Assembly (NCBI RefSeq): GCF_000196555.1
Contig: NC_015067.1
Location: 1,950,001 to 1,982,000 of the forward strand
DNA length: 32,000 nucleotides
DNA from: Bifidobacterium longum subsp. longum JCM 1217
GTDB lineage: Bacteria; Actinomycetota; Actinomycetes; Actinomycetales; Bifidobacteriaceae
Direction: 5' to 3'
Below, piece by piece: positions 1 through 32,000 of this stretch; position 1 is the first letter of the stretch; every line of letters starts with the position of its first letter. Position numbers and translations under genes: made by a program. Under the pieces are notes generated by a model, which was not told the origin of the DNA, ran no database searches, and saw only the letters and a program-made list of their open reading frames with translations.

Positions 1-1
1 C

Positions 2-904
2 CTGAACATCGGCGTGGTGCGTCCTGAGGTCGACCCGACCTGGCGCTTCATGACCATCGACCACGACGGCAAGATCCGCATGGACCCGTCTTCCCCGTAC
101 GCCATGAAGGGCCTGGTCGACGAGCTCAACGCCGGCGCTTGGGACAAGTACGATCTGGTCGGCGGCACCGACCCGGACGCCGACCGTCACGGCATCGTCT
201 GCCCGAACTGGGGCGTGATGAACCCGAACCACTACATCGCCGTGTGCGTGGAGTACCTGTTCGGCGGCAACCGTCCGGGCTGGCCTGAGGGCGCAGCCGT
301 GGGCAAGACGCTGGTCTCCTCTTCCCTGATCGACCGCGTGGCCGCATCGATCAACGCGAAGGTCATCGAAGTGCCGGTGGGCTTCAAGTGGTTCGTGGAC
401 CCGCTGTTCAGCGGCGAAGTCGCCTTCGGCGGCGAGGAGAGCTCCGGCATGAGCTTCCTGCGCAAGGACGGCCGCGTGTGGACCACCGATAAGGATGGTC
501 TGATCCCCGACCTGCTGGCCGCCGAGATCACCGCCAAGACCGGCAAGAACCCGGCCCAGCTTCACCAGGAGCAGGTCGAGCGCTTCGGCGAGTCTTGGTA
601 CAAGCGCGTCGACACCCCGACCACGCTGGAGCAGAAGGCCAAGTTCGCCAAGCTGACCGGTGATGATGTGGCCGCCACGCAGCTGGCTGGCGAAGACATC
701 ACCGCCAAGCTGACCGAGGCACCGGGCAACCACGCCAAGATCGGCGGTCTGAAGGTCACCACCAAGGACAACTGGTTCGCCGCCCGCCCCTCCGGCACCG
801 AGAACATCTACAAGGTGTACGCCGAGTCTTTCGTCTCCCCCGAGGCTCTGGACAAGGTGCTCGACGAGGCCACCGTCGTGGTAGACAAGGCCCTGAGCGA
901 GTGA
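2..904 (+). CDS. pgm: Phosphoglucomutase, alpha-D-glucose-phosphate specific. C-terminal ~300 aa; the 5' end lies outside the window.
   Basis: The frame is open to the left window edge. The translation ([37 protein letters not shown]) matches conserved domains III-IV of alpha-phosphoglucomutases. Third codon positions are GC-rich. Confidence 0.9.
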
Positions 905-941
905 AATCGCTGCGTTAGTCGCGTTCACCGCAACTAATAAG

Positions 942-982
942 GCTCTGCATTGGATTCATACAATCCACTGCAGAGCTTTTTT
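942..982 (+). terminator. Rho-independent terminator of pgm
   Basis: Imperfect stem GCTCTGCATTGGATT / AATCCACTGCAGAGC (one bulged C in the 3' arm), followed by TTTTTT at 977-982, 38 nt after the pgm stop. Confidence 0.75.
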
Positions 983-1077
983 AGCGCATATGCAGTTCGC
1001 GACCACTGAAACACGCAGGTCAACGGTTCTCCTCATGCACCGTGACTGCATTTTCTCAACATCACTGCAGGGCAGGA

Positions 1078-1206
1078 CGGCCAGATGACCGCGAAACGTT
1101 CGCCTGCCTACCATCATCATTGTGGGGTCACAGCGGCCAGATGACCGCCGAAGCGTTCGGTCGGCTTGCATCATGGTCGAGTTTTAACATCGTTGTGGGA
1201 CGCCAC
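1078..1206. repeat. Imperfect tandem duplication with a ~56-bp period. Each copy starts CGGCCAGATGACCGC and ends in TTGTGGG.
   Basis: CGGCCAGATGACCGC occurs at 1078-1092 and 1134-1148. Each copy is followed by a 5-bp hairpin (GCGAAacgTTCGC at 1091-1103; CCGAAgcgTTCGG at 1148-1160), then CATCAT, then TTGTGGG. Confidence 0.7.
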
Positions 1207-1408
1207 GACGAATTTGCCCATTCCAGAGTTGCCATCCCACAAAAGCGTGGGACAACAGCTAAGTCAATCGTTTTACATTTTCCCCCATCCCACACACTCA
1301 AACTGGAAACCCCGGAAAGACGCCATTCCTGCCACACCCGTCACAGCCATTACCCGAGGGGCCGTGGGACGCCACGCAAAAATCGGCAAAACACGCGTAG
1401 CGTCCCAC
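1122..1408. repeat. Cluster of seven GTGGGA(C) heptamer copies, four forward and three reverse
   Basis: Forward copies are at 1122, 1195, 1247 and 1364; reverse copies (TCCCAC) are at 1235, 1288 and 1402. The exact 13-mer GTGGGACGCCACG occurs at 1195-1207 and 1364-1376. An inverted pair TCCCAC-N6-GTGGGA lies at 1235-1252. Confidence 0.7.
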
Positions 1409-1441
1409 ACCCATTGGCGCAAATCCACGCCCAATGCACCG

Positions 1442-1452
1442 CCCCCCCCCCC
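1442..1452. repeat. Homopolymeric C11 tract
   Basis: Eleven consecutive C residues read directly from the sequence, 20 bp outside the IS30 left inverted repeat, in non-coding DNA. Confidence 0.9.
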
Positions 1453-1471
1453 AATCGACCACTATGACACA

Positions 1472-1501
1472 GGCGGGTTCTAGTGATCGTTGCAACACCT
1501 G
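1472..1501. repeat. IS30 left terminal inverted repeat
   Basis: Manual alignment with the reverse complement of 2841-2870 gives 26/30 identical positions. Confidence 0.85.
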
Positions 1502-1522
1502 ACCTACCGCAAGGAGGGTCAG

Positions 1523-2794
1523 GTGACCAGAAGCCACCGAAACGAAGACCGTGGCGGGGAACACCGTTGGACGTTCAACGGCGTCGAATATCCGACGAGG
1601 AAGCTGATGTGCGAGGCGAGACGCGCCGAGTACGTGCGCCTGCTGGACGAGGAAGGCATGAACTTCACCCAGGCCGCGCACGCGGTCGGCGTCTCGAAAC
1701 GCACCGGCAAGGCGTGGCGCAACGGCAGGACGCGCGCCACGGGAAGGAACGAGAAACCCCTGGTGGACTGGTATCGTTCCACCATGGACAAACCCAAGAC
1801 CCTCCATCCGCGCTACCTGAGCCAGGAGGAGCGCATCCAGATCGCGGACCGTCTGCGTCTGGGCGATTCGATCCGCGCCATCGCCCGCCTGCTGGGCCGC
1901 GACCCCGGCACGGTCAGCCGCGAGGTCGAGCGCAACAGGAATCCCGAGTCCGGCGGTTACGAGCCTTACCGCGCCCAGCAGAAGGCCGCGGACCGGCTCA
2001 AACGCCCCAAACCGCGCAAGGCGGCCGAGGGCACGCGACTGTGGGACGAGATCGCCGCCGGGTTGCGCAGGCATTGGAGCCCGGAGCAGATAGCCAACCG
2101 GCTGAGGCTGGACTTCCCGGATAATGGGGATATGCACGCGAGCGTCGAGACGATCTACCAGGCCATCTACCTGCAGGCCAGGGGCGAACTCAAGCAGGAG
2201 CTGAAACGCGCCATGAGGCAGGGGCGAACCGCCCGCAGACCCCAAGGCGGCCAAGGCCGCAAACCCCGTTTCCGCGAACCCATGGCCATGATCTCGGAGC
2301 GACCCCCGGAGATCGAGGACCGGGCGGTCCCGGGCCACTGGGAGGGCGATCTCATCACCGGCAGCCGCAACAAAAGCGCCATCGGCACGCTCGTCGAGCG
2401 CACCACCAGGTTCACGATCCTGCTGCACCTGCCCGACGGGCACGACGCCGAACACGTCCAGCAGGCCATCATCGACAAGATGCAGCACCTGCCCAAACTC
2501 CTGCGCAACAGCCTGACCTGGGACCAGGGAGCGGAACTCGCCCTGCACAAACGGATCGGCGCCTCGCTGGACATGGCCGTCTACTTCTGCGACCCGCACT
2601 CCCCGTGGCAGCGCGGCACCAACGAGAACACCAACGGGCTCCTGCGCCAGTACTTCCCCAAAGGCACCGACCTATCCGTCTACCCGGAGGACTACCTCGA
2701 CGCGGTCGCCGAGGAACTCAACGACCGGCCACGCAAAACCCTCGGGTTCATGAAACCAAGCGAGAAGATCATCGAACTGCTCGACGCCGCGTGA
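1523..2794 (+). CDS. IS30 family transposase (DDE)
   Basis: The translation has HWEGDLI, TWDQGAE and RGTNENTNGLLRQYFPKGTDL, the IS30-type DDE catalytic region, plus an N-terminal HTH. AAGGAGG at 1511-1517 favours the GTG at 1523. The ORF-track ATG at 1490 lies inside the left inverted repeat. Confidence 0.9.
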   Translation: MTRSHRNEDRGGEHRWTFNGVEYPTRKLMCEARRAEYVRLLDEEGMNFTQAAHAVGVSKRTGKAWRNGRTRATGRNEKPLVDWYRSTMDKPKTLHPRYLSQEERIQIADRLRLGDSIRAIARLLGRDPGTVSREVERNRNPESGGYEPYRAQQKAADRLKRPKPRKAAEGTRLWDEIAAGLRRHWSPEQIANRLRLDFPDNGDMHASVETIYQAIYLQARGELKQELKRAMRQGRTARRPQGGQGRKPRFREPMAMISERPPEIEDRAVPGHWEGDLITGSRNKSAIGTLVERTTRFTILLHLPDGHDAEHVQQAIIDKMQHLPKLLRNSLTWDQGAELALHKRIGASLDMAVYFCDPHSPWQRGTNENTNGLLRQYFPKGTDLSVYPEDYLDAVAEELNDRPRKTLGFMKPSEKIIELLDAA

Positions 2795-2840
2795 TAACCT
2801 CAACAACCGACAACGTGACCATGGAAGGCCGCTCAAACCT

Positions 2841-2870
2841 CAGGTGTTGCAACCACCACTAGAATCTGCC
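2841..2870. repeat. IS30 right terminal inverted repeat
   Basis: CAGGTGTTGCAACCACCACTAGAATCTGCC, the partner of 1472-1501. Confidence 0.85.
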
Positions 2871-3018
2871 ACATTTCCCTCCACAATCGAACACTAGTCA
2901 TTCACGAAATCCATCACTACGAGGCATCGCAATCGAACGGCATGCAATATCAAGCACACACCACAACAACAGGTCGTACAAATATTGCCTTTACATCAGT
3001 CCATTTCGGACATTATGG

Positions 3019-4116
3019 TCACAGCAGGCTCTGCGACAACTCTTCAAGAGACATGGCAACTACATGAAACTCGAATACGGCACCGCGCGAAGCAAGCGCC
3101 CTCGCCACGTTGAAAGCGAATTCAGCACGAGCGTCCTCGTTAGCGATACTTGCCGCCGTGGCGACGAAGACCAGCCATCTCCGCCCGACCAGCACACCCC
3201 TTTTCTCTTGGTCACGGCGCCATTGAGCCTTACTCGTACGATGATGATCGCCATCATATTCAACAGCGACCTTGAACTCTGGCCACGCTAAGTCCAACGT
3301 TATGGGAGCTCCAGATGCAAAAGCCGCATCCGGCACCACATAGTTCGCAACCGGCTGTGGAATCCCATGCGCTACCAGAGAGAGTCGTTCTTCTGATTCT
3401 TTGGGCGAATCAGCACCAGGTGATATCAGCGGCAATGCTCGAACGCAGGACGGGCGCCCTCTGAATCGGGTAAATCGCTCCACGAACTTCACCAGATCCT
3501 GATAGATTGCAGCAGCATCACGATCCTTGGCCAATACTGGCTGTTTGCTCGTAGCAGCGATGACGGCATCCCCGAGCACAATCAGGGACTCAAAAGAAAC
3601 ATACGGGGCAAGTTGGGCCCATACGTGAAACAGGTCCAGCGCAAACACGTGTTGGTTCATTTCCACATTGGCGGCTTTAGCCGCATGTTTCCAAATATGC
3701 GTTTGCAGTGGTGCATGGCGTGTACGAAACCGCTTGCTCTTAACGCTGGATACAGTGTGCAGCTTGGCCGAGTCGAGGTCGCAATCGGCGGGAATCGGTA
3801 CGGATTGCAGAGCGAGGGAAGTGGTCATGCCGAAAAGCAGCTTCTTGCCCGCCCGTTTCGCTTCCTCAGTGCAGCGTGCGACCATGTCGCGTCTGCGCTG
3901 GGCGAGGCTTTCGCTCATGGTCGGTGTCGCTGCAGAATCATGTGCACCACTGTTCGGCGATGACGAGTCGCGAGAAGTCGGGTATTTCGAGTCAGTAGAA
4001 AATGACCCCGCAAATTCAGGCGGAACAAAAACCGCCTCCGATTCTTCCGGAGGCTGATCGTATATAGAGCCTGGCAGAGCTCCATAGTTGGTGATGCCGT
4101 CGGTCATCCTGTTCAT
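3019..4116 (-). CDS. DUF559 / Vsr-like endonuclease-domain protein with a low-complexity N-terminus
   Basis: The C-terminus (LDLAWPEFKVAVEYDGDHHRT ... WRRDQEKRGVLVGRRWLVFV) resembles the DUF559 restriction-endonuclease-fold module common in Actinobacteria. The first ~75 aa are Ser/Pro-rich. By eye the GC content is lower than in the neighbouring core genes. Confidence 0.75.
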   Translation of the reverse strand: MNRMTDGITNYGALPGSIYDQPPEESEAVFVPPEFAGSFSTDSKYPTSRDSSSPNSGAHDSAATPTMSESLAQRRRDMVARCTEEAKRAGKKLLFGMTTSLALQSVPIPADCDLDSAKLHTVSSVKSKRFRTRHAPLQTHIWKHAAKAANVEMNQHVFALDLFHVWAQLAPYVSFESLIVLGDAVIAATSKQPVLAKDRDAAAIYQDLVKFVERFTRFRGRPSCVRALPLISPGADSPKESEERLSLVAHGIPQPVANYVVPDAAFASGAPITLDLAWPEFKVAVEYDGDHHRTSKAQWRRDQEKRGVLVGRRWLVFVATAASIANEDARAEFAFNVARALASRGAVFEFHVVAMSLEELSQSLL

Positions 4117-4258
4117 GACACCACCATATGGGTAGTGGGTGCGGAAACGGAAGCCGATCCGAGGTATGTGGTCCTAGCTTCACTTACGCACATTCATTGT
4201 GGATAACCATGTGGACACCTCACTTATACACATAGTCATCCACCTCTTCAACCCCGAT

Positions 4259-4286
4259 TTGACACACTAACTGTATCTGATATGAT
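4259..4286 (+). promoter_or_regulatory. Candidate sigma-70-type promoter of the Rrf2 gene
   Basis: TTGACA at 4259-4264, a 16-bp spacer, then TATGAT at 4281-4286, about 60 nt upstream of the ATG at 4347. Confidence 0.45.
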
Positions 4287-4324
4287 TACAGTATCATAAC
4301 TGTACACATCATAGTTACAGTATC
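4268..4324. promoter_or_regulatory. Two tandem 28-bp operator-like palindromes (TAACTGTA-N10-TTACAGTATC)
   Basis: Unit 1 is 4268-4295 (TAACTGTATCTGATATGATTACAGTATC). Unit 2 is 4297-4324 (TAACTGTACACATCATAGTTACAGTATC). Each contains ACTGTA-N12-TACAGT. Unit 1 overlaps the putative -10 box and unit 2 covers the likely transcript start. Confidence 0.6.
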
Positions 4325-4346
4325 GACTCGGTAAGGAGGTCGTTTC

Positions 4347-4769
4347 ATGAACGGCGACCATTCACTGGCAGTGCACGCATTGGTCTACCTTGACCATCGC
4401 GCCACACACCTGCCCAGTCAGATCCTGGCCGAGAACATATGTACCAATGCGGCGCGCGTGCGCAAAGTAATGCGACCGCTCGCCTCAGCCGGACTCATCG
4501 CCACTAAAGAGGGTGCTGAAGGCGGGTACGCTCTGGCCCGGCCCGCCGCCGAAATCACTTTGCGCGCGGTAGCGGAAGCCACCGGCACCACTTTTGTGAA
4601 AGTGAACTGGACACCGGGCGACGTACACGAGGACTGTCTGGTGTCATCTTCAATGGGCGCAGTGATGAACGACATCTATGCCGGGCTCAACCGCACTTGC
4701 CTCGAACAACTCGAACACACCACCATCCACGACATCACCGAACAGATATTCAGCGAGCGCAAAGGCTAA
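4347..4769 (+). CDS. Rrf2 family transcriptional regulator
   Basis: 140 aa with an N-terminal winged HTH typical of Rrf2 proteins (LAVHALVYLD ... QILAENICTNAARVRKVMRPLASAGLIATKEGAEGGYALARP). GGTAAGGAGG lies 8 nt upstream of the ATG. Confidence 0.9.
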   Translation: MNGDHSLAVHALVYLDHRATHLPSQILAENICTNAARVRKVMRPLASAGLIATKEGAEGGYALARPAAEITLRAVAEATGTTFVKVNWTPGDVHEDCLVSSSMGAVMNDIYAGLNRTCLEQLEHTTIHDITEQIFSERKG

Positions 4770-4902
4770 TAATCCCGCGCGTTTCCCCTAGCCAGCATCA
4801 GTCGATAACGCTTCGGCAGTCAAAGAAGAAAACAGACGCCGCACGGCACACAACACATCAGCACAACGCACTCTTATCACTCGAATACGTAAGGAAGTAA
4901 CC

Positions 4903-6519
4903 ATGTCCATCAGCACACCCAATGCCATCAGCACACCCAGCACCTCCCCCACTATCACCACCGACGCCCTGATCATTGGATTCGGCAAGGGCGGCAAAAC
5001 CTTGGCTGCCAAGCTCAGTGCAGCCGGCCGCAAGGTCGTCGTCGCCGAGGCAAGCGCCGACATGTACGGCGGCACCTGCATCAATATCGGATGCTTGCCG
5101 TCCAAGTCACTGATTTTGTCCGCCGAACAGGCGCGGCGGGATGGCGCGAACAGTACTCCCGAAACCCGCGAAGCAGCGTTCGAGGCTGCTATCAAGGAGA
5201 AGCGCCGCGTCACTTCGATGCTGCGCGACAAGAACTATCACAAGCTCGCCGACCAAGACAACATCACCGTAATCACCGGCCGCGCTCACTTCACCGGCCC
5301 TCATAGCGTGGAAATCGCCACCGCTGAGGGCCCGGTCGCCGTGACCGCCAGCAAGATCTTCATCAATACCGGTGCCACGCCGCGCATTCCGGATATTCCC
5401 GGTATCCACACTACGCCCGGCGTCTACACCAGCACTGGACTGATGGATCTCGACGATATGCCGCAGCGACTGGTGATTATCGGTTCAGGATTCATTGGAC
5501 TTGAGTTTGCCTCGATGTTTGCCGATTTCGGCACGGCGGTTACCGTGCTGCAGCACAATGCCGAGTTCCTGCCGCGCGAGGATGCGGATGTGGCGGCCGC
5601 GATTCGCGCACAGTTGGAAGCGCAGGGCGTCAAGTTCCTGTTCAACGCGGATACCAAGGCCATCGCGCCTGCTGCTGACGGCGGCGTCAGGTTGTCCGTT
5701 GCGGTGAAGGGTATGACTCGCGGCGCATCGCAAGCTTGCGATTCCACCCCCGCCGGCACCGGGAACGCTCATACCGATATCACCGGCGCCACCGACACTA
5801 CAACAACCACCAGCCCCACTAGCAACCCGACCGATCACGCCACGATGTCACACGTTCAAACGAAACCATCAGACGATGGCGAGCCGCGGTTCGCCGAGCC
5901 GGCTGAAGCCCGATTCTGCCTGACCACCGACGCGGTACTGGTGGCCACCGGACGTACGCCGAACGTCGAGGGACTGCATCTTGAGGCAGCTGGCGTGGAG
6001 CTCACCGAACGCGGTGCCGTGAAAGTCGACGAGCTTCTGCGCACCACAGCAGCCGACATTTGGGCTCTGGGCGATGTGAACGGCGGCCCGCAGCACACGT
6101 ACATTTCGCTGGATGACTATCGCGTGGTGTGGTCGCAGCTCAATGGTTCCGACCGTCCGTACACGGTGAAGGACCGCAAGCATGTGCCGTCGAGCACATT
6201 CCTCGCCACGCCTTACTCGCGCGTGGGATTGAATGAGCGCGAGGCGAAGGCGGCTGGATTGGATTATGTGGTCAAGCGATTGCCGGTGGCCGCTGTGCCG
6301 AAGGCCCAGGTAATGCGGCGACCGGATGGTCTGATGAAGGCGATTGTGGAACGCAATACTGGCCGCATTCTGGGTGCGATGCTGCTTTCCGTCGAGTCGC
6401 ACGAGGTGATCAATATCGTCAAGTTGGCGATGGATCTTGACGCGCCGGCCAGCACGTTGCGCGATATGGTGTTCACGCATCCGACGATTGCCGAGGCACT
6501 GAACGACTTGTTCGCGTAG
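4903..6519 (+). CDS. Class I pyridine nucleotide-disulfide oxidoreductase (FAD-dependent), carrying a ~70-aa low-complexity insertion
   Basis: GFGKGG dinucleotide fold, redox-active GGTCINIGCLPSK (C-x4-C), a second GSGFIGLE fold, and the C-terminal HPTIAEAL dimerisation/His-Glu motif. AAGGAAG RBS upstream. Confidence 0.9.
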   Translation: MSISTPNAISTPSTSPTITTDALIIGFGKGGKTLAAKLSAAGRKVVVAEASADMYGGTCINIGCLPSKSLILSAEQARRDGANSTPETREAAFEAAIKEKRRVTSMLRDKNYHKLADQDNITVITGRAHFTGPHSVEIATAEGPVAVTASKIFINTGATPRIPDIPGIHTTPGVYTSTGLMDLDDMPQRLVIIGSGFIGLEFASMFADFGTAVTVLQHNAEFLPREDADVAAAIRAQLEAQGVKFLFNADTKAIAPAADGGVRLSVAVKGMTRGASQACDSTPAGTGNAHTDITGATDTTTTTSPTSNPTDHATMSHVQTKPSDDGEPRFAEPAEARFCLTTDAVLVATGRTPNVEGLHLEAAGVELTERGAVKVDELLRTTAADIWALGDVNGGPQHTYISLDDYRVVWSQLNGSDRPYTVKDRKHVPSSTFLATPYSRVGLNEREAKAAGLDYVVKRLPVAAVPKAQVMRRPDGLMKAIVERNTGRILGAMLLSVESHEVINIVKLAMDLDAPASTLRDMVFTHPTIAEALNDLFA

Positions 6520-6585
6520 TTTGTTCGCATAGCACGCCCGCGCAGCATGACCCGCGTAGCGCAGCCCGCAACAGACTCCCCTAAT

Positions 6586-6631
6586 GCGCGCGAAGGTCCT
6601 CATCGACGTAAACCGATGAGGACCTTCGCGC
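6586..6631. terminator. Strong hairpin, a possible bidirectional terminator
   Basis: Perfect 18-bp stem GCGCGAAGGTCCTCATCG / CGATGAGGACCTTCGCGC with an 8-nt loop. It lies 67 nt after the oxidoreductase stop. There is no clear U-tract on either strand. Confidence 0.55.
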
Positions 6632-6677
6632 TGTCGTCATGATCCGTACGTGACAGCAATCACGTCCGAACCAGCCG

Positions 6678-7007
6678 TTACTTCAAGCCGAGCTTACGGT
6701 CCAGAATGTCGGAGGCATCCAATCCTAAGCGGCGTCGGATGAACCAGCCAAGACCGAGCGGCAGGCCGGGAGCCAAGGCCATGCCGCCTGGACCGAGTGC
6801 CACGGTTTTGGAGTTGCCTGCGATAAGCATGGTGCCCTTGGATGCGGCCGTGGAGGTCGAACCATCGCTGTCCGCCTCTGGTTTGAGGATTTCGATGTTG
6901 CCGTCACTGGTTTTGTACAGTCCCTTATTCTCATTCCAGATACCGGATGCGCCATTGTTGCCGGCCTCACCCGCAGAGAGGAAATGTCTTGTTTTTCTTG
7001 TGAGCGC
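6678..7007 (-). pseudogene. Orphan coding-like fragment, either a 5'-truncated gene remnant or a 50-aa ORF starting at ATG 6830
   Basis: Manual translation of the minus frame gives ...GEAGNNGASGIWNENKGLYKTSDGNIEILKPEADSDGSTSTAASKGTMLIAGNSKTVALGPGGMALAPGLPLGLGWFIRRRLGLDASDILDRKLGLK*. Third positions are strongly C/G-biased, as in real genes here. An in-frame stop lies at 7008-7010. There is no ATG, GTG or TTG upstream of the Met at 6830. Confidence 0.35.
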
Positions 7008-7151
7008 TCACCTATTCACGCGCGATGGCATGTTTTTCAAGCAAAGTCAATAGGTGTGATGTTATTCACACTCTTCACTACGTTGTTTTGCCTCGCACTG
7101 GGCAACCCCACTTCAGCAAGAGATTGCACAGCTTGCGTTAGGGTGGAGAAC

Positions 7152-8078
7152 ATGACTATCACAGTATCCACAGATGGGTCCGCATTAGGGAATCCAAACG
7201 GGCCAATGGGCTGGGCCTGGGCCGATCATGAGCAGAACGCCGGCGGCAAGCCCGGCCATAAGCACGACGACCATGGTTATGATGCGGGCGGCGCGACCAA
7301 CGGCACCAATCAGATTGGTGAGCTGTGCGCAGTGCTGGAAGCTTTGCGAGCGCACCCGGGCCCTGAGCCATTGCTCATCGAATCGGATTCGCAGTACGCC
7401 ATCAATTGCTCGACCAAGTGGGTCAAAGGCTGGAAGAAGAACGGCTGGAAAAATTCGCAGAAAAAGCCTGTGAAGAACAAAGAGCTTATTCAGGCGATCG
7501 ACCGTGAGATCTCACAACGCCCTGGCCCGGTGGATTTCCGATGGGTCAAAGGTCACGCCGGCAACGAGGGCAATGAGTTGGTCGATGAACTGGCACGCAC
7601 CTATGCGGGCGATTGCCGTTCGGGTGCGCGCGACGGCTATCTACCGATTGAAGGCTGGCAGTCGCTGCTGGGCTCCGAATACGCACATGGCACCGATGTG
7701 CCTCCAGACGTGCAATTGGTATTGGACGGCAAAGCGGATGCGGCAAGTTTGCGCAAGCCGGCTGCGGCGACGGATCAGACGGATGCCGCAAGGCCGGAGA
7801 CCAAGTCTTCGTCACCCTTAGCGGCACAATCAACGCAACCTGTACAATCAACGCAACCTGTACAATCAACGCAACCTGTACAATCAACGCAACCTGTACC
7901 CCCCGCAAAGCCCAGCGGGCTGACGGTATCCGGTACGCTGACCTTCTCCCCCGCGCCGAAAACGAGCCCGTATTTCAACGGGCAGCCGATGCCGATCAAA
8001 GGCAGCATCGAAATCGAAGGCTATGTGGACGGCGACGGCAACCTGACCATCACCAACGCACCATTCGTACGACACTGA
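7152..8078 (+). CDS. rnhA: Ribonuclease HI with a ~150-aa C-terminal extension
   Basis: RNase H DEDD residues sit in TDGSALGNP, GELCAVLEAL, IESDSQY and GNELVDELA. ATG 7152 is preceded by GGTGGAG. The ORF-track start at 6984 adds an implausible 56-aa leader. Confidence 0.85.
   Translation: MTITVSTDGSALGNPNGPMGWAWADHEQNAGGKPGHKHDDHGYDAGGATNGTNQIGELCAVLEALRAHPGPEPLLIESDSQYAINCSTKWVKGWKKNGWKNSQKKPVKNKELIQAIDREISQRPGPVDFRWVKGHAGNEGNELVDELARTYAGDCRSGARDGYLPIEGWQSLLGSEYAHGTDVPPDVQLVLDGKADAASLRKPAAATDQTDAARPETKSSSPLAAQSTQPVQSTQPVQSTQPVQSTQPVPPAKPSGLTVSGTLTFSPAPKTSPYFNGQPMPIKGSIEIEGYVDGDGNLTITNAPFVRH
7827..7898 (+). repeat. Perfect 4 x 18-bp in-frame tandem repeat (CAATCAACGCAACCTGTA, encoding QSTQPV x4)
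   Basis: Four identical units counted directly at 7827, 7845, 7863 and 7881, inside the rnhA 3' extension. Confidence 0.95.
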
Positions 8079-8208
8079 CACCCAAACACACGAATATGTA
8101 CCGCAATCGGACACGATGACACAAAATCGCTCATTCGCGTTAGGATAGGAGATAAGGCTTCACGCCGTTGATCCATGCGGCGGAGGCAAGGATGGCAAAG
8201 GAGAAACC

Positions 8209-8907
8209 ATGGATAAGGCACAGCAGGATGCGCTGAAGAAGGCGGCCGGCATCGAAGCCGCCAAGCTCGTTGAAAACGGCATGATCGCAGGCCTCGGCAC
8301 TGGTTCGACCGTGAAGTTCCTGGTGGACGAGCTCGGCCGCCGTCATCAGGAGGAAGGTCTTGAGTTCACTGGCGTGACCACGTCTCGCCGCACGCAGGCC
8401 CAGGCCGAGAGCTACGGCATCAAGATCGTGGACATCGACGACGTGGACCACATCGACGTGACCATTGACGGCGCCGACGAAGTCGACAAGAACTTCAACG
8501 GCATCAAGGGCGGCGGCGCTGCTCTGCTGTGGGAGAAGATCGTGGCCACCAACTCCAACCAGATCGTGTGGATCGTGGACGAGTCCAAGGTTGTGGACAC
8601 CATCGGCAAGTTCCCGCTGCCGGTCGAGGTCATTCCGTTCGGTGCCGGCCAAGTCATCAAGAAGTTCGAGGCCCGCGGCTACAAGCCGGTGCTTCGTCTT
8701 GACGCCGACGGCAAGGAAGTGCGCACCGACGAGAACAACTTCGTGGTGGACCTGCACCTGGAGCGCATCGATCACCCGCAGGAGCTGGCCGAAGACCTCA
8801 TCAACACGGTCGGCGTGGTGGAGCACGGCCTGTTCCTCAACATGGTCGACAAGGTCATCGTCGGCGACCCGAACGGCCCGCGCGTGATGACCAACGCCAA
8901 CAAGTGA
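8209..8907 (+). CDS. rpiA: Ribose-5-phosphate isomerase A
   Basis: GLGTGSTVKFLVDELG, DGADEVD and KGGGAALLWEKIVA motifs. AAAGGAGA RBS upstream. Confidence 0.95.
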   Translation: MDKAQQDALKKAAGIEAAKLVENGMIAGLGTGSTVKFLVDELGRRHQEEGLEFTGVTTSRRTQAQAESYGIKIVDIDDVDHIDVTIDGADEVDKNFNGIKGGGAALLWEKIVATNSNQIVWIVDESKVVDTIGKFPLPVEVIPFGAGQVIKKFEARGYKPVLRLDADGKEVRTDENNFVVDLHLERIDHPQELAEDLINTVGVVEHGLFLNMVDKVIVGDPNGPRVMTNANK

Positions 8908-8933
8908 TCGTCTCACACCACTAAGCTTTTCCA

Positions 8934-8972
8934 AGCCCGCATCTGCACATCGCAGGTGCGGGCTTTACTGTT
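8934..8972 (+). terminator. Terminator of rpiA
   Basis: Stem AGCCCGCATCTGC / GCAGGTGCGGGCT (one G-U pair), loop ACATC, followed by TTACTGTT. Confidence 0.6.
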
Positions 8973-9002
8973 GCCCGAACAAGGCAAAGAGCCAAGCAAA
9001 AG

Positions 9003-9037
9003 AGAAACCCCGCGACCATAACGATCACGGGGTTTCT
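9003..9037 (-). terminator. Candidate terminator of the bS22 gene
   Basis: 10-bp stem AGAAACCCCG / CGGGGTTTCT. On the minus strand it is followed by CTTTTGCTT. Confidence 0.5.
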
Positions 9038-9059
9038 AATGCCTTGATTGCAGGTAAGA

Positions 9060-9149
9060 CTACTTACGCTGGTGGCGGGTCTTACGCAGCAGTTTGCGGT
9101 GCTTCTTCTTGCTCATCCGCTTGCGGCGCTTCTTGATGACAGAACCCAT
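9060..9149 (-). CDS. Small ribosomal subunit protein bS22 (actinobacterial 29-aa basic peptide)
   Basis: Manual translation gives MGSVIKKRRKRMSKKKHRKLLRKTRHQRK*. This is nearly identical at the N-terminus to the mycobacterial bS22 sequence as I recall it. A GGAGG RBS lies 7 nt upstream. The gene is too short for the ORF track. Confidence 0.8.
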   Translation of the reverse strand: MGSVIKKRRKRMSKKKHRKLLRKTRHQRK

Positions 9150-9262
9150 CTGAAGCCTCCATTTCGATTAATCGTAAAAGTTGCAACTCGCACCATAATA
9201 CACGTGTTGCCAGACAGAGGAAACCAGTATGTTGTCGATAGTCCGCATATGCCCTGAACGCA

Positions 9263-9299
9263 GTTGGGGCATCCACATCAGCAATGTGGATGCCCCAAC
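9263..9299. terminator. Perfect 16-bp stem hairpin downstream of the membrane-protein gene
   Basis: GTTGGGGCATCCACAT / ATGTGGATGCCCCAAC with loop CAGCA, 42 nt after the stop of 9341..9973. There is no U-tract. Confidence 0.5.
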
Positions 9300-9340
9300 G
9301 TTCATAAGTTTGTGCAGCAGCTGACAGCCGATACTAGATA

Positions 9341-9973
9341 CTACATCGGGAACTTCTGGTAGAAGCGATCGACCGCTTCCTTGGTGCCGGTAGCTTGGAA
9401 GACCACGGTATCGTTCTGCCAGATGGCAACGGCGTTCTTGCTGTTGGAGGCATCGGCCTTCACCACGTACGCGCCCGTGACGTTGCCGGAAACCTTGACG
9501 TTGCCGGATGCCGACTCATCGCCGGTCTGCGCAGCGACCAACGCATCGTACTGGGTCTTGGCATTGTCCGCCGACGACCACTGCGCGGCGACCAGCGTGA
9601 CATCCTTGGCGGCATCACCAGTGGAGTAGGTCAGAGTGTACTCCTCGAGCGGCGACGCGGAATTCCACGTCGTGGAGGCATCCGCCTTGGTACGCGCGTA
9701 ATTCAGCACGCTGCCCGGCATGGCCTTCAACAGCTCACTGGCATCATCCGGCAAAGCTGTGGCGTCGATGGTCGGCTTGGTCGGCTCGGATGATTCGGTT
9801 TTCTGCTGGCTGTTTTGGGTGGTAGTGGAGGTGCCATCATTCTTCTGGATGGCCCAACCCGGCCACACAAAGGCCGAAAGCACTGCCAGGATAATCACAA
9901 CAGCTGCGGCAACCACCACTGCAATCAACTTGCCATGGGATTGCGTGGTCGAGGAGTTCTCACTATTAGTCAT
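9341..9973 (-). CDS. Hypothetical single-pass membrane-anchored protein
   Basis: N-terminal TM helix (LIAVVVAAAVVIILAVLSAFVW), then a Thr/Ser/Gln-rich linker and a ~130-aa extracytoplasmic domain. I do not recognise the family. Confidence 0.7.
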   Translation of the reverse strand: MTNSENSSTTQSHGKLIAVVVAAAVVIILAVLSAFVWPGWAIQKNDGTSTTTQNSQQKTESSEPTKPTIDATALPDDASELLKAMPGSVLNYARTKADASTTWNSASPLEEYTLTYSTGDAAKDVTLVAAQWSSADNAKTQYDALVAAQTGDESASGNVKVSGNVTGAYVVKADASNSKNAVAIWQNDTVVFQATGTKEAVDRFYQKFPM

Positions 9974-10100
9974 GCCCCGATTCTCTCACAGCCGCGTGAC
10001 GCTAGGCGGCCGTAATTTTAGTCGTTGTGCGCAAGCCGCGTGAAACTCTTGTGAACGGTAAAAATTTACCGTCCGCTGGTGTTTGGGTTAGGGTGAGACC

Positions 10101-11639
10101 ATGGCGAAATCAAGTGTGCAGTATGTATGTTCCGAATGCGGTTGGAACGGGCCGAAGTGGTACGGCCGTTGCCCCGAGTGTGGTCAGTGGGGCACGGTCG
10201 AGGAATTTCACGAGGCTCGGCCGGCGGCAGGCTCTCGCACGGCCGCTCCCGGCCGAACATCACGCACGCAGTCGGTTACGGTTGCCAACAACGCCAGATC
10301 TGCAGCCCGTCCGATTACCGAAGTGGGCACGGAAAGCGTCGAGCGGCTCGGTACCGGGTTTTCCGAATTCGACCGTGTGCTCGGCGGTGGCGTGGTGCCG
10401 GGTTCAGTAACGCTGATAGCGGGCGAACCGGGTATCGGCAAGTCGACATTGCTGTTGCAGACGGCCGGCAATATCGCGCGCGTTGTGGCGGGAGACAGTA
10501 CGTTCCGAGGGGCAGGTCAGCGGTCTGCCCAACAGTCGGGCCGGGCGCAGGGCAACGCATCGAACACGGTGCCGATGCGGGGCAACGCATCATCAACACA
10601 CGCCAACACCGTGCTGTACATTTCCGGCGAGGAATCACAGGCGCAGGTTCGTTTGCGCGCTTCCCGCATCAATGCGGTGGAGCCGAACTTGTTACTGGCC
10701 TCCACCACCGACCTGTCCACAGTATTGGGGCTGATCGAACAGAACAAGCCGGCCTTGGCCATTGTGGATTCGGCGCAGACCATCGTCTCGCAGGAGGTCG
10801 ATGGCATTTCCGGCGGTTCGACTCAGGTGCGCGAAGTGGCAAGCGCGCTGATAGATACCGCTAAGACACTTGACATTCCAGTATTTCTGGTTGGTCATGT
10901 GACCAAGGATGGTTCGATTGCAGGCCCGCGCACATTGGAGCATCTGGTCGATGTGGTCTGCCAATTCGAAGGCGACAGCGAGACTGCGCTGAGAATGCTG
11001 CGAGCGGTGAAGAATCGTTTTGGCCCGACCGATGAAGTCGGCTGTTTCGACATGAGCGGTGAAGGCATCGAAGAGGTCACCGATCCCGCCGGATTGTTCC
11101 TGTCTGGAGACGGCCCTGATGCGGCCAACGCGGCACCCGTGGAAGGCACCTGCGTGACGTTCACATTGGATGGGCATCGCAGTCTGCCTATCGAAGTACA
11201 GGCTCTGGTCACCACGTCGGTGCTGCCCACACCCCGTCGTGCGGTCAATGGCGTGGACCCCAGCCGTATCGCCATGCTGGTCGCGGTGCTCTACCGTCAC
11301 AGCAAGCTCAACCTGCTGTCCAACGACCTGTATATCTCCACTATTGCCGGGGGCCAGGCCAAGGAGCCCGGTTCCGACTTGGCGATAGTGGCGGCACTGG
11401 CGAGCGCCGCCACGTCAAAACCCATTGCGCGAGCCACGTGCGCCATTGGTGAGATTTCCCTGACCGGTCAGGTGCGCCCGGTACCGCGTATGGAATATCG
11501 CCTTCGCGAGGCCGCACGCCTCGGCTTCACCACGGCGGTCATTCCGCCACTGCGCAAGCCGGTGCATGTCGAGGGACTTCAGCTGGTGGAGTCCAACACA
11601 TTGTCCGACGCATTAGACGCCTTGGGAGTGCGTAAATAG
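10101..11639 (+). CDS. radA: DNA repair protein RadA/Sms
   Basis: N-terminal zinc ribbon CSECGWNGPKWYGRCPECGQW, Walker A GEPGIGKST, the KNRFG motif and a Lon-like C-terminal domain. Confidence 0.95.
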   Translation: MAKSSVQYVCSECGWNGPKWYGRCPECGQWGTVEEFHEARPAAGSRTAAPGRTSRTQSVTVANNARSAARPITEVGTESVERLGTGFSEFDRVLGGGVVPGSVTLIAGEPGIGKSTLLLQTAGNIARVVAGDSTFRGAGQRSAQQSGRAQGNASNTVPMRGNASSTHANTVLYISGEESQAQVRLRASRINAVEPNLLLASTTDLSTVLGLIEQNKPALAIVDSAQTIVSQEVDGISGGSTQVREVASALIDTAKTLDIPVFLVGHVTKDGSIAGPRTLEHLVDVVCQFEGDSETALRMLRAVKNRFGPTDEVGCFDMSGEGIEEVTDPAGLFLSGDGPDAANAAPVEGTCVTFTLDGHRSLPIEVQALVTTSVLPTPRRAVNGVDPSRIAMLVAVLYRHSKLNLLSNDLYISTIAGGQAKEPGSDLAIVAALASAATSKPIARATCAIGEISLTGQVRPVPRMEYRLREAARLGFTTAVIPPLRKPVHVEGLQLVESNTLSDALDALGVRK

Positions 11640-11653
11640 CCCTGAGATATGCC

Positions 11654-12778
11654 TCAGGCGGTAAGACGCTTGGTCTCCTCGACGTTGCGCTTGAGTTCGT
11701 CGACGAGTTGGTCGGGGCCATCAAACTTGACCTGCGGGCGCAGGAAGCCGACGAATTCGACGCGAACCTTGTGGTCGTACAGGTCGATCCATTCTTCAGT
11801 GATGCAGTAGGCCTCCACCACACGTTCGTTGAGCCCTGTTTTCTCGCTGAAGGTGGGTTTGGTGCCAATGGAGATGGCGGCGGGCCAACGGTTTTCACCA
11901 TCTACCAGCCAACCGGCATAGACGCCGTCGACCGGAATGTAGCCTGCAATGTCGGAGCCAAGATTGGCGGTGGGGAATCCGATGGTGCGGCCACGCTCCT
12001 CACCGTGCACCACTTCGCCCTCGATGGAGTGCGGAGCACCCAGAATGGCGTTGGCGTCCTGGATTCGGCCATGAGCCAGCAGGTAGCGCACATTGGTGGA
12101 GCTCCATGCGCGCATTGCCTTGGCCTGGTTCTTCTTGCTCCATGCGCGGCGCTCGGCCTTGGTGGCATTGGCCAGCGGGTCGACGGGCTCTCCCCATTCG
12201 CTCGGGGCTTCCGGCTTGAAATCGCGCGGAATACGCACTTCACCCGGGCCACGGTCATCGACCACATCAAGTTCGAATACACCGGTGGCGGCGGCAAGAT
12301 TGGCGATATGCTTCACATCACCTTCTCGACCCTTGCCCATGGCGGCATCCTGCCCAAGGACCAACGTGCGCATACCCAGCTTGCCGGTGAGTCGGCCAAG
12401 GAAGAAAATGTATGACATAGCTGCGAAGGCCAGCGTGTAGTGCACCACCAGCACGTGGTCCACGCCGAACTGTTCCATGCGGTGCAGTCGATCATCCACA
12501 CTGGTCAAGGCTTCGGCATCCACGTTCTGCACCGCGGGTTCTTCGCCATGGTGCGAGATGACCCAGCCGTGCACGAATGCGGGGCGCGGATCAAACAGAA
12601 TCACCACGGAAAAAGCATCATGCTGGTGCGCGAGTTCCACCACACGCTTGATCACCGCCTGATGACCCAAGTGCATGCCATCAAATGCGCCCAATGTCAC
12701 CACGGCCTTCTTATCGTTACTGAACGAGGGCCATTCAATCGAACCTTCGGCGTCAGGGGTCAGGTGCGTGATATCCAT
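11654..12778 (-). CDS. ribF: Bifunctional riboflavin kinase / FMN adenylyltransferase
   Basis: GAFDGMHLGHQAVI (adenylyltransferase domain) and VVHGEERGRTIGFPTANL (kinase domain). It appears longer than typical RibF because of an internal insertion. Confidence 0.95.
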   Translation of the reverse strand: MDITHLTPDAEGSIEWPSFSNDKKAVVTLGAFDGMHLGHQAVIKRVVELAHQHDAFSVVILFDPRPAFVHGWVISHHGEEPAVQNVDAEALTSVDDRLHRMEQFGVDHVLVVHYTLAFAAMSYIFFLGRLTGKLGMRTLVLGQDAAMGKGREGDVKHIANLAAATGVFELDVVDDRGPGEVRIPRDFKPEAPSEWGEPVDPLANATKAERRAWSKKNQAKAMRAWSSTNVRYLLAHGRIQDANAILGAPHSIEGEVVHGEERGRTIGFPTANLGSDIAGYIPVDGVYAGWLVDGENRWPAAISIGTKPTFSEKTGLNERVVEAYCITEEWIDLYDHKVRVEFVGFLRPQVKFDGPDQLVDELKRNVEETKRLTA

Positions 12779-12875
12779 CAGTGTGCTGTTCCTTTTATCC
12801 GTGCGATGTTATTCATGCAATATAGACGTTGTTGTGCGCGGCCTGTATCAAGCTGCACTTTTCACCGCGTCTACT

Positions 12876-14039
12876 TTACGCGAGGGGGAATACGGTGACC
12901 GGCTTGGCCTGATGAGCGTTTGCACGCTCGATAATCGCCGCCACATCATGCGTTTGCGGCACAATGGCGGCAGTGGGCTCGCTGATTGTACGCTCAATAC
13001 GGCGGCCGAAGCGTAATTCGCTGGCCTCCTCAGGAGTGATGTCAAGCGCCGGCATCGCACCTCGAGCGGCCTGTTCCATGGTAAGGGCATGGTCAAGCAG
13101 CCAGTTGCGGCGCTCGTCACCGGCAAGACCTTCAGGAGTGTCCAATACGCACTTGTTGCGCGTGACGGTTTGCCCTTCCCGATTAGTGAACGTCTTCTGA
13201 TCGGTATGTGCGGTGACGGTATGGGTTCGCGTGTCAAGCATCGCCTCAGGAGCGATAAGTCCGCTGGCATCGTCCGGCAACGCGAATCGGCCGACTCGCG
13301 TACGGCGCAAACGGGTCAGGTATCCGCCGACGCCAAGTTCTTTGCCGAGATCGCGGGCGAGCGCGCGGATATAGGTGCCCGATGAACAGCTGATCCGCAC
13401 GTCAACATCAAGTGCGGGAATCGCTCCCGTGTTCGCGTCTTCCCGCAATGGTTCAGCGGCCTGCTCCCCTGCTACGAATCCGCTGCGGATATCCAGCACG
13501 GTGAATTCGCTGATGGTGACCGGGCGGGGTTTGAGTTCCACATCCTTGCCTTCGCGAGCCAAGTCGTAGGCACGCTGGCCGTTGATTTTGATGGCGGAGA
13601 ACGTATTGGGGACTTGTTCGATATCGCCGGTGAAATTGGTGGCGATGGTGCGTGTGAGCAGGTCTTGCCATGAGGCAGTTGGTAACGCCGTTGGTTCGCC
13701 GCTCTGGCCACCCTCAGTCAGCTGCGCTGATAGCGTTTGCCAGCGGGAGCGGGCTTCGTCATCGACAAGCACCTCGCCTTCGGCATCGTCGGTAGTGGTG
13801 CGCAGGCCGAGGCGTATGGTAGCCTCGTAGGTTTTGTCATGCGCCACGATGGCGTTGAGCAGTCGTGTGGCGTGGCCGAAGGCGATGACCAGCGTGCCAG
13901 TGGCCATGGGGTCAAGGGTGCCGGCGTGACCGACCTTCTTGATGTGCAACGCGCCGCGCACGGCGGCGACGGCGTCGAAACTGGTCACGCCTTGCGGCTT
14001 GTCGATGATGAGCAGACCGCTGGGGGTTGTATGAAGCAC
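12876..14039 (-). CDS. truB: tRNA pseudouridine(55) synthase
   Basis: LLIIDKPQGVTSFD and HAGTLDPMATG motifs. The GTG at 14039 lies 1 nt after the rbfA stop. The ORF-track start at 14213 would overlap rbfA by 173 nt. Confidence 0.9.
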   Translation of the reverse strand: MLHTTPSGLLIIDKPQGVTSFDAVAAVRGALHIKKVGHAGTLDPMATGTLVIAFGHATRLLNAIVAHDKTYEATIRLGLRTTTDDAEGEVLVDDEARSRWQTLSAQLTEGGQSGEPTALPTASWQDLLTRTIATNFTGDIEQVPNTFSAIKINGQRAYDLAREGKDVELKPRPVTISEFTVLDIRSGFVAGEQAAEPLREDANTGAIPALDVDVRISCSSGTYIRALARDLGKELGVGGYLTRLRRTRVGRFALPDDASGLIAPEAMLDTRTHTVTAHTDQKTFTNREGQTVTRNKCVLDTPEGLAGDERRNWLLDHALTMEQAARGAMPALDITPEEASELRFGRRIERTISEPTAAIVPQTHDVAAIIERANAHQAKPVTVFPLA

Positions 14040-14040
14040 A

Positions 14041-14514
14041 CTACTCCTCGTCAGAGTCGTCTTCGAAGTCGTCGCTGGGCTCGTCGTCATGCTTGTACGG
14101 ATCGGCGTCGCCGGCGTACTGGGCGGTGGCGCGAGCACGGGCGAGTTCTTCGTCACGCTTCTTGGCCACGGCGAGAATGTCTTCGATCTCGTGAGCCTCG
14201 CCGGGCACTTCATCGAACACGAATTGGAGCTGCGGAGTCAGACGCAGGCCAGCCTTGTGGCCCACCAGAGAACGCAGGTGGCCCTTGGCCTGATCGAGTG
14301 CCTGCTGGGCGCGCTTGCGTTCGCCTTCCTCGTGGCCTTCGTGGCCGAGCTGGGTCCAGTAGACCTTGGCGATCTGCAAATCGTTGGTCACACGAACTTC
14401 GGTGACGGTGATGCTGGCGAGTCGCTTGTCATGCAGTTCGCGCTCAATGGAGGAGGCGACGACACGCTGAATCAAGGCCGCAATACGTGCGGCGCGCGGG
14501 TTGGTTCCTGCCAT
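14041..14514 (-). CDS. rbfA: Ribosome-binding factor A
   Basis: RIAALIQRVVASSIERELHDKRL ... ITVTEVRVTNDLQIAKVYW is typical RbfA, here with an acidic C-terminal tail. Confidence 0.95.
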   Translation of the reverse strand: MAGTNPRAARIAALIQRVVASSIERELHDKRLASITVTEVRVTNDLQIAKVYWTQLGHEGHEEGERKRAQQALDQAKGHLRSLVGHKAGLRLTPQLQFVFDEVPGEAHEIEDILAVAKKRDEELARARATAQYAGDADPYKHDDEPSDDFEDDSDEE

Positions 14515-14534
14515 AGGAATTTCCTTTTCTAGAC

Positions 14535-14658
14535 TTGAGCCCCCTCTGACGAGGGGCTGCCGAACGCAGTGAGGCTGGGGGAGAGAAAATCATGGAACTA
14601 CCATGTCTCTCCCCCAGTCAGTCTGCGGCTGACAGCCCCCTCGTCAGAGGGGGCTTAA
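14535..14658. repeat. 124-bp nested palindromic (REP/MITE-like) element filling the infB-rbfA spacer
   Basis: The ~50-nt arms (14538-14586 and 14606-14655) are roughly 80% complementary by manual alignment. Each arm also has its own hairpin (AGCCCCCTC-GTCA-GAGGGGGCT at 14634-14655). A central hairpin CTGGGGGAGAGA / TCTCTCCCCCAG lies at 14575-14617. Confidence 0.8.
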
Positions 14659-14664
14659 CAATGA

Positions 14665-17592
14665 CTACTTGCGCTCGACTTCCCGCATCTCGAAGGTCTC
14701 GATGATGTCGCCGAGTTCAATGTCGTTGAAGGTGCCGAGGTTGATACCAGCCTCGTAGCCTTCCTTGACGGACTGAACGTCGTCCTTGAAGCGACGCAGC
14801 GAGGAGATCTCGAGGTCGTTGACCGTGGCCACGCCGTTGCGCAGGATACGGCACTTCGTACCACGCTTGACCTCGCCGTCCTGCACCATAACGCCGGCGA
14901 TGTTGCCGAACTTGGAGGAGCGGAAGATCTCGCGGATCTCGGAGTGAGAGGTGACGACCTCTTCGTATTCCGGCTTGAGCATGCCCTTGAGGGATGCCTC
15001 GATGTCTTCGATCGCACGGTAGATGACCGAGTAGTACTTGATCTCCACGCCCTCGCGCTCGGCGAGGTCCGCGACCTGACGGTTCGGACGCACGTTGAAA
15101 CCGATGATAACGGCCTTGTCGACCGTGGCCAGGTTGACATCATTCTGGGTGATCGCACCGACGCCGCGGTGGATGACCTGGATGCCGACCTCGTCGGATA
15201 CCTCGATCTTCATCAAGGAATCCTCGAGCGCCTCGACAGAACCGGACGAATCGCCCTTGATGACAATATTGAGCATGTCGATCTCGGACTCGGCGAACTT
15301 CTTCTTGAAGTCCTCGAGGGAGACGACCTTGCGACGCTTGGCCAGCTGGGCGGCACGCTCGGTGGCCTGACGCTTCTCGGCAATCTGGCGAGCGGCACGA
15401 TCATCGGAGGCGACCAGGAAGAGGTCACCGGCGGTGGGCACGGAGGTCAAGCCCAGCACCTGAACAGGTGTGGACGGACCGGCCGCTTCCATCGGCTGAC
15501 CGTTCTCGTCGAGCATGGCACGCACGCGGCCGTACGAAGTGCCGGCCACGATGGCATCGCCCACGTGGAGCGTACCCTGCTGAACCAGCACAGTGGCCAC
15601 GGCACCACGACCCTTGTCGAGTCGGGCTTCGACGGTGGCACCACGGGCGTCCATGTCGGGGTTGGCGCGGAGGTCCAGCTCAGCGTCAGCCGTGAGCAGC
15701 ACGGCTTCGAGCAGCTTGTCGACGTGCAGGTTCTGCTTGGCGGAGATGTCGACGAACATGGTGTCGCCACCATACTCTTCAGGGACCAAGCCGAACTCGG
15801 TGAGCTGGCCGCGGACCTTCTCCGGGTTGGCACCGGGCACATCGATCTTGTTGACGGCCACGACGATCGGCACCTTGGCGGCCTGAGCGTGGTTGATGGC
15901 CTCAACGGTCTGGGGCATCACACCATCGTCGGCGGCGACCACGAGGATCGCGACGTCAGTGAGCTCGGCACCACGGGCACGCATGGCGGTGAACGCCTCG
16001 TGGCCAGGGGTATCGAGGAAGGTGATCTTGCGCGGTTCGCCTTCAAGGTTCACGGTGACCTGGTAGGCACCGATGCGCTGGGTAATGCCGCCGGCCTCAC
16101 GTGCGATGACGTTGGTCTTGCGGATGGTATCCAGCAGTCGTGTCTTACCGTGGTCGACGTGGCCCATGACGGTAACGACCGGCGGGCGAGGCTTGAGATC
16201 CTCGTCATCCTGCAGTTCTTCCTCGTCAAGGTTGATGTCGAACTGCTGGAGCAGTTCCTTGTCTTCCTCTTCTGCGGAGACGAGCTGGATGTTCCAGCCG
16301 ATCTCTTCGCCCAGAATCTGGAAGGTCTCCTCATCCAAGGACTGGGTGGCGGTAGCCATCTGACCCAGGTGGAAGAGCACGGTGACCAGCGCGGCCTGGT
16401 TGACGTTGATCTTCTCCGCAAGATCGGCCAGGGACGCGCCCTGACGCAGACGGATGGTCTGGCCGTTGCCGTTGGGGATGCGAACGCCGCCGATGGTCGG
16501 TGCTTTCAGCTCCTCATACTCATGGCGCTTTGCCAGACGGTTCTTACGGGCCTTTGAAGACTTGCCGCCCTGACGTCCGAATGCGCCTGCGGCACCGCCG
16601 CGACCGCCGCGACCGCCGCCACGTGCGGGACCGTTGCTCGGTGCACCGCCGCCCTGGAAGTTATTGCCGCCGCCTTGGCCCCCACGGAAGCCGCCGCGTG
16701 CGCCGCCCTGACCGGCACCCTGGGAGCCGCCGCCCTGACCCGGACGGTTGTGGCCCCACTGGCCGGGACGCGGACCGCCCTGACCACCTTGGCCCGGACG
16801 ACCGCCACGGAAGCCGCGGCCCTGCCCCTGGCCTTGGCCGGGACGGCCCGGACGACCGCCACGACCGTTATCAGCAGTCGGACGAGCCATCGGATGCGGA
16901 CGCGGAATATCACCCGGCGTCGGGGTGTGCATACCCTGCTTGCGGGAGAACGGGTTGTTGCCCGGGCGCGGGCCCTGAGCGTGCGGGCGCGGAATCGCAT
17001 TTGAAGCGGCATTGCCGCCATTGGCACCGGCGCCGCCCTGAGCGTGCGGGCGCGGAGCCGAAGCATTGCCGCGGTTGTTCTGATGCTGAACCGGCTGGCC
17101 ATTGTTCGGACGGCCCTGGTTGTTACGACGATCGTTGTTACGGCGATCGTTCGGGCGACTCTGACGACCGTTCTCACGGCCTTCGCGATTATCGCGACCA
17201 TTCTCACGGTTGTCGTTCTGACCGTGGCGGCCGGGGGTCGGCATGCCGGGGCGTGCGCCGCCCTGCGGACGCGGTGTCGGTGCACCCGGAGTCGGAGCCT
17301 GCTGATGTGCCGAGGCAGGCGATGCCTGACGTGCGGGAGCGGCCGGAGTCGGTGCGGAAGATGAAGTGGAAGCCGGGGCCGAAGGTGCGGCCGGGCGGCG
17401 CTGCTGCACGGGCTTGGAATCGCCCTTGGCGTTGTCCTTGGCGAACTCTGCCTTCAGACGCCGGGCTACCGGCGGTTCAATCGTAGAAGAAGCGGACTTG
17501 ACGAATTCTCCCATGTCCTTAAGCTTCTCAAGCACGGTTTTGCTATCGACATTCAAAACCTTAGCCAGTTCGTATACGCGTGGTTTCGCCAC
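14665..17592 (-). CDS. infB: Translation initiation factor IF-2
   Basis: GTP-binding domain [29 protein letters not shown]. The N-terminal region is long and Gly/Arg/Pro-rich. The GTG start is preceded by AGGAG. Confidence 0.97.
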
Positions 17593-17861
17593 TAATTACT
17601 CCTATTCTGTGACCACGCGCGTGCATGGGCGTGGTCAGTTGGTGATGACGGCAAGCCTACCCTGTCTCATCGTGCGACCATGATCGTGTTACCTCGTCTC
17701 TGGTGTGGGCGATTTCGCGCACACTGCGCCAGCCCACATACGCCAATCAAGCATACTCATAGCGCTGGATAGCGTAGACGCAGCGAGCCGCGCCATTGCT
17801 GACGCGGCTCGTATCAGGAAATAATGCGCCCTGAAGATCATTCGCCTTCGAGCCCGGCGGC

Positions 17862-18929
17862 CTATTCGGCTTCCGGAGCAGCAGCCTCGGCCGCAGCCTG
17901 GGCGGCCTTTTCGGCGGCGACTTTCTTGGCATGGGCCTCGGCGGATTCGATGCCGATCTTCCAGCCGGTCAGCTTGGCTGCCAGTCGTGCGTTCTGGCCT
18001 TCCTTGCCGATGGCCAAGGACAGCTGGTCGTCGTGGATGAAGGCGATGGCGGTCTTGTTCTTCTCGCTGATCACCTGCACGCCGGTGGCCACAGCCGGGG
18101 ACAGCGCGGCTGCCACGAACTTGGCCGGATCGTCGGAGTAGTCGACGATGTCGATCTTCTCCGGGCCAAGGTTCTCCATAACGGCACGCACGCGAGCGCC
18201 GCCGGGGCCGATCAGCGCGCCCTTCGGGTTCACGCCATCGGTGTTGGCCTTGACCGCGATCTTGGTGCGGGCGCCGGCCTCACGAGCGATGGCCATGATG
18301 GACACGGCACCGGAGACCAGTTCCGGCACTTCGCGCTCGAACAGCTTGCGGACCAGCTCCGGGTGGGAGCGGGACACCACGATTTCCGGGCCCTTGATGC
18401 CACGGGCCACGTTCACCACGTACACGCGGATGCGTTCGCCGTGGCGGTAACGTTCGCCGGGCACCTGCTCACGGCGAGGCAGAATGGCTTCGACATCGCC
18501 CATCGCGACATGCACGTTGGAGGGGTCGGAAGCATCCTGCTGGATGATGCCGGTGATGAGCTTGCCCTTCTGGCCGGAGAACGCACCGAATACCTTCTCA
18601 TCTTCGGCGCGGCGGAACAGCTGGGTGATGACCTGGCGTGCGGTGGCTGCGGCGAGACGGCCGAAGTCACGCGGGGTGTCATCGTATTCCTCGCCCAGCT
18701 TGGGAACGGGGTAAGGGTTGTCTTCGGTGGGTTCGACCGGAATTTCGTCGGCGGCCCACACGGTGAAGTTGCCGGAACGTTCGTCAAGCTCCACGCGCGC
18801 GTGCTTGGCGGCGTGCGGGGTCTTGAGGTAGGCGAGGCGCAGGGCCTCTGCCAGCGCATCATCCAGGGTTTCGGGGTCGATTCCTTGCTCGGCGGCGAGC
18901 TTGTGTATTCCTGTCAGGTCCAGTTCCAT
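17862..18929 (-). CDS. nusA: Transcription termination/antitermination factor NusA
   Basis: S1 and tandem KH domains are recognisable (GERYRHGERIRVYV, VSRSHPELVRKLFEREVPE, LIGPGGARV, AIGKEGQNARLAAKLTGWKI). AGGAGG RBS upstream. Confidence 0.97.
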   Translation of the reverse strand: MELDLTGIHKLAAEQGIDPETLDDALAEALRLAYLKTPHAAKHARVELDERSGNFTVWAADEIPVEPTEDNPYPVPKLGEEYDDTPRDFGRLAAATARQVITQLFRRAEDEKVFGAFSGQKGKLITGIIQQDASDPSNVHVAMGDVEAILPRREQVPGERYRHGERIRVYVVNVARGIKGPEIVVSRSHPELVRKLFEREVPELVSGAVSIMAIAREAGARTKIAVKANTDGVNPKGALIGPGGARVRAVMENLGPEKIDIVDYSDDPAKFVAAALSPAVATGVQVISEKNKTAIAFIHDDQLSLAIGKEGQNARLAAKLTGWKIGIESAEAHAKKVAAEKAAQAAAEAAAPEAE

Positions 18930-18992
18930 CGATCCGTACCTCCTATGAAGTTATGTGGCGCATGGCCTATGAGTAGTCACAGTTAGCTATTA

Positions 18993-19865
18993 GTGTATGT
19001 TTCCATGCAGACACGCTTCTCTTCAGGACGGTTTACCCGGCGCTTGGCATCCGTACTATGCGCGAGCGCGATGCTGTGTTCGCTTTCGGCGTGTTCGATG
19101 CCGCGACTGGCCGGACGGGCCGAGGCGGAAGCTCAAATGACCCCTTGCGAGAAAGCGATGACGTTGGCGAACTACGCCACCCATCCGGCTGAAGGCACAC
19201 CGTTATTAGAGCAGTATGCCACCGGTCTGGCCGCCCCCCTGGCTTGGATTGACGTTGCCGGGTATTGTTCGGGTCGTTTTGCCGAGGGAACGTTACGTGA
19301 CGCGCAGACCAAGCAATGGATGGCTTTTCTGGCCGATAAATTCGGGCAGTCCGCGCCTGAGGTGACGCCGGCGCGTCTTGATGGCGTCACGTCCGCCAAC
19401 GTTGACCGATCGGTATTGGATGCGATGGCCGTGGCCGAGGATCGCGCCGGATTCGCTATCGAGGTCTTGGCCGCACGAGGACAGACCGCTGGGGCTACGT
19501 TGGCGTTGAGTGATATGCATAAGACCGCCGGGCAGCAGTTGGTTGCGCTGGCGAACGGCAATTTTGATGATTCCGGCGCACAATCCAGTTCTTCCGGCCA
19601 AAGCGACCCCCGCCAAAAGGTCTATGCCATCGACCAACTACTGGCCAACCCCACCACCATCGCCGACAAGGCAAGTGGCCAAACCGTACCGACCGCCGCC
19701 GCCATCGAAATGGACTGCGCCCGCGCGCAGATCAAGGCCGTGACCGAATCGAAATCTTCCACCGAGAGCGATATGCTGCTCATCCTCGCCGCACTGGCCG
19801 CCAAGCACGCCTACACCGCGTTCCAACTTGGCTACCCAGCGACTGACGCCGAATTGTTCGAGTAG
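18993..19865 (+). CDS. Hypothetical lipoprotein
   Basis: Signal peptide with lipobox LSAC|S (LCASAMLCSLSACSMP). Third codon positions are GC-rich. The start is ambiguous (GTG 18993 or ATG 19005). The family is not recognised with confidence. Confidence 0.65.
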   Translation: MYVSMQTRFSSGRFTRRLASVLCASAMLCSLSACSMPRLAGRAEAEAQMTPCEKAMTLANYATHPAEGTPLLEQYATGLAAPLAWIDVAGYCSGRFAEGTLRDAQTKQWMAFLADKFGQSAPEVTPARLDGVTSANVDRSVLDAMAVAEDRAGFAIEVLAARGQTAGATLALSDMHKTAGQQLVALANGNFDDSGAQSSSSGQSDPRQKVYAIDQLLANPTTIADKASGQTVPTAAAIEMDCARAQIKAVTESKSSTESDMLLILAALAAKHAYTAFQLGYPATDAELFE

Positions 19866-19905
19866 ACACACACTCCTCACGAAGCCGATGCGAACTTGTT
19901 GGATG

Positions 19906-20949
19906 CTAGTGGGCAAGTCGAGTTGAGGCACGTTCCACCAATGTGAAATCGGTGGTGTACGTACGGGCCGGGCCTGAGTATCCTTCGATGCGGTCGATAA
20001 GCATGTCAACGGCATGCTTGGCATAATCATCGATATGAGGATCGATGGTGGTCAGCGCCGGCACCGAGTACTCGGCTTCCGGCACGTTATCGAAGCCGAC
20101 CACTTGTACATCGTCAGGTACATGCAAACCACATCGTTGCAATTCATGAATTGCGCCTAAAGCAATGGCATCATTGAGACACACTACAACATCCGGGCAT
20201 GGGAGCTTGTCTAGCATAGCTTTTGTCACGCGCATACCTTCACGCTGATTCATGCTTTCTGCCGGAATCACATACCGCCAATTTACCGATAATCCGCGCT
20301 CTTCAAATGCCTTCACATATCCTTGGGCGCGTAACGCCTGGGTCCCTTCCGTCTGACGACGCAGCACTGCCTCATCCACCAGTTCAGGAAGAACACCCAT
20401 CAGAGCAACCGTTTGGGCACCTTCATCCAAAAATCTTCCTACAACCGTGGAGATGGATTCAATGTTGGGCATGGTGATCCAATCGCTTTTCCCGTAGGCC
20501 AGATGGTCTCCGGTCGTTACAATCGGATATGGCTGCTCCAGAACGGCCCCTTCATCCGCGAGCGGCGACATTACGAACAGAATCCATCCTTCCGTCCCTA
20601 AACGATAGAACTCGTCAACGCTGGCAACCAACCCTTCACCGTCGGAACCATATGTGTTGATGACTACACCGTAATGGCGTTCTTTTGCGTATTCAATGAC
20701 CTTGTCAGTGAAAAAAGGAACGAACGGCTGCGAGAAATCGAAGATGTTGAGTCCAATAAGCTTTGTGCCGCCAGATCGCATTGCACGCGCCGAAATATTG
20801 ACGGTATATCCAAGCTTACGCATCACCTCTTCCACACGGCGACGTGTATCCGGTCTCATACTGCCAGTGTCATTCAGCACATTGGAAACCGTCTTGATGG
20901 AGACGTTCGCCTCACGCGCCACGTCCTTGATAGTTACGCGGTTTCCCAT
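19906..20949 (-). CDS. LacI family transcriptional regulator
   Basis: N-terminal HTH VTIKDVAREANVSIKTVSNVLN followed by a periplasmic-binding-protein-like sugar-binding domain. ATG 20949 gives a canonical N-terminus; ATG 20982 is an alternative. Confidence 0.9.
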   Translation of the reverse strand: MGNRVTIKDVAREANVSIKTVSNVLNDTGSMRPDTRRRVEEVMRKLGYTVNISARAMRSGGTKLIGLNIFDFSQPFVPFFTDKVIEYAKERHYGVVINTYGSDGEGLVASVDEFYRLGTEGWILFVMSPLADEGAVLEQPYPIVTTGDHLAYGKSDWITMPNIESISTVVGRFLDEGAQTVALMGVLPELVDEAVLRRQTEGTQALRAQGYVKAFEERGLSVNWRYVIPAESMNQREGMRVTKAMLDKLPCPDVVVCLNDAIALGAIHELQRCGLHVPDDVQVVGFDNVPEAEYSVPALTTIDPHIDDYAKHAVDMLIDRIEGYSGPARTYTTDFTLVERASTRLAH

Positions 20950-21481
20950 TGTTCGAATCCATTTCTGCTTATTACATGACACACCTTCAACAGCGTCATT
21001 ATGTTCTTATTATGGTAAGTCACAGTCGGGTCGAGCATCTCCTCCTCATATCGGAATCATCTACCCCTCAACCTCAGAATTCAGCCAAGGAGCTTTCCTC
21101 CGTTGGACCCCATGCACCATTAGGCAAATATCCTTCTGACAATACTGCAGGACGATCGAACGTAGAGGTTAAACTTTCTGGTTGAAGAAACGCACGCACG
21201 CCATCCGAACAAGGGACTTTCTGACCGCCGGCTTTCAACCTAGCTTTTTACATACCCGTCTTTTCTCCTTATTCCTTTGTTGGGTATCGAATTGTTCCAG
21301 TCGATGTGAATGACGGCATTGTCTTCCTTTGACTGGTATGCCACATTACATTAGTGGCGAATCCGAACCTCTCTTTCTGCAATCCGGGCATGTTGATGAT
21401 TGTTTGGGTATTGCTTGGTGGTTGTACAGGGCACAGCAACCATAAGAGACTGCGCCCTGTCATGCGCCACCGTCACTCGAA

Positions 21482-23050
21482 TCACTTCACGTGCACGGCG
21501 GTCCAGGAGACCGGCGGCAAGGTCACACGCACAGTGCCGGTATCGGCGTCGGACGTGATGGTGGTGTTGGGGTGCAGAACGACTCGGTTCTGGTCTTCCA
21601 GCGTGTTTTTTGCCAGCAGATCATCCTCGTGCAGGGTTTGCGCCTCGACCGCGGAAAGTGCGAATCCTTCCGGCAGCTTGATGGCAAAGTCATTGGCCGC
21701 TTCCATGGAGCGATTGACCACAAACACGCTGATCGTACCGTCCTCACCACGCACGGCTACGGAATTGATCGTCGGCACTTCACCGTATTTGTCGGTTTCA
21801 TACGTTCCGGAAGCCAGTTTCGGTTCAAGCACCGTGCCGCCCTTGGCGAGCTTTGCGGTCAGCGAGAACGGATAGAACGTGGTCTGACGCCACGCCGGGC
21901 CGCCCGGTTCGGTCATAATCGGCGCAATTACGTTGACCAACTGGGCCAGGCTGGCGGCGTGCACGCGGTCGGCGTTCTTGAGCAGGGTAATCATCAAATC
22001 ACCGAACACCACGGCGTCGGCGGCGCTGTACACATCCTCGAGCAGGCGCGGGGCAACCGGCCAATTGCCGATGCCTTCCGGATTCTTGCTCGGCTCTTCG
22101 TTGAGATACCAGACATTCCATTCATCGAACGAGATGAACACGTCGTGCTTGCTCTTCAGCCGGGCCTTGGTTGCATCGATGGCGGCGGCGACATCGTTGA
22201 TGAAACCGTCCATATCGACGCCCGAGGCAAGGAAGCTCTTCATGTCACGGGTGCCATCAGGCTGAAGTTCCGGATGGTAGTACGCATGGCAGGAGACGAA
22301 GTTGACGTTGTCAAACGTCTTCTCAAGTACGGTTTCTTCCCACTTGCCGAAGGTGTCCATCACGTGGCTGGATGAACCACAGACCACCAGTTCAACGTTC
22401 GGATCGATGGCGCGCATACCTGCCGCCACCGAGGCCGCCAAGGTGCCGTAATCCTCGGCGGACTTGTGACCGGTCTGCCACGGGCCATCCATCTCATTGC
22501 CCAAGCACCACATCTTGATGCCGAACGGCTGATCGGCACCATTGGCGCGACGCTCCTCGGAGAGCTTGGTGCCGCCGGGAATATTCGCGTATTCCAACAG
22601 GTCGAGGGCCTCTTCAAGACCACGGGTACCCAGATTTACGGCTTCCATCAGCTCGTTGCCGCCGGTTTTTTCCAGCCATTTCGCCATTTCGTGCAGACCA
22701 AACTGATTGGTCTCGGTGGAATGCCATGCCAAGTCCAGGCGACGCGGCCGCTCATCACGAGGACCAACGCCATCCTCCCAGCGATAGCCGGAAACGAAAT
22801 TGCCGCCAGGATAGCGAATCGTGGTAGCGCCGAGTTCCTTGACCAGTTCGATGACGTCCTTGCGGAAACCGTCTTCATCGGCTTCGGGGTGGCCCGGCTC
22901 ATAGATGCCGTCGTATACGCAGCGACCCAGATGCTCCACGAACGACCCGAACAGTCTGTCGTTGACCGGAGCTACTTCAAAGTCATTATCGACGACGAGT
23001 CGAGATTCCTCCAGCTCCCCCGGTTTATTGTCGTGCGAATGCTCGGACAT
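21482..23050 (-). CDS. abfA: Alpha-L-arabinofuranosidase, glycoside hydrolase family 51
   Basis: RYPGGNFVSGYRWEDGVGP and CLGNEMDGPWQ (acid/base Glu) motifs. ATG 23050 is preceded by AAGGAG. The ORF-track start at 23284 adds 78 unlikely residues. Confidence 0.92.
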   Translation of the reverse strand: MSEHSHDNKPGELEESRLVVDNDFEVAPVNDRLFGSFVEHLGRCVYDGIYEPGHPEADEDGFRKDVIELVKELGATTIRYPGGNFVSGYRWEDGVGPRDERPRRLDLAWHSTETNQFGLHEMAKWLEKTGGNELMEAVNLGTRGLEEALDLLEYANIPGGTKLSEERRANGADQPFGIKMWCLGNEMDGPWQTGHKSAEDYGTLAASVAAGMRAIDPNVELVVCGSSSHVMDTFGKWEETVLEKTFDNVNFVSCHAYYHPELQPDGTRDMKSFLASGVDMDGFINDVAAAIDATKARLKSKHDVFISFDEWNVWYLNEEPSKNPEGIGNWPVAPRLLEDVYSAADAVVFGDLMITLLKNADRVHAASLAQLVNVIAPIMTEPGGPAWRQTTFYPFSLTAKLAKGGTVLEPKLASGTYETDKYGEVPTINSVAVRGEDGTISVFVVNRSMEAANDFAIKLPEGFALSAVEAQTLHEDDLLAKNTLEDQNRVVLHPNTTITSDADTGTVRVTLPPVSWTAVHVK

Positions 23051-23084
23051 GTGCTCTCCTTTAATCGTTGTCTTCAATACCGCA

Positions 23085-23099
23085 AGACAACGTTGTGCT
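23085..23099. promoter_or_regulatory. Candidate LacI-type operator upstream of abfA
   Basis: Perfect 10-bp palindrome ACAACGTTGT at 23087-23096 with a central CG, 37 nt upstream of the abfA ATG. A one-mismatch copy ACAACGTTAT lies at 23256-23265. Confidence 0.4.
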
Positions 23100-23334
23100 A
23101 AATACCAAAAGCAATCGGCCCATCTTCTTGGTTCACCTGTTTTGCGGCATCGCCAATCAGCGGTGAATGTGCGTTCTGGATATTTAATACAACCTTGTAC
23201 TTCTGTTGATATCGATAATACGATGGTTGTACTTAGTACGCAAGTCCCGCTGAGTACAACGTTATCCTTTTCGCTATTTTCCACCCGACACGCCGTATAC
23301 GATACAGCACAGGAGCGAATACGGACGTTCGTAT

Positions 23335-23371
23335 CAAAAACAAAAAGGGTTCCGGGACAAACCCGGAACCC
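23335..23371 (-). terminator. Rho-independent terminator of tRNA-Ser
   Basis: 10-bp stem GGGTTCCGGG / CCCGGAACCC. On the minus strand it is followed by TTTTTGTTTTTG. Confidence 0.75.
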
Positions 23372-23377
23372 TAAAGG

Positions 23378-23462
23378 CGGATAAGGCGAGATTCGAACTC
23401 GCGGAGGCTTTCACCTCACACGCTTTCGAGGCGTGCTCCTTAGACCGCTCGGACACTTATCC
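23378..23462 (-). tRNA. tRNA-Ser (anticodon CGA)
   Basis: Manual cloverleaf: acceptor GGATAAG/CTTATCC, anticodon stem CACGC/GCGTG with loop CTCGAAA, long variable arm GAGG-TGAAAG-CCTC, T arm GCGAG-TTCGAAT-CTCGC, discriminator G. CCA is not encoded. Confidence 0.95.
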
Positions 23463-23602
23463 ATGCTGCCAAAATGGCAACTTGTTCATTATGCCACATT
23501 CTGCCGACCTGGCAAATCGGAGTTTCGCTGAGCTCGATTCGGCGTGGGATAATGCGATTTTGTGTGAGATTGCAATGGGTCAGACGATGAGCCGATTAAC
23601 AG

Positions 23603-23671
23603 TCCGAATTGATCAACTACCAAAATCCGAATGTTGCAACGACGAAAATCCGAATATTGGTGGTGGTAGAA
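23603..23671. repeat. Three degenerate 23-bp direct repeats (iteron-like)
   Basis: The units start at 23603, 23626 and 23649: TCCGAATTGATCAACTACCAAAA / TCCGAATGTTGCAACGACGAAAA / TCCGAATATTGGTGGTGGTAGAA. Confidence 0.6.
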
Positions 23672-23701
23672 GCGGTGACGGGGCCACTCTGCATTGAGTG
23701 G

Positions 23702-23849
23702 TCTCTCCCTCGGTCAGCCTTACGGCTGACAGCTCGAACGCAATTAAGGACAGCTTTCCAGCTGCCATTTTATTTGCTCACTGTCGTTCGCCTTCGCCTA
23801 AAAACGCCTCCGGCGTTTTCTTCACGGCTCAGCTCATCAGAGGGGGCTT
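23702..23849. repeat. Half copy of the 14535-14658 palindromic element, interrupted by ~94 bp
   Basis: TCTCTCCCTCGGTCAGCCTTACGGCTGACAGCTC ... CAGCTCATCAGAGGGGGCTT aligns with the right arm of the infB-rbfA element (TCTCTCCCCCAGTCAGTCTGCGGCTGACAGCCCCCTCGTCAGAGGGGGCTT). CAGCTC occurs at both junctions (23730-23735 and 23830-23835). Confidence 0.6.
23796..23820 (-). terminator. Candidate terminator of the transglutaminase / ATP-grasp operon
   Basis: AAAACGCC-TCC-GGCGTTTT hairpin. On the minus strand it reads GAAAACGCCGGAGGCGTTTTTAGG, about 45 nt after the stop at 23860. Confidence 0.5.
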
Positions 23850-23859
23850 GGAATTTTAT

Positions 23860-24660
23860 TTATGCCACCTGTTCGTGGACGGAGGCGTTGACCCATTGGG
23901 ACTGCTGGACGTTGTATCCAGAGAAGATGCCGATGTCGAGCATGCAGTCGCGGTAATCGCGGCCGTGGGCGATGGTGATGTAGCTGTCGTCCACCAATCG
24001 GTTATGCGTGGGATCCAGTCCGACCCATCGGCCATCCTGATACACCTCGACCCAAGCATGGGTCGCGCCCTCTCCCCCAAGCAAACCGGCAATGTAGCGC
24101 GCGGTCAATCCCACATGCCGGCACACGGACAGCATCACGTGCGCATAATCCTGGCATACGCCCTTGCGCTGAGCCAAGGCCTGTTCGGCGGTGGTGCGAA
24201 TCGTGGTGGAACCGGGCGTATACACAAACGCCTTGTAGACCTCATCCATCACTTCGGCAGCCTGCTGCACCGGAGTGGCGTCGGAAGGCAGCGCCGCCAA
24301 GCGTTCGCGGCATACGGCAATCATCGCCTCCACGTTCGGGCCGGGAATGGTGAGCGCTGAATTGAATCGGTACAGCGGTTTATAGGCTTCCTTATGGATA
24401 TGCGCATTGTCCACGAAGGCGATACCGGTCACCGAGTAGCTGAATATGTCGTGCGGCTCAGGGATGAATCCGGTCATCACCACGGAGTCAAAGGAGTCGA
24501 TGGTGGTTTCGAGTTCGGTTTCGGGCTGAATCTTCACTTCCACGTCAATCACCTGTTGGCGAGGGCCAGTGGAGGGAATACAGCGAAGCTGGAACCTGTG
24601 ATCGGTGACCGGTGCGCTGAAGGACAGCCTCATCTCATAGTCGAACACGAGTTTTTTCAC
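23860..24660 (-). CDS. Transglutaminase-like cysteine protease family protein
   Basis: Catalytic triad context GVCQDYAHVM (Cys), THAWVEVY (His), GLDPTHN (Asp), plus the N-terminal bacterial transglutaminase-N region. GTG 24660 is preceded by AGGAGA. Confidence 0.9.
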   Translation of the reverse strand: MKKLVFDYEMRLSFSAPVTDHRFQLRCIPSTGPRQQVIDVEVKIQPETELETTIDSFDSVVMTGFIPEPHDIFSYSVTGIAFVDNAHIHKEAYKPLYRFNSALTIPGPNVEAMIAVCRERLAALPSDATPVQQAAEVMDEVYKAFVYTPGSTTIRTTAEQALAQRKGVCQDYAHVMLSVCRHVGLTARYIAGLLGGEGATHAWVEVYQDGRWVGLDPTHNRLVDDSYITIAHGRDYRDCMLDIGIFSGYNVQQSQWVNASVHEQVA

Positions 24661-24866
24661 AACGTCTCCTGCACTTGCACACGAGCCGGCAACCGGCATA
24701 TTCTCGGGATAACGACACTACAGCCATGGCTGAGGTATGGTCCGTGCGCTCACAGCCCACGCATATATTCCGGCAATCTGCTGATATGCACAGGCCGGCA
24801 CTCGGGCGCACGGTTTTTTCGCCATACCACCATAGCATTTGAACCCGTCAGGGTGTCAGGTCGGGA

Positions 24867-27047
24867 TCAGGGACGCTTGGCGTCCATGTTCATGGAGCTC
24901 AGTGAGCCCATGTCTTTGATGGCCAGCGCGCTGACACGGCCGGAGTAGTCGTCAAGGTACTTCTTCAGCAGGTCGGCGACTTCCTGATATCCGCGAGACG
25001 GCAGCTGACCGACCAGCCAGCTCAGTCCGTCGGCGAAGCAGCTGGGCAGCGGCATGCCGTCCAAGGTCATCGAATAGGCGGCGAGCTTCTTGAGCGGCGC
25101 TTCCAGATCCTCCATCGTCAGGCCGAAGCGCGTGTACAGGTCGATGCGTTCCAGATATTTGCCGATGAAGATGAACGCCTTCAGCGTGGGGTCGACCGGC
25201 GAATTCTCGATGCCGCCCCAGAAAGCGAGCATGTCATCGGTAATATCGCGCTGCTTGTAGATGTCCTCGGCATCGGCCGCGTATTTGGCGGCATCGGTGA
25301 TATTGGTCATCGCCAACTCCACGTACTGCAGCAGACGCGAGCTCAATTCCGGGCGCAGAATCACGGCGTTGTTGAATGCGGAAGTTACGGCCGACCGCAC
25401 CGAATCAGGATTGGACCCGTCGTACAGGAAGCTGTTCACGAACCCGTCGAAGTCCTCGAAATCTTCGGGCAGGTCGAGTGCGTGAGCGAACGGACGGAAG
25501 GCGTCCACATCGGTGTCCATCACACGATCGTAGAACGGGAAGAACTGGTTCAGCGTGGTGAAGGCGCGCTCGGTGTATCGACCCAGCCAATACAGGTTGT
25601 CTGCCTTGGAAGCGGTAACCAGCGACAACGAATGGTGGCGGGACTGGCTCAGCAGGTTCGCCACCTGCGTTTCGGCACCGTACTCGTGCTCCACGCCGGA
25701 TTCGGGTGCCAACACCCACGTATCCTTAAATCCGCCACCCTGCGACGAGTTGACAATCATCTGGCCGGGCACCGACGAGTATCGAGTCAAGCCCGAATAC
25801 CACACGTGCGTATTCTTGCCGGTGACCACGAAGGCACGCAAATCGCACTTGCGCGGCGACATCTCGCCGGTCTTCGGGTCCACCACATCGATATCACGGA
25901 ACTGAATCACCTCTTGGGCAATGAATCGACGCGGCTCCTCCTTGATCCGGTTGGCGAGCTCCTCACGTGCGGCGGCATCCAGCGACGAACCAAACACCAC
26001 GCCGTAACCGCCGGCTTCGGCCACATCCTTGATGACCAGCTCGCCCATCCGATTCAGGACTTCCTTGCGGTCGGCCTCGAACATCGGCATGTACGTGGGC
26101 GCGTTGTTGAGAATCGGTTCCTCGCCGAGATAGTACTTGATCATCTGCGGCACGAAGTAGTAGATGGCCTTGTCATCGGCCGCGCCGTTGCCCGGCGCGT
26201 TGACGATGGCCACGTTGCCCGCGCGGTAGGCGGACAGGATACCGGGCACACCGATCACCGAATCAGGATTGAAGGCGAACGGGTCGAGGAATTCGTCGGA
26301 CAGGCGGCGGTAGACCACGCCCACACGGTGGCGTTTGCCGGCGTAGTCGAGGAAGTAGACCTTGTTGTCCACCACTTCGAGGTCCTCGGGGAAGGCCAAC
26401 GCCGCACCGGTTTTCTCCGCCAGATAGGCGTGCTCGAAGAACGCGGAATTGTAGCGGCCGGGAGTCAGTACCACGGCGATGCCCTCGGTGGAGACAAAGT
26501 CCATGGCTTTGCGCAACAGGCGCGGGTATTCGCGATTATCGCGAATACGAACGTCGCGGAACAGGCGCGGGGAGATGCGGCGCTCGATGTCGCGCACGAA
26601 CAGCGGGTAGCTGGCACCCGAGGGAATACGCAGGTTGTCTTCCAGCACCCACCATCGTCCGTCCTCGCCTTGGACCAGGTCCTCGCCGGCGATGTGAGCA
26701 AAAATGCCGCCGGGAGGGGTCACGCCGTTGACCTGCGGGAAGTAGCCGGCCGAGGTGTATACGTATTCCTCCGGCACCACGCCGTCATGGATGATGGCCT
26801 TGTCGGAGTAGATGTCCTTCAGATAGGCGTTCAGGGCGTTGACGCGCTGCTTCAAGCCCTTCTCCAATTCGTCGTATTCGTCGGATTCGATAATGCGCGG
26901 CACAGGGTCGTACGGGAACAGCCGGTCATGGTATTCGCCGTTCTTGTAGATGCCGAAACGCACACCGTTGCGGGACAGCTCTCGATTGATCGCTTCGCGA
27001 CGGTTTACCAGTTCATGGGCCAGTCTGCGTGCTGCGGATTCGATCAT
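24867..27047 (-). CDS. Fusion protein: circularly permuted type-2 ATP-grasp domain followed by an alpha-E domain
   Basis: The N-terminal ~480 aa carry VGVVYRRLSDEFLDP and AYRAGNVAIVNAPGNGAADDKAIY. The C-terminal ~240 aa carry ADNLYWLGRYTERAFTTLN and IGKYLERIDLYTRF (alpha-E). ATG 27047 is preceded by AAGGAG. The ORF-track start at 27122 has no RBS. Confidence 0.9.
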   Translation of the reverse strand: MIESAARRLAHELVNRREAINRELSRNGVRFGIYKNGEYHDRLFPYDPVPRIIESDEYDELEKGLKQRVNALNAYLKDIYSDKAIIHDGVVPEEYVYTSAGYFPQVNGVTPPGGIFAHIAGEDLVQGEDGRWWVLEDNLRIPSGASYPLFVRDIERRISPRLFRDVRIRDNREYPRLLRKAMDFVSTEGIAVVLTPGRYNSAFFEHAYLAEKTGAALAFPEDLEVVDNKVYFLDYAGKRHRVGVVYRRLSDEFLDPFAFNPDSVIGVPGILSAYRAGNVAIVNAPGNGAADDKAIYYFVPQMIKYYLGEEPILNNAPTYMPMFEADRKEVLNRMGELVIKDVAEAGGYGVVFGSSLDAAAREELANRIKEEPRRFIAQEVIQFRDIDVVDPKTGEMSPRKCDLRAFVVTGKNTHVWYSGLTRYSSVPGQMIVNSSQGGGFKDTWVLAPESGVEHEYGAETQVANLLSQSRHHSLSLVTASKADNLYWLGRYTERAFTTLNQFFPFYDRVMDTDVDAFRPFAHALDLPEDFEDFDGFVNSFLYDGSNPDSVRSAVTSAFNNAVILRPELSSRLLQYVELAMTNITDAAKYAADAEDIYKQRDITDDMLAFWGGIENSPVDPTLKAFIFIGKYLERIDLYTRFGLTMEDLEAPLKKLAAYSMTLDGMPLPSCFADGLSWLVGQLPSRGYQEVADLLKKYLDDYSGRVSALAIKDMGSLSSMNMDAKRP

Positions 27048-27205
27048 CGTGCCTGCTCCTTGCTGTGGCGGCTTCTGTGGCTTCAAGCGGTTAGGCGTTT
27101 TGAGCGCACGCTGACGCCGCAAGCCGTAACCGGGTTTGATGGTTTCAACCTAAGGCGGACCCGTTTCAACAAACGCGCGAGAATGTTACAGGCAGGTCAC
27201 TTCGC

Positions 27206-27313
27206 CGGCCGCGTGCATCTTGACGACCGCACTCATCTCGCCGACCACACGCATCTTGCCGACCGCACGCATCTTGACGACCGCACTCGTCTCGCCGACC
27301 GCACTCGTTACAA
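27206..27313. repeat. Six tandem 18-bp repeats, consensus CGACCGCAC[T/G]CATCT[C/T]G[C/A]
   Basis: Units counted at 27206, 27224, 27242, 27260, 27278 and 27296. The last unit degenerates into GTTACAA. Confidence 0.9.
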
Positions 27314-27314
27314 T
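27309..27314 (+). promoter_or_regulatory. Candidate -10 box (TACAAT) of truA
   Basis: TACAAT lies 2 nt before ATG 27317 and 8 nt before ATG 27323. Neither ATG has a Shine-Dalgarno sequence. Confidence 0.35.
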
Positions 27315-27316
27315 GA

Positions 27317-28234
27317 ATGGCTATGACACGACTGCGCATTGACTTGGCCTACGACGGCGGCGGATTCTATGGCTGGGCCAAACAGCCCAATCTTCGTACG
27401 GTGCAAGGCACCATTGAAGATGCGCTGCACAAGGTGCTGCGGGTGCCGGCCGATGACGCGGCCGAACCGTTACGCTTGACGGTGGCTGGACGCACCGACA
27501 CCGGTGTGCACGCCTCCCACCAAGTGGCGCATCTGGATGTATCCGATGAGGTACTGAATCGCTGCGTAGGTCACATGACCATTCCGGTCACCGAGGCGCT
27601 GACTCGCAGACTCAAGGCTGTGCTGCCTTCGGACATCGTCATTCATGGCATTGCCGTAGCTCCGGTCGGCTTCGATGCCAGGTTCTCCGCATTGGAGCGC
27701 ACTTATGTGTATCGGGTCGCCGATCGTTCGTCTGAGGTCGACCCGCGCCTGCGTGGATGCGTACTTACCGTGGATGAAGCGCTGGATCTGGAGCTTATGA
27801 ACCGCGCAGCCTCATTGACCATCGGCCTGCACGATTTTGGTTCCTTCGCCACTCCGAATCCGGGAGGCACTACGATCCGTGAAGTCAAGACCGCCTATTG
27901 GCGGCGGGTGCCGATCACTCCCCTAGTACCGGATGAGATGGCATCGCATGAAGCATATCGGACTCCGTCGCTGGAGTCCGGCCTGGTAGTGTTCACGATT
28001 GTGGCGGACGCCTTTGCCCGCAATATGGTGCGCTCCCTGGTCGGCTCATGCATCAAAGTTGGTTCGGGACGCAAATCACTGGAGTGGTTTGCCGGCAAAA
28101 TGGCCGAGCCAGTACGTGAAGGCTCAAGCGGGCCGATTGCGCCGCAGGGCCTGACTTTGGAGCATATCGCATATCCCGCCGATGATCAGCTGGCCGCAAG
28201 AGCCGAGGCCATTCGGGCCGTACGTACGTTGTAG
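27317..28234 (+). CDS. truA: tRNA pseudouridine(38-40) synthase
   Basis: RIDLAYDGGGFYGWAKQ and GRTDTGVHASHQV (catalytic Asp) motifs. The start could be the second ATG at 27323 if the mRNA is leaderless. Confidence 0.93.
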   Translation: MAMTRLRIDLAYDGGGFYGWAKQPNLRTVQGTIEDALHKVLRVPADDAAEPLRLTVAGRTDTGVHASHQVAHLDVSDEVLNRCVGHMTIPVTEALTRRLKAVLPSDIVIHGIAVAPVGFDARFSALERTYVYRVADRSSEVDPRLRGCVLTVDEALDLELMNRAASLTIGLHDFGSFATPNPGGTTIREVKTAYWRRVPITPLVPDEMASHEAYRTPSLESGLVVFTIVADAFARNMVRSLVGSCIKVGSGRKSLEWFAGKMAEPVREGSSGPIAPQGLTLEHIAYPADDQLAARAEAIRAVRTL

Positions 28235-28253
28235 ATTCTATGAAAACAACGCA

Positions 28254-28287
28254 AAAGGGCTGGAACCCAAACGGATTCCAGCCCTTT
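28254..28287. terminator. Bidirectional terminator between convergent truA and rplQ
   Basis: 12-bp stem AAAGGGCTGGAA / TTCCAGCCCTTT. A-rich on the 5' side and T-rich on the 3' side, so it can work on both strands. Confidence 0.75.
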
Positions 28288-28315
28288 CAGCTAGCTTAGC
28301 GAAACGCTATTCAGC

Positions 28316-28858
28316 TCACTCGGCCTTCTCGGCGTCAGCGGCTTCCTCAGCGGGAGCCTCAGCCTCAGCGGCGGCGGTCTCCTCGACCGGAGCCTCAACA
28401 GCCTCAGCAGCCTCAGTGGCCTCAGCCTCAACGGCCGGAGCTTCTTCTTCGGCAACCTTGGCGGCGGCTTCAGCTTCCTTCACAACAGCCTTCTTGGCAA
28501 CCGGCTCGGTGACGAGCTCGATTACAGCGGCCGGAGCGGCATCGCCAACGCGCGGAGCGATCTTGACGATACGGGTGTAGCCACCTTCACGCTGCTCCAT
28601 CTGCTCGGCAATCTGGGTGAACAGGATGTGCACCACGGACTTGTTGCGGATGACGCGCATCACGCGACGGCGGGAGTGCAGATCACCACGCTTGGCGAAG
28701 GTGATCAGGCGCTCTGCCAGCGGACGAAGGCGCTTGGCCTTCGGCAGCGTGGTGGTGATGCGGCCGTTCTGGAACAGGCTGGTCGCCATGTTTGCCAGCA
28801 TGAGGCGCTCGTGTGCGGGGCTGGAAGCCAGACGCGGGCCCTTCTTAGGTGTAGGCAT
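28316..28858 (-). CDS. rplQ: 50S ribosomal protein L17, with an Ala/Glu-rich C-terminal tail
   Basis: [29 protein letters not shown] ... GGYTRIVKI. The ~60-aa tail is low complexity. Confidence 0.97.
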
Positions 28859-28887
28859 TGGGTTTACTCCTTATATGTCCGTTCTTC

Positions 28888-28927
28888 AGGCAAGCAGGTG
28901 GGCATATGCCCGAACATCTGCTTGCCT
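28888..28927 (-). other. Intercistronic stem-loop between rpoA and rplQ
   Basis: 10-bp stem AGGCAAGCAG / CTGCTTGCCT enclosing the palindrome GGGCATATGCCC (28900-28911). It lies 30 nt after the rpoA stop and 30 nt before the rplQ start. Confidence 0.5.
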
Positions 28928-28957
28928 AGTGAACGAACGATTGGTCAAAGAGGCAGA

Positions 28958-29953
28958 TCACTCGTCTTCCGGCGAGAAGAACGTGCCACCTTCGAGATTA
29001 TTGGTATCGAAGGCCATCGGCGAGGACTTGAGGCTCAGGCCCAAGGTCTGCAGCTTCTCCTTGACCTCATCGATTGACTTCATACCGAAATTGCGGATGT
29101 CGAGCAGGTCCTGCTCGGTGTGGGAGACAAGCTCACCGATGGTGTGGATGCCCTCGCGCTTGAGGCAGTTGTAAGAACGCTGCGTCAGGTTGAGGTCCTC
29201 AATCGGAACGGCCATCTCGGGGTTGGTCTCCTCGGCCACCGGGGCCGGACCGACCTCGACGCCTTCAGCCTGGGCGTTGAGCTCACGGCACAGGCCGAAG
29301 AGCTCCACCAAGGTGGAACCGGCGGAAGCCACCGCGTCACGCGGGGAGATGGCGGGCTTGGTCTCCACGTCCAGGATGAGCTTGTCGAAGTCCGTGCGCT
29401 GTTCCACACGGGTGGCCTCGACCTTGTAGCTCACCTTGAGTACCGGGGAGTAGATGGAATCAACCGGAATACGGCCGATCTCATCGTTGTCCTGCTTGTT
29501 CATCTGGGCAGGAACATAGCCACGGCCACGCTCGACAGTGAACTCGATCTCGAGTTCGCCATCGTCGGCGAGGGTAGCGATGTGCTGCTCCGGGTTGGCA
29601 ATGGTGACGCCGGCCGGCGGGGTGATGTCCCCAGCCACGGCTTCGCCCTTGCCGCTCTTGCGCAGATACATGACCACAGGCTCGTCGTATTCGCTGGTGA
29701 GCACGATGCCCTTGATGTTCAGCAGGATCTCGGTGACGTCTTCCTGGACACCCGGCAGAGTGGTGAACTCATGCAGGGCACCGGAAATACGCACGGAGGT
29801 CACGGCAGCACCCGGGATGGAGCTCAGCAGCGTGCGACGCAGCGAGTTGCCGAGCGTGTAGCCGAAGCCAGGCTCGAGCGGCTCGATGGTGAAGCGGGAG
29901 CGCTGCGGATTCAGAGATTCCTCGGTAAGAGTCGGACGCTGTGCAATAAGCAC
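28958..29953 (-). CDS. rpoA: DNA-directed RNA polymerase subunit alpha
   Basis: [11 protein letters not shown] ... [31 protein letters not shown], plus the C-terminal domain [23 protein letters not shown]. The GTG at 29953 gives the canonical N-terminus. Confidence 0.97.
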
Positions 29954-30033
29954 TGTGGTTATCCTTTCAGCTTGAACTCGGTGGTGCACTCACCGGTCAG
30001 GCGGTTTTGGATGGATTTGGTATTGCTGAGTGC

Positions 30034-30432
30034 TCAGACGCGACGACGCTTCGGAGGACGAACGCCGTTGTGGGCTTGCGGGGTGACGTCGGTGATGGAA
30101 CCAACCTCGAGGCCCGCAGACTGCAGGGAACGGATGGCGGTTTCACGACCGGAACCCGGGCCCTTGACGAACACGTCGACCTTCTTGACGCCGTGTTCCA
30201 TCGCCTTGCGGGCGGCGGACTCGGCAGCCATACCAGCGGCGTACGGCGTGGACTTACGGGAGCCCTTGAAGCCGACATCGCCACCGGACGCCCAGGACAC
30301 CACGGCGCCGGACGGATCGGTGATCGAAATGATCGTGTTGTTGAAAGTGGACTTGATGTGAGCCTGGCCGACCGGGACCGACTTGCGGTCGCGACGACGG
30401 GGCTTACGAGCGGCTTGCTTAGGCGCTGCCAT
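30034..30432 (-). CDS. rpsK: 30S ribosomal protein S11
   Basis: [27 protein letters not shown] ... RPPKRRRV. Confidence 0.97.
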
Positions 30433-30519
30433 TGACCCTCGTTTCCTAGTAACGAACTTTGTTGTTGACGTTCGGGCGATGGGATGAAAATCATCCCGTG
30501 GCCCGAATCATGCCACCGA

Positions 30520-30897
30520 CTACTTGGTGGCCTTCTTCTTTCCGGCGACCGTGCGCTTCGGGCCCTTGCGGGTACGAGCATTGGTCTTGGTGCGCTGGCC
30601 GCGCACAGGAAGTCCCTTACGGTGACGCTGGCCTTGGTAGCAGTTGATCTGAATCTTGCGACGAATATCTGCATCGACTTCACGACGCAGGTCACCCTCG
30701 ATCTTGTAGTTGGCTTCGAGGTAGTCACGCAGCGTAATCAGCTGCTCGTCGGTGAGATCCTTGACGCGGATGTCCGGACTAATACCGGTCGCGGCAAGCG
30801 TTTCCTTGGCACGAGTGCGACCCACACCGAAAATGTAGGTGAGGGCGATCTCGATGCGCTTCTCATTGGGGATGTCGACTCCGGCAAGACGTGCCAT
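30520..30897 (-). CDS. rpsM: 30S ribosomal protein S13
   Basis: [29 protein letters not shown] 30897 is preceded by GAAGGA. The ORF-track start at 30930 adds 11 non-conserved residues. Confidence 0.97.
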
Positions 30898-31045
30898 TGC
30901 GATTCCTTCTTGTTGCCGTAGGTCTTGCACCCGCTCGCCCGGTTACCCGGCACGGGCCTACGTACCCGTGGTTCAGTGTCGTTCCCTTGCGGGAAGCACT
31001 GTGAGAGAGTGCCTTATTTACTTAGTGCCGCTGGAGAATCTGCTC

Positions 31046-31159
31046 TCAGCCCTGACGCTGCTTGTGGCGCGGGTTGACGCAGATCACCATGACGCGGCCG
31101 TGACGGCGGATCACGCGGCAGTTTTCGCAGATCCTCTTCACGCTAGGGCTGACCTTCAT
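31046..31159 (-). CDS. rpmJ: 50S ribosomal protein L36
   Basis: Manual translation gives [37 protein letters not shown] (37 aa, zinc-ribbon Cys pattern). AAAGGA RBS upstream. Not in the ORF track. Confidence 0.95.
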
Positions 31160-31182
31160 GGTTATCCTTTTCTTGTGTACCT

Positions 31183-31401
31183 TTACTTGTAACGGTACGT
31201 AATGCGTCCGCGGTTCAGGTCGTAAGGGCTCATTTCGAGCACGACACGATCCTGCGGCAGAATACGAATGTAGTTCTTACGCATTTTGCCGGAAATCGTG
31301 GCGAGCACGATGTGCTTGTTTTCGAGTTCAACGCGGAACATCGCGTTAGGCAGTGCTTCCACGACCTGTCCTTCGACTTCAATCACACCGTCTTTTGCCA
31401 T
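31183..31401 (-). CDS. infA: Translation initiation factor IF-1
   Basis: [53 protein letters not shown]. Confidence 0.97.
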
Positions 31402-31476
31402 GTGCCTCTAGTCCTATTCCGTTGGATGATTACTATGGCATATCCGAAGACACACCAACTGTCAACTATATACGCA

Positions 31477-31518
31477 CATACCCCTGTACGAACACTCGGC
31501 GTGTCGCACAGGGGTATG
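31477..31518 (-). terminator. Hairpin in the adk-infA spacer, a possible adk terminator or attenuator
   Basis: 11-bp stem CATACCCCTGT / ACAGGGGTATG. On the minus strand it is followed by TGCGTATATAGTTGACA, which also contains a TTGACA -35-like box for infA. Confidence 0.4.
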
Positions 31519-31577
31519 GAAACGTTGATGTGGTATTTCGGCATCACTCCGGCTTGTTGCCCGGGCTGCCGAACCTA

Positions 31578-32000
31578 CTACTCGAGGTGGCTGATGATAC
31601 GGCCGCTGATCTCGTCGATGTCGCCGACGCCGTTGACCACGACGAGCAGGCCACGGGCCTCGTAGATGTCGAGCAGCGGAGCGGTTTCCTTCTCATAGGT
31701 CTCCAGGCGCTTGGCGATGGCCTCCGGAGTGTCGTCAGCGCGGCCCTGCTCGGCGGCGCGCTTCTTCATACGCTCCAGCAGCACGTCGCGGGCGGCTTCG
31801 AGGGCCACCACGTGGTCGAGCGGAGTGTCAAGGTCGGCGAGCATCTCGTCGAGAGCGATGACCTGGGCGGCGTTACGCGGGTAGCCGTCGAGGATCCAGC
31901 CGTTCTTGCAGTCTTCCTTGGCCAGACGATCCTTGACGATCTTGTTGGTCAGGGAGTCCGGAACCAGCTCGCCCTTGTCGGTGTAGCTCATCGCCTCAAG
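31578..32000 (-). CDS. adk: Adenylate kinase. C-terminal ~140 aa; the 5' end lies outside the window.
   Basis: GWILDGYPRN ... RADDTPEAIAKRLETYEKETAPLLDIY. The frame is open to the right window edge. Confidence 0.93.
   Translation of the reverse strand, partial: LEAMSYTDKGELVPDSLTNKIVKDRLAKEDCKNGWILDGYPRNAAQVIALDEMLADLDTPLDHVVALEAARDVLLERMKKRAAEQGRADDTPEAIAKRLETYEKETAPLLDIYEARGLLVVVNGVGDIDEISGRIISHLE

Follow-up and report, generated by a model that had tools for sequence, protein, structure and literature searches.

Palindromic repeats of the REP and MITE types are well studied in Proteobacteria and hardly at all in Bifidobacterium or the gut Clostridia. REPINs or BIMEs are paired inverted REPs of Pseudomonas and Enterobacteria that are mobilised by RAYT Y1 transposases, stabilise upstream mRNA and reduce translation when they lie within 15 nt of a stop codon. 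The ERIC/IRU and Correia-type MITEs are imperfect palindromes of 127-150 bp found in transcribed intergenic regions, with ERIC and Correia elements reported as RNase E or RNase III targets that modulate the expression of flanking genes. For the BOX elements of Streptococcus pneumoniae we know of no dedicated transposase. Long target duplications of 24-29 bp, generated at palindromic XerC/D-type sites, are a property of the IS1202 group (ISNCY).

The element that fills the spacer between infB and rbfA in the 32-kb stretch of the Bifidobacterium longum JCM 1217 genome analysed here (the window) behaves like REPIN/BIME, ERIC, Correia or BOX elements. The reading that we favour, with some reserve, is that a REPIN/BIME- or MITE-like mobile repeat, palindromic and non-autonomous, abundant in gut Oscillospirales and present in several Bifidobacterium species, has a resident copy here, which acts through a hairpin in the operon mRNA. 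All of the surrounding genes are on the minus strand, with nusA upstream, followed by infB, and with rbfA, truB and ribF downstream (Table 1), and the canonical orientation of the family (H1 to H4) is at this copy the minus strand, i.e., the mRNA sense of infB-rbfA. In its architecture two inverted GC-rich hairpins, H1 and H4, bracket the small variable hairpins H2 and H3 and a central purine/pyrimidine stem, P.

An inverted-repeat search recovered outer arms of 22 nt (14535-14556/14637-14658; 95% complementary) and inner arms of 34 nt (14553-14586/14606-14639; 76% complementary), the latter enclosing a perfect 12-bp centre (CTGGGGGAGAGA/TCTCTCCCCCAG at 14575-14586/14606-14617). Either strand of the 153-nt spacer gives a single long hairpin, with an MFE of -95.5 kcal/mol for the mRNA-sense (minus) strand (z = -9.27) and -99.6 kcal/mol for the plus strand (z = -10.68), and in neither case were any of 200 shuffles as good. 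These arms and folds bear out the 124-bp nested palindrome filling the spacer at 14535-14658 that a first-pass annotation of this DNA had described, and the folding that it proposed as a check duly returned the long hairpin. Its three local hairpins are perfect in the centre (12 bp) and on the right (9 bp), with the left one, at 14538-14558, being imperfect by one missing G. The two alternative folds that it envisaged both exist but are not equivalent, the long hairpin (-91.4 kcal/mol) being favoured by ~22 kcal/mol over a structure made of the local hairpins only (-69.8 kcal/mol), with H1 by itself giving -18.5 kcal/mol. The two folds have practically equal energies in a Clostridial copy (-76.1 for the long fold and -75.8 for the local one). 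A covariance model of the family (R1, see below) scores the copy at 101.9 bits on the minus strand (E = 4e-27) and 91.9 bits on the plus strand, and it is the only significant family copy in the window, which holds one fragment in addition.

Table 1. Features of the infB-rbfA element, its surroundings and its relatives (positions in the window, in nt; family modules are given on the canonical strand).
Feature	Position	Strand	Sequence or remark
nusA	17862-18929	minus	
infB	14665-17592	minus	
infB stop codon	14665-14667	minus	UAG; 9 nt upstream of H1
rbfA Shine-Dalgarno and start codon	14512-14526	minus	AAGGA 14522-14526, AUG 14512-14514; outside the hairpin, at least 11 nt downstream of H4
rbfA	14041-14514	minus	
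truB	12876-14039	minus	
ribF	11654-12778	minus	
Whole palindromic element	14535-14658	minus	inverted repeats, folds, covariance model R1
Family core of element	14538-14655		
H1 terminal hairpin	14634-14655	minus	AGCCCCCUC-UGAC-GAGGGGGCU; perfect 9-bp stem, 4-nt loop
H2 small hairpin	14617-14633	minus	GUCAG-CCGCAGA-CUGAC; sequence varies across family, helix 2 covaries
P central 12-bp stem	14575-14617	minus	CUGGGGGAGAGA / UCUCUCCCCCAG; helix 3 in covariation analysis
Apical 5-bp hairpin	14591-14605		CAUGG-UAGUU-CCAUG; enclosed by P
H3 region	14559-14574	minus	CCUCACUGCGUUCGG; weak hairpin in this copy
H4 terminal hairpin	14538-14558	minus	AGCCCCUC-GUCA-GAGGGGGCU; imperfect, one C fewer; inverted copy of H1
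Decayed family fragment	23701-23849	plus	P3' TCTCTCCCTCGG; H3 hairpin TCAGCC-TTAC-GGCTGA; truncated terminal hairpin (…ATCAGAGGGGGCT)
Family H1			AGCCCCCUC-UGAC-GAGGGGGCU
Family H2			hairpin, sequence variable
Family P, 5' strand			UGGGGGAGAGA
Family apical region			10 to >110 nt
Family P, 3' strand			UCUCUCCCUCCG
Family H3			variable
Family H4			CCUCCCUC-GUCA-GAGGGAGG
Family member at infB-rbfA spacer, L115 (B. longum-like MAG)			84 bits
Family member at infB-rbfA spacer, L133/L134 (90%-identical RbfA)			45 bits; ~200 nt
Family member at infB-rbfA spacer, L136 (B. myosotis)			40 bits
Family member at infB-rbfA spacer, L135 (B. callitrichidarum)			23 bits; T-run after H4

The terminal 19-mer of H1 (AGCCCCCTCTGRYGAGGGG) is identical in the infB-rbfA copy and in Clostridial copies, and in species-representative genomes (one genome per species) it occurs in at least 120 stretches against a roughly estimated chance expectation of ~17. 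Most of the hosts among the matches listed are MAGs of Oscillospiraceae, Faecousia, Acutalibacteraceae and Ruminococcus, which often carry numerous loci each (at least 15 in MAG CAMJJL01) and in which contigs end inside the repeat, such that the family breaks MAG assemblies. Seven Bifidobacterium hosts are also among the matches listed, namely B. saimiriisciurei, B. stellenboschense, B. miconis, B. catulorum, B. rousetti, B. pluvialisilvae and a B. longum-like MAG, the last of which has the same infB-rbfA copy and no fewer than three additional ones, whole or half (L065, L088, L115). A minority of the 19-mer matches consist of H1 and a T-run only and are ordinary terminators in unrelated taxa (L031, L032, L034), with the remaining loci having, when read on the canonical strand, a common H1-H2-P-H3-H4 layout (Table 1). 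Elements are 104-250 nt long and contain no ORF, and some subfamilies have additional outer inverted repeats; H1 and H4 differ among subfamilies (e.g., GGCUCCCUUU…AAAGGGAGCC), yet match each other within one element. Modules are identical across two phyla, the first 48 nt of a B. rousetti copy (L082) being the same (48/48) as in an Oscillospiraceae copy (L011). Such identity implies either that the family has recently spread by horizontal transfer between gut bacteria or that a common activity mobilises it. The H3 of the infB-rbfA copy is of the same sequence type as that of two Oscillospiraceae copies (L068, L089).

The 19-mer scan, the shared layout and the covariance-model hits support the proposal of the first-pass annotation that the palindrome belongs to a dispersed REP/MITE-like family. 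The related arm at 23702-23849, on which it had based the idea of a dispersed family, fared less well: with a covariance-model score of 7.4 bits (E = 0.66) a full second copy at this position was rejected, leaving a degenerate fragment with a 33-nt match of 85% identity to the element (BLAST E = 6e-4 within the window) and a co-linear 17-nt match of 94% identity (E = 0.22). Its parts lie ~90 nt apart with a terminator-like hairpin between them, and it is antisense to the flanking genes. This locus could not have carried the claim of a dispersed family alone, and is consistent with past family activity in the genome of the window. Literature searches on the sequence of the element, on MITEs or REPs of Bifidobacterium, on REPIN/RAYT systems in Actinomycetota or Bacillota and on terminator-targeting MITEs found the family named nowhere, and a large hairpin-forming repeat family common to Bifidobacterium and the gut Clostridia has apparently gone undescribed hitherto.

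Left-half elements (H1-H2-GGGGGAGAGA) are common in Bifidobacterium (L065 2445-2552, L088 1181-1298, also L027, L083 and L014), those in L065 and L088, which belong to the B. longum-like MAG, being directly upstream of a Shine-Dalgarno sequence and ATG; the gene that follows in L088 is, judging from its N-terminal residues, presumably leuD. BLAST searches of plasmid and phage collections gave no match to the element. A scan of IMG/VR viral contigs matched five, four of them with left-half elements that abut a putative tRNA 3' end (…GGTGCCTCCGGTGGGACTCG) and differ in the length of the G-run in H1 (L142, L143, L145, L146). Prophage/host junctions, and not copies borne by phages, are the probable explanation.

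Model R1 was built from 18 copies, mostly Clostridial, and a search of 100 loci of ~8 kb each gave 220 hits on both strands, corresponding to at least 81 distinct copies, many of which lack the exact 19-mer, and further copies were found besides. Five helices are common to the family, with 92.4% of alignment cells pairing compared to ~55% in slid controls. Double-sided changes were seen in 36 of 38 pairs (799 cells), counts that are inflated by the alignment (A3) being fitted to the model and including both strands of many palindromic copies, and none of 500 shuffles reached the paired or covariation values. Rfam 15 returned no family match in the window, in 18 family-bearing loci or in a long copy, the sub-threshold matches being generic hairpins (miRNA precursors) far under the threshold.

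Copies are intergenic, typically 10-100 nt from gene ends, and show no orientation bias with respect to neighbouring genes (16 co-oriented, 16 anti-oriented, 18 convergent and 10 divergent, using crude gene calls), which argues against a strand-specific RNA function for the family in general. Several copies occur per 8 kb in L036, L071 and L078, and on the minus strand of L108 (~920-1460) there is a tandem array of four to five units from two subfamilies with CGTATAT spacers. Copies of a Clostridial 'shell' subfamily, which has outer repeats (CAGGCTGTAGAAAAAC… / …TTTTTCGACAAGCTG), lie between perfect direct repeats that each comprise an entire hairpin and measure 23 (L073), 25 (L069), 25 (L079) and 30 bp (L086), with a displaced-flank control giving 0 of 90. 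No direct repeats could be recognised flanking most short copies, and at the infB-rbfA copy neither a target-site duplication nor the outer 'shell' inverted repeats were recognisable. The duplicated unit in L079 is a terminator hairpin, a T-run following the second copy only, and in L069 it is the H1 of another family member, representing a nested insertion, with a related genome (L017) providing the empty site for the entire L069 cluster. At another pair of neighbouring genes, L071 and L029 have members of different subfamilies in between and L072 is an empty site, with no spacer. The intergenic location, absence of strand bias, tandem arrays, hairpin direct repeats and empty site together indicate a mobile non-autonomous REPIN/MITE-like element. 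Mobility is established for at least one subfamily, with terminators or family hairpins as its targets, insertion taking place at the hairpin and duplicating it in its entirety.

All-against-all clustering of ~750 ORFs from the ~8-kb loci revealed no transposase or recurrent neighbour gene (largest cluster seven members), and the ORFs between adjacent copies resemble housekeeping genes by sequence with no transposase among them. A small protein encoded in four Clostridial loci (L086 3279-3746 and homologues in L064, L100 and L103), not adjacent to elements, is presumably a DUF559/Vsr-type endonuclease. As a tentative hypothesis, which we regard as possible, the repeats may constitute a hitherto undescribed family of palindromic mobile elements with five helices that is associated with the gut and spans two phyla (Bifidobacterium, Oscillospirales), in which an enzyme recognising an extruded hairpin or cruciform, be it an intrinsic terminator or part of another family member, would cut at its base such that the whole hairpin is duplicated, the 23-30 bp of the duplications tracking hairpin size. 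Structure-directed integration of this kind would explain why copies are nested or in tandem, why they favour gene ends and why different subfamilies are present at the same post-infB hairpin site in sister species, and if true it would constitute a new mode of target choice and a general route for terminator remodelling. The unusual traits of the family (five-helix covariation, cross-phylum modules and hairpin-length duplications) come from a handful of Clostridial examples.

Compared with the described systems, the closest likeness in form is to the REPIN/BIME elements, with two inverted GC-rich palindromes (H1 and H4, inverted copies of one hairpin) forming a ~100-120-nt hairpin with a local-hairpin alternative, in intergenic positions that are often within operons, in either orientation and sometimes clustered. 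The element differs in having the extra helices H2, H3 and P, in the long target duplications of one family subset (Y1 transposition makes none) and in its Actinomycetota and Bacillota hosts. REP superfamilies are defined by an unpaired GTAG or CGTC tetranucleotide at the foot of the hairpin, in a survey whose text contains neither the word 'Firmicutes' nor 'Actinobacteria' (PMC3733652). The element has no GTAG, and GACG/CGTC is confined to the point where loop meets stem in H1/H4 instead of forming an unpaired foot tag, such that it falls outside the REP definition. The ORFs of the ~8-kb loci yielded no RAYT gene. With the ERIC/IRU and Correia elements it has in common a similar size, dispersal, a lack of coding capacity and an imperfect palindrome giving a long RNA hairpin in polycistronic mRNAs; there is no evident sequence relationship, and those elements make short TA duplications and have Proteobacteria as hosts. 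Like BOX it is modular, with mutually pairing ends, a variable middle and stable intergenic stem-loops, but the modules and sequence are different and BOX, which is restricted to one genus, has a variable number of boxB units rather than a fixed five-helix plan. The family duplications of 23-30 bp recall those of the IS1202 group in being long and coinciding with a palindromic target. Members of that group are autonomous, encode a DDE transposase and make duplications of constant length, whereas in the family the length follows hairpin size. Most of the MITE criteria apply: the element is short and non-coding with H1 and H4 as terminal inverted repeats, and in other genomes the family has many dispersed copies and differs in presence or absence among relatives (MAG CAMJJL01, L017, L072), with no parent insertion sequence having the same terminal repeats being seen within the ~8-kb loci.

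At the RNA level, the infB-rbfA copy is expected to be transcribed within the nusA-infB-rbfA-truB mRNA and to fold there into a ~50-bp hairpin (-91 kcal/mol). From this we infer that it probably serves as a barrier to 3'-to-5' decay or else as a site at which a double-strand-specific (RNase III-type) enzyme processes the operon mRNA, either of which would uncouple infB expression from that of rbfA-truB. An RNase III or RNase E site, a 3' stabiliser and a partial terminator are all plausible functions by analogy, and the hairpin may also hinder terminating ribosomes because it is so near the infB stop codon. Reportedly, REP/BIME hairpins stabilise upstream cistrons in E. coli, and REPs within 15 nt of the stop codon are said to lower translation there. 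H4 is followed by CAAGUCUAGAAAAGG, with no U-tract in the mRNA sense, and a terminator scan of the infB-rbfA region found only a weak internal 5-bp hairpin; with no U-tract after the hairpin in the JCM 1217 genome, canonical intrinsic termination is therefore unlikely. According to a B. breve transcriptome paper, transcript ends in that species are often at GC-rich stem-loops that lack T-tracts, which would fit pausing or processing at the infB-rbfA hairpin. Within operons that encode essential translation factors, the family gives rise to hairpins of very high stability, and in B. longum the element is a candidate control point for the ratio of IF2 to RbfA/TruB expression.

The copy could instead be selfish or neutral, a dead insertion tolerated in a non-essential spacer with no effect on the operon, as might be expected of a family that lacks orientation bias, occupies many unrelated intergenic sites, can be absent from orthologous sites and has left a decayed fragment in the window. 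We consider this rather unlikely, as a hairpin of this stability 9 nt from a stop codon in a polycistronic mRNA would be unlikely to be free of effect, and as the element is fixed in the genomes sampled. An identical RbfA sequence occurs in ~65,000 index blocks, the named RbfA relatives being all Bifidobacterium, and the element was present in all 12 genomes sampled, comprising 10/10 with identical RbfA and two with 94%-identical RbfA. Two alleles exist among the identical-RbfA genomes, differing by four substitutions, and the three of these that lie in stems all pair as G-U in the sense RNA, so that the changes are compatible with pairing. Also against a neutral insertion, no fewer than four related lineages have kept family members in this spacer (Table 1), with other bifidobacteria having different large hairpins at the post-infB spot.

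Such retention qualifies the contrast, drawn in the first-pass annotation, between a repeat family and a locus-specific structure, in that the repeat family stands and the element is also kept at the same spacer in several related species. The comparison with relatives that the annotation suggested showed the element to be absent from this spacer in three Bifidobacterium lineages, in which its place is taken by unrelated hairpins that do not match the model, two B. adolescentis-type lineages having a common unrelated 15-bp hairpin after infB and B. angulatum having other hairpins. In the infB-rbfA spacers of L137/L138 and L140/L141, which represent Bifidobacterium lineages free of the element, a different conserved hairpin whose loop varies (GGAACGCCCACAG…CUGCGGGCGUUCC) occupies this position. 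Strong hairpins following infB appear to characterise the genus as a whole, and in the B. longum group it is this repeat family that supplies them. Where the family does occupy the spacer its copies are in sense orientation in all lineages, with H1/H4 sequences that differ between species, a difference that could reflect repeated replacement at the locus rather than conservation. Their origin may have been one old insertion, arm-to-arm homogenisation or repeated hairpin-targeted replacement.

A locus-specific cis-regulatory RNA with an origin in place, whether an attenuator, a terminator or an RNase III site, and with only a secondary resemblance to the dispersed repeats, would account for the same position in several species, for the canonical strand being sense in all five lineages and for the T-run after H4 in B. 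callitrichidarum (L135), as in a terminator. The infB-rbfA junction of E. coli likewise contains an attenuating terminator after infB. We nevertheless judge an origin in place to be improbable, since copies from another phylum, located at unrelated sites, have almost the same H1-H2-P5' sequence, the mostly Clostridial covariance model recognises the infB-rbfA copy at 102 bits, the JCM 1217 hairpin has no U-tract and the element is missing from the B. adolescentis-type and B. angulatum spacers.

Further observations concern the adjacent junctions of the operon. In two close relatives, L115 (6899-7032) and L133 (795-920), on the minus strand of each, a right-half element (P3'-H3-H4) is antisense at the rbfA-truB junction and overlaps the truB start; in the genome of the window this junction has no spacer. 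Several RbfA variants of 200 aa (P0001-P0005, P0008) have an arginine-rich C-terminal tail instead of an acidic one, a pattern suggestive of a frameshift, or of an error in sequencing, close to where rbfA and truB overlap. At the nusA-infB junction (17786-17898) the covariance model has a weak match of 10.1 bits (E = 0.12), which is GC-rich and hairpin-forming and is not significant.

BIMEs are binding sites for gyrase and IHF, and a function at the DNA level, with the palindrome or a cruciform serving as a host-protein binding or cleavage site or as a recombination target, would be in keeping with an element that is symmetric and equal in both orientations, with tandem arrays resembling BIME clusters and with hairpin-length duplications that imply an enzyme recognising extruded hairpins. 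It has, in our view, only a slim chance of being the main explanation, as no candidate protein was found and the G-U-type asymmetries in P, which are conserved on the canonical strand, suit a single-stranded nucleic acid more than recognition as a duplex. That the element is a small structured RNA gene in its own right, or a ribozyme, is highly improbable in spite of the strong covariation and the CUGACGAG / CUGAUGAG strings in H1, as there is no promoter-like site, no strand bias and no Rfam match beyond generic sub-threshold hairpin hits, and a hammerhead, in which CUGANGA and GAAA cores are joined by stems I-III with a cleavage-site triplet, was rejected with the hammerhead-like CUGAYGAG lying inside the closed H1 hairpin, no conserved GAAA core and no Rfam hit.

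The window contains other repeats. An IS30-family element at 1472-2870 has 31-nt terminal inverted repeats (87% complementary) and a 434-aa ORF with HTH_38 and rve (integrase core) domains, and was rejected as a parent of the palindrome since its terminal repeats are unrelated. At 7808-7915 there is a perfect 18-bp tandem repeat (ACAATCAACGCAACCTGT) of about four full units with degenerate ends, and at 27204-27304 an 18-nt periodic repeat (GCCGACCGCACGCATCTT-like) in four overlapping 47-nt copies that are 77-89% identical, just upstream of, or overlapping, an ORF starting at 27317. Two 28-nt direct repeats at 4268-4324, each palindromic (TAACTGTA…TACAGTATC) and together just upstream of an ORF at 4347-4769, look like paired operator sites.
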